A program made the position numbers and the translations under genes. Shown piece after piece: positions 1 to 64,000 of a DNA stretch of 64,000 nt. Below the pieces are notes generated by a model that saw only the letters and a list, made by a program, of their open reading frames with translations, ran no database searches and had not been told where the DNA came from. This stretch comes from Botryllus schlosseri (Eukaryota). The stretch lies in the NCBI GenBank assembly GCA_051294905.1, contig CM119372.1, forward strand, positions 13,208,001 through 13,272,000. Reading direction: 5' to 3'. Each line of letters starts with the position of its first letter. The first letter of the stretch is position 1.

Positions 1-880
1 CAGCGTATGCGGTTCTGATAAATGCGAAATAAGGCATCTTAGAAAATGGATATCAAATTATCGGTACGATATTTCAAACAGCCAAACTATAATAGGCTCT
101 ACGAATAATCAGCAGTATAGTTGAAAAACTTAAGTGCGGTAATAATAACGATGCATTAGGGTACCCTACCCATATTTGGTATATTTTGGGCCCGAAGTCG
201 GTCATATCATATACTGTGCAAGTGCAATATATTCTGGTCGCATTCTATCGCCATCAATGCAGAAAGTCTTCAAATTTTCTATCGTTCATGCTTTATTGAC
301 TCTGTACGTTGCGTTGTATGACGGTGCAGTATTGAAGAACTGTGTTGAGCGAAATATTACATTTCGTGATATCGGTGAAGAATTATGAATTTGCACATTA
401 TTTTCACTGTACGGAGGTGACTCCTTTATATTGTTTGGTCGTGGATATTTGTGTTTCTGTTTTCTCTCTTTCCTTGCTAGCTGTCAATTCTTGTGGCGCA
501 GGGGATACGTTGATATAATTTATAAACATGCGGTCGGCTTCATTTTTGGTGTGTGTGGTGGGGAGGAAAGCGAAGCTTCTTGGGAGGTCAATATAGTAGC
601 TCTATGCCGGGTATTACCGATATATCATAAAAAATAACATATGTTTATCCACGATTTCTATTCATCGGTTGCGGTAAATGCGTAAATCTATTATGCGACG
701 CTCGGGACACGTTCATTTACATTGGGAGTATGGTGACTGGTGAGCATTGAGCAACAGTAACTCATCATGGCGTGTAAAACTACTGAGCCATCATAAACAG
801 TGACAATGTTATGAGAACAAGCCATTTGTGGTACAGAACTTCAGAATAACGCGAGACAATAACTTCATATTGTTAATTTA

Positions 881-927
881 TTCGCTAAAAGCTTTTCGAC
901 TGACCCTCATCAGTAGCGAACGTCAGT
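881..927 (-). ncRNA. Minimal type-I hammerhead ribozyme in the 3' pLTR
   Basis: Minus strand reads acugac-g-uucgcua-CUGAUGA-gggucaguc-GAAA-agcu-UU-uagcgaa: catalytic core, 7-bp stem I and palindromic stem III. Confidence 0.85.
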
Positions 928-1267
928 GATAGGGTGGATCAAATTCGAAATGTAAGAACTATTTTGTGTCTATGACGTAATAATAACAAAAACAAACAAC
1001 TAGTAGACGGGCAAGATACGGTAGTAACGATACAAAACAAACGTTCACGAGCACATATTCGGTCATAAATAACCGAGAACACAGCACACAACATTAATAA
1101 AATATTCCAAGGGTGTAGAGGCGTTCCTTCGGGCGACAGAGAATCGGCTTTCGCAGCTTTATGATCGTAGATTCCAGGACTTTCAAATGAAACAGAGAAC
1201 GGCCACGAGCAACTATAGAAAATTGACTGTCATTGTAAGGATCAGCATATTCTGGATGGGATAAGAG

Positions 1268-2557
1268 CAGCGCCGTAACTGCCGCACCCCAAACCCCCCG
1301 ATTGGGCGGGGCGAGCTCGAAGGGGGCCCAAAATTATTTCGTGAATTAGTATAAATCATAAAGTATTTTTTGAAAATTTATGCAATTTTGTCTAAAATTT
1401 TTCGCGCTGTGCGCGAATTCAATTTTCCATTTATCTTTATTATTGGGTATAGGGCCCTTACCGCGCCACGACCCACCAAGACATACAATCAAGTTTTAGG
1501 CCATATAACATGCGACTCCAAAAAGTGTGCCAGAACGATCGGCAGCTAGAAAACCTCGACCGAGAAGGTATATGCCCTTATGCTGACCGAAGACCTCGTT
1601 ATATATACAAAATACATATAGGTTTAATTGTCCATAGGCGCGTAAATGACTGGCGCCGAATGTTTCTGTCTTTGTAATCTGAACCTCACAAGACAAATAC
1701 CATCTCGCTGGGAAAAGTTTTATGCCAGCGAAGAAATACCAATTTGAAATCGTGTGCGTCTCTTATTTTAGAAGCCTTCGTTAGGGCGATTCTATATTTT
1801 TTGATATAGCAGACTGGAAGTCACGAAATAACATCATGTAACGAAGTCATATCAACGGGTCCGCCCGCCCGAAGATGTTTAATTATTATTTACGGGCCCT
1901 CCCGTTTTCAAGACACTTCACTCAGCTCTACCGGTAAATCTAATTACGTGAATAGAGAGGACAATAAATTGATAGCATAATATATATGCAGTCGCCGATC
2001 TTATTGACCGATTTTATCATAAATTATCGAAGATTTTCGCGCTTCGCGCTGGCTCACAATACAGTACAGATGATTTCGTGACAAACGCGAACAACGTGAT
2101 CGAGAGGTCGTTTCATCACCCTATGGGAGCCCAAGACCGACGTTTTTGGGGGCGTGACGAGGTGCTGTTTCGTTCCTGCCAACGGGTATACGCCCGAAGA
2201 TATTTAATTAGTATTGAGTGGCCCTGCCTTTTCAAACACACCTCACTCAGCTCTACCGGCAAATGTGATTACGTGAGCAGAGAGAAGATAAAAATTGATA
2301 ACAATACATATGCAATTCCCGATCATACCGACCGATTCAGTCATGTATTCTAGAAATTCCCCACGCATCGCGCGCTTAGGCGACAAAAGCTGGTTAACTA
2401 AAGAAAGTCTCAACGAAAATGATAAACAGCGGTAAACAGGGTATCGCCGGAAGGGGGTCTGGGGGGCCAAGCCCCCCAGATGATCGGTCTATAACTCTAT
2501 GGGGGGCCCAAGACCAAAGTCTTTTAGGGGGGCTGACGAAGTGCTGTTACGGCCCTG
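1268..2557. mobile_element. Non-autonomous hAT-like TIR element inserted in the Penelope endonuclease region
   Basis: TIRs cagcgccgtaac / gttacggccctg; exact 8-bp TSD GATAAGAG (1260-1267, 2558-2565); a related inverted copy lies at about 45542-47125. Confidence 0.88.
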
Positions 2558-3367
2558 GATAAGAGATGCTGTCCAATAGCCGAATTACAAGCAGTAACTT
2601 TATCATAATCACGCAGTGTGTCAAAAGACTGCGATGATGGAGTTGAAGAAACATTACTTATTCTAATGTGCCGTGGGATATGCTGGCGAATTCTTTGCTG
2701 CAATCGCTGAGACGTGCGACCTATACATACCGACTGTCACATCGGCACGTGTATTCACATATAATGTTGCTTTGATTTGTCGCAGGTAGCACATCCTTTT
2801 GCGTTGCAGGCATCAGAGATTTCGTCATGAAGATTATCTGCGGTTCTACTTGTGAAAAACAATGCCTCACTGACGATTTAATTTGCTTTTTAAACCTGTT
2901 GGACGCTTTCGCAATCCAAGGAAGATGCAAATAAACGGGACATTTTCTAGGTCCAAACGGTTTAACTTTTCTGAAATCTTTGAGTTTACGATCCATGGTC
3001 ATTTTAATGATATGAATAGGATAACCATTTGACTAAAAGATTGACCGAATGTTCTCCAATTCAGAATCAAGTTTGACTCTTCACAAATCATCAGAGCCCT
3101 GTGCACCAGAGTTCTTACCAAATTAACTTTACGTTTAACCGGACAGAAACAATCCCACGAAATACATTGCCCACTGAATGTAGGCTTACGGTAAACTGAT
3201 GTAACAAAGTTAGCACCCGTCTTTTCAACAACAACATCAAGGAATGCTAATGAATTATTAACCTCTTTTTCCATGGTTAATCTCAGTGACGGGTGAAGAC
3301 CATCCAATTTGCTCAGAAACAAATCACACTGGGATTCATTCTCAAATATGGCGAAGGTGTCATCAAC

Positions 3368-4231
3368 CACTGGCGTAGCCAGAGAGGGGCGAAAGGGGCG
3401 ATCGCTCCCCCCAAATTTTTGGAAACTTTTCGTAAAATCAATAAATATAACAGTATTTTGAGGTAGATGAATGCAACCTAATAAATTTCTTCGCGCTTTG
3501 CGCGATTTAGTGTCCATACACGTCTTGATTTTGTTATCGGTATCCCGAAAAAAATGTTCCTCAAATACCCATAATTGAATTTAGCTGCATTCTCATGAGA
3601 CTACGACAGTACCAGTAGATACGCGAGAGTAGCCCGAGGTCGTTGGGTTGATTGGGTCTAGGGATGGTGTCAGTTCAGTAAGGGGGTTGGGGATCGTTAG
3701 TTCCGGCAATTTCCGTACCGGGACACATGAAGACATTTAAAGTAGGCTACATGAGACTCCGCAAAGTCCGTTCTCAAAATGATTGACAACGATAAAACCG
3801 ACGCATGTATTCCGAAGCCTTCAATATAGATTTTCGGGTGCTTAAATGGCTGGTGCCTAATGATCCTGCCCCTGCAATTAGACCCCTCCGACATTAATTC
3901 GACTGGCACACCTCCCGTTAAAAAGTGCTAATTTGGAATCGCACGAGTCTGATCAAAGGAGTTTTTTTAGTTTGGTCTGTATGTAGGCTATCAGCAATTC
4001 CAATCTTTAAAGTATAGCGTATTCACGCCCGAGTTTTCTACAATCATTATATTATCACATCACTTTATGTATGAGTGGAATATGTGTCCCGGATGTTGTG
4101 TTAATCATCCATGCAATAAGGGACCAAGACCATCGTTTTAACCTATTTTTTCCTTATCTTTAAGGGGGATGGACTCATTTACGTCATCGAATTTTTCGCC
4201 CCCCCAAATATTTTTTCTGGCTACGCCCTTG
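3368..4231. mobile_element. Non-autonomous hAT-like TIR element inserted at the RT YVDD motif
   Basis: TIRs cactggcgtagccaga / tctggctacgcccttg; exact 8-bp TSD TCATCAAC (3360-3367, 4232-4239). Confidence 0.9.
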
Positions 4232-5514
4232 TCATCAACATATCTTTGATACATTAATGGTCGATCAATATCATCGAATAACCATTTCTTGTAATACCCC
4301 ACAAAAATGTTGGCCAGAATGGGATCAAGAGGTGATCCCATTGCAACACCATCGGTCTGTTTATATATGGTGTTATTGAAACTAAATTCGACATCACAAG
4401 CAAGCAAGCGCATTAATTTAACGAAAGAATACCTTGAAAATGGAGGAGATGGAAGGACACCACCATAGAGTTCATTGGCACAAATCTCTATAGTCTCTTG
4501 AACTGGCACGCTCGTGACTAAACTAGATATATCAAGCGAACACATAGAGATTTTTGACACATCGAGATCAACATTACGAATGGTATCAGCAAATGTGAAC
4601 GAGTCACGAATGCAGTTACCACCATAAATCAAACTCACCGGCTCAAGATATCTCGCAATCCACTTCGCGACTTTATGATACGCTGATCGAACCATCGATA
4701 GTATCGGACGTAAGGGTACATTCGATTTATGAGTCTTCGGAAGGCCATACATCCGTGGTTGAATGGAGCCGGTAGGTCTGATGTCGTCGTATACAGCAAA
4801 AGAGATTTTTCCCGCCTTCTTGAGGGTCAATAGTAGACGCTGAATACGTGCTTCTATCTTTGAGGTGTTGTCATTGTCACACGCAGGGCCAATGATTTCA
4901 AATTTAGACTGGTCGCCGAGAATTATATCCATTTTTGAAATGTAGTCACACCTATTCAAAATGACTACACCAGATCCTTTATCAGGCTTGGTTATATGAA
5001 TTGACTTATTGGATTTCAGGGATCTGATGCTCCTGTAACAATCGGACGTCATTGTGAAATCACTTCTGTCGATTGGAGTTCCGCAAAAACCGTGCGCTAA
5101 GCTGCTTAGTTTGGCTTTCAGGGCCACAATTTTCTCACTGTGTTCCTTTGCTCTGCATTCATCATCAAATTTCTGGTGATGATGTGACAATTGTCCAAGT
5201 AACACCTCAAATTCAGCAAAGACTTTCTCACGCTTGATTTCAGTCGGTGGCACACAAAAATCAAGACCAAGAGATAGTACCAACTCTTCAGTGTAGCTCT
5301 CTCTGTCGCCAGAAGGAACGCCTCTACACCCTTGGAATATTTCATTAATGTTGTGTGCTGTGTTTTCGGTTATTTATAACCGAATATGTGCTCGTGAACG
5401 TTTGTTTTGTATCGTTACTACCGTATCTTGCCCGTCTACTAGTTGTTTGTTTTTGTTATTATTACGTCATAGACACAAAATAGTTCTTACATTTCGAATT
5501 TGATCCACCCTATC

Positions 5515-5561
5515 ACTGACGTTCGCTACTGATGAGGGTCAGTCGAAAAGCTTTTAGCGAA
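5515..5561 (+). ncRNA. Minimal type-I hammerhead ribozyme in the inverted 5' pLTR
   Basis: actgacgttcgctaCTGATGAgggtcagtcGAAAagctTTtagcgaa, identical to the 881-927 copy on the opposite strand. Confidence 0.85.
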
Positions 5562-6085
5562 GAAATTAACAATATGAAGTTATTGTTTCGCGTTAATGTT
5601 ATGAGACGTGAGCTTCCAATGTATTTACTAATTATGCACCACCATGTCGGCATAGAATATGACAAACGCCATTCTCTTGGTGGTATTTAGAAATGACAAT
5701 GTCCCTCTGGAGGTTTGATGTCGATGGGGAAGTCGGCTCTTGCATATACAATATGTATTATGCACTAAAAAGGATATAGACCTGTTAGGAATCACGCAAG
5801 GGAAGTTTTGTATATCGACGATGATTCAACGGATGTCGATATCTGTGGACAGACTAACGACTGTTTACTCTCAGCGCTTATCAATTGTTTGGATGCCCGG
5901 CTCAGTGTTCAATTATACTTGAGATGAAAGGTTTGAAAATAAACCTGAGCAGTGAGCAAGCTAACCTCGAAGAGGGTATAGTTGACATAGGAGTGACCGG
6001 AAAGATAAAGTGTATAATTGTAAAAGGCTGGCTGTAAAAGAATAGAAATATATATAACGTAAACAAATATTTCATTCATCTAAAC

Positions 6086-7324
6086 CAGGGGCGGGCAACT
6101 TCTCCTGTAGGCGGGCCTGACATGGGAAAATGAAGTACTTGGCGCGCTGGATTCCTGAATGGAATCGATGCATTAATAGCGTATACAAGGAATAAATCGT
6201 ATTTAATGTATGTTCAAGTTTCCATTGTGTCGCATGCTCATATGTCGGGCAACCCTCATTGACGTCAATAGCTACTGAAGTACATTACGTTAATAAATTG
6301 AATAAATACCGAAACTTGAACATTCATTAAATACGATTTATTCCTTGTATACGCTATTAATGCATCGATTCCATTCAGGAACCCAGCCCGCCAAGTAATT
6401 CATTTTCCCATGTCAAGCCCGCCTACAGGAGAAGTTGGCCGCGGTTGCCCGACATATGAGCAATGAGCATGCGACACAATGGAAAACGACAGTTCAGCAT
6501 GGAACACATCAGCATGCGTCACTTCAGCATGTGACTGTATAACCCAAAAACTTACCCTAATCCGAAACATAGCCTAGCCTAACCTAAGCTAACCTAACCT
6601 AACCTAAAGCCTAACCCTAACCAAACCATAAATCCAACCCTAACCTACCCCTAACCTGTAATTTAACCCACATGCTCATGTGTCGCATGCCAAGTTGTCA
6701 CATGCCGAAGTCTCGCATGCTGTAATGTCGCATGCTCAGTCATATGTCCAGTATTTGAGTTTTTTGTTGATAATTCTCGGATTATCCTTGATTATCAACG
6801 AAAAACTCCAACAACTCCGCTTCTACTATGGAATTCACTCAAATTTGTTTTGCATCGTCTCTGAAGACAGCTCAACTATTTCACGGGGTTGACAGAAAAA
6901 TTTGAAATCTTTTTTTTAAAAATTTTCCTGTATAAAATAAAAATTAAATTTTTAATTGGATCCGCGGAGCCCTATACTTGTTAGAATTGAACCAAATTTG
7001 GTGTGCAGCGTTTTTTCGGGTAACCTGACAATATAATCACTGAATGGCTGGAATCCAGAAAAAAAATTATTTTTGAACAGCCCTAATGTCCACGGACCGT
7101 CAATGAGACATCTGTGGTTGGAACAAGTTCCTTGAACTCTGGCTGCATGTCGAACGTAGGAACCTTCTATAGTAAAGACTGCACGTGAATGTCAGTGAGA
7201 TTGTAACGCAACTTTGTCTTTTTTATATCCATGGTCGCAAATGTGTGCAGACCCGCGAGTCACATTATCATGTAAGACCGGAAACTGTCTGCAGGCCGCT
7301 CAAAATGTATGTTGCCCGTCCCTG
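6086..7324. mobile_element. hAT/Charlie-like MITE with internal rearrangement and nested elements
   Basis: TIRs caggggcgggcaac / gttgcccgtccctg; imperfect TSD atctaaac / atgcaaac. Confidence 0.7.
6443..6750. repeat. Foldback-like MITE with about 15-bp subterminal repeats and a degenerate (CCTAA)/(CCCTAA) core
   Basis: Left-arm units such as agcatgcgaca are mirrored by right-arm tgtcgcatgct; core 6540-6668 is aacct/aaccct repeats. Confidence 0.65.
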
Positions 7325-7980
7325 ATGCAAACATTTACAATATAGGCATTCAAAATACTATCATATTGTTTTAAAATCGGTAATGTGAAAGACGTTGGGA
7401 TGTAAGTCTAAAATAAATACAAATTGCATAAACTTAGAAAAACTGCGACACAGCGATCCGGAAAAGGTATACGACAGTTGTAATGTAGTACGTACGTCGT
7501 GCTTTTAGCTGCCATACAAAGTTTTCAGCTTGATTACGCCCATATGCGCAGGTATATAATAAAATTTATACGGTGATATTATGGTCGACGCAATCGCAAT
7601 ATACTTAGCTTATTATAATACTTCTAAAGAGACTAGACCTACGTGCAAGTAGATTAATACGCAGAGGGCTCTAATAATAACGAAATATCATAATAACTTT
7701 AGAAAATTGCAGGGTGATTACGATTATATGGAGTCACGTGCGGAGATGTCACATTATGTTGCTTCAGATGTTTGCCACCTCCCCCACTCCCCGATTACCT
7801 GCCACTAGCCCATTGTATATTGACTAAATAGACTCTGTAATACGGGACGGATATGGGTTGATACGATAGATATCATGTCTACCGTGATCGTTATCGGGGT
7901 TGACGATATGTTACGTATCGATAGCTATATTGCTTTGTAACGGAAAGCAATAGGCGACAGTTATTTGACGAAGATCCATC

Positions 7981-10900
7981 TCAATCAACGACTAAGGCGT
8001 GCTGATCCCAATATGCTCTTGACAAATCCTTTAGATCCTTTAGTTTCAATTCGATATCCGCAATGATTTTCTCGATTTGCTGTTGGTGCAAATCTCGCAC
8101 TTTACTGACTTCTTTCTTATGTTGGCTTGCCTTTGATAACTCTCTGTTTTTGTGTGCAGCTGCTGCTTGTCTCAGCTATAGAAATAAGCAAACGTGTTAC
8201 GTTATAAGCACGGGAGCCTTTCCACCCAGAATACGAGTGTTGGTCATGCTGATGATAACCTCGCGAAAATTGCAAGGAGAAATTTGGGTGACGGTGTGCA
8301 CTGTGCAGCGTTCATTCTAAAGTCTGATAAAAGCATACTTTTAATAGTCTCGTTCCGCGGTCTAATTATTATAATCACTAGTGTTGACCGTATCGGAAAT
8401 CTCCGCATTTCGCACACTTTCTGTATGAATAACACGCATAAGATTCAATACATAGAATTTGAAAATAAGTTTTGGGAATACATTCGAAAGCACTACGAAT
8501 CGGAAACCGATTGAAAACTATGATTTGTTGAAAGTCGGACATTTCTGAAAAATCCTCTTCCTCTATCTGTAAAAGACTATCTATATATAGGTTGTACTAT
8601 GCATAATTAGGTGACAATGCGCATATACGTGATATCGACAATTTAGCTTTAGTTTTCAGTTTTCGCACAGCGACAAGAATAATGCGGGTTTAACCTAACA
8701 TCACAGTCAAAATCACACCTGGCACACAGCGCGCGGCGCCCAGACAGCCGCGTTGCCACATCGAAACTTCATAGAGAGGATAAAACATTTCATCACTTGA
8801 GCGATACAGATGCGCATATACAGTGTGACGCAACTAACTAACATGACGTCAGAACTGTTGGAATTTGAAAACTAAGGAATCGCTTGGCAAGTTGGCATCC
8901 CCTTGGCTGCGACACTGTCGCTATGGTAAATAATAATACATTTCGGTAGGTAAATTTAAATACGTACCCTATCATCAAACTTTCTACGATATTCGCTGAT
9001 CTTTTGGGAACTGGATCTCCTCAGGTCTTCGACTTCGTATTTGTGGTTTCGTGAAAGTAGAAAAAGACCTGAATGAGAACATAGCCCAACTTAGCTCGCG
9101 GGTGTTGAATATAGTGTATCATTAAAGTTGGCGACTACTGGCATCACAACAACGACCTAGCGTTTTCGACATAGATGAGATGTTATTCCAATGACAATTT
9201 AGGGTTACCAAATTTCGGAATCCGGAATGGACGACACGTTTTACAAATCATAAAAAGGTCATTTTTCCAACTCGACTCCCGAAAGAGCCGCTCGAACATC
9301 CACACAGTTTCCGCGTCATTGATGGCGTTTTTGAGTTGTGCCTGTCCATTAGTCTGGCTGTCACAGCTATATAATGGAGGACAAATTCCCAAAAAGGAGG
9401 TCCTTTAGGCGTCCTTGGGGAACATTTTCGAGTTCCTGAAGAAGAAGGGACAAATCCTCCTAACGCAGGACATATGGTAACCCTAAATGACATATAGGCA
9501 TTTTTGGTATGATGGTGACCACAATCTACAGCTAGATCGTGAAGCCATTCCCGGTAGATCGCGAGAACGTCTCGGAAGGCAGCGCACCAATACAATTTAG
9601 GTTATACTTGGCAAAATGGGCGATATAGAATAATCAGGTAGGTCTTTTAGTCTCATGTTGACCTATTTTTTAGTCGGCAGGTTGATACATTACGGTGAAA
9701 GCTGCATCCGAAAAATAGATCGCACCGGTCCGTGCCATTAATGAGATCGACTGACGTAGGGTGTAAGACCAAGAGGCTTTGGTGTTCGTCTGTGTTCGCT
9801 AATGTGATATCTCGACGGAGGCAAACTAAGTAGATTTGTCGGTCTATTTCCCTCGGCTCCGTTTATCTTTATGCTGGCGTATATCTAGACCAGAAACAAT
9901 AATGATCACTCAGCAACCGTCATTCATTTTTGACAATCGCCAGCGCCTCCCTGCTGCTTTGCTTAACGATCCAAATGATCATTACAGATTTATGCAAGGC
10001 TGCTGAGCTTTGAAAATGCATTTCATGTTTCAAAACTATACACTCAAACATTGCAAGGCAAGGAGACTTCACAAGCAATTCTGAATTTCAAATCATACAG
10101 TGTATACACTGTACATGATGCAAAAATCGCAAATTTATAGCCTATAATCTAGTTCAGTGGTTCTCAACCTTTTTGTCTTCGCGGACCCCTTTCGGACCGT
10201 CACGGACCCCCGCGGACCCACACAAAGTGTTACTTCAAATTTAGCTCAATTATCGTGCAATCGTCATCTGTCTAGTATAAATGATTACTGCAGGCTTGGT
10301 GATAACAACAGTTCCACAAATATAGGTGGTGGCGAATTAATAATGACGAGTAACGCTTCCTACGACACATTTCGGTACGATCGCAACAAATATGGCCTTG
10401 TTATTTATATTATAGCAGCTTATCTTGAAGTTATTATGGAAAAATGGTTACAGTATGCATGACAGGAGAAAATGGATTTTTGTAATCATTTCGAAGTCAC
10501 CGTGATTGACCTTGCTCTTGCAACTTTTTTTTCACAATTCCTAACAAAACATCTGTAAACAGGATGTTTGTACCCGTAGGCTATTGGCAATTTAGCAATT
10601 AAAATGATTCTGCACAGTAGGATATTTCATCTCAGACTGCCATTCTGTTGATGTGAGCTCCGTAGTTTTACTAGTAATGAAGCGAAATTGCCTCGTGACT
10701 TTCTGAATTTAAAAATAATACAAATTGGCTTATCAACTAATTTGAGGCTTCGCGGACCCCCTAAAAATGCTTCGCGGACCCCGGTTGAGAACCACTGATC
10801 TAGATAGATACTAAATCACATATACTTGTCTTTGCACAATGTATTAGGCTGAGGCGCATCAAAAGGCCAAAACTAAAATTCGAGACATTACGGAACAGAA

Positions 10901-12438
10901 TATAGTTCCAGGCCAAGGGTCGGCAACTTGTGGCACGCGAGATGATTTTTCATGACACGCCAAATGGATTGACACACACATGTTATAGTCATGTTAGTTG
11001 CAAAATGTAGTCTTTTGCGGTATATTCTATATATCTGGAAAGTTTCTACGAGCTTCGCGTGATTTAGTGAAACCGCATTTGGTTTCAATTTGGATACCAC
11101 CCTCCATAAAAAAAATGCAAAATATGCTTAATATACAGCAATGACTCCAAACGTATATTTAGCAACTATGATAGAACGCCATGCTAATATCGTATGTGGC
11201 AGTTGGATGCTTTAGTCGAGCTAGGGGTGCGTTCTGTGCTAGCTTTGGGAGCACAACTATGAGAGAACCAGCATTTCGGCCATGGGTATTTCCAAACTAG
11301 GAGACACCAAGATATATAACGCTTCGGAAAACAAGCGACTCCGCGAAGTCCGCAGCTAAAATAATTGGCGGCGATAAAACCTTGAAATTAGAACCGCCGC
11401 ATTTTGGTCAAAACGTTCGATATTGATATGTCCAGGCGTCAAAATGACCTCCGCCGAATAGTCTTGTGCCAGCAGCCTGAGACGGATGGTGGAAATGAGA
11501 CCCGCAGAGAAAAGTAATGAGCCCCACAGCAAAATGCGAATTAAGAATCGCGTTCGTCTCACGAAAGGAGATTATATTTAGTTTCGTCTGGTACGTGAAA
11601 GCGATTCTAATATGTTTTGAAAAGTGATAATATACACCGCGATCTTTAGAGCCTTGCAGACAACCCTATAGTGTCAGACCAACTAGTGTGACATAAAAGC
11701 GACTTGCATGATACAGGGGTGGAGACATTTTTCATTATTAAGTCATAAGCTACCGTTGTAACAACTTTGGTGCGTGTCGCTCATTAACTATGGTACCGAA
11801 CTTCCAAAACAACCGCAGATGATCGATCTTAGCGCGAATAATTTGTTTGCGATAAATTAAGGAGATATTACGTACATTAAAAGATAGCTCTGGTGAGGTA
11901 GCGACAAGAATTTATGCCTTTCGCGACCCATACTTTGTGTTTGTGAACCACTGGCCTAATCGATGCTGTTACCAGCTTCAGATAAGCGGTTGGTGGGATT
12001 CCTTGCTTGAAACGATAAATATGACAAAATTGAAAATGTTGGCGCACCGCAGTTCGTAATATTTGGAAATTGACATATTTTGGCACGCTGCGCACATGAA
12101 AGGTTGCCGACTCATGTTCTCGTCCATTCTATACATAAGTTCCTGATCGTTGGGAGAGCGATGTATTTATGCATTTCCCATGCTGTCGAAGGCGGTTCTG
12201 CCTTTGTCGGATTACACGGTATAAATTGTGAAGCAAAATGCTGCACGCGGCTACAAGTTTCTTTATTTACCAATTAGCATGTTACGCAACTCTACACATA
12301 ACGCCACTCACCAATTATTGAGAGCGCAGCAAATAATGCAATCAATACGAATACTTCAAAGACACATGGCTCGCGGCCGCGCTCTCTGAATGCTCTCCAC
12401 GCTATGAAACATTTCCGCCTCATGTACCTCAATCTCAT
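7981..12438 (-). CDS. Predicted 140-aa type-II single-pass membrane protein with coiled-coil ectodomain; exons 12438-12312, 9068-8968, 8175-7981 (possible cassette exon 8316-8260)
   Basis: ATG at 12438; donor G|GTGAGT (phase 1) joins acceptor ttctcattcag| in frame and continues the hydrophobic stretch (VFVLIALFAALSIIG-LFLL); donor AGG|GTACGT joins ttatttctatag|; ends at TGA 7983-7981. No homologue recognised. Confidence 0.7.
9200..9485. mobile_element. MITE, TAGGGTTACC-TIR family
   Basis: TIRs tagggttacca / tggtaacccta; related copies at 15948-16197, 49482-49883 and 50178-50590. Confidence 0.8.
10155..10797. mobile_element. hAT/Charlie-like MITE, CAGTGGTTCTCAACC family
   Basis: TIRs cagtggttctcaacc / ggttgagaaccactg; TSD atctagtt / atctagat; interior homologous to 13097-13792, 36191-37051 and 56061-56868. 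Confidence 0.88.
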
Positions 12439-13096
12439 CTTGTTGAAATCGCCACTTCACATCGAGCAGTACTATAAATAATCTGTACTTTGTAATCTAA
12501 ATCACAGTAAGCTGTCTACGACACCTACAAAGCAACCTATTCCAGATTCGTTAAATATTAATGATTTCAAAGCTTCTAACAACAGCCTAATAATATATTT
12601 GTTTACTGACTTCCGAGGGTATTTTCGGTCTATTGAGAATCCCATAGTTAAGGTTGCTGATAACTAAGCAAATATCATAAATCAACAGAGTTATCGACAG
12701 TAGAGTCTCAGCTGCGCAGCGCTTTGCATAATTACAAAGAAGATGCGTGCTCTGCTCGAATTTCACTTCTATGGGAATCCCGGAATCAAGCTTATTGAAT
12801 GACGCGTCGCAATCTCGTGGTGAACGGTTGTGACAAAAGCCCACTTCCATTCTTTCTTACCAATGTCGTTGTGGTACAGATCACAGAGAGAAGTGCTCTG
12901 TAGCCTTTTTAGGAGTGGTGGACCATTTAAAGTTGTGGCTATCGCTATACCTCGTGCACTCTTGTGAACAGGCGTGATGAGTGTAAAATTGCCACAATTA
13001 CTACTTGGTAGAGTTATGCCGACAAAAAAAACATAAGACCAAAAACCAACTGCCCGGCACTAGTAACGGCCCATTGCTTGAACCGTTGATTTAGAG

Positions 13097-13792
13097 CAGT
13101 GGTTCTCAACCATTTTGTCTTCGCGGACCCCTTTTGGACCGTCACGGACCCCAAAAGTTTTAGTTCAATTTCATCTCTATTATCGTGGAACCGTCATCTC
13201 TATTATCGTCCAAATATCAACTGTACGCTATTGATAAACAACAACAAAATGACCTTTCTTCAAAATAACATCATAGCCGACTATTTATGTAGAAATTAAG
13301 AAGGCTTTGAATATTTTTCAAAGCGAATTCTGTAGCTAAATATACTGAAATACGCGGTCGTGTCTTGAAAATCCGCGCCGTCTATTTGATATCAATCAAC
13401 GCGTGCCGAAAATATACGTCCACGTGGCGAATGGAATAATAACGCGCAGCGCTTCCAACGACATCTTTGGGTAAGATCGCATCCTGGAATAGCGGTTATG
13501 CATATCGCAGGGGAAAATGGATTTTGGCAGCAATTTTTTTCCAAAACCCCAACAAACATCTTTAAAGCAATATGTTTGTATCAATGGGCTATTCGCAATT
13601 TGATAATTAAAACGACTTTGCACAGTATAATATTTCATCTCAGATGGTCATTCTGTTTATGTAAGTTAAGAAGTATTGGCAGTTATGAAGCGAAACTGTC
13701 TCGTGATTTCTCTAATTTAAAAATATACAAATTAGGTCATCATCCGTTTTGCAAATTTAGAGACTTCGCGGACCCCCGGTTGAGAACCGCTG
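13097..13792. mobile_element. hAT/Charlie-like MITE, CAGTGGTTCTCAACC family
   Basis: TIRs as above; exact TSD ATTTAGAG (13089-13096, 13793-13800). Confidence 0.9.
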
Positions 13793-14028
13793 ATTTAGAG
13801 TGTCATTTATCATGTAGGCCTACCCCGGTGTACTCTTTCATGTTGGGGTACACCCCATGCAGATTTTCATGCACTCTGAGATGTAACGAACATGCGCAGT
13901 ATTGCGCGCCAGTTGAAGAGTACTGGTGCATATAATAATGATCGCATAAATTCATATACATACATACATATTAGCCACGCGCGGGGTTCCGCAGAGATCT
14001 GGTACTTTCGTGAATCATACGGATTATT

Positions 14029-14463
14029 TGAAGAGCTTCTTGGAGGTACAGAACTTCAATATACAATTAAATAGTATATTCATATTGAAATGAACCCGAA
14101 TATTTTCGGCTGACACTCGTCAGGGGTAATCGTCAGCAACTAGTAGAGAATTGGAAAGAACATTGTATATCAACAATCGTATCACAAAATATGACGTCAC
14201 CAGCATGAAATTTCGAATGAGAGAGCGTTCAATGTACTATTTTTAGGTGATACAACAAAAGGAGTTCGTGTATCACCTAAAAATAGTACATTGAACGCTC
14301 TCTCATTCGAAATTTCATGCTGGTGACGTCATATTTTGTGATACGATTGTTGATATACAATGTTCTTTCCAATTCTCTACTAGTTGCTGACGATAACCCC
14401 TGACGAGTGTCAGCCGAAAATATTCGGGTTCATTTCAATATGAATATACTATTTAATTGTATA
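14029..14463. mobile_element. Minimal Penelope-like insertion (second family): two inverted pLTR fragments plus an unpaired tail of about 31 nt
   Basis: Arms 14060-14254 and 14269-14463 are reverse complements (one mismatch seen) around a 14-nt spacer; flanking direct repeat ATACGGATTATT (14017-14028, 14461-14472); a hammerhead in each arm; further copy at 61842-62025. Confidence 0.85.
14386..14430 (+). ncRNA. Minimal type-I hammerhead ribozyme (mirror copy on the minus strand at about 14093-14137)
   Basis: gctgac-gat-aaccc-CTGACGA-gtgtcagcc-GAAA-atat-TC-gggtt: core, stem I aaccc/gggtt, palindromic stem III, predicted cleavage after C14425. Confidence 0.85.
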
Positions 14464-15118
14464 CGGATTATTGTGCAAAAATCTGTTTATTACTAGTGTC
14501 GAGAATATATAATAGATGAGCAAGATAGTAATCTCCATTGTCCACAAATTACTTGTAGACTTATAGTGAAGGCGGGCCTACTGAATTAATAACAGTCGTG
14601 AAGCAGTACAACCGTAGTCGGGATTGTTACATCACAATGCACTAAATCATTTTTGAATCATCGCGAAGGACTCGAGCGCAACCGGTAACGAGCAAATTAT
14701 GTTCAGACACAAATCCTACCCTTCCGTATGAAACGAATCACCATTAACGACTTCCTACAAGAATGTTATATTTGCGCACTCCGGATATGATATACACTCT
14801 CCGCCGTAAACACAAAGCAGACAAATATTGCAGTATGAAATCAAGTCAAGCTAATAAAATGGGAACACAGTCATGCCAATGTAACAGTGAAACATCGGCC
14901 TACCACGCGCAAACCAGACTCGTAAGGAGAATTCGACAGTTTTACAGTGGAGATGGATACAAAAGAGTGAAATTTACATTCAAGCACAGGAAAGTACAAA
15001 AATAAAACCACCGGCCGACTCCATTGTCGCCGTCGTTGTGTGCTAGAGCCTACAATGGTCGACGTCGATAGAATAAAACCGCAAATACATAAATATCGAT
15101 TCGTCAAGAGCTCTATTA

Positions 15119-18100
15119 TCAAGTCTTTCTCGAAGACAAATTTCTGAGAGCGTCCATGAAGACCGTTTTCGTTTGCTCCATCATTTCGTGGAACAGCGAG
15201 GCGTCTTCGGCTTTCGCTCGCAGGGTGCTTTGCAGCGATTCCTTCAAGGCCTCGTTTTCGTCGGTCTGCACAAAAGAAAGTGACGTCAAAGTTGTAAAAA
15301 ACAGACCATGTCCAACGCGAGAGTCTGCGCTATTGATACCGGACTGTTTGTGAACGTATATTAGCTTCGATTCCGTTTACGATCGGCGTGGATCAAACAG
15401 AGAAACGCCTCTGATCAATAACAGATTTGGCCTACAGAGCTTCGCAAATTACGAGAATATTTGTGCGATTCGAGGCATTTCCTACCTGGATCGAAAGGAG
15501 CGTTTCGAGCTCAGTGATCTGAGCTTGCGACGGTACTTGACTCTTTCCGGCAGAAGACAAGGCTTCGTATTGACCACCTGAAAAAAGCGCGGACTGTCAG
15601 AGTTGCTTAATGCTTATGCTGTCGAGATGTTGATCGCACTTCTTATATATATCGCACCCTCTGTAAGAGATTAATATTTCCCCGCATCCCAACACTTGCA
15701 GTAGTGACTAAAATTGAAAAGGCCATCATTGCTGGCCAAGCCTTAATCACAGCCTTGTTTGCCAGTTGGTGTTTATATATTGACGACCGAAAATTGCAGT
15801 GGCCTTTGTGGAAAGCGTGGACGAATCTGATTGGTAGCTTTCTAGGTCTTAACTGACTAAAATTAGGATACAATTACATACAAGGAAACGAGACTGCACT
15901 TCATACAAGAACAAAGCAACTGAGGAACGACACATAACGACATAAAATAGGGTTACCATACGTCCTCATTTTAGGAATTTTGGTCAAATTTAGAGCAAAA
16001 TTTGACTGAGATGCATGCGAAAGTTGACCTTTTTTTTCAGTCAACCACCCGACAATGTGAAGGAAAAAACTGTATTTTGGGCACTGAGCGAGAAAGATGA
16101 CCTTTTTTAGTCAACCGACTACGAAGTGGTAGAAATTTGAGTTTAAAATTTTTGAAAAAGTGCCCTCCTTTCCCGATTCCAAAATATGGCAACCCTACAT
16201 AAAATAATGACAATAATCAGAGACTAGACACCAAGTGTCTTGAACAATTACACACCATTTTTAGTCATCAGCTTCCTATATGCTACTCAGTATATGCCTG
16301 TGCTTAATTTTTGTTGCGTGTCAACGGCGTATGTCAATACGTCATTTTTTCACCCTGGGGTGCCGCGGAAGCCCGGTCGAGTGCCACTGATGCGAGTTCT
16401 GTTACCAGTAGCTGAGTAACAGAAATTGAAACATCACAATTGGCGTAAATCACTAAACACATCCAAATCCGAGTCTTAATAGAATGCTACTACTCAGAGG
16501 AGGTCATTAGCAAGCACAGTACTCCTACTTTTCAGGATACGCAAGTAGGTTATGCTCACTCGCAATACATACTCAAGGGGTTATGTGTTTACACTACTTC
16601 AACTTCACAATTTTAGAGGCAAAACTCTCTCTTTCCAAGTGTATGCCAATCAGTATCACAATCTGTTTACAATCTCGTAAAGCCTTGATGAATAGTACTG
16701 CGATGCCTGGCCCATGCTCTCCAGGACTTGTCCTGTTGAGCAATATGCTTGAGGGTGGTCTCAAGCACAATTTCTCGCTTACAGACAGTGTTCAAGTGTA
16801 TAGGCGACCAGTCCAAGGCGTATACATCAATTCAACTGGAATTTAACAGCACTAATTCTATGTAGACACTCTTTGAGAAGTGCACGCCGTAGCTGGGACA
16901 CTGTTCCCGGGCTGGAAAGTAAGCGGCATACCAATTGTAATAGAAAGCAAAAGGCCGGGCACCTGCTTGCTTCGATGATTCCAAAGCGCTTTCGAGCTTG
17001 GCACATTTCCGTCTCTCCTCGTTCAGGGATCTATTCAGGTCCTGCGACAAGGTGGTGGCGTGCTCGATCCTAAAACACGACTTTGACGTGAGAGGCTGTG
17101 AAAAGCTTTCCATGTGCCGTTACGTTACTACCTTTTATTCAACGCGGATTGTATTTCCTGATGCTTTTGATCTTCTATCATAGCGGCATTGTAGAGGGCC
17201 TGGTATTTTGAAACTTCGACTTTCAGCTCCTCTATTTGCTCAAGCGGCGTGTCGCTGTGCACAGTGAAATTATAACGCAAATGGAAAGGAAAAATCAAAT
17301 TCAAATTACCTGTCACCTTTCCTTTCGACGGGAGATGGCGTCGCCTTTTTCGAATGGAACGTCTGTTTCTAAAAGACAAACAATCAACGATGACGGTTGC
17401 GCTATATCGAGCAGAGGTGGTCAGCAACTTGTACTTTTTCGGGGTAAGCAAGTAGGTTTTGCCTATATGATTCTAGACTGGTCCTAATTCTACTTCTACA
17501 GTGATTCTTAACCGGGGTTCCCACAAATACCAGGGGTTCGCTGAAGGTCAAGAAGACACACACCCGACTCATACAGCATAAATCACACTGATTTGCAGTC
17601 CAATATTCATGACAATCGTTTTTGTGTGAAAATCACGTTTATTGGTTTTGTTCTCTTAACACTGTTGTAGATACTAAGTTCATTTTGCGCACCAATATTC
17701 TATAGTAATGTATTACAAATATATAATGAATATGTGATGTAGCAGATATTTCGTTTTTGACTAGAAATTAAAGGTTTACCAGGTTACTAAAGGATAAAAA
17801 TCACTGACTTGGTTCCCATTATTTAGGCAAACCAGATCTGGAACAGTGGTTCCCAACCTTTTTCGATTCATCGTCACCTTATCAAGCTCGACACAAACCC
17901 CCCTATATTTATAGATCCAAAAAAGAGGACATATAAACTGGAAATATATTCACTGGTGATTCGACTAAAAAAATGTAATTTTTCCAAGAGAGAGTGCCCA
18001 GAAGGCCGGTTTCCGCGAGTACTTTCCATTGGGTTGACCTTTTTTTAAGTCAACTTTCGCATCATATGCAGAATAAGCCGTCTTCATATGCATATTTTGG

Positions 18101-21100
18101 CCAGGTTAGTTAAATATATCTCACTGGACGTTCTAACATTTTCACCCCCTATCTCCCCTTTGGTATTTTCGGTCTAGAATGTTTACTATTGTATTTATTT
18201 GGACATCACTACTTCCGCTTGTGCTTGAATGGAAATTTACCAAGTTACTTCTACTTGACCATTTCTGTTCGATTCCATACTTCGAACTTGGCCCTCGACC
18301 AGTAGAGTGATCTCACCAGATTCTGGTTGATTTCTTCCAATTCTCTCAGTCTGGCGTCGCGTTCCGTCAATAGCTGTCGGAGCCGCGATATTTCCGCGTT
18401 TTCCTGCTGCTGTTTGCTGTAGACTTCTTTACTTAGCTACAAAAACAAGATATTTTCATCGCCGTTATTAATAGCGACGACAAATCCCATTAATCAGTCC
18501 GCAGTCACGAAAAATGGGCGTGAGTACAAAATTATTGTATATTCTGACACAGCGTATTTGGCCAATAAATACTGCCACGCAAATATCATCAAAAATAGAT
18601 CAAACCTTTCACATCTCCACGGCAGCAAAAGCTATATTGTTAACTGAAATATATTCATTCTTTACGCTGGAAATAATGAGTCAGAAGACTAAGCTAAGAT
18701 AAACAAACTTATTGCCGGCAACCCAAGCTCGACCAACCGATGTGCGATATGCTATTTATTTAAGGCAATCAAGCTATCAAAGTGATGGTGAAACTTTGAG
18801 AAACCACGCGAGACTATTTAACGAGTAAGAACAACAGTCCGAGCTTGCGTAATAATGATGATTCTTACAGAAGGTGTGGATGTCTGCTTGTGCATTGTGC
18901 AAGGTATAAGTCTCTGCAACACACCAACACAGTCACCAGTTTTGGCGATCTGCCTCCAGAGAGCATGTAAAGCAGGGGTCACCGGGTCACTAACAAGTTG
19001 CCGCGGGCTACCCATGCGGAGGATTAACGAGAATCTAGTTAATATTTCCGAGTCTCGGCGCACAGTGCGGCAAGGCAACTGAGACGCTGGTGTGGGTCCC
19101 GGTGAACTAGAGTTTTCTGTTTTTGGTAATGGGCTGAAAGCCTCCCATTGGTCGGAATGTCTAAGTCAGTGGTTCCCAACCTTTTTCGACTCATCGCCCC
19201 CATTTCAAGCTCAACGCCGATAATCGCCCCCCCAGATTTTGTGAACCGAAAAACACAATCTGTAATCATCGGCGGGTTGATTAAAAAAAAAAAAAAGTCA
19301 ATTTTACGACTCGTCGAATTTTACACTTTTGCAACTAAATTACCGTGGGTTGACTAAAAAAAAGGGAATTTCTCCAACTTGACACTCCAATATAGCCGTT
19401 TAATGCGTCATCGCCCCCTTTGTCCATTTTCACCCCCCTATATCTCCCCCTTCATCATTTTCGCCCCCCTAGGCCGCCAAATCGCCCACGTTGGGAACGT
19501 CTGGTCTAAGTGAAGAAATCCAACTGAGCACGGATGAACGGCGGGAGTGACTGGCAGCCCGTCGCATTAATCAGTACCCAAGAAGTAGCTCTTGGTTTCA
19601 TAAAGGTTGGTGACGCCTGACGTACAGCAAACACAGACTACATGATGTAGGTCGATGTTGGCCAGTGACGGGCCGGCAACAAAATACTTCCAAATTTCCG
19701 AATCACTCTAGTAGGTTTTGCTTCACTTACAAAATCGGTTGTCTTTTCCATTTCCTTTCATTTCCATTTCAGTTCGTGAAGCCAAGCACTATCATCTGGC
19801 TGTATGAATTTTGTCAAATAGAGAGTAGATTCTGGATGGATTCGCATCCATGAAATCCCCAAGACAGCCAGGCGACTTAACCCCCTCACATCATATACAA
19901 TAATTTCTACTTCAACATGAGTAGCAGCCTATTTGGGCGAACGCCAACTAAGTACACGGCAGGTGATCGGAAGCGATCACATTGCGACCAGCCTGCGGGA
20001 AAAATAAACTGCCCGTTAAACGAACCATGGCGCCACTTTGCTCCGCCTTTTCTTTCACCAGCATGTTGTGGTGAACGAGTTTCTGCAAATTTTCCTGCTG
20101 CCTCATCAGTGTCATTATAAGCTCGTTGTCGTGCGCGCCTTTGGCCGTGAGAACGGAGATCTGGAATGTTTTTTTGTTCGATTATCACTGGTCGACATCA
20201 TCTTTCTTTTCTGGCCAAAATGATCACTATTGAGTCAATTATCGTACGCTGAATACGAATATGAAGTCGCTTTTTGCCTCTCACGTCAGAATTTTTTATA
20301 ATCTGTGATTTAAAATTTTGCATTTCAGTGCTAAAAAAGCCTGTTCTGTGACGTATTCCTTGCTGTTTGGTCATAGCTATCACCACTGTGACGTCATGAG
20401 CGGTGGTCAAAGTACATACCATAGGTACTCAAGTAGAAGTAGAGGTAATGGCGTCAATTTCTACTCAAGTAGAAGTAAAAGTAACGGGGTCAATTTCTAC
20501 TCAAGTAGATGTAAATTTAAGTAACTTTTTACAGGTATGTAAAAAAGTCATTATATAGGCCTAGTTTTTGATATCACCATTAATTTAATAACATTTTCTT
20601 CCTTTCAAAACATCATAAGACTGCGATACAATGAAAAGATAGGAAGGCGTCGAAACGACTTGGAGTAGTCTTTGAAATCATACATCAGACATCTGCAATA
20701 ATACCTGGGTCTAGGCGATGTAAAGAAGAGGTATGCACAGCACAATGGTTGAAAACTAAAGTGACATTGAGGCTGTGAAGCATTTGAAAACAAAAGTATT
20801 TACCCTTTGGTGTGCCAATATGGTTTGGAGACAGCCACATGGACATGGAAAAGATTGTTACTTTTTTCTCTTGTTTTTTTTTTAAATTTAATGTCAAAAA
20901 TCAGCATAACATTCAATATCCAATTTGACTCGTGCAATACGACCGATTCCTCATGGGCCAGATGTTGCAATTGCATTGCCTTCAAAAGTTTCACCAGCAG
21001 TTGACCAAAAATTCTCTCGGTGAAGAGTATTTGTCTGAAGAATGTTCTCAGCATGAGTGTGATGGTGATCAGCAGCTATATAAAGTTGAATCAAGCTGAA

Positions 21101-24100
21101 CTGAATAACTGTGTCAAAAATTGTAATTTGCCAAATGAATCTGCTCTTATTGTAGGCTCCAGATTAAATGCCAAACATATAGCCTACTTTGCACTGATAC
21201 CACTTTTGCTTGGTATATGCATCGTGATAGTGAATACGCTCTCTTCATTGCCGGCGAACCCTATTGTGTCGATGTCTAAGGTATCATAGAGACGTTGGGA
21301 GCCGTGAATTGCGCCTCTTTATTTATGCATCAAGCCTAAAAGCTGTTTTGTCGCACAATACAAATCAATGTTCTTTTATCCCTGCAGCTGGTACAACTGG
21401 CATCAAGAGGTCTTACGAGGATATCAAATTTGGTATAAAGCATTCAAACTACTCAAACATGTAAAGTAGGGTTATGACAACAACAAAAAATTTTGCCTGT
21501 AGCAGGAATTGATGAACATTTTGGTATAAATTAATAAAATCATAATCATTTTGTTCAAATCGAAAAATGTCCCGCACAAACTAACATCAATTTTCGACAC
21601 TGGTCCAAATATGGAAAAAATTTAAAATTCAAAGATATTCTTTGCTACAAATTTCATCTCCAAATATATGTCCTTCTGCACTTATTGTAAAGTTCATTCA
21701 TCAATTTGACCTCCCTTTCTGTTATTATGTTAGTGCCAGGGACATCTACGACGGACATATCCGACTTCCAATTGGGTTTTGGGGCACTTTATCGCTGCAG
21801 GACATTCGACCGCAAGGATAGCAGCAAATGATCTTTGGTATATTCTAGAGCCCGACCGATATTGGATTTTTGGGTCGATACCGATAAAACAAATATCTCA
21901 CACCTTAGCCGATAACCCCAATACATTCAGCCGATATTCAAAAGAAGTTGGATGTATACATAAGCACATTTTCAAGTCTTCAGAGGGCATTTATTTGAAC
22001 ATCTTTACAGCCATTGTAATACTTGAACATGAAATGAACTAGAAAGGCTGCATCTGGACACCTGTAAAGTGTAAGCTATATGAAATATATCAATATTCTC
22101 AGTCTAGCGATCAAAGATTATAGTTTTCTGGCTACCTTCCGCCATGTTGTGACGCAAATTGCCGTTAATTTTTCAACTCCAATGGCCGATACCGATAATT
22201 CTTTCAAAGTGTGATATCGTCTAGATATTATCGACGAACCGATAATCCGTCGGGCTCTAGTATATTCCATCCTTAGACTTCTGGTTAGAATACCAGTCTT
22301 TCTGACACGCATTTGCGATAAATAAGCATCTCCAGAGTTATTCTCTATCTGGGGAAGTGGAAGTACGCAACGCAACCCTTGAGCACCCTCTCGCATTGCG
22401 TAGAGATGGAAGTTTATGCCATTTGATCAGTGGTAATCTATACTATTTTCTTTGAAAGAACGGCATGTTCTGCACATGCCATAGATAAACTTAAAATCAT
22501 CCCTACATCCTCGGTTTTCAAATATTTTCATCTGAAATTCGTGCTTGGCGGATTGCACCTAGTTTTCGTAGTGTTTTACCACATCATCTCCAAATTTGTA
22601 GCTGAGAGTTGGATTTCTTGAAGACGTTGGATCGAAGAACTCTAATATATGCTTTAAGAATCGATAATATGATGTTGGCAAGGGATATGAAAACCCATGC
22701 TCATCATTGCATTTCGCAGTTTCGAAACAACGCCATTCTGCCGTCCAGTATCAACAGATGCTACGGTGTCACATATGATATATGCGATATTCAAATTTTC
22801 CTGTACATCATATTCTTCTAAGCGGTTTTCTAGACCGCTGAAAATACCTAGAGTTGTTCTACTTTCGCCTTTTCGAACACCCAGTTTGATTTATGCCCGG
22901 CAAATTGAAATTATGCGATATATACAGTCTACATCTAAAATCGGAATTAATAATTATTTATTAATTATTTAATATTGACTGTAAACAAGAACACGATAGG
23001 AATAATTCAATCTGGGCAATCAAAATGTACCAAAATACTATTTTAAATATTCGCAATTGGAATTGGGTCAGTTAAATTCAAATCAGTCGATAAATAAATT
23101 ATATAGTCTGTATCTACAAAAGAAAGCCTATCCTCCATACAGTGAAAACTGGAAAATTTTTGTGCGGGAGGTTTTTGTTCAAACAGTCTTAACTTTTGTG
23201 AGTTTTGAAATCAGGACACAAAAGCTCATCATTTGTGACTACAGGACACACAAAATTTTGAAATTTTTTTTCTAGTCATAACCCTAGTGTAAAGTTTCCG
23301 TTGATTTTGTACTCATGAATGTACTGCTGGTTCAACGATCTAGAACTACAAGGTATCCTTGTTTTATGTGTGAATGGGACAGTAGAAATGATTGAATTAA
23401 ACTATAGATAACTAACATACGGATAGATACGCAACGTCCGTCGCTCAGGTCGTCAGCTATGGGATTAGCAATTATGCTGCGTTCAGATTGCTGAGCACTA
23501 ATTTTCTCCGGGCAAGAGAGTGTTACGAAGGCTGTTGCGTATCTATCCGTAGGTTAGTTATCTATAATTAAACGTAAGTGGCCAATGAGGGAGTATCTTA
23601 CACCAGGCTTTAAAATGTTTTAAAGCCTGCTCTTATCGACAGATCTAATGTTGTATCTCCACCATTATATGTTAAACTGTATCTCATGAAAAAGTTTTTA
23701 AAAGCTCTGATCAAAGAGAGTGCACGTTCTAAATACATTCACGAAACGTTTCTTCACTCGAGTGCTGTTACAATTAAAGAGGGTGCGTTTGTTGGATCTC
23801 AAATCAGAATACTCACCAAAACCCCTATTTCTTATTGGGAAGTCGGATTTGGAAAAAATACACGACTCTCCCTCATTGAACTTGCATCTAAATTTCTTGA
23901 AAAAACTAAGGATCCTTTTTATTTGGAGGGTTTAGTTTAGGATAGTAAAACCTCAATCTAATAAACTACGTTGAGAGCTTTGTAGGATGTGTTTCGCATC
24001 ATAAACGGACCTAAACGGGCAAATGCGCCCTTAATACAGACGTTTTTTAGTAAAATTTTCAATCGACTTTTTCGAAAAAGTGTGACGTGATGGGTTAATT

Positions 24101-27100
24101 GTGATGGCAAATTCAGAATAAGCATCGTCGAATTAGGTCAACACAATTAATCGTTCTAAAAAAGAAAAAAAAAGTTGAAAAATGTCGACCAGTGTTATTT
24201 ATAACCGAATTTATGCACTAGGTAACCTCTGTTCTTAATCGTTACCGGTACTATCATAACTCACCTGTAGCTACTAGTTGCTTGTTTTTGTTATTATTAT
24301 TATATTGTAGAGACAGAATATTTCATACATTTGAAATTTGATTCACCATATTACTATGATGAGCATGAGCCGAAAAAGTTTTAGTGAATGAATGAACTTA
24401 TTATTTTGCGTAATTCTGAAGGTACGCTACCATAGCCTATCCACAGCCTAACTCGGTAACCAAGTACCTTTCACAGTATGAGGTCCAGTATCATGGATTT
24501 GATTTTAATCCGCTTCTACTTGTAACGTTTTTTAAAACTGAAGCTCTGTCTTTGCTTTTCAAATAATCGCAACCACTGGGTTGGAGCAGTGGGTAGTCAG
24601 AACAAAGTACTCAAGTAGATTTTTGTAGTACCGGAAACTTGAATGCAAGTGCACATGTTTACCACAGTGTCAGATCATGATACTTGAGTCTACATATATA
24701 ATTACTTGGAAGTACAACTGTATAAGTTACAGGGTTGCAATGACTCGAGTCATGACTCGACTCGAGTCACGATTTTCTCAAAATATGGAAATGACTCGAC
24801 TCAATCTGTATATTGACTCGACTAGGACTCGAGTCATTGCACATGACTCGAACCAAGTCATATGACTCGAGACTCAGACGGCAAAGACTGACATTTCATT
24901 GTGATTTCCAAGAATAGGAAAGTAACCACCCTATTGGGACTTCGTCTATTGGTACTGGTACTTGAAAAGGCGACCAGAATCTGTTAAACGAGTGGAAAAT
25001 TAGTATATTATAAACGCGAACCATTCGATATCACCAAACAGAGTTATAAAAGTAAGTTTAACAGGACTTTAACTGTAAACTGAGCAGTCAACACTATGAC
25101 TTGGACTCGGACCAGAGTCATCATACTATGACTCGTACTCGCAGCTCTGCTCGATGACTTGGACTTGACTCGGTGGTGAATTGAAAATGACTCGACTCGA
25201 CTTGACTCGAGTCGAAGCTATAACAGTGAGATTGACTCGTGACTCGGAGCCTTGTGACTTGGTTACAACCCCGATAAGTTAACTTAATGAATAGAAAAGG
25301 GATTTCTGTCATTCGCTGGCTGTTTGCCTTGTTCTACCGATGAAGAAGGAAAGGCAGAAACGCACCTGTGATTTCAAAGATTTGTTTTCGTTAAGCAGGA
25401 CTTTATTTCTCGCTTTTGTCGCGTCCAGTTTCCGCTGCAAGTCGACGCTGTGTTCAGATGCTCTGCTGATATCGATCCGCAGTTCCTAGAAACAACTCGT
25501 CTTTAACGTCATGGACCTTTTCTCGCCAGTCACTCAGTGATTACTTCACAATCATCAGGATGGTGAGCATTGAGCAAACTCAAGTGTCACCCGTCTCAAA
25601 ATTAATCTTTGCAAGAAAGGAATTTATCTTCATATTTCCAGAATTCCATTTACGATATTTGTGGATGCTTTGTGGGTGATACATGATACATGATACACCC
25701 ATACAGGTATCAGTATCTTAAAATAGATACGATTCAAGTACCAATTTTGATACTGACAAAGTCCTGAGCTCAAAGTCAGATATGACCTAGGATCGGAAGC
25801 AAACCCAACTCTATTATGTAGGCGAGCTAAATAACGGACCAAGTGTGAATTTTGATATTTAACTGGTCTGTTTGCTGGATTATCCAAGAGTTGAAGTGCC
25901 ACCTTTTAGGAGCATCGGCATAGACAAAGACATGAGCTAGATCTGTGGTAGGAAATCCCGTGCCTCCCTTCCGCAGTATTGCAATTGCTAAAATTTTTAA
26001 ATGTCTATATGCTTGAATTACCCTGACCTGAAATTGAGACTCAATATCCATGTCACGAAACAATGGCGCAACACGAAACCCAACACTTGATACTGTTACT
26101 CAATAGGCTATCCAACCTCGATCTGTTCTTTCCTTTGCCTTTCCATGTTCTTTATCCTTTCCTGATTCTTGTCAGGTTTTGTGTAACTGGCGTGGCCGGA
26201 GGATACTTTTAATTTGTGTTCCAAGTCCCTTGGAGAAAAGAAAGAACAAATGTTTCTCGCTGGTGTCTCTTCAGCGTAATAATGACCGACTCACTTCACT
26301 TTGTCGTGCAAAGCCGTGATTTGTTGCGATCTGCCTCGGAAGCCAATTCCGCCGGAACTAAGGAGGAGTTGCATAGATGCGCCGGATTCCCCCGTTTCTT
26401 GTTGCAGCACCTAAAATGCAGACATGCAAAACATTACGGACAGGCACGTGTGATATTGAGTGGATAGTTGGAGAAATTGAGAGTTCTTAGAATCTGTCGC
26501 ACCGCAACTAGAAGTGGAAATAATGCCGAAAAATTGAATTCGGGCACACGCAGTGTCAAGGTGACTTGGATGACTGCATTCATGACTTGACCCGAGTCAG
26601 ACTCCCGACATGACTTTTGAGGACTCGACTTGGTTAATGTCCTGAAATGACTCGATACTCAAAGTCAAATTATTGAGTCAATTCTCAAGCCATTGAATAT
26701 TCTAGTTCACACAGTATTCTGAGCCTGTCAGCCGCACCGAGAAAGTGACCACGTCATCACTTCTAATCATTTTTTTCTGTACTCCATTTTCATTTACGTC
26801 TTCCATCAGCAGCGATACCACAGACAAATCAGCTACAACATGCCCGTGCATGTAACTGCCTCCAAAATGGCTTTGCCTGGCAATATAATATTACTACAAC
26901 CATGCAGAAATATATTCAATAAGTATCGCCTGTCAAAGAATTGCTGTGTATCACTCAAGTGTGAAGCCATTTTGGCCGATAAGTAATGCTGCCAATGTCA
27001 TTTACGAACATCAATAATGAGAACAACAATATAATTTGCAAGCTATGTCAACATGGAAGGTTACATAAGTATTGGAGATGGGGGTGCAGGTGTACATACA

Positions 27101-30100
27101 ACCCCAAACGCGTAAATATATTTAACGTTTGATCGAATTGTTGAATATTTAAAAAGTTACGTTTTACAAACAACAAAAATCTGTCCTTTCTGGGCTATTT
27201 CGATGAAATTTTATATCAAACTTCTCCGCACAAGCATAAACATATGACGTTGGCTATAGCCTTAATACAGCATTTCTGTCAGTAAATATCACTTAGGCCT
27301 ACATTGCATTATACTAAGACTTAGTAGTAGTAACTAAGTAATAGAGATCGACCGATTATCGACATTTGGAACTTTCCCGATTATATCGTGGCCGATATTT
27401 TATATATAAAATTTTTTTAAATGTTGGAAATTCTACGCTCCGTGTTCTCAATCTCAAGAGATCAACGATGCAAAGAGCAATACGTGACATATTTACCCTG
27501 CATTACAATCTACCTCTACTTGGCTGATCTGCAATTCTGTATCACGTTTTGCTTTTTGGGTTATCCCAAATTTCAACGAATGCGCACAATTAAGCAATAA
27601 TTCTTTTTAATTTAAGTTTTCTCGTTTGTTGTTCAGATTTCTGTGGCATGTACAAGTGCCATTTTTGGCGAAATGGTTCTCTGCTCCTTCCATATTAATA
27701 TCGGCCTATGATATCGGTTATCAGCATTGTGAGAGTGTTGATAATCGGTAACGGCCGGCAAAAATCAATATCGGTCGATCTCTACTAAGTAGTGAGTACT
27801 TAGTATTTAGCATAGAGTATAGCCTGTGAGCAGTATTGTCTGCATTTAAACATATAATAACTATCGATTAATATCATCTATGTAGTTTTGAAATGGTGTG
27901 GAATCAAATTTGACGCAGTCTATCACTAGCCTATATGCATATGCATAAGCGCATTCCCTCAAAATGAAAATATTTGGTGACTTGAAATTTAACGGAAATC
28001 TGAAAATTTGAGATGACTTGACTTGCGTGATTTGAGAGATTCTGGAATGATTTGACTCAAGTCAAAATTTGCATGGACACGAAGTGACTTGCGTCTCGAA
28101 TGCAACGACCTGATCCCAACGCTGGAAACAAGTAGAAGTTTAAAGGCACGCAAAATTTGAAACACAAAGTACAAAAGGGTGACCTGCTCAGAGCGTCACA
28201 CTTGCCACATTTCAATTAATCTGTCCAGGAACTACTATTAATTAGAAATATAGAATATGCATAAGTCCCAACTTACATGTATCAATGGGTCGGAACATTG
28301 ATGACTTATCAATTATCATCGAAGTTGCCAACAGAATAGGATTTCACTCTGATATATAAACGAAGCTTGCCTTGGGCATAACAATCGTAGAATACATATC
28401 AAGTAAGCAAGCAGCAATTTACCTTATGCGCGACTTTGAGTTCTAGCTTCAACTCTTGAATTTGATTCCTGTACTCGGCCAATTTAATGTTGACAGCCTG
28501 CAATTTATCTTGCAGCTCATTGACGTTCGTCACCGGCGGCTCTGTTGAATCAGACGAATGTTGATTTACCGCCGGAGTTTGCGAGATAATGGCAATACCT
28601 GGATGGAGAGCAAGGGAATCTCTGGGGCTTGCCTTTTTTCTTGGCGAGACAGGCGCTTGTCCATGACCCTGAGTGTGCAATAAATGAATGTATGAAATTA
28701 TTGTATAACGCAATTTATAATTATATCATGGCTTGGCTTCCAAGATCATATATCGTTGAACTCTTTTATGATAAATGAAGTGTCAAACCCTATAGCTCAT
28801 TTGGAAAGGTAACAACTGCCAAAAGCTTAAACAACCATGAAGTATTAGGAAAAAACATAGCATTGTCACTGTCGTCTCCAAAAATGTCGACGATTGTATT
28901 AAGCTGGCTTTCTTCTGTTTCCCAACTGACACCAAACAAGAACACCAAATGGATGAATCTATTATTTGATGACGTTAAAAAATCTCTCGAAACCCTGACA
29001 ACATAATAGAATAACAAATATCAGCACACCAGTACAACAACAACATCAAAACAGATGACCTCCATCGCGTCACTCCACATATGAATGCACGTGCACCGCA
29101 AAGTGCTCGAGGTGGCGAAGGGTGAGCCATAACGAAATAAACCACCGTGACATTGCCGGTCCTGTGACCAACTGGAAACCGTCATGGTCAACCACAGAAG
29201 GTCACAACAAATTGATGAGAGGTGGTTGCATAAAGGAATAAATCATATTGCGAAAAATAAATCAGGACAGTTATAAGCGACACAACTTACGAATGTTACG
29301 TTCGTAGGTTCCACATGCAGAACGAGCCCTAACTCTCCCGACTAAGCCAATACAGTCAGAGGACATGATTAGGAAATAATCAAGAGATTACCTTATTGAC
29401 ATGAGTACCGTAGCGGCCAATTATTTTATGAACACAAAATTTTGCAATATCAGGAGCACAGGCGTCTCCAAAGATGTGAGAAGTCATCTGAAGTCAGATC
29501 TGCTGCCCATTGACATTTAAACATTCAAAATTGACATAATGCCCTAACGAGCGACGAATTGGGTATGAATATGATTAACAATTAGGATTAGCAAAATTGG
29601 CATTAGATGACGAAAAATATCGTCTCATGAAATTTTCCGCAATAACAGAAGTCTTGTTATTGCAACCAAGGAAAATTAACGTCAGTAGAATACACACAAT
29701 TTGTTCGAAGGGTTTTGTCGCAACCCTTAAAACAGCTAATTTATCATAAATTAACTGTTGGCTTTGTAATCCATGTAACGCATAAGAACTTGTTACTAAT
29801 AATAAGATGAAAATCATTTACATCAATAAATGGGTGGAAATTGGACACGGCCTTCAGGTGTCATTGTGCAACAATATCTGCACTTGGGGTAAGATTTACA
29901 ATATCCGGAAAGTTACAAGTACATCATTCAAATTGATGTCAGTGCTTTAGCCGATTCCTTCAACGGATATGGGCACAAATTTAGGCTGACTGGGAAGGAT
30001 GGCAGCGATATTCATCAAACAAGTCATAGGTTCACCACTGATAACCAATTGGTTTAGGAAAAACAAAGTACACATGAAGTTGGCAGCCCCATAAATAAGG

Positions 30101-33100
30101 AATGCACATGTGATAAAACTGGTAGAAGCTACCAGACAGGTGATTATCACCAAAGGTGTGGACCGATGTGCTGGACAACTCATCTCGGCAATTGCAGAAG
30201 ATAAAGTTGTAATTGTGTTGATACTGACAACAACAATCGATTTAGAATATACCGAACATTTGTATGCATCATGTAATAAAGTGCCTTGAGCACAGCCACA
30301 TCCATGAATTTTGCAATGACATGTAGATGGGTAATAATTGTGATCATGATCACAGAATAAACAATTACGGCGTAACAGACTCTCTTCTACGAGCCCATGA
30401 AGTTGCTGAGCTTGCATCTTTTGGAAGTCTTCAAATTTGAAGGGAGGATGAAGGTCTTGAAACAGGATACACGATGAACGTAGCTTCATTTCAGCAACAT
30501 ATCGATGCACCGAGCTTGAACCCATAGATGTAGAATTCACCTCTATTGCAGTTTTGCGCGGATTCTTCGAGTACATCTTGTGCAGTACGTTTAGATCAAC
30601 ATCTTCGGGTTCAAGTAAACAATCAGATTCATTGTTGACCGGACCAAATCGTGACCGAGTCAATGTTGTCTTCTTCTTGACAAATTCAACGAAATCGTTG
30701 GAATTTGGATTAACACTGGCTTCTTCCTGGTGAATTACAGGAGATGAAGGTGGAATAACGGGACATTGAGCAGGCTGCAGCAGCTCACAATTGTGAGTGC
30801 TAACTGTTGCAGGGTGCGGAGTACTATCAATGGACATTTCACAAGTGTGAAAGCCTCGATTAAAGTTGGTCGCATCAGCCGCCCCATTACGGGGGATCCT
30901 TGGAGGCTGACCGAACCAAGTATGTGATATAAGTGGCTGCGAAGCCAGCCCATTACTGGTGGTCGAGTATTGAGAAGTAGAGGACCATTTTGATTGCACA
31001 GCCGGCCCATTATAGGCTTCTGAGTACTGGCAACTGAATGGCAAATCTGGTTGCACAGCCGGCCCATTACAGGGGGCTGAGTACCGGTAATAAGATGTCT
31101 TTTCCGATAACGAACATCCTTCAACACACGTAGTAGGGCAAGTTGCAAAAATTTGACATTGCGTGGGAATGGCCAGAGTATTGAGAAAGTCTTCTGTGAG
31201 TGGTTCATAATTAATAGCATCGCCAACTGGCAGTTCTTTGTTATGGGCGTCATTACTATCCAAGCCGCAGAAACTTTTATGACTGGTCTCAGAAGCTAAT
31301 GATCCAAATTGTGACGAAACTGTTGCTTTATACCGTTCAAGTTTTGACTGAGCACTGAAAGGCTCCCGTTCCAACCTTTTCAAATTGTCTTCCCCTTGCG
31401 TCCACAATGTCCGTAAGTTGTCAAGTGACGTACTTACACTTTCAGCAGTAATAAGTTTACGGAATGTGTCATCAGCAATATTCTTTGTATATAGACATAG
31501 GTCATGAAATGACAAAATTCTTTCTAATATTAATTCGGCATGGACACTGCCCTCGGTTATCTTTCCTTTGATACCGGTAGTAAGATTGTTCAACTGGGTA
31601 TTTACTCGATAGAATGTCTCGTCGAGACTGTCTTTTGAAGATAGAACAGTTCGGGGAGTAGCTGCGCTCAAACATTCAGTAAAATAGGCATCGGCAGCGT
31701 GGAAGTCTCTTGCTAGACCGGCCAAGATATTGTCAGTGGCTTGCATATCAAAGCCACTGAGTGAAATCGCCTGATCGGCATCAAGGTCTTTTCTTGGACC
31801 AATAGTAATGTCATTGACTTGCGCATCAAAGTCTCTGACTCTTGATTGGAGCATTTGTAACGTAGGCAACACTCGATTTTTTAACCTTTGTCGTCTCCAA
31901 AAATGTCGACGATTGTATTAAGCTGGCTTTCTTCTGTTTCACAACTGACACCAAACAAGAACACCAAATGGATGAATCTATTATTTGATGACGTTAAAAA
32001 ATCTCTCGAAACCCTGACAACATAATAGAATAACAAATATCAGCACACCAGTACAACAACAACATCAAAACAGACGACCTCCATCGCGTCACTCCACATA
32101 TGAATGCACGTGCACCGCAAAGTGCTCGAGGTGGCGAAGGGTGAGCCATAACGAAATAAACCACCGTGACAGTCACGTCCTCCTAATAAATTATTATCTT
32201 TTGTTACAATGCCCATTGGAAAAAGTGAGAGCTGCAAAGGACAGGAAAACGGACCCTAGATTGAAAAGCCAACCGAGCCAGATCCGTCACAAAGCAGGTA
32301 GTTCGGCCACCAAATCACAGATAAAGACGTGGCTCGTGAATTACCTGGTTCGCTCGCTCCAGTTCAGCAATTCGTTTCAATAATTTCAATGACTTCGTTT
32401 TTTCAGCCTCCATTTCCGCAGTTAGCTCGCGATTTCGTTTTGACAAATCTACTATTTTCACAGCAGCAGTGTTAGACTGAGCCCCGGCATCTGTAAACAT
32501 ATCAACGACAATTTGTAAAATATGTATTAAGTCCATGCAGTGAGATCGCGGCTTGAGCCAATGACGTGACCGATTGAATTGAATTAGCAAAATTTACTAT
32601 ACAAATTTTAGAAGCGATAGCTTTCGTGTTTCCAAAATCTGACCTAATTGTTCTTGAGGATGGCCTACAATAGACCAATGCACCAATCCATCGAACAATT
32701 CATGATTAAATCACAAAGGCTGTTGTCAAAGAATGATTGATTGGTATTGTATTAATTTAATCATCGCTTTCTTAGACAGTCAAATGAAACAAAAATAAAC
32801 AAGACAAATTTTTGTAATATAGAACTCGGAAGAGATTTGAATTGTAATTAAATCTGAAACGGCAGTATTGTTGGTATATATCTATGCCAGTATTCATTCA
32901 AAGTCCTAAGTAATAATGTTCGAGTATGACTTAAGCAACGTTTTGTTCAAATTCAGTCGTGTTTTGAACACCTACGTTTTTTTAGATTTGTAATGCTGTA
33001 CATTGTAGTGTGCATCCTTTAAAGTCACTCTTGTCACATAGCACATAAAGAGGTCGTCATTATAAAGAAATTGTTTAAATGGTCGGGTGGTATGAATCTC

Positions 33101-36100
33101 ATATCACAGCCATGGAGAGGCGTTCTTAAATTGGCATTTTTGAGAAATACATGGCATTCTACATTCAGGACGAAAATGAAAATCTCAAATTTTCAATGCC
33201 AGTAATCGTTTTTTCTCAAACGACTTCCTCTCAAAATGCTTACATGGAAAGCTTGTCAAGAAATCAATTTTCAAGTTATACACTACTGGCAATACAACAA
33301 AATTTGTGAGTCGAATTGAGTTGACGTGAGGTCATTGAATCGACAGTTTCAGTACTCGATAAAACTAAGAAAACAAAGAAATGAATCGTACTTGCAAGTA
33401 ATTTTTTGTCGTCTTCCATCTTTGACACGGTCTTATTCAGTCTTCGTATTTCATATTCCTTCTCGGCCAATTGCTTTCGCAACCGGCCCGTCTCGTCTTT
33501 GAGTTCCCTAAAATAATCCAAATCGCAAAGGTGTCAAGATGATGACCAACAGCATGACCAGGTCTAATCTGTTGATATGGGCCATCGGTTCTCAACCTTT
33601 CAACTTCTAAAAAAATATTGCGGACTTGGAACCAAAAATTGACCCTAAATATAACTACAACAAATGCATGTAATTCAAATGTAACATTGTAAACTTGATT
33701 TAATGCTGCCTGTTCTTTGACGTTTGCCATTGCCAATATTATTATACTGCCAGGTGTTGCTTAACCCTTTGTGATCGGCCGGCCTACTGACCAAAATTTT
33801 ACTGCATCCATAAAAATGCAGATAAAATGCGATCCATAGGGCTTAAATCGACGCCCAATATATTGCCGTAAACCTGAAGTAGCCGCCTAGCGGACTGAGA
33901 CACTCGCACGGCTCAGACGCGAGAGGGAATGGCGTTATGCGAGGAAATGTTGTCAATTTTTTTTAAATGGAAGATGATTTTGTTCTTCAATTTATCCTGA
34001 CGTCATTCATATGGCTTCCATTGGTATATGAACACCTGATTGTTCTCCGCGTGAATCTCTACGTTCCAACGAGCTATTACACGCTACTATAACGCTTCAT
34101 AGCCCAGCGCTACGATATTGGAATGATAGAGAGGATGAGCATGACTCGCGCGGCCGCCGCTGATAAGTAATCGATTACGTAATCGCGTATTCTCGCTGAA
34201 GGCAACACGCGTGTCCACTGTCCAGTTCTAAGTAACATAATAGGCACTGCCCTGGCGACATTGCCTAAGTTATATATCTCCCTGCTATTCAAGTGCTATC
34301 AGTTTCAGTTGGTTATTGTGTGTAACTGCAATAAGGCAATCCAAGTGAACATATATTGGCTTATCCTTATTCGACAGTGCCCATATGCGCTTGGGAATTC
34401 ATTTTACACGATAAAGTATTGCTTCATTTCACAACCATTTGAACTGTCTTCTATAGCGCGAATGTTTTACGTATGATCAACACTATTCATAGAAGTCAAC
34501 AGTAACTTCCTATGCCATCTAAAACAGACATAGGCTGCGTCTATTTCATGTTGTTATTACAGGCTCGGCTACCGAAATAGCCTAACTCGCACGCTTATTT
34601 GTTCAGTGTTAGGGCTTGTGTCGGTTGTCTTATACAAAACTAAGCTCCATGATAGGGATATTGATGGATTTGCCAGGATAATGGCTACTTGATGCATAAT
34701 TTGCAATTGCCTGAAGCAATTATACATCTGTCTGAAACCGCAACCAGCCAGGTGCTCTTACGCAGCCATGATTTTCACGTGGCAAGGTATTGCTTTCTTT
34801 CACGTCAATTTGAAACATCTTCTATGCGCTAATCTTCGATATAAGGGCTTTCATACATGGTATAAACTACAACTGGTTATATGACGTCTAGAACGGAAGG
34901 TACAATGGTTTACATTTCAGGCGTTCATTCAAGCGAACATCGTTACGAATTCAATTTTGCTGGAAACGTTTTTGCGTTTTCAATCTTCATTTCAAATAGG
35001 ATATACATTGATATAATAGATTATAAATGGTCCGATGTATGCGTATTCATAAGAGCTATCCTTATAAAACGATTGTAACAGTTTATGACCAATACAGGTC
35101 CAGCTATCTTGGATTAAATAGCGACTGCTCTGTGTTAAACAGTGGCGGTCCAGTATAGGTACTGGACAGCCGGTCGCAAAGGGTTAATTGCGCTGTCCGA
35201 ATTTAATGAAGTTTGTTTAAAAGTATCCCTAGATCTCACGTCAAACTTGACCAAAACGAGTTGTAGGCTAACCTTAAACAGTGTCGTAGAAGACTTTCAG
35301 CGTTGTGACGTATGCCCAAAGTAGACCATGAACTCTCTAATACAAAACCATTCAGAAAATACGTTCCAAAATTCTAAACCAATTTAAAATTTGATATATT
35401 ATTTCCCTAATTAATGGAAAATCGTTCTAGCTGCTTGTATCCTGATATATTTTGCCGACCGGCAGGAAACTAGCCACGAACCGCAGGTTGAGAACCACTG
35501 ATACACCATCAGTGAGTAATTACCGAACTTCTTCCCGCATTCTTGTGTTCGCGTCCTCCAAGGCCGTGTGCAATCCCTCGATTGAACTTGTTGAAACGTT
35601 GGCTGTAGTCAGCTTGAGATCGTCGCCGAGACCGAAAGAAAAGCTATCCGACGGCTGCAATCGCATAACAATTCCATGAATTGTACGTATTCACTATCAA
35701 ATCAATTGTGAAGCTTGACATTTACTCAAGACTGGTTTCATTGTCATAGTGGGTAAATTGGAAATTACGGCCATACATCGGTTTCGGGGAAAATTGTGAT
35801 CCGTAGCTCTGCAATACCATCAACAATATCGATAAGCTTATCAATTTATATTATAGCAGTAGGGAAACTCCAAAGTATCCAAATCATTATATGTTGTTAT
35901 CAATGTCTGTGGAGAGTGAGCAGTGCTGAAAAAAAGTAGTCTACTCCACAAGAAGAATACATAGGTAAAGTTAGAATACTAAATATCTTGGCTACTTTTT
36001 CACTTTTAGACTAACAAAGAATGGCTTGTTCCACCTTTCCAGGACACAGCACATGCCGCAAATTATGAAGATTGAAGCTAGTCATAACCAAATGCCATGT

Positions 36101-37192
36101 TACCGTCACTCCACGTAACCGTGATTAATTTGATTCAGTCACTGGTGGAATACTATGTTTCTAAAAGAAATATATTTTGATGCACTAAAACAGTGGTTCT
36201 CAACCTTTAAGGCTTCGCGAACCCCTTTTTGACCGTCACGGCCCCTCTCAAGTTTTAGTTCAAATTTAGTTCAACTATAGTGCAACCGTCATCTGTCTTG
36301 TGCGAATATTATCTGTAGGCTTGTGACAAACAGCACCAAAATGACTTGATAATAACATCTTACTATTTATGTAGAAATTGTGTAGACTTTTAATATTTCA
36401 AATCTAACTACGTGGTCTTGAAAACCCGCCTCTTCGATTTGATGTGAACGGGTGGCGAAAATCCCTTTCCACAAAGATAGATGAGGCTAATGTAATATCA
36501 ACGCGTAACGCTTCCGACGACACTTTTGGTGTGATCGCAACATTTATGGTCCCATAGTGAAGAAACATATTTTAATGAACATATCACATCACATCCAGCG
36601 TAGTCATTTTTATCTGAAATAGCGGCTATGTATATCACAGGATAAAATGGATTTCGTGCCGAGGTTTCAATCCCTTCATTGGGAAAAATTAGGAAAATAC
36701 TTCAGGAGTTTTTATTTCAAACTACTTAACTAATTTGATGACACTGACTACGAAGTCACCCTGATTGATCTTACTATCTCCATATTTTTATTCTTTTCCA
36801 CAAACCGCAACAAAATGTCTCGAAAGAGCAATATGTTTGTATCAGTAGGTTATTGGCCTTTGGCAATTAGACTGAGTTTGCACGGTAGGATATTTAAAAT
36901 GATGCGAATATTCTGATGATATGAGTAATGAGGTTTTAGCAGTTGGAGGAAAACTGCCTGATGCTTTCCCTAATTTAAAATACTACAAATTCGGTTGACA
37001 ATCATTTTGCAAATTGAGAGGACTCGCGGACCCCACGGTTGAGAACCACTGCACTAAAACGATAATTAGGTGCTGTACCTGAACATTTTCGGACATCTTT
37101 TCCTGACTCTTCGATTTCATGATTTCCTTCATTTTCTGATGCTGCCGAGATTGAAGCTCCTGCAAGCGAGAGCGAATATCGCCGGAATCCAT
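15119..37192 (-). CDS. CCDC13: Coiled-coil domain-containing protein 13-like; 15 coding exons: 37192-37079, 35654-35524, 33507-33392, 32490-32345, 28668-28423, 26410-26295, 26228-26117, 25485-25366, 20160-20026, 18436-18317, 17368-17310, 17254-17132, 17069-16963, 15577-15486, 15265-15119
   Basis: All junctions are GT-AG and phase-compatible. Recognisable CCDC13 segments occur in order: [79 protein letters not shown]. Confidence 0.88.
15948..16197. mobile_element. MITE, TAGGGTTACC-TIR family
   Basis: tagggttaccata / tatggcaacccta flanked by a cataaaa duplication. Confidence 0.8.
19167..19503. mobile_element. hAT/Charlie-like MITE (CAGTGGTTCCCAAC)
   Basis: TIRs cagtggttcccaac / gttgggaacgtctg; exact TSD GTCTAAGT; a truncated relative starts at 17844. 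Confidence 0.85.
20607..20690 (-). repeat. Dispersed 3'-end fragment of a LINE/SINE family (also about 39180-39250, 52485-52600, 54095-54200, 55940-56050)
   Basis: Shared caccacaagactgcgatacaatgaaaagataggaaggtgtcgaaacgacttggagtagtctttg; on the minus strand some copies end in AATAAA(CTGAA)n. Confidence 0.65.
21467..23286. mobile_element. Non-autonomous TIR element interrupting the transposase relic
   Basis: TIRs tagggttatgac / gtcataacccta; TSD atgtaaag / gtgtaaag; the transposase reading resumes directly after it. Confidence 0.82.
21846..22259. mobile_element. MITE with CCGATA subterminal repeats (nested)
   Basis: TIRs tagagcccgac / gtcgggctcta; exact TSD GTATATTC. Confidence 0.88.
23401..23568. 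mobile_element. Small MITE with TIRs of about 33 bp at a TTAA site
   Basis: tatagataactaacatacggatagatacgcaac / gttgcgtatctatccgtaggttagttatctata. Confidence 0.75.
24195..24433 (+). mobile_element. Degenerate solo pLTR of the first Penelope family with a decayed hammerhead
   Basis: Aligns by eye with 5370-5595 plus the tail (ttatttataaccgaat..ctactagttg..tttgttattatt..aatttgat..tgatgag..cgaaa..ttttag..ttctgaag). Confidence 0.7.
24730..25273. mobile_element. hAT-like MITE with (GACTC)n subterminal repeats
   Basis: TIRs cagggttgcaa / ttacaaccccg; exact TSD ATAAGTTA; related degenerate pieces near 26553-26690 and 27975-28120. Confidence 0.85.
27342..27784. mobile_element. MITE with CCGAT subterminal repeats
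   Basis: TIRs tagagatcgaccgat / atcggtcgatctcta; TSD ctaagtaa / ctaagtag. Confidence 0.88.
28870..32171 (-). mobile_element. Non-autonomous LTR retrotransposon, BEL/Pao-like, in CCDC13 intron 4
   Basis: 283-bp TG..CA LTRs at 28870-29152 and 31889-32171 (2 mismatches seen); 5-bp TSD GTCAC; single long ORF; no RT, RNase H or integrase motifs seen. Confidence 0.9.
29947..31854 (-). CDS. Gag-like ORF (635 aa from first ATG) of the LTR element
   Basis: Uninterrupted ORF starting just inside the 5' LTR; helical N-terminus, Pro/Ser-rich repeats, Cys-His cluster [15 protein letters not shown]....TLLH resembling collapsed BEL/Pao gag knuckles. Confidence 0.65.
   Translation of the reverse strand: MLQSRVRDFDAQVNDITIGPRKDLDADQAISLSGFDMQATDNILAGLARDFHAADAYFTECLSAATPRTVLSSKDSLDETFYRVNTQLNNLTTGIKGKITEGSVHAELILERILSFHDLCLYTKNIADDTFRKLITAESVSTSLDNLRTLWTQGEDNLKRLEREPFSAQSKLERYKATVSSQFGSLASETSHKSFCGLDSNDAHNKELPVGDAINYEPLTEDFLNTLAIPTQCQIFATCPTTCVEGCSLSEKTSYYRYSAPCNGPAVQPDLPFSCQYSEAYNGPAVQSKWSSTSQYSTTSNGLASQPLISHTWFGQPPRIPRNGAADATNFNRGFHTCEMSIDSTPHPATVSTHNCELLQPAQCPVIPPSSPVIHQEEASVNPNSNDFVEFVKKKTTLTRSRFGPVNNESDCLLEPEDVDLNVLHKMYSKNPRKTAIEVNSTSMGSSSVHRYVAEMKLRSSCILFQDLHPPFKFEDFQKMQAQQLHGLVEESLLRRNCLFCDHDHNYYPSTCHCKIHGCGCAQGTLLHDAYKCSVYSKSIVVVSINTITTLSSAIAEMSCPAHRSTPLVIITCLVASTSFITCAFLIYGAANFMCTLFFLNQLVISGEPMTCLMNIAAILPSQPKFVPISVEGIG
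33583..35500. mobile_element. hAT/Charlie-like MITE containing a piggyBac-like element
   Basis: TIRs catcggttctcaacc / ggttgagaaccactg; TSD not clearly preserved. Confidence 0.65.
33765..35183. mobile_element. Non-autonomous piggyBac-like element
   Basis: TTAA|ccctttgtgatcggc ... gccggtcgcaaaggg|TTAA. Confidence 0.85.
36191..37051. mobile_element. hAT/Charlie-like MITE, CAGTGGTTCTCAACC family
   Basis: Perfect TIRs; exact TSD CACTAAAA; ends 27 bp from the CCDC13 exon-1 boundary. Confidence 0.9.
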
Positions 37193-37865
37193 TGCGGGCG
37201 CGATCTCTTTATATCGTTAGATATGATATGATTTCAAATGACTGCACTGTGTCTATTGCTCCATATATACTGAAATCAAAAGAGAAACAGATGAAAGCTG
37301 GTGCTGTGAGCGGCTGTGAAGTCGGGCAGCAGAAAGAGGACAGCCATAAAAGTCGCAGTCTGGATAATGATTGAAAAAAAAAATGTAAAAATAGTTGTAA
37401 GATGGCATAATTCCTAGTAACATTGCGACATCATCATTGTAGCCCCACAGGTCTACCGATTTGCAGGACATGAAATCTAACAAAATATTCATTCACATCC
37501 AGTTTATAACATTCCTGAATCATGCCAAATCTAGATTCTTTGCATACACAAATGCGTATCCCAGAGTGGAATTGGTGTCAACACCACACGCAATTTTCCG
37601 TTCAATTACATCATTATTCAGTACATGAACCCTTCTGTCACGCGCAACTTATTGCCGAAAACAACTACTGCTACCAGTCTGGGGCCAATCTATTGTTTCA
37701 GAACCCCAGAAATCGAGTCAAGATTTTTGAATGATTGGCACATAGGGTGAGTTGCACAACACACGAGTTTGGCAGTGGATCTAAGACGGAAATAAGTTTA
37801 CGACCACTCCATAATTTCATTGCAAACGTAAAAGCATTCGGATCACAGCTGGCAAGCACTGAGCG

Positions 37866-39005
37866 CTAGTTGAGCTGAAGAGTTACGGTGGCTTCTTCCT
37901 CATCGTCATCGCTATCAATGACAATTGCTTCCGTATCGGTGACATCCTTCTTTACTGCATCCTCTCCCGCTGTGAAAGTATTCTCGGAATTTTTCATCAC
38001 CCAGCTGAGCTTCGTTTCTGGCGTCGACTCGGTTACATTTTGATCCACTTCAATCTCTTCCTCTTCTGTTTCCGCGACAATTTTAACTTCGCTCATTTCA
38101 TATACGTTCGCTTCTTTGTCAACACTCACCAATGTGACTGATTTCGATGACGTCAAGGACGACTTCAAGTTTTGATCTTTCGCGACTTTGTCATTCTTGA
38201 TGGATTCCTTCACTAATTCAGTGAAGATTTTTGCTTTCTTGGTAGCGATATTGACGCATTTCAAGACGTGCTCACTGTTCACTTGGATGGATCCGCTCAT
38301 TTGAGTGCAGCAGACTTCGCGATGCTTGTTGACGGCAAGAATCAATTTTCCGTTGCAGCAATTCTCTTCGATTTTAGTCGGGTCGTTCAGTAAAATTGTA
38401 CCGTTGTCGAAAAAGGAGAAAGTTACACAAAACGGCTGATGATTGAACACGAGAGGAACGGGATTTTTTTCGTCAAAAGAATGTATTTGCACATCCTTAC
38501 CGATCACCGTCACATCAGGTCTCTTGAAATGTGACAACGCGGCGATAGCTGCGATTGCTGAGCAATCTAGCAAGTTTCCATCGTGTGAAAGAATTTGGAT
38601 GTAAAGGGATACATTCCAAGCCTGCTCACCTACACGTACGCACAGTTCTTCCAAGTCAACCGCTTTTGAAAATACGATAGATCGTTCTAGCAGCCTTTGT
38701 AATTCCACTCCCAATTCGCCAGGTTTTGTCGGATCAAAACTGGGTGATCCCATTGTTGACATTTCCACAAAAATACCCAGGTTACCTTCTTGCGGTCTGC
38801 TCTCTTTAGGTCTGTCCATTTCCGCGGAAACATGCGCTAATATTTTGGTTTTACCCAGTGTGACAATGCAAGTGCCATGGTCGAGTTTGTAAGAAATCGT
38901 GATGTCTCTGACAGTCTGTAAATTCCTTTTGTCCAGTCTCTTTCCCTCTTTGATACACTTTACTATGAAGTCGTACTCACATTTGGATAACGGTATCTCC
39001 CTCAT
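37866..39005 (-). CDS. EXOSC9: Exosome complex component RRP45 (RNase PH family), 379 aa, intronless
   Basis: MREIPLSKCE..RLDKR..LGKTKILA..RLLERS..AVDLEELC..HDGNLLDC..ALSHFKRPDVTV..P.CVTF match RRP45; acidic C-tail. First ATG at 39005 (the ORF track starts at an upstream GTG). Confidence 0.95.
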   Translation of the reverse strand: MREIPLSKCEYDFIVKCIKEGKRLDKRNLQTVRDITISYKLDHGTCIVTLGKTKILAHVSAEMDRPKESRPQEGNLGIFVEMSTMGSPSFDPTKPGELGVELQRLLERSIVFSKAVDLEELCVRVGEQAWNVSLYIQILSHDGNLLDCSAIAAIAALSHFKRPDVTVIGKDVQIHSFDEKNPVPLVFNHQPFCVTFSFFDNGTILLNDPTKIEENCCNGKLILAVNKHREVCCTQMSGSIQVNSEHVLKCVNIATKKAKIFTELVKESIKNDKVAKDQNLKSSLTSSKSVTLVSVDKEANVYEMSEVKIVAETEEEEIEVDQNVTESTPETKLSWVMKNSENTFTAGEDAVKKDVTDTEAIVIDSDDDEEEATVTLQLN

Positions 39006-39818
39006 GGTTAATAATAGCAACCTAATTTGACGCAAAGGGCTAACGAAAACAACAAATATGTTTATCAGAAAACAAGGCACGCTGTTCACATATCAACGAT
39101 GAGCCGTCACACTTCATTTGATATGTATGGAGCCATAGTAGTTTAGTGCTGCTGAGCTATATAAACAGTTTAGTGCGGTGCAGTTCAGTTTATTTATAAT
39201 TTTTATCATTTTAAAACACCACAAGACTGCGATACAATGAAAATATAGGACTTATGAATAGTATCATTTTGTTGGTACAAGCATGGAAAACTGAATGAAG
39301 CAAGATACCATAAGGAAAGGAAAGGAAAGGACGTAGTTTATTTTTATCCTCATTATCATCATTGGTTTATTAGCAATCCTTGATGTTTTTTGCGGCATAC
39401 ACCGACTCATGATACACATACCATGAGTGCATGATGTGCATATGCCGCTGGACAAGTAAGTGCAGATAGAACCTTTACGGCGTTCTATGTCATGCACCAC
39501 CCCTTCATGCTATCCCAGTAATGCATGAGCGCCAAGCAGGGAAGTCATGGACATAGGCGCCGAGTTACGGGGTGGCGGGGTGGCGCAGCCACCCCATGAA
39601 ATACTTATGGGGTGACGGCCACCCCATACAATAAGATGAAACGCTCACCGTCTGCGATTTCAAATCATCAGCGCTCTCAATTAGCGAGTCCGTGATAGCC
39701 CGTAAATGTAAACTATTTACCATTAACCGATTCGCGCGCGAATAATTGAATACGCAGCTTCGTCGGCGACGACGAACTAGTGCTTAAAACGCCCCAATAA
39801 ATTGTAATGCGTGATTAG

Positions 39819-40315
39819 TAGGGCAAGTTTTTGCAAGTTTTTCAACTTTTTTTACATCTTCCGGCAGCTTCCTAAATACTCGTAAAATACGTAGAATGCT
39901 ATTTTAAGCTGTTTGAAGGCATCTTATAGTGCAACTTTTTGCAACTTTTGTCCATTTTTTTCATGCAACTTTTTGCAACATTTTGCAACTTTTTCGATTT
40001 TTCAGGAAAGTATTTTTTATTTTGGTGAAATACACGGCCAAATTCGACTGAAATACCATAAATCAGCACTGAAGTAACGCTCTTACGGGTATTTCGGGAG
40101 CTGAGCTGGAAAGTTGACCTTTTTTTTCAGTCAATCAATAGAGAATGCGGATGGAAAACTGTATTTCGGGAGTGGAACTGGGAAGTTGACCTTTTTTTTA
40201 GTCAGCCGATGAAAATGTGGTCTTTTAGTGCAACTTTTGTGAAAAAATGAATGCAACTTTTGTCAAAAATAAATTCAACTTTTCACGGATATAACTGCAA
40301 CAAAAACTTGCCCTA
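39819..40315. mobile_element. MITE with GCAACTTTT subterminal repeats
   Basis: TIRs tagggcaagtttttg / caaaaacttgcccta; exact TSD GTGATTAG. Confidence 0.9.
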
Positions 40316-40750
40316 GTGATTAGTAATCAGACAATCGAAGCAACCTCGGTTACGTCGATTTCGACACGCTTGCGCTGAGAAACACCATCTTCTCTCTCGA
40401 CCAGACGAGAGAATTCACGTTCTCCTATGACGTTGATGTGTATTTGCGCCCATATTCGTTTACAAAATAATTCTTGAGTTAGTTCCGTGTTAGTCTCGTT
40501 AATTAGAGGCTTGGAACGCGAAATAGGACAGTGTGTTTGTGTAGCCTATGCCTGCGAATTGAAAGTCATTCCTGCGCAAAATGCGCATATTCATTACTGT
40601 GATTGTGATTAACGTAATTATTATGTGTGTGCTCCCGACGCTCCTGTCACGCGATCGACAGAACGGGCTCGAAGGCGAGAGGACTGGTTGTGCGGTTTTT
40701 ACGGAAACGTTTTAAATACATTGAACTATATTACAAGCTATCGCGGCCCA

Positions 40751-41536
40751 ATGGCGAATATGAAGTTAACTGATATTGTGAAGAATTAGGCCTACGTAGA
40801 TTATCCAACGTCTGGGGATTTTGCAAAGTGGGTTGAGAAACGAGAACTGGTTGCCGAGCTTCAAGAACTGACGGACAAATTGCCAACTATTTTCCCATTG
40901 CTATTGGATGGTGCTGCATTTGCAGTGTTCAAGCAGTTGCCAGAGGCGGACAGAAAGGATTACAGCAAGTCAAAAGAAGCTATTTTGAATGCGTTTGGGG
41001 TAAATTGTTACGACGCGTATGGCCAATTCCAGCGAAGAATACTGCTGGATGACGAGCCTGTCGATGTGTACCTTCCCGACCTAAAAAGGCTGGCGCTATT
41101 GATTGGGTTGAAGGTGGATGCATCCGAGGCGTTAATTCGGTGCGCATTTGTAAATGGACTCCCATCAGAAGTTTCAGGCCAGTTAAAGTCTGTAGCAGGA
41201 TTGGACAAAATGAATTTGAGTGATCTTGTTGCACGGGCACGAGTAATAATGTCGGTCCGCAGCACCTTCAGTGTATCGTGCGGGGTCGGCTCGCGTCAGC
41301 GTAAGTACAACAGTTTTTTCTGCGGGAAGCTTGGTCACTTTGCTAGAGAATGTCCCATGAAAGAGCCGAGAAATGACGGTAACGAAACGGTCAGGAGGCA
41401 ACCAAGACGTTTTTCCTGCGGGAAGCTTGGCCATGTAGCCCGACAATGCAGAGCTGATGAACGTAACGAACCACAGCAGGAAAACTACCAAGGAGAACCG
41501 TCAGCACCGGACGCGTTCTCCCGGATTCACAAGTAG
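40751..41536 (+). pseudogene. gag with two degenerate CCHC zinc knuckles; in-frame TAG at 40787
   Basis: ATG 40751 is in frame with ORF 40880-41536; knuckles FFCGKLGHFAREC and FSCGKLGHVARQC each lack the first Cys. Confidence 0.88.
41479..41525 (+). promoter_or_regulatory. Predicted -1 ribosomal frameshift signal (gag to pol)
   Basis: G_GAA_AAC in the gag frame, 6-nt spacer, stem ggagaac-cgtc / gacg-c-gttctcc; the -1 frame is open from here into pol. Confidence 0.72.
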
Positions 41537-44470
41537 CGAAAAAGGTGCTTCCGTTTGTTGTAGTTGTAATTGGTGGAAAACCTCTCAAGGCTCTGGTGGA
41601 TACTGGGTGTCAGCAATCTGTTGTTCTTGAAGACGTATGTCGTCGTATGGGATATAACGCTTCTGGTCCTAGAAGGATTGTCGAGATGCTAAATGGAGAA
41701 AGTACTAGCTGTTACGGAGAGACCATGGTAACGATGGTTGTAAGCGAGACCAACGTCAGGGTGCGATGCCTGGTGGCCTCCGAGCTGGTATGTGCTGCTG
41801 ACTTGATTCTCGGTATTGATGTTATCCAGCAACTGGGCGGGGTATTCGTTGATCCAAACCTGGACGTGTGGTTTGGTGCAAAGGTGTGTGTAGCAAGTGC
41901 GGTGGTCGGGACGAATAAACAATTGCAAATTGACGATAAAGATTTCATTGCAAAATTTGATGGAGCGAAGTGGACTATGGAGTGGAGATGGGAAAATGGC
42001 GAGCCGGAGTTGACGAATCAATGTGCCGGATATCAGATACCATCGGAGTGTCGTACATCGTTTGATAATGAACTGAGTCAATGGATCAGAGACGGATGGT
42101 TGGTGGAGTACGATCCTGCTCGTCACGGGTCCCACGAGGGAATAATCCCACTGCTGGCGGTCAAGCAACCGAACAAAGAGCAGAAGGTACGACCGGTGAT
42201 GGACTACCGCGAGCTGAATTCCCATGTCATGAGTCACCCCGGAATGGATGCGGCTGTATGCCAAGATAAATTGAGAAATTGGCGCAAACGAAGTAATCGC
42301 GCATCTATCTTGGATATCCGGAAGGCATACCTACAGATTCACGTGTCAGAGAGGCTGCAAAAATTCCAAGTAGTGCGACATCAAGGAAAAGTTTACGTTA
42401 TGACACGAATGGGGTTCGGTTTGAACATCGGCCCAAACGTGATGACCAAGATCATTTCTACCGTATTGTCACTGGAAGACGATATAGCAAGGGTAACCGA
42501 CCATTATATCGACGACATATGGGTTGATGAGAATGTTGTGGTGGTTGAGAAAGTGCGCAGGCATTTGGCAAGTTATGGGTTAGCGACGAAGGATCCAGTT
42601 CCGTTGCGTGATGCACGTGTACTTGGATTGCGGGTGAATAAGACCCAGGATGGAGTACTGGAGTGGAAAAGAGATGGTGATCTGCCGAGTTTGAACGGCC
42701 ACATGACGATGAGGGGGCTATATTCTGTGTTCGGTAAGCTCACAGGGCATTATCCCGTGGCCGGGTGGTTGAGAACGGCCTGCAGTCATGTAAAACGCCT
42801 TACTAACGAGATAGCGTGGGATGCGGTAATACCGAATGCGGTTAGGCATTTGGCCGAAGAAATCTTGACGAAGGTACGAGAGACCGATCCAGTAAGAGGT
42901 GACTGGAGAGTATATCGTGATGGCAGAGCGCAAATATGGTGCGATGCGAGCAATATGGCGGTGGCATGCTGTTTGACCGTAAATGGGAAGGTTGTCGAAG
43001 ATGCAGCATGGATGAGGAAAGAGGACGACGGAACGCATATAAATGTCGCGGAGCTCGACGCTGTCGTAAAGGGATTGAGTTTGGTGCTGAGATGGGGTTT
43101 CACAAATGTGGAAGTTGTGACCGACTCGGTCAGCGTGTTCCATTGGGTCACGTCAATATTGGAAGATCCGCGCCGACATAGAGTCAGCGGGCTAAGTGAA
43201 ATGATTATTAAAAGAAGATTGGGAATTATCGCGCAGCTCTTTCAGGAATACTGCATGGAGGTTACAATTCGTTGGGTACCATCGTCGGAGAATCTCGCAG
43301 ATGCACTAACGAGAGTCCCGCAACGCTGGCTAAAGAAGGTGTGTCTTGGAGTAAACCGGCGTAATGAGAACGTGATTGAACAGGTACGGACTCTTCATAA
43401 CGTGTATCACCTAGGTGTGAATCGGACGCTTTTCGTGGCCAAAAGAAGCATTGGCGAAGCTGTTACTCGTGATGTTGTTCAACGAGTAATCAATGAGTGC
43501 AACATCTGTCGCAGAATTGATCCCGAGTCCCGTGAGATGGGAACACGGGCAACTTCCGTTCCCGTTGTCTGGGAGCGCCTGGAACTTGACATTACTTACG
43601 TCAACACTCGACCATACCTGAGTTTGATCGACTGCGGGCCTAGTCGATTTGCGATTTGGCGGGCGGTGCGAAATGAAACGGCCGATCAAATCATCCAGAT
43701 CCTTGAACAAGTCTTCTCGGACAGAGGTGCGCCGAGTGAAATTCTGAGTGATAACGGACCTTGTTTTACTAGCCAGAAAATGCGCCAGTCTTTAAACAGT
43801 TGGGGGGTGGAACATGTGTTCGGCTGCGCCTACTGGCATTCTGGAAACGGTATTGTGGAGCGGAATCACAGAACTATCAAAAGAATGGCCGCGAGATCTG
43901 GAGGTAGTGTTGAACGAATGGTGTATTGGTACAATCACACTCCGAATTCGGAGGATATTGTACCTGCGGATAAGGTGTTTCGCTATGAATCTGGTTTGCC
44001 ATCTTCAATGATCCGCGCAAAATAGTTCCAACCCATACCGAGTCGGTGATGTAGTGTTCGTGAAGCCACCAAATGCTCGATGTACTACTCCATGGAATAG
44101 AGGTGTCGTTACCAGGGTTGTCGCCGACGTGGTGGTTGAGGTTGACGGGATGAATCGACATCTTTCTGACGTTAGACTCGCCGTCGGCGATCTACCTAAC
44201 CCACCAGGAAGTGTTACGACGCGCGAAATCGACTTGAATTGTAGCAGAGGAGATGATGCCATTGATACGGAAAACAGCGGTAACTCGGGTGAAGCTAATG
44301 GTCCAGTCGGTACGGAAGAGAATATCACCGATGGGAATAACTCGGCTAATCTGGATCAACCTGGTGATGACAATGTCGATCAAGATATTGAGAGAAATCA
44401 CTCTGAACATTCGCGACCAAATCCGGATCGAGCGCCGCCACAATGGCTGGCTGATTTTTATGTAGGCTAG
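41486..44470 (+). pseudogene. pol polyprotein (protease, RT, RNase H, integrase); frameshift near 44020 separates the C-terminal part
   Basis: LVDTG; LDIRKAYLQ, RMGFGL, YIDD; CDAS..AEL..TDS..ADALTR; HHCC and ELD..SDNG..VERNHR; continues in the 44054-44470 frame. Confidence 0.93.
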
Positions 44471-45121
44471 ATGTTGAGTGTATCTGTACTAAGAATAAGT
44501 GATTTTTTTTACATTTTGATTTGTTCGCGCGTAATGCTTATGCCTTGTGATGATTGCATATACCTTGCAAGTTTTAGCCTTCAAGTACGAATTCTGTATG
44601 CTACAAATTCCAGTTATCATCGCTTTCGTCCATCGTTTGAGGCACACCTACACCGCAGTTTTTCGTTTCTTGTACGCCAGTATGTTTTAATTGTGGGATC
44701 CACTTTGTGTGCTTCTAATAGCAAACGACTCGTGTTAATTTATTCAGAATTAGCCCATTGGCCAGACAGTCTTATATAGGCTCTGGCTCACTGCGGGGTT
44801 ACACTCAAAAGCTTTGAATTTGGTTCAGTGATCGTTAGATCACGGGGGTAGGAAGACCAAATGACTCCCCGTCCCCGTCAATAGATCACAGGCATATATC
44901 GAAATTTAACTTTCAATTTGATGTATCGATATGTGTACACTGCGTATAAGTTTTTTTGTTTCCACACGATGACTTGGCTTCCCGTGCGATCTTCAGACCA
45001 AGGGGAAGTTTGCCGTTTCATGTATACACTGTTTTAGAATTGTTCACCTGGTTTTCACGTTTGAAGTTACATCGTTGCGTTATGTGTTGGTTTCCCTTGT
45101 GATCTTTAGATCAAGGGGAAG

Positions 45122-45437
45122 GACGTAGTTTATTTTTGTCCTTGATGTTTTTGCGGCATATACACCGACTCATGATATACATACACACGATCTGCGCATA
45201 TGCATACCATGAGTGCATGATGTGCATATGCCGCTGGACAAGGAAGTGCAGATATAGCCTTTACGACTTTCTAAGTCATGCACCAGCCCTCCAATCTATC
45301 CCAGTAATGCATGAGCGCCAAGCAGGGAAGCCATGGATACCAGTGTTACTAATCAGGTCTTTGGTCTGACCCGGCCGGGAATCGAACCCACGACCTACCG
45401 ATCAAGAAGCCGGACGCTTAACCATTACGCTATCTTG
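45122..45437 (-). mobile_element. tRNA-derived SINE (family A), full length
   Basis: A box TAGCGTAATGG, B box GGTTCGATTCC; TSD tttagatcaaggggaag (45105-45121; right copy split by a MITE). Confidence 0.88.
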
Positions 45438-45445
45438 ATTTAGAT

Positions 45446-47292
45446 CAGTGGTTCTTAACCTTTTTTCCTCCAGCGCCCCCTTTCAAAAATTATCGTGCTC
45501 CAGCGCCCCCCAACTTCATATTGTGAGGAATGTAATAAAGGCAGGGCCGTAACAGCACTTCGTCAACCCCCCCCCCCTATAAACGATTGCCTTGCGTACC
45601 CATAGCGTGATAAAACCAAACTTCTGAGGGCTTCGCCACCACGAACCCCATAGCGTGATTTCGATGGTCAGCAAAGTTTGTGTGGCCTGAATGATGCATG
45701 AATGAATAGGTGGTAATTACATATATAAGTCGCTATAAACTTTTTATCCTCTCAGCCCACGTAATTAGATTTACCAGTAGCGCTGAGTGAGCTGTTGTAT
45801 AGGAAAATAAACGGCCCGTAAGTAATAGTTGAACATATTCGGGCGTGCCCGTAGGTAAAATTATTCGTTACCAGGGCCATAACAGCACTTCGTCAGCCCC
45901 CCCCCCCAAACAAAAAACGTTGGTCCTGGGCCCCAATCGGGCGATGAACCAAACTACCAGGGTACTTCACCCCGAGACCCCCATTCGGCTGTCCGCTATT
46001 TGCTGATATGCTGGTATTTGCTGATTTTTGCTATTTGCTGATTTGCTGGTATCTACATTGGGTGTCCATTTACTGAGGCAGCTACTCTCGCCTAGACGCG
46101 CGAAGCGCGGAAAATTTCACTAATTAATGATTGAAATTGGTCAATATGATCGGGAATTGGATGTATATTGAGATCAATTTTTATCTTCTCTCTGCTCTCG
46201 TAAACAGATTTACCGGTAGAGCTGAGTGATGTGTGTTTGAAAAGGTAGGACCCCTCAATAATAATTATAGATCTTCGGGCGTATACCCGTTGGCAGGAAC
46301 GAAACGTCACTTCGTCAGGCCCCCGAAAAAACTTGGGTCTTGGGCTCCCATAGGGTGATAAACCAACCGCCACCCCCCCCCCCCCCACATCACGTTGTTC
46401 GCTTTTGCCACGGAATCAGCTGTACTGTTTAGCGAGCCAGTGCGAAGCGCGAAAACTTTTGATAATTCATGCTAAAATCGGTCAGTAAGACCGGGACCGG
46501 GAATTGCAAATATATTGCTACCAATTTCTTGTCCTCTGTGCTCACGTTACCAGATTTACCGGTAGAGCTGAGTGAGATGCAATGTTCCCTCAAAGTTGCG
46601 CACGTGCGCAGTGCTGACACCGTCTCTGCGTACAGAAAATCTACGTTGCTCACAACAAATCCGAAGTTAGGACCTTTTTTTTAATCGTCGTTACGCACTG
46701 TTGTCCAAGGGTCAGCGCAGTGACTTGTTGAGTGTGCGCAGACTCATCAAAACTTGAGGCGAACATTGTGAGGTGTCTTGGAAACTGTAGGGCCCGTAAC
46801 TAATAATTAAACATATTCGGGCGGGCGAACCCGTTGATATGACTTCGTTGCATGATGTTATTTCGTGACCTCCTGTCTGCAATATCAAAAAATATAGAAT
46901 CGCCCAACAGGAATATCCCTGTCGCCCAATCTTACTAAACTAAGAGACACACACGATTTCAAATTGGTATTTCTTCACTGGCATATAATTTTTCCCTGCC
47001 AGATGGAATTCGTGTTCTTGGGTGCAGATTGCCAAGACAGGAACATTCGGTGCCAGTCATTTAGGCGCCCATGGACAATTAAACCTATATGTATTTTGAA
47101 GGCTATATATAACGAAGTTTTCGGTGTTAATTTGCTCTGAATACTCATTAAGGATATGTTCTATCATCACATCATCTACTGCGAAGCCATTTTCCTCCAG
47201 CGCCCCCCATATCGCCCCCTGAGCGTTTCCGCCCCCCTTCAAAATCGCCAGCGCCCCCTGGGGGGCGCTGGGAGCAAGGTTAAGAACCACTG
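45446..47292. mobile_element. hAT/Charlie-like MITE with nested MITEs (about 45542-47125 and 46580-46768)
   Basis: TIRs cagtggttcttaacctt / aaggttaagaaccactg; exact TSD ATTTAGAT; the inner part is an inverted relative of 1268-2557, itself interrupted by caatgttccctc..gaggcgaacattg. Confidence 0.88.
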
Positions 47293-49481
47293 ATTTAGAT
47301 CAAGGGGAAGTGTGATTGTGATTAACGTAATTATTATGTGTGTGCTCCCGACGCTCCTGTCACGCGATCGACAGAACGGGCTCGAAGGCGAGAGGACTGG
47401 TTGTGCGGTTTTTACGGAAACGTTTTAAATACATTGAACTATATTACAATTACTCCAACATGGCTTTGCCAACTTTTATCGGGAAATGCAACAATGCAGC
47501 TCAAACGTCGTTATAATGAGCAAACAGTTGTCGCGATGTCAGACTCGGAGCCCCATTGTGCTGTACGCAAATTGAGGAATTACTGATTCGTTCGCTATCA
47601 TCTGTACAGTAGGCTACTAATTCTTGTCTGCTTTATACACTCGCGTTCCCTATAAGTGTCACTTACCAGTGTTTGAGTTGTTATTAATATCTCGCAATGT
47701 GCAGTGCACAGCGTTGAATTACGTTGTCAAATATTGATGCAACACGAGATTCTCGGTAGCGCAAATTCTGAATTTATAGGATAGGTTTGAACGGGAACCT
47801 TCTATGTTCCAATACACTTCATTGCTGGACGGACTCTGTCGACCGCAACCATATCGCGGATAGAATTTCAAACCTTTGGGATATGTATTTCTATTGATAA
47901 GGTCGCGCCATGCGCCCATATCGCTCTTGCTGCAATAACACGTGGATAATTGAAAGCGCACCATTTTACGATCAAATTCGACTTGCTGATCGGGGCCTAC
48001 GTAGGCCGTATAGGCCCCGGGCTGATATTAACCAGCGCGTTGTCGGCATTAAAACCCCAGATGCGTAGCCAAGGAGTTTCTCATTTACAACTAGAAATCC
48101 CGTTCTTTCGAAATGCCAATTCACTAATTCGTATTATCGATGCTGCGTACTGCAAATTAGCTAGAATCATTTGTATGCGAAATGGGTCATCGATATCTCA
48201 TGTGCACTATCGTCGGTATTTTGATTTAGCACGTCCGCATGCAGGCCTGCTGTCGTCCGCAAAAACACTTTCGCCAAACAGTAACAATCTCCGAGTGTAA
48301 TATTGTTTGTGTTCATGTTCATGTATCTTTTTGATTAACACTTATGCCCGCGTCCGAGCAAATTGTGCTCGTTGCCATTGCCGAATCTGGGTATTTGGGT
48401 ATGATTAGCGCACCCTGTAATTGTAATTATTGCAGGTTTGCGGCATGTCTGCAATTTCGTTATCAGCGCAACCTTGCCGGCCGATTGTACAGTCCGATAA
48501 TATTGATCAATACTATGTATTTCGCACAGCGTACTGATGCGTAACGAGCCTTATTAGATGTACAAATTCGACCCCATCGTTGGAAACCTAGATTCCATCG
48601 CGTGCTCTGAGAAACACCATCTCCTATCGCGATTTAACGACCAAATATACGTTCACATTCTACAAATTAAAGTGCATTAATTGCATCGATGAGGGCCGCA
48701 AGTCGCGTTTAAAATATTTTGTGAACCATTTTTGTGATAAATATTCGCGGAGCGCAAAGTTGAACAGTGTTTTATTGTGTGTGCCTGCTAGTTTGAATTT
48801 ATTCCAGTGCCCATAATATTATTCCAATTATGCTTTGCGGACGTAAATCGGAAAATGCTGTCAAAATCGATGTTTTAATCAGCAATCAATTGTCGCGATG
48901 CGAGCTACTCAATACTAAATAAAAACCCATTGTGTGGGCCGCGTGGGCGGTAAATGATAATTACTGATTGGCCGTGCGCGTTTGTAATCATAATTCCTGT
49001 CCGTCCTTCGTGTTCCAGAATTGTCGTGCCGTGTTACTGCTCAGTTCTCAGTCCAGCGATGAATGCCGAGTGCGCCGCAATCAATGACCTAATTTCGCAG
49101 TAGTCTCAGCGGGAGATCGCGTAGCGCTGCATTGTGCGATGCGATATGCGTGCACAAACGAATCTCGCTAATTGGTCGCGCCCCACGTAACACTGATAAC
49201 ACGACTTGTTGAATTGCAACTGAATATTAGCGCCAAGAATGGTCATTTCAAAAGGTCGGGGTTTTGCGAGGTCGGGGTTTTGCGTTTCAAAAGAAGGGGG
49301 GTTTCGACACCCCTTGGCCACTCGCCAGCCGCCACCCCATGCAAAAATAAAAGTCGGCGCCTATGGTCATGGATACCAGTGTTACTAATCAGGTCTTTGG
49401 TCTGACCCGGCCGAGGATCGAACCCACGACCTACCAATCAAGAAGCCGGACGCTTCACCATTACGCTATCTTGTCATAGTA

Positions 49482-49883
49482 TAGGGTTACCATACGTCCT
49501 CCTTTAGGAGGATTTGTCCTCCTTTTTGAGGTTTTTAAAAATGTCCTCCGAAGACGCCTAAATGTCCTCCTTTTTGAGATTTTGTCCTCTTTTTTGTGAA
49601 ATGTAGGGCAAATTCGACTAAGATACAGTAAATCAGCACTGAAGTAACCCTTCGGCGGCTATTTCGATAGCCGAGCCGGAAAATTGACCTTTTTTTAGTC
49701 AACCATGCACCTGATAATGTGAAAGAAAAACTGTAATTTGGGCACTGTGCGAGAAAGTTGACCTTTTTTTAGTCAGCCGACCACAAAGTGGGATAAATTT
49801 ACCATTTTTCTCCGGCATTGTAAGTTTGAAAATTTTTGAAAAAGTGTCCTACACTTTCTCGATTCCAAAATATGGTAACCCTA
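49482..49883. mobile_element. MITE, TAGGGTTACC-TIR family
   Basis: TIRs tagggttaccata / tatggtaacccta; TSD tcatagta / ccacagta. Confidence 0.85.
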
Positions 49884-49977
49884 CCACAGTAAAATTTAAT
49901 AATGGAATCGAATACTGTGCAGGAATTTTAGAAATTGTCATGCCAGAAATCTTTAATGTGCGAAGATCAGTTTATAT

Positions 49978-50819
49978 CAGTGTTGAGCAACGGACGGATT
50001 CGGATACGATTCGAACCGTATTTTGCACAATTTTGCGACAGCCGGGTCTGATTCGGATTCTATTCGGATATTTTTGGATTTCAAGTCAAAAGAATAAATC
50101 GTCAGGTCGACCACCAGAACGGACAGTGTACCCCCTGTGACAGGACTGGTAGCACTCTAAAGTTGGTCTGTTAAAGGTAGGGTTACCACATTTTGGAATC
50201 GGGAAGGAAGGATACTTTTTCAAACACAGAATACCGGTGGAAAATCCAGAAATCGTGGTAAATTTCTACCACTTCGTAGTCGGTTGACTAAAAAAGAGGT
50301 CAACTTCCTCGCTCGGAGCCCAAAATACAGTTTTTTCCTTCACATTGTCGGGTGGTTGACTAAAATATAAATAAAAAGTCAACTTTCGCTCAGCTCCCGA
50401 AATACCCGCCGGAGCGTTACTTCGGTGCAGATTTATGGCATCTCAGTCGAATTCTGCTATACATTTGATCGAAATTCCTAAAAAAGAGGACAAAATCTTA
50501 AAAGGAAGACATTTAGGCATCCTCGGAGGACATTTTCAAAAACCCGAAAAAGGAGGACAAATCCTCCTGAAGGAGGACGTGGTAACCCTAGTTAAAGGTC
50601 CACACAAATATAACTCAGCCAACTCTAGGCTTAGCTTTTGTTAAGGCTACGCCATAAATGTATCTTAGCTCAGCTGTACGACTGTGATTCTTCGAAAAAG
50701 TTATTCTATTCGAAATTTTCGGATTCGCGTGGATGAGATTGTTCGTGTTCGGACGGATAGTTCCTCAGAGACTCGAGCTATCGGATGGATTCGGATTCTA
50801 TCAGAAATCAATAGCACTG
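49978..50819. mobile_element. MITE with CGGAT repeats, containing a TAGGGTTACC MITE at 50178-50590
   Basis: Outer cagtg..cactg with TSD gtttatat / gtttatag; the inner element has exact TSD GTTAAAGG. Confidence 0.82.
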
Positions 50820-50916
50820 GTTTATAGCTCTGTGGTCTGCACGAATCGAAGACAAGTATGATTTTAAATGTTGATAGCAACGATAATTATATATCATTGG
50901 TGAAGGTATCAGTATC

Positions 50917-52297
50917 CGGAGGTGGTCAGTAACGAACTACTTCTACTTTTTCGAAGTACTCAAGTAGTTTTCCTCTACTTCTGGTGCTTACTCAAGTAGA
51001 TCTGATTTTTGCTACTTCTACTTCGTAATATTTTGTTATCTACTTACTTACTTTTTGCTATTTTCAGTTTGTCAAGTAGAAGTAGTTCAATCCTCTAATA
51101 AGAAAGATTTCGGGGCTGTTTTCACAGAGCATCAACATTCAATTTTCATAAAACATGAGTAAAGCCCAGTTGCGTGGCTCCGTTAACACTGTATTGTCGC
51201 TCATATGAAATATTTTATCACGGTTTATATATAGCTCATCATTACGTTTGAATTTTTCGTTTTGAAATCTAGCATTTACTTATCATATCGTAATCTTGCA
51301 GTCTATGACGTGTGCTAATCTGGAAAAGTGGATTCAGACTTTTTTAGTTTTAGACCTGTTTTAGCATATCACCTTTGAAACTTTTTGGACAAACACAGGA
51401 AAAACATTTTCTGCTTTTAGAAGTTATATTTATATTTCGCTTTAAATTACCAGTATCTTACTTTGAGTTTTAATTAGCATCACAGTTCTTTTGCCTGGAG
51501 AACATACATGTTGAAGTAAAGCAAGTGTTGTTTGTTTGTGGTATCCATGGCGTTTGTCGACCACTATGGTCATCTACACCAGGTCGATATTCTTCATTCC
51601 GTAACTGCTGACTTTTAGCACGGCCCACTTCTAGCCTTCTTAATAAGAAACCACACCACTCGCACGGATGAGATGGCGAGGAGAAGCCTAGATAAACCTC
51701 CAACACTTGGGTAAGAATTCTAGAGTCGACCTCGGTCGGACTCGAACCACAACCCATTGGTGTTGCAGCTGTGGATTAGACCACTACGCTATCTCACCAC
51801 ATCTAAAAGCAAATGTAGTAATCTCTTTAATTTCCGGAAATAAAGCTACACAATATGCATACTATGGGCTTTATAATATAGAGGAGGGTGCCATAGCATG
51901 ATATTTTCTAAAACGTGCTATTCGATTAACCATAGAGAATTAGTATCGCATTTTCATATCAATGCTATCATTTTCATCCCATGATGCGTACGAATGCTTA
52001 TATGCTGTCGAAAATTGGATACCTCCTGGTATGCATCAATATGAATCAAGCTCTGCACCTTTCGCATAGCTCAATTTGCAGCTTTTGACAATCCATGCAT
52101 GCCAACGAATTACGATCGTTTTCACAACTACTGACTTACTGGAGTAGATTTAAAGTCAGTCAATTCTACTTCTACTTCAAGTAGTTTTAGGTTGCTTATG
52201 GAAGGATTAAGTACTTCTACTCGTACTTGAGTAGATTTTTTCGTCGCTACTTTTACTTCTACTTGAGTAGCTTTCTTGACTACTTTGACCACCTCTG
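50917..52297. mobile_element. hAT-like non-autonomous element with (TACTTC) subterminal repeats, copy 1
   Basis: TIRs cggaggtggtca / tgaccacctctg; TSD tcagtatc / tcagtatt. Confidence 0.88.
51529..51803 (-). mobile_element. tRNA-derived SINE (family B)
   Basis: A box TAGCGTAGTGG, B box GGTTCGAGTCC, (CAAA)n tail, imperfect TSD taaagcaagtgt / taaaagcaaatgt; absent from the sister element 52747-54012. Confidence 0.82.
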
Positions 52298-52746
52298 TCA
52301 GTATTATTATAATTCTATTACCCTTTTTATCAATTCAAGATATTGCAAGAATTGAAACTCAGGGATAGCAAAGAATCAATCATCAATCGACAGATAATAT
52401 TTTCATCCGCCCAAAACACACACACAATGTACAATGCGATATATAAGACACACAATAAAGGGTTAAAACGACTTGGTGAAGTATCAGTTTATTAATATTT
52501 TCATCGTTTGAAAAAACACCACAAAACTGCGATACATTTAAAAGAGAGCAAGGTGTCGAAACGACTTGGAGTAGTCTTTGAGATCAGACACCAACCTTGG
52601 CCTAAAACAAGTAGAGAAGAGGCATGTACACTGAATGCAAAGTAAAGCAGAGTATATAAAAGGCAATAGCGACAAAATGAGGTGGCATGTGGTGGAAGTG
52701 GAAGGCGAAATCAATGTCAGGTCGTTGTCAATGAATCAGACTCATC

Positions 52747-54012
52747 CAGAGGTGGTAAAAGTAGTCAAGAAAGCTACTCAAGTAGAAGTAGAAGTAGCGA
52801 CGAAGAAATCTACTCATGTACGAGTAGAAGTACTTCTTCCATGAGCAACCTAAAACTAATTGAAGTAGAAGTAGAATTGACTGACTTTAAAAGTACTCAA
52901 GTAAGTAAGTAGTTGTGAAAAACGATCCTAATTCGTTCATAAAGAGGTGCAAATTGAGCTATGCGAAAGGTGACGAACTTGATTCATATTGATGCATACC
53001 AGCAGGTAACCAATTTTCGATAGCATACGCATTCGTCCACATCATGAGATGAAAATGATAGTATTGATATGAAAATGCGATACTAATTCTCTGTTTATTC
53101 AAACAGCACGTTTTGGAAAATATCATGGTATTGCGCACTTCCCCATATTATAAGGCCTGTAGTTTAGTCGAAGAGCAATACGGAGATATTGTGTTGGATG
53201 CGGTGTAAACACTTTGTGCGATTAGTAAACGTTCATAAACAAATATGGTAGACCGTAAAAATATTATATTGTGTAGCTTTATTTCTGGAAATTGAAGGCA
53301 TTACTACACTTGTTTTTATACTTCAAGATGTACGTTATCCAGATAAAAGAACTGATATTAATTAGAAATCAAAATATATGGTACTGGGAATTGAAAGTGA
53401 AGTATAAATCTAAAAACGGAACATGTATTTAATGTCTTTAGTCCGGAAAGTTTCGAAGGTTGGTATGCTAAAACAGCTCTAAAACTGAAAAAAGTCAGAG
53501 TCCACTTTTCCAAATTAGGTCACGCCATGGACAGCTAGATTACGGTATGATAAGTAAATACTAGATTACGAAACATCAGTTTCTAACGTTATGATAAGCC
53601 ATATATACTGTGATGAAATACTTGATATGGTGAAGGGCGACAATGCGGTGTGAACGGAACCACGCCTCCCCGCTACCTAAATTATATTCACCGACACTTT
53701 CGTGAAATCATCTGCAGTCACTATGCGCGCGAAGCGCGACGAAAATTCTGGGCTTAACTCAACTTTTATGAAAATTAAATGACGATACTCCGTGAAAACA
53801 GCCCCGCAATTTCTCAGGCTTTTTACCTGATTTGAGGATTAAACTACTTCTACTTGACAAACTGAAAATAGCGAAAAGTAAGTAAGTAGATCATAAAATA
53901 TTATGAAGTAGAAGTAGTGAAATTCAGATCTACTTGAGTAAGTACCAGAAGTAGAGGAAAACTACTTGAGTACTTCGAAAAAGTAGAAGTACTTCGTTAC
54001 TGACCACCTCTG
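52747..54012. mobile_element. hAT-like non-autonomous element, copy 2 (inverted relative to copy 1)
   Basis: TIRs cagaggtggt / accacctctg; exact TSD GACTCATC. Confidence 0.9.
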
Positions 54013-54230
54013 GACTCATCCCATCTTGGCCCATAAATGAATAAACAAAACTGGAAAAATGTTTGATCATCATCATTATATTTCAATTTTCATCATGTCA
54101 AAACACCACAAGAATGAGAGATATTGAAAAGATAGGAGGGTGTCGAAAAGGCTATTGGAATAGTTTTTAAAAAAATCAGATACACACCCACTTTGTCCTA
54201 TAAAGCATGTAAACAAGATGCATACTAGAG

Positions 54231-55607
54231 CAGTGGTTCTCAACCTTTTTCACCTCGCGGACCGGTAAAATTTCAAAAAATGTCTGGCGGACCGGTGAAC
54301 TTTCAAAATTGAAATGAAGCCAAAATGTAAAGTATGCAACCGTTTTTTGCAATTATATGGTGCTAGAGAGCGATATTTAGAGGGTTTTTATCGTATTTAA
54401 TTATATTCATGATGGCATCCATGTGATTTTATGGTAGTGATTCTGCCGAGTCGAGGTAAAATTGCCTTGTCCAGATAAACGTGCTACCGCCGAGAGTCCT
54501 TTACAGTCTTCCGCGCCGAAGGCCGTCGGTTTAACCGATCACGCCAACTCTAATAATATTCTTCTCTTTGACAATATCGAGCGATGAAGCGTATCGGAGT
54601 CGAACCAAGCACCTTGTCGTGCTACATTGCTCATTGCCCACTGCCACCAGACCTAGGCTACTCTGGCAACTACCTATACGAATACAATGCGTGCTGCAAG
54701 AAAACACATTACAGCAGCTATAGCGCCCATCCGCAAATCCGATCCGAAAAAGCACTTCGTCAGCCCATCCCCAAAGACGCTGGTCTTGGGATCCCCACAG
54801 GGCGATAAGTCAAACATCCGGGGGCTTCACCCCCAGACCCTACCATTGGGTGGATGTTTTCACCTGTACTTGTGAGCACATCCATTCTACTCAGCGTACG
54901 CAGAGAGTTTACGTAGCTTAATCGCGCCAATAGCGAATTTCGATCATTCGCGAGTGAAGCAGTTTTCTCGCGGCCAAATTTTTGGCCCTTCTTTAGGAGT
55001 CCCATGTTAACCTAAGCTTGATTATATGTTGGTGCGTCGTGGCGTGGTAATGGCTGATGCCAAAATACCAATAAATCATTACGTATTTCTCAGAAAAAGG
55101 CATCTAATAAGCAAGACATTTAGGGATACTAATACTAAATCGTGAAAAGCGCGAAAAGAAATTGAAAAATGTTAGAAAAAGTTTCAAATAAATACGCTAT
55201 GATTTATGTTCATTTGCGAAATAATTTTGAGCCCTATTCAAGCTCGGCCCCTCTCCAATTGGGCGGTTTGTGGTGCCCCAGTTACGGTCCTGCACAAAAT
55301 GAATGAATCGAAAACCAATGATCAAACTGCGCTGTTTAGCGATGAGTCGGCTCGTATCTGTTCTGTGTAGCCTACTTGGCGCTCGCATATCGTCAAATGA
55401 CACGTCTTTAACTTTAAGTCAAATCGAACATGTTTCCAGCCCTAATGTTACCTCAGGAAGTTATCAATCAGTTTAAAATTTGATATTTTATTTATTTTAT
55501 CAATGAACAAGCCTTCAACATTGCATCTTGAAATTAAAGTATAAAATTCTAATATGCTTGGCGGACCGGCAGGAATGTCGTCGCGGACCGGCGGTTGAGA
55601 ACCACTG
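54231..55607. mobile_element. hAT/Charlie-like non-autonomous element
   Basis: TIRs cagtggttctcaacc / ggttgagaaccactg; exact TSD TACTAGAG. Confidence 0.9.
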
Positions 55608-56060
55608 TACTAGAGGACCATAGCAAATTACAGCATAGCCACGCTGTAAATTGCTATGATAGAACGGTGTGTTTCCATGGTAGATAAACGGAGGGACACG
55701 CGTGCGTATATAGTACTCATACGCTTTTTGATTCTGAGGTGAAGTAGTGGTAGTTGAAATTTGAGGCAGGTTACACGTTACAGGCCAAGACGGTGTGTCA
55801 TAATTCAATATGACAATCTCAATACCTCGCATTCCGATGTTTTTTACAAAAAATCCCAGAGAAAGACCCGGAGGTGGGCGAATAGGCCTACTAGGAAAAC
55901 AACTGACAAAGTGCAATCAATTAAAATCAGATCAGTATGGTTCAGTTCGGTTTATTAGCAATATTTATCAGTTCAATACACCACAAAACTGCGATACAAT
56001 GAAAAGATAGGAAGGTGTCGAAACGACTTGGTGTAGCCTAGTCTTTGGAATCAGAAGACA

Positions 56061-56868
56061 GCACCCACCTTTGCCTAGGCCAGTGGTTCTCAACCGGGGG
56101 TCCACGAAGTATTTTCAGGGGGTCCGTGAAGCCTCTAAATTTACAAAATAGTTGATTACCTAATTTGTATTTTTTTTTTAATTAGGAAAATCGCGGGATA
56201 GTTTCGCTTCATTACAATGTATATATATCATTGCTTCATTACTAGTAAAAATCCAGAACTCACATCGATAGAATGGCCGTCTAAGATGAAATATCCTTTC
56301 AATTGCTAAATTACCAATATAGCCTACTTATACATATATTTTGGTGTTTACAGATATTTTATTGGGGATTGTGGACAAAAATAAAAAAAATGGATTAGTA
56401 AGGTCCATCACGGTGTCTTCGACATAATATGCATAACCATTTTTCCATGATAACTTCAAGATGAGCTGCTTGATAGAAATAACCAGGCTAGGCGTTATAT
56501 GTCTATTAAAAATGGTTTGTTAATTTTGGTGCCATATTTGTTGCCATCGTGCCAAAATGTGTCACCGGAAGCGAAACGCGTTATTATTACACCTATATTT
56601 GTTAAAATGGATATTTGACAGTCGTTTATATCAAATCGCAACTCGCGGATTTTCAAGACACAACCACGTATTTCAGGAAATGCAGTTGCAAAATTCACTT
56701 TGAAATAATATAGTATGGTGATATTTTTAAGAAATGTCATTTTGTTACCATGTATCACTAATAGCCTACAGATTTGCACTAAACAGATGACGATTGAGCT
56801 TCGGGGTGTCCGGGGGGTCCGTGACAGTCCAAAAGGGGTCCGCGAAGACAAAAAGTTGAGAAACTTCG
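56061..56868. mobile_element. hAT/Charlie-like MITE, inverted relative of 10155-10797
   Basis: Left TIR intact, right TIR degenerate; interior matches the family in reverse complement. Confidence 0.78.
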
Positions 56869-57322
56869 ATTGGATTAAGGATTTAAAGAGCATCAGAAGA
56901 ACCCAGGCTGGCATGAAACGTCTAAGGCTGTAGAACAGGCCACACTTCGGTGAAAATGTAGTGACTATAATTATAGGGACTGACTAGCCAGTATTCATCC
57001 GGTAGGCATTTTATAAAGATTGTGCTGACATTTTCCAGTTATCTATTTGCGATTAAAGCATTTGTTTCTGCATTCATCTTTGGGATTACAATAAATTGTA
57101 GTTCGGTTTGTGACTGTGGTCCACCGGCGACCGGAGTTCACCTACTGACATTCTACTGCCAACTTCACATATCCGGTAAACGTAACCGGATTTTAGCGCC
57201 TCACGAATTTTTACCAAAGATTGTTGCTGTTGCCGTCTAGTGGACTTGGCTTGGGTGCGTGCATTTGAACCGAAGTTGTTGGATAAGTTTTGTCTACATG
57301 GGATTATACTAAAGGGAGGAAA

Positions 57323-60300
57323 ATGGACGAAATTTATCCACATTTAACTAGAGCAAGTTTGGATCAGAACTATTTGCATGCGAACTCGTGAGTTTGAAAA
57401 TATTGTAGCTTATTGTTTCGTATCCTACCCACATCGACGTCCTTTGACAGCACTACTCACGAGTTCTTGTTTGGTGCGCTTGCTGAGTTGGTCGATAATG
57501 CCAGAGATGCCGGAGCAACTAAAATTAATGTATTCACAAATGAAAACAATGATGTCAGAGGAGGTTTCACACTCAACTTTCTTGATGATGGTGAAGGTAA
57601 TGTGTTGGTTGGTTGTTTCATTGTTTGAGCATCTGTTAGAAAATATATGGCTAATCCGAGTCGTGCAATCAATTCTAGGTATGGATCCTCAAGAGGTTGC
57701 AAATATTGTCCAGTTTGGACGTTCATCCAAACGTCTTTCAAGCGAAAATATGATTGGGCAGTATGGCAATGGACTGAAGTCGTATGTTATTTTTATCTAT
57801 TGTAATGAGTGTTACTTTTGAGTGTCGTGTTTAGTTGTGCAGTGAAGATTCACAGTATAATGCAACAAAGCACATGCTGCATTTTCCAGAAGAAAATAAT
57901 AATATATCATACATATCTAATTCCACTGTCATGGGTATTCTGCATTGCTGAATAAGGTATCACTTGTTTTTTAATCTGTTTCCAGTGTTTATATTATCAT
58001 TTACCTGCAGAAGTGGATTGGAATATCTAACCAGTGACTACAGCTGACATATAAACAGTCTTTTGATTGCAGCTTGACACTAGAATTATTTGAAAATTAG
58101 CTTATAAGTCAAATGTTGACTCTTATAGAAATGTCATTTCATGTGGGTTAGTACACAATAACACAATGATTGTCACTTATGAGGAAATACAAGCACAACC
58201 AGCTTGAGCACTACCACAGTTTTGCTCTGCTTGAACAATAAATACTTACAAGTTTGACATGCATAGGATGCATTGTCTCGATATGCTTTGTATATAATAA
58301 TAGAGCTTGGCGTGTGAGGAAATGATGGATTTGTATATTGTTCACAAATCCATCCTTGATGTACTGGAAACTTCTTTGAGCCATTGCCTATCATCTCTTT
58401 TAAACTCATTGTTAACTTCAAGTTTTGATTATTGTAATACTCTTGATCTCTTGTTACATAGGGGCTCGATGCGAATTGGAAACGACTTTATGCTTTTCTC
58501 AAAGCGAGGCAGAACTTGCACGTGCATGATGTTGTCTCGAACATTCCTTGATCGTGAGAGGATATCGAATATCATTGTTCCAATGCCTGTTTGGGACGCT
58601 GACAGCCGTAAGCCTATTCTTGATGGGAGCGGACGCACCAAGGTATTCTGTGATATGTATAAATGGTGTTGCATGCTAAGAGGCTGTTAATTAATATAGG
58701 TATCAATACAATGCACAATACATGATTTGATACCTAATATCATCTTGATGCTGTTGTAATATGTTGATGTATCCTTATTTATTGATGTAAGCCCTTTTTG
58801 TGTAGTTCTGACACCATTATTTTGACTGATTTTTAAAACGATTTCATTGATAGTAAATACCAGGAATATGTAGGTTAAATCAAAATTCATTATATTCACT
58901 GTCCATTAGCAGGTCGTATCTGTAGCGGTAGCAAAATGCATTAGTAACTCTGTATGCCTACCACAAATAGCATGATATTATCTATTTTTATTAGGTTGGT
59001 GCAAAGCTTCCCAAACTTTATTTACACAACACTACCTTGGACGCCCAATGAACTAGGTACCAAACAGCTTCTAAACCTGACCAAAAGATGTTTTGTTACT
59101 TGCACACACAAATCATGTATCCAGTTTCCGGGATATATAACTCTGGTTTATACAACCGGCGACCCACAAAAAATATTAGTGCGGGCCGATTTTGCTTTGT
59201 TATATGACCTGACAAATGGGACAAATATGCCATGCTCAAGTAGACAGGGGCCGAAATAACACTAGAATATTTGCACAGGAGTATTTGATTACAAAATTTA
59301 TCGAATACCGTAACCTTGAATTGATATCGCGCTATTCGCCTTGAGGTGTCGCTGTATGTAATCTGATACAAAAATCTATGGGTGTACTCTGTTAACTCAC
59401 CACCGCTGTTAGCAATTCCTAATGATACAGGGGGCCCCGTGCAACTACTAGAAAGTATGTGTGTGACCCGTGGTTTCAAAACGCAAGATAGGCTGCTACG
59501 TCTGACCCACTTGTGAAAGAGATTACATACCCCTGACATAACTCATAGATATTACAAACATTGCACTTTCTTAAAAAAATATTTGTCAGTTATTATTTGG
59601 AATATGAATCATTTTGAATTTGAATATGTTTGCTTATGAAACCACTGTGGCGACTGTTCTGATGTTAGCCTCTAACTAGTTGTTCCGCAGTGTCTGTTTT
59701 CTTTTGTTGGTCAGTTATGGTTATGTGTTGAATAAACGTAGTCGTAATCTGTACTGCATGGGATAATTTTTATTTGGATGACAAAAACAATAACATGATA
59801 GGCTCTACATACTCTAGACATGAAAAATATACAATAGAGCGATTGGCCACATTTGTGCCGTGGATCACAAGTTTGACAATCAAGTTAAAGCTCAACATCT
59901 TGGGCTATGTGCGGTACCATGATTTCGTTTGTCACTTCAAATTTTATCATTTATGGTCGTCTAATTTGATTGTGATTTGTTTTTTTTTCAGTATGAAACC
60001 GAAATGGCTCTCATTTTAAAGTATTCTCCATTCAAATCAGAGCGAGAAGTAATCAGGCAGTTTGATAATATCAAGGATAGGACTGGTAAGCATGCTGCAG
60101 AATATAGATGTATATGTCACCACAATATGCTTGACAACTGTGTATATCTATTTGTGTAGGCACACTGATTGTTCTGTATAACGTCAAACTTCTCGACTCT
60201 GGAAACCCGGAATTGGACGTCATATCTGATCCAGCGGATATCAGGATGGCAGAAGTTGATGAAGAGGACAAGAGGTTGGTAATGCTGTAACTTATCACTA

Positions 60301-63300
60301 ATTGCTGTGAATCCAATTGTGACTGGTTTTGTGTTTTAGTGTCAGATCTAATTCCGTTTTGGATTCACCATGACACCAAGTTTAGCAATATAGTGGAACA
60401 TAAGTTTTGTATAATACCCATCAAATCAAATGATAGATTTGACCTAAAGTACATCCAAAGTGTCTCCAATGGCATGTTTGGTGATTTGTAGAGGACTCTG
60501 GAATGGGAAAGGTTAACGAATTTTCAAAATTTTCTTCCACTGATCTAGTTTCTGGGACATGTAGACTCAATTGGGGTTCAATGGTATATGTATAATGGTC
60601 AACTTCTTTTGATTCCATCCATCAAATATTATAAGTCTCCCCTAAAGATAGACCGACTAACCTCTAAGTAATATAATCCTTGAATCACAGCAGGACATGA
60701 ATATAGAAATGTCACCACACAGATTTTATTTTATTGTAGTTGCAGCATAGTCCAATATTCAGATATAGTGAAGTCAAAAGTGTTGACAAATCGAAATAAT
60801 CTATTATGTATGCATGTCGGTCAAAACAAGATCCTTTCAAAACGATGTGTTCACAGGTTTCATGACAAATCCTTAAGGGGTAATTTATTGCTTGAAGAAT
60901 CCAAGTCAATGCAACTCTGTCTCCTGGATTCGATTTATAACAATTCTGAATGACTTTTCTGTCGAAGCAAGCATTGTTATCTCAGCACTCTCTGACTCTG
61001 TAAAATTTAAATCTTCCTAATAAAACTCTTGTGTGAGCCAGCAAAAACACCCATACCTCTACCCGACCTGCTGTATTGAAATGGGATGTTTTTTTTATTT
61101 AGTAACTGGCCCGAGAGGGTCTCTTTCAAATCATACGTAGCAATTCTGTACCTCGACCCGAGAATGAAGGTCTATATTCAAGGGAAAAAAGTTCGTACAA
61201 AGAGGCTCGCCAATTCTTTGTACAAGCCCAAGTGAGTGTGTTGAAATAGGGGACCGAAATAACTGATGGTGATATTTCTATTTCGCTTCACAGAATGTAT
61301 AAGTATTCTTCAACTCGGTTCAAAAAACGATCTGAGGAAGAAGTTAGGAAAGCGGAACACGAGTACAAATTAGGTGAGTGCACCCTTTTACTCTTATATC
61401 ATATCAATTAATAGTATTTGCAATATTACTTTGCTGGTTTTAGTACATCGCCGTTGTAAATCGATGCACGTTGTTAGGATAGAATTTTCATGTATGTCTC
61501 TGTGTTTGCATTATACCATATGCAGTGGAGATCAAAGTTATCAGCATTGTTGTATGTCAAAATTATGTCGACTAGTAGAAATTGAGAGTTCTGAAAATTA
61601 TTCAAGTAAGTATTTTATAAATATGGATTTGGTCGAGGTAACGCGTAGCCAACTAATGACAATGCGATAGGGGTACTTTTCGAAAATTATTCAGTCACCA
61701 TGATGCGTGGGCTATTTCTGTCGATTGTCGTGACAATTTTGCTGGTAATAAGTGACGCATACTCATCCAATAACTAATTTCTACTTTACTACAAAATCCC
61801 AAGTGTAAAAACTTGAGTAGTTTGCTTGAAAAAAACCATTTAAGAGCTTCTTGGAGGTTTAGAACTTCAATATACAATTGCATAGTATGTTCATATTGAA
61901 ATGAACCCGAACATTTTCGGCTGACACTCGTCGGGGATAACCGTCAGCATCTAGTAGAGAATTGGAAAGAACAATGCATATCAACAATCGTATCACAAAA
62001 TATGACGTCACCAGCATGGAATTTCTAATATTCGGGGCGAAATTCAATATTCGCTTGAGTAGGTGTTGCGAGTACACAAAAACTGTGTTTGAGTTCTCTA
62101 AAAAAGTAAAAGTACTTGTTGTTGACTGCCTGTGATAGCTTACTTTTCAACTTCTGGGAATCTGTATTCACTATTTTATTTTTCATATCAGCGGAAGAAA
62201 GGTGGAGAGATGCTGAGAGCGACAGCAAGGATTTAGAAATGAAGGTACGGTGTGAAATTCTGCTCTAGCATTTTAACTAAACTGCCGACTCCGTTGATGT
62301 ACAGTTGACTAACAAAGCCAACCCGAAGAAAGCGGAACTGGCCGAATTGCGGAAGCGACAAGAGAAATCGCGACTGTTGAAAAACGAAGCCTCGCAAACG
62401 AGGGAGAATTGGACGAAAAAGAAATCGTGCGGTTCCTTTTGAGGCGTTCGTGTAGTGCACCGAGTTCTCTGAACGGCGTGTCTCGTTGCAGGTCGTTGAA
62501 GGAGCCGAAAACGCTGGATTTCATTTTCGGGTTTAATATCACGAATCGACAGTATTACGGGATGTTCATTTACAATTGCAATCGGCTCATTCGCATGTAC
62601 GAGCGTGTCGGGCCGCAGATCGACGGCGGCGTGTAAGTAAAGCGTAAAGCTCTTGGTCGTTTGGTCTTTGAGCGCGACTTTTTTGTATTCGAATTATAGG
62701 ACGATTGTATTTGTGATCGCCCTCAGCAATATCATTTGGATCGACATGTCGTCTTCTGTTTGTCAGTTTCCCGTTAAAACTTGAATTATTTGCCGATCGA
62801 GTATTCACAGGAGCATAAATTTCGTTGTGTGAATTTCCACACGAAATCAGTAAAACTTTTTTTGTTTGACAGTCAATATATCTATAAACTTGATGACGTC
62901 AAACTTCTGTGCAAATAGTCACACATTTAACGACTTCTTGTATTTGTGACGTAATACGACCACTCGAATGCCTGTCCTCACACACACACACTCACATCAT
63001 TTACCTTGCGCCTCGTGTTAGCACAATGTACCATTGTCACAGCTCACAGGGATTCCTGTTTTTTTGTTTATTATGTATTCACGGCTTTCACAATCTGGAC
63101 ATTAGAAAGTTGAATAGGCGAGGAATATAACATCAATAGTCTGCGTTGGTTTTTTTATCTAAAATTTGGAAATTGAAAGACGATATGACCTGCAGGAAAT
63201 TGTATTGCGATTCAAGTGGCCGGCAGTACTTAGAAGGTCATTGTTGGTACTCGAGTGGAAGTAATGTCATAAATTTCTACTGAAGTACAATAAAAGTAGT

Positions 63301-63889
63301 GACATCCAAGTAATGACAAAAATGTAATTATTCTAGGCCCACTTTGCTTAAAAAATAGTAAACTGAAGCAGAAGTAGTTTTAAAGAATAAGTAGGCAAAC
63401 GTACTTTTGGGACTTCGTGATACGCAATTACGACGGTCACATGACGAAGGGGTATGGTAGATAGCTGCGTTGGTCACGCACAAGCATTCTCGCTCCTATT
63501 TAACTATGATGATTTGGTGTTGGCATGTCCCTTTTCGATTTAGCAATTGCTCCGGCGTGATCGGAGTCGTAAATGTGCCCTACTTGGTGTTGGAGCCGAC
63601 ACACAACAAGCAGAACTTCGCAGACAACAAAGAGTACATGCACATGATGAAAGCTATGGGTATGGCTGTCAGTGTTTAAAAACATTGAAGGACATTTCTA
63701 GAGTATCTTTGTCTCTAGGTGATCATCTGCAATGCTATTGGCGGGAATCGAAAATCACCGAAGGCAAGGGTGTACATAGTTTCTGGGAGTCCTTTGGGTA
63801 TTTGTCGCAGTCGTGGTCGGACGAGCCTTCCAACGAGTCGCGGTATCTGCGGTCGCGAGCGATGCACATCCCCAAAGTGATCCAGTGCG
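57323..63889 (+). CDS. MORC2: MORC family GHKL ATPase (MORC2-like), 5' part; exons 57323-57387, 57451-57596, 57679-57781, 58462-58642, 59992-60085, 60160-60274, 61103-61231, 61294-61373, 62192-62244, 62305-62426, 62492-62632, 63544-63659, 63719-63889; continues beyond the window
   Basis: [49 protein letters not shown], the CC1 coiled-coil insertion typical of MORC1/2, [15 protein letters not shown], and the start of the CW zinc finger (IQC); all junctions GT-AG and in phase. Confidence 0.94.
61842..62025 (-). mobile_element. Solo pLTR of the second Penelope family in MORC intron 8, hammerhead core mutated
   Basis: Matches about 14031-14215 including the tail; the core reads CCGACGA instead of CUGACGA. 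Confidence 0.82.
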
Positions 63890-64000
63890 GTGGGTAGCTT
63901 GAATGCGCGTTAATGCAACTGTATGTGATTAGCGCATTGGTTTTTACTCCAATCTGCAAGCCTTCAGGTTCAGTGAACCCAAAATTTTACGCTGAGTAGC

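Follow-up and report, generated by a model that had tools for sequence, protein, structure and literature searches.

The window, by which we mean the whole 64-kb stretch of DNA analysed here, contains an LTR retrotransposon of retrovirus-like build, in which gag is followed by protease, RT, RNase H and integrase (Table 1). It has all the features expected of an LTR retrotransposon, namely TG...CA LTRs with a target duplication, gag knuckles, this order of pol domains and a polypurine tract (PPT) beside the 3' LTR. Repeat search and pairwise alignment revealed a direct repeat of 139 nt that is 100% identical between 40598-40736 and 47311-47449. The final base of this repeat already belongs to the ATTAC target duplication, as its first base, so each LTR is 138 bp long and ends at 40735 or 47448. 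Direct reading of the junction at 40727-40756 gives ...TATATTACA, AGCTATCGCGGC, CCA and ATGGCG. The 12-mer AGCTATCGCGGC therefore begins at the first internal base, flush with the 5' LTR, and is followed by CCA (40748-40750) and the gag ATG at 40751. This sequence and the LTR bounds bear out an earlier note on the same DNA, which had described the 5' LTR, the 12-mer without a gap, CCA and the gag ATG in that succession.

Table 1. Features of the LTR retrotransposon in the window.
Feature	Position	Strand	Basis or remark
5' target-site duplication ATTAC	40593..40597	+	same 5 bases at 47449-47453, immediately outside both LTRs
5' LTR, 138 bp, TG...CA	40598..40735	+	100% identity with 47311-47448
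Candidate primer-binding site AGCTATCGCGGC	40736..40747	+	complement of host tRNA-Phe(GAA) nt 1-12; conservation in sister copies and families
gag, two CCHC zinc knuckles	40751..41536	+	frame; PF00098 E 8.7e-11, two stretches
pol: protease, RT, DUF7047, RNase H, integrase	41467..44025	+	-1 frame relative to gag; Pfam matches, AlphaFold2 model
C-terminal part of Pol	44012..44470	+	different frame in window copy; frame break near 44012-44025
Nested foreign repeats, ~2.19 kb	45122..47294	.	between two copies of PPT-bearing 17-mer (45105-45121, 47294-47310)
Polypurine tract AAGGGGAAG	47302..47310	+	abuts 3' LTR
3' LTR, 138 bp	47311..47448	+	identical to 5' LTR
3' target-site duplication ATTAC	47449..47453	+	matches 40593-40597

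The copy in the window is defective: gag is interrupted by a stop, the pol frame is broken and other repeats are nested within the element. An in-frame TAG lies at 40787-40789 of its gag, where sister copies are open, and its open frame of 852 aa compares with 1008-1400 aa in sister copies. In the alignment, the Pol proteins of relatives cross the matching C-terminal stretch in a single frame. The nested insert is bracketed by a direct repeat (45105-45125 and 47294-47314). It contains a SINE-like repeat on the minus strand (~45119-45439) and a segment flanked by inverted repeats with arms at 45434-45462 and 47276-47304; further copies of these nested repeats occur elsewhere in the window. Without the insert the element would measure ~4.7 kb, and relatives with both LTR tails on one contig measure ~4.0-4.6 kb. 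RNA reads from four raw-read runs under the same species label, mapped to 40400-47600, gave a gag-pol depth near zero and no pile-up of molecule starts or ends; their coverage was heavy on the nested repeat at 44979-45460 only, where reads had loose ends of poly-T ahead of 45119.

Pfam matches in Pol follow the order protease, RT, RNase H and integrase, and the integrase core (Pol residues 704-789) lies C-terminal to both RT and RNase H. By sequence, the integrase is nearest to retroviral integrases (MMTV 5cz2, E 3e-12; compared with Ty3 7q5b, E 3e-3). An AlphaFold2 model of Pol has a mean pLDDT of 80.8, and its best fold matches are the PR-RT proteins of foamy virus and HIV-1. Pol also carries DUF7047, which is three-helix and thumb-like. 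Reading the secondary structure from the model by inspection, we found a beta hairpin and three helices (415-426, 435-444 and 457-472) within residues 355-488, followed by one RNase H at 488-603. A Pol protein search recovered 736 relatives, almost all of which have DUF7047; there are also 115 metagenome loci. Carriers of such a Pol include a bryozoan and arthropods.

The 12-mer behind the 5' LTR is the exact complement of the start of host tRNA-Phe. Host tRNA-Phe(GAA) genes begin with GCCGCGATAGCT, which pairs with 40736-40747 over its whole length. A pattern combining the D-arm and the GAA anticodon loop matched 69 genomic sites, compared with 0 for a control pattern. Among 30 fetched tRNA-Phe copies, 29 start with GCCGCGATAGCT, and ARAGORN called 27 tRNA-Phe genes in those loci. 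When the anticodon was left out of the pattern, we recovered 70 tRNA-shaped occurrences of the 5' sequence, all 70 with the tRNA-Phe anticodon stem. Fetched tRNA-Lys, tRNA-Ala and tRNA-Met genes, found by an Rfam search, have different 5' starts. The match between site and tRNA stops at tRNA nucleotide 1, and nt 1-12 form the sole match of at least 9 nt between the 5' region of the element and host tRNA-Phe. The earlier note had predicted both the first 12 nt of host tRNA-Phe and the end of the match at nucleotide 1, and the host tRNA-Phe genes agree with it on each. This direct comparison of tRNA-Phe and site was made in one genome, that of the window element. ARAGORN found no tRNA gene in the window itself. 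Within the window the exact 12-mer occurs once, and with one mismatch or fewer there are 2 matches versus 0.16 expected; the second near-match (38539-38550, minus strand) was rejected as a site because it does not lie at an LTR end. A length of 12 nt falls inside the 8-18 nt that a review gives, in the passage on retrotransposon primer sites (PMC7773854). Judging by this complementarity, minus-strand synthesis is probably primed by the first 12 nt of host cytoplasmic tRNA-Phe(GAA) and not by a tRNA 3' CCA end.

The site is conserved among the sister copies of the window element. These copies were found by the LTR tail and gag start alone, with 14 free bases between them, so that the 12-mer itself was not used. 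In the window family, 28 of 29 copies keep the exact 12-mer and the remaining copy has one change, whereas the two bases that follow it take three forms (CC, AC and AT). Genome-wide, CA plus the 12-mer occurs at 83 sites versus 0 for a control pattern. Thirty of these sites were fetched and represent six LTR families (10, 3, 3, 8, 4 and 2 loci), in which the sequence differs on both sides of the 12-mer. Thus the conservation that the earlier note had asked for in sister copies is present there and extends to five further families. The gag ATG lies close downstream of the site, at 3-40 nt, in all families.

A search from the protein side gave a similar picture. A 400-aa RT query returned 83 matching pieces in the genome, of which 70 were cross-matched; the 13 omitted rows are mostly short or second pieces of copies already listed. 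CA plus the 12-mer lies upstream on the same strand at 56 of the 70 RT-homologous places, mostly 1344-1524 nt away, and the RT classes that carry it include those with 63-66% and 42-45% identity. The other 14 places lack it upstream, and one of them (C11) has a one-base variant of the 12-mer. Three short derivatives (L076, L085 and L095), with LTR tails ~0.8-1.0 kb apart, retain the site; in each of them different sequence adjoins the second LTR tail, and the LTR end is thereby confirmed.

Relatives on metagenome contigs carry a site of the same shape. An alignment of 27 Pol proteins led to 78 metagenome loci, and we examined the 30 that have DNA upstream of pol. At 22 of the 30, AGCTAT-NNN-GGC immediately follows ...CA (in two of them, TA or GA), at a distance of 658-1018 nt upstream of pol. 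The eight loci without a site have at most 741 nt upstream of pol, and seven of them less than 600. The variants comprise AGCTATTTCGGC at 11 loci, AGCTATCTAGGC at 4, AGCTATCGCGGC at 2, AGCTATCACGGC at 2 and AGCTATCACGCG at 2 (with identical junction sequence), as well as the singletons AGCTATTTCGTC (1) and AGCTATCCCGGC (1). L101, L105, L119 and L127 have a second LTR tail with different sequence behind it, so that the LTR end is confirmed; in L102 and L125 the 12-mer recurs behind the second tail. The search accepted up to three changes from the window 12-mer, so that a very different site would escape it, and by our own calculation ~0.6 chance matches are expected per locus in 1500 nt. Because the search was permissive, four other observations carry the argument: the position is fixed, CA flanks the site, second LTR tails are present, and nearly all differences are limited to site positions 7-9.

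The majority variant AGCTATTTCGGC is the complement of nt 1-12 of human tRNA-Phe(GAA) and of Drosophila tRNA-Phe. The human 5' sequence was taken from a primer printed in one paper (PMC10505166), and the Drosophila sequence from a 5' probe, given in another, that contains the majority-variant 12-mer (PMC7038984). Among the metagenome variants this is the one tied to a tRNA-Phe, through these papers. A literature look-up of four rarer variants gave no informative match and nothing on tRNA, and ARAGORN found no tRNA genes on the 78 metagenome loci. Relatives in other hosts carry the human- and Drosophila-type complement in the same place as the window element, which supports the reading of a site for the tRNA-Phe 5' end.

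These relatives also bear on the source of the primer. In the 495.5-Mb genome the 12-mer or its complement occurs 533 times, compared with 13 times for a control pattern, and besides tRNA genes these occurrences comprise ~300 copies of an unrelated dispersed repeat and the retrotransposon sites. The primer might then be a different host RNA that has these 12 bases at its end, either natively or after a cut, such as a transcript of the dispersed repeat, in which the 12-mer is followed by CAG or CAA. In the ~300 repeat copies the 12-mer does have the same orientation as in the tRNA (7 of the first 8 loci read), but it is internal to at least 0.7 kb of conserved repeat sequence and does not lie at an RNA end. 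Moreover, a universal tRNA explains why relatives elsewhere carry the human- and Drosophila-type complement, whereas a genome-specific repeat does not. We regard another host RNA as a very improbable primer.

The self-primer of Tf1 is similarly short, and a 12-nt site that lacks TGG could likewise suggest that the element primes itself, with its own transcript supplying the 5' end to which the site pairs. The best pairing between the 12-mer and its own LTR reaches 9 of 12 positions, G-U pairs included, and 70% of shuffled LTRs reach the same. Six relatives behave similarly, with L127 alone reaching 11 of 12 (shuffle fraction 0.04). In addition, the LTRs of the six families differ and the 12-mer does not. 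Hence self-priming of the Tf1 type has next to nothing to recommend it. Better pairing of the 12-mer with the element's own transcript or with a tRNA 3' end, either of which the earlier note would have counted against tRNA-Phe, was not found: the former stays at 9/12 at best, a level that 70% of shuffles attain, and a 3'-CCA site is absent.

We computed information content on 27 non-redundant junctions; in all 27 the site adjoins the LTR end without a gap. Positions 1-6 and 10 of the site carry 2 bits, positions 7-9 carry 0.45-1.4 bits and positions 11-12 carry 1.5-1.8 bits. The last three LTR bases, ACA, carry 1.5-2 bits. From position 13 onward the content is at most 0.41 bits, and in the LTR more than 5 bases from its end it is at most 0.52 and mostly below 0.4. 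Conservation is thus confined to the 12 bases and the LTR-terminal ACA, with edges at the LTR end and at tRNA nucleotide 1. The variable site positions correspond mostly to tRNA nucleotides 4-6, in the acceptor stem.

This profile speaks against a canonical site for a tRNA 3' end further downstream (TGGCGAATATG... from 40752), with the 12-mer as an unrelated leader motif. A TGG does stand at 40752, 16 nt after the LTR, but the stretch is the start of gag, and other families read caagatgac, aatatgtcg or ccatcgacg there. Conservation is at background after position 12, and a downstream site would leave both the match between the 12-mer and host tRNA-Phe and its variation with hosts unexplained. 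We give such a site scarcely any credence. The statement of the earlier note that no TGG-initiated site follows the LTR also holds, in that the first TGG is this one, which belongs to a gag start context and differs in other families.

The site variants do not follow the Pol tree. The RT-RNase H tree has 20 rows; L127 and L154, whose matches were short, are left out of it, as is L136, which duplicates L128. In this tree the window element falls in a starred clade (95/98) together with three AGCTATTTCGGC elements (TTTCGGC type), and the three rows with the variant of the window (CGCGGC) fall in three places of the tree. The 7 site states need 9 changes on the 20-row tree. A tree that forces the three CGCGGC rows together is 88 log-likelihood units worse (p-AU 4.8e-6), a comparison in which the group was named after the tree had been inspected. 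This behavior fits a site that is set by the host tRNA and is not strictly inherited.

In LTR retroelements the 3' nucleotide of the primer pairs with the first base after U5, and synthesis of plus-strand strong-stop DNA proceeds along the primer up to the point where it is halted. In the window element the 12-nt site lies directly after U5, and nt 12 of tRNA-Phe would pair with the first internal base. The primer would then be nt 1-12 of tRNA-Phe, with U12 as its 3' end, and because nt 12 is opposite the first internal base, a 3'-OH at this nucleotide would be extended directly into U5 and R. The next nucleotide, C13, lies opposite the invariant A at the LTR terminus, which would leave a longer 5' fragment with its 3' end unpaired. 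Therefore, the tRNA would have to be cut within the D-stem, between nt 12 and 13. Short 5' tRNA fragments of the kinds commonly described exceed 12 nt, and the additional bases at their 3' side would find no partners in the LTR-terminal ACA. A nuclease that cleaves tRNA at this point is not known to us.

The cut could be made in either of two ways. A host nuclease may act before annealing; alternatively, the tRNA may anneal intact and then be cut at the edge of the RNA duplex by the RNase H of the element itself, by analogy with Tf1 and its self-primer. Plus-strand strong-stop DNA that copies the primer would run off at tRNA nt 1, which would explain why conservation ends exactly there. Renewal of the site from the primer in every cycle, if it occurs, would also explain why the site tracks the tRNA-Phe of each host. 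Recopying of the site from the primer is described for HIV and MLV in the text of PMC7472051. Priming by the paired piece, the cut together with its enzyme, and copying of the site from the primer are steps that we infer.

The 12-mer might instead bind the 5' end of tRNA-Phe for packaging, for control of gag translation or for blocking of the site, with priming achieved otherwise. The short distance between site and gag ATG in all families is compatible with such a role, and a cut tRNA has not been seen. Against it stands the position of the site, which at 27 of 27 junctions is flush with the LTR end, where the 3' end of a primer must lie. Binding for another purpose would also leave the element without an alternative site, as there is no conserved TGG, no self-complementarity and only background after position 12. 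We therefore consider binding without priming unlikely, and prefer tRNA-Phe nt 1-12 as the primer.

A broader proposal is held more tentatively, and we judge it a little less likely to be right than wrong. A widespread lineage of retrovirus-like LTR elements in aquatic invertebrates and other eukaryotes, marked by DUF7047 and comprising the 736 Pol relatives and 115 metagenome loci, may prime from tRNA-Phe nt 1-12. In this proposal the D-stem would be cut, possibly by the element's own RNase H in trans, the site would be rewritten in each cycle and so adapt to a new host, and the whole would constitute a fourth priming mode that is not yet in print, the other three being priming from a tRNA 3' end, priming after an anticodon-loop cut, and self-priming.

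The choice and preparation of the primer is a defining step in the replication of LTR retroelements. If the proposed mechanism is true, priming by truncated tRNA extends beyond Copia, and a specific cut in the D-stem of a tRNA is implied, together with a role for a very short 5' tRNA piece. The system would offer a natural case for asking whether a retroelement RNase H cuts a host tRNA that is paired in trans. If the site is recopied from the primer, the element would possess a built-in means of matching any new host, which bears on horizontal spread. Annotation tools seek complements of tRNA 3' ends, so a lineage with a site for the tRNA-Phe 5' end would be missed or reported without a primer site.

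A literature search, whose reach ended before subscription journals, Repbase reports and bioRxiv supplements, found no primer site complementary to a tRNA 5' end. A survey of metazoan env-carrying Ty3/gypsy elements names, in its text passages, tRNA types only (PMC13524379), and fungal GalEa is described in part of Donnart 2017 as having a hairpin in place of a primer site (PMC5445492).

The window element shares with Odin retrotransposons and lokiretroviruses, as far as these are portrayed in sections of PMC9040795, an env-less gag-pol organization in marine invertebrates and a retrovirus-like integrase and PR-RT. Odin is defined, in the same sections, by a dual RNase H, that is, a tether and a new RNase H (Wang and Han 2022, PMC9040795). 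Membership in Odin was rejected, since the modelled Pol appears to have a single RNase H, with three helices only between the RT palm and RNase H. By eye, the Odin RT rows in supplement 1 of PMC9040795, which are cut rows, also look unlike the RT of the window element. The main text of PMC9040795 makes no mention of a primer site or tRNA, and the four 12-mers searched for are absent from its supplements.

With canonical retroviral and Ty3/gypsy sites, the element has in common the use of a host tRNA, a site directly after U5, a PPT, TG...CA LTRs and a short target duplication. Canonical sites start with TGG and pair with the 3' CCA end, whereas here the pairing involves nt 1-12 and ends at the tRNA 5' terminus. 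In retroviruses, the site length of 18 nt is set by a modified tRNA base. Additional pairing with tRNA-Phe of the Ty1/Ty3-like kind was considered and rejected: 7-8-nt matches of the LTR to tRNA nt 15-22, 22-28 and 53-59 are not common to other families, and a reversed-tRNA control did equally well.

Tf1/Tj1 and the Tf1/sushi elements resemble the proposed mechanism in their short primer from a cut at the end of an RNA-RNA duplex. The RNase H domain of Tf1 cuts the self-primer, according to the title of Levin 1996 as cited in PMC4600332. The primer of Tf1/Tj1 is the 5' end of their own mRNA, whereas the LTR of the window element has no matching sequence and the complement is the 5' end of a host tRNA in trans.

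The closest likeness is to the truncated-tRNA priming of Ty1/copia elements (Drosophila copia, Ty5 and fungal Copia), which also use a 5' tRNA piece, an internal cut and a site beside the 5' LTR. In the passages concerned, Kojima 2024 states that most elements use the tRNA 3' end and that anticodon-loop priming is known for Ty5 and copia (PMC10886601); a plant survey, in the portion reported there, has 3'-truncated tRNA primers only in Copia lineages (PMC10886601). In the Copia type the cut lies in the anticodon loop or stem, the pairing is internal to the tRNA and the tRNA is mostly initiator Met (also Tyr, Ile and Asp), whereas here the cut would fall after nt 12 in the D-stem, the pairing goes down to nt 1 and the tRNA is Phe. 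Complementarity to the anticodon stem-loop in the 5' region of the window element does not reach 9 nt, and shorter matches are no commoner than in controls. Nor does the element have the Copia order with integrase before RT; its order is RT, RNase H and integrase. Taken together, these sequence comparisons suggest that priming by tRNA-Phe nt 1-12 would be a variant of 3'-truncated tRNA priming that may be common to a whole lineage.

Short derivatives of one LTR family were recognized in the element's own genome at three loci (L076, L085 and L095). In each, the same 12-mer lies directly after the first LTR, and the distance from the first to the second LTR tail is only about 0.8-1.0 kb. L076, L085 and L095 look like non-autonomous relatives that have retained the primer site. 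Among relatives on metagenome contigs, L102 and L125 carry the 12-mer and the same leader once more after the downstream LTR tail, which suggests either tandem elements with a common LTR or an assembled circular or tandem form.

Across the 27 non-redundant junctions between LTR and internal sequence, A is the commonest base at position 13, the first base past the 12-nt site (13 of 27, a frequency of 0.48; 0.41 bits). This A could be a non-templated base that is added when reverse transcription runs off from the 5' end of the primer.

The host genome carries tRNA genes in dense tandem arrays at C3:34.49-34.51 Mb and C12:26.01-26.16 Mb. The C3 array includes dozens of copies of tRNA-Lys(UUU), many with single-base variants, and the C12 array contains about 45 copies of tRNA-Phe spaced by about 2-3.4 kb. 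Eight of the 30 tRNA-Phe loci that we fetched are members of the C12 array; over these 30 loci, ARAGORN called Val 30 times, Phe 27 times and Ile 24 times.

The tRNA-Phe-like 12-mer is also present, in the tRNA sense, in a dispersed repeat of the same genome (loci L001 and L003-L008; about 300 places genome-wide), where it is directly preceded by ACC and directly followed by CAGAC or CAAAC. ARAGORN called no tRNA genes at the dispersed-repeat loci. The conserved sequence extends over 0.7 kb or more, with the 12-mer in its interior; therefore, the 12-mer is not the head of a SINE.

Further repeats were found within and beside the element (see table). Between them, the inverted repeat arms enclose a stretch of about 1.8 kb in the element; they also overlap the 17-mer that bears the polypurine tract (PPT) and is present in two copies.

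Repeats within and near the element (window coordinates)
Feature	Position	Strand	Description
Inverted repeat arms	45434-45462 and 47276-47304		29 nt, 93% complementary
Tandem repeat	44969-45008 and 45082-45121 (region 44969-45121)		113-bp unit with PPT-like run
Nested repeat	45119-45439	minus	about 320 bp, inside the element
Further copies of the nested repeat	39412-39551 and 49368-49473		

Judged by eye, the nested repeat has a tRNA-like appearance in reverse at 45350-45430. Heavy RNA-seq coverage in the element is confined to this repeat; for each strand orientation, the mean depth per bin reaches about 2,400 at most. Loose poly-T ends of RNA-seq reads occur before 45119, suggesting polyadenylated minus-strand copies of the nested repeat.
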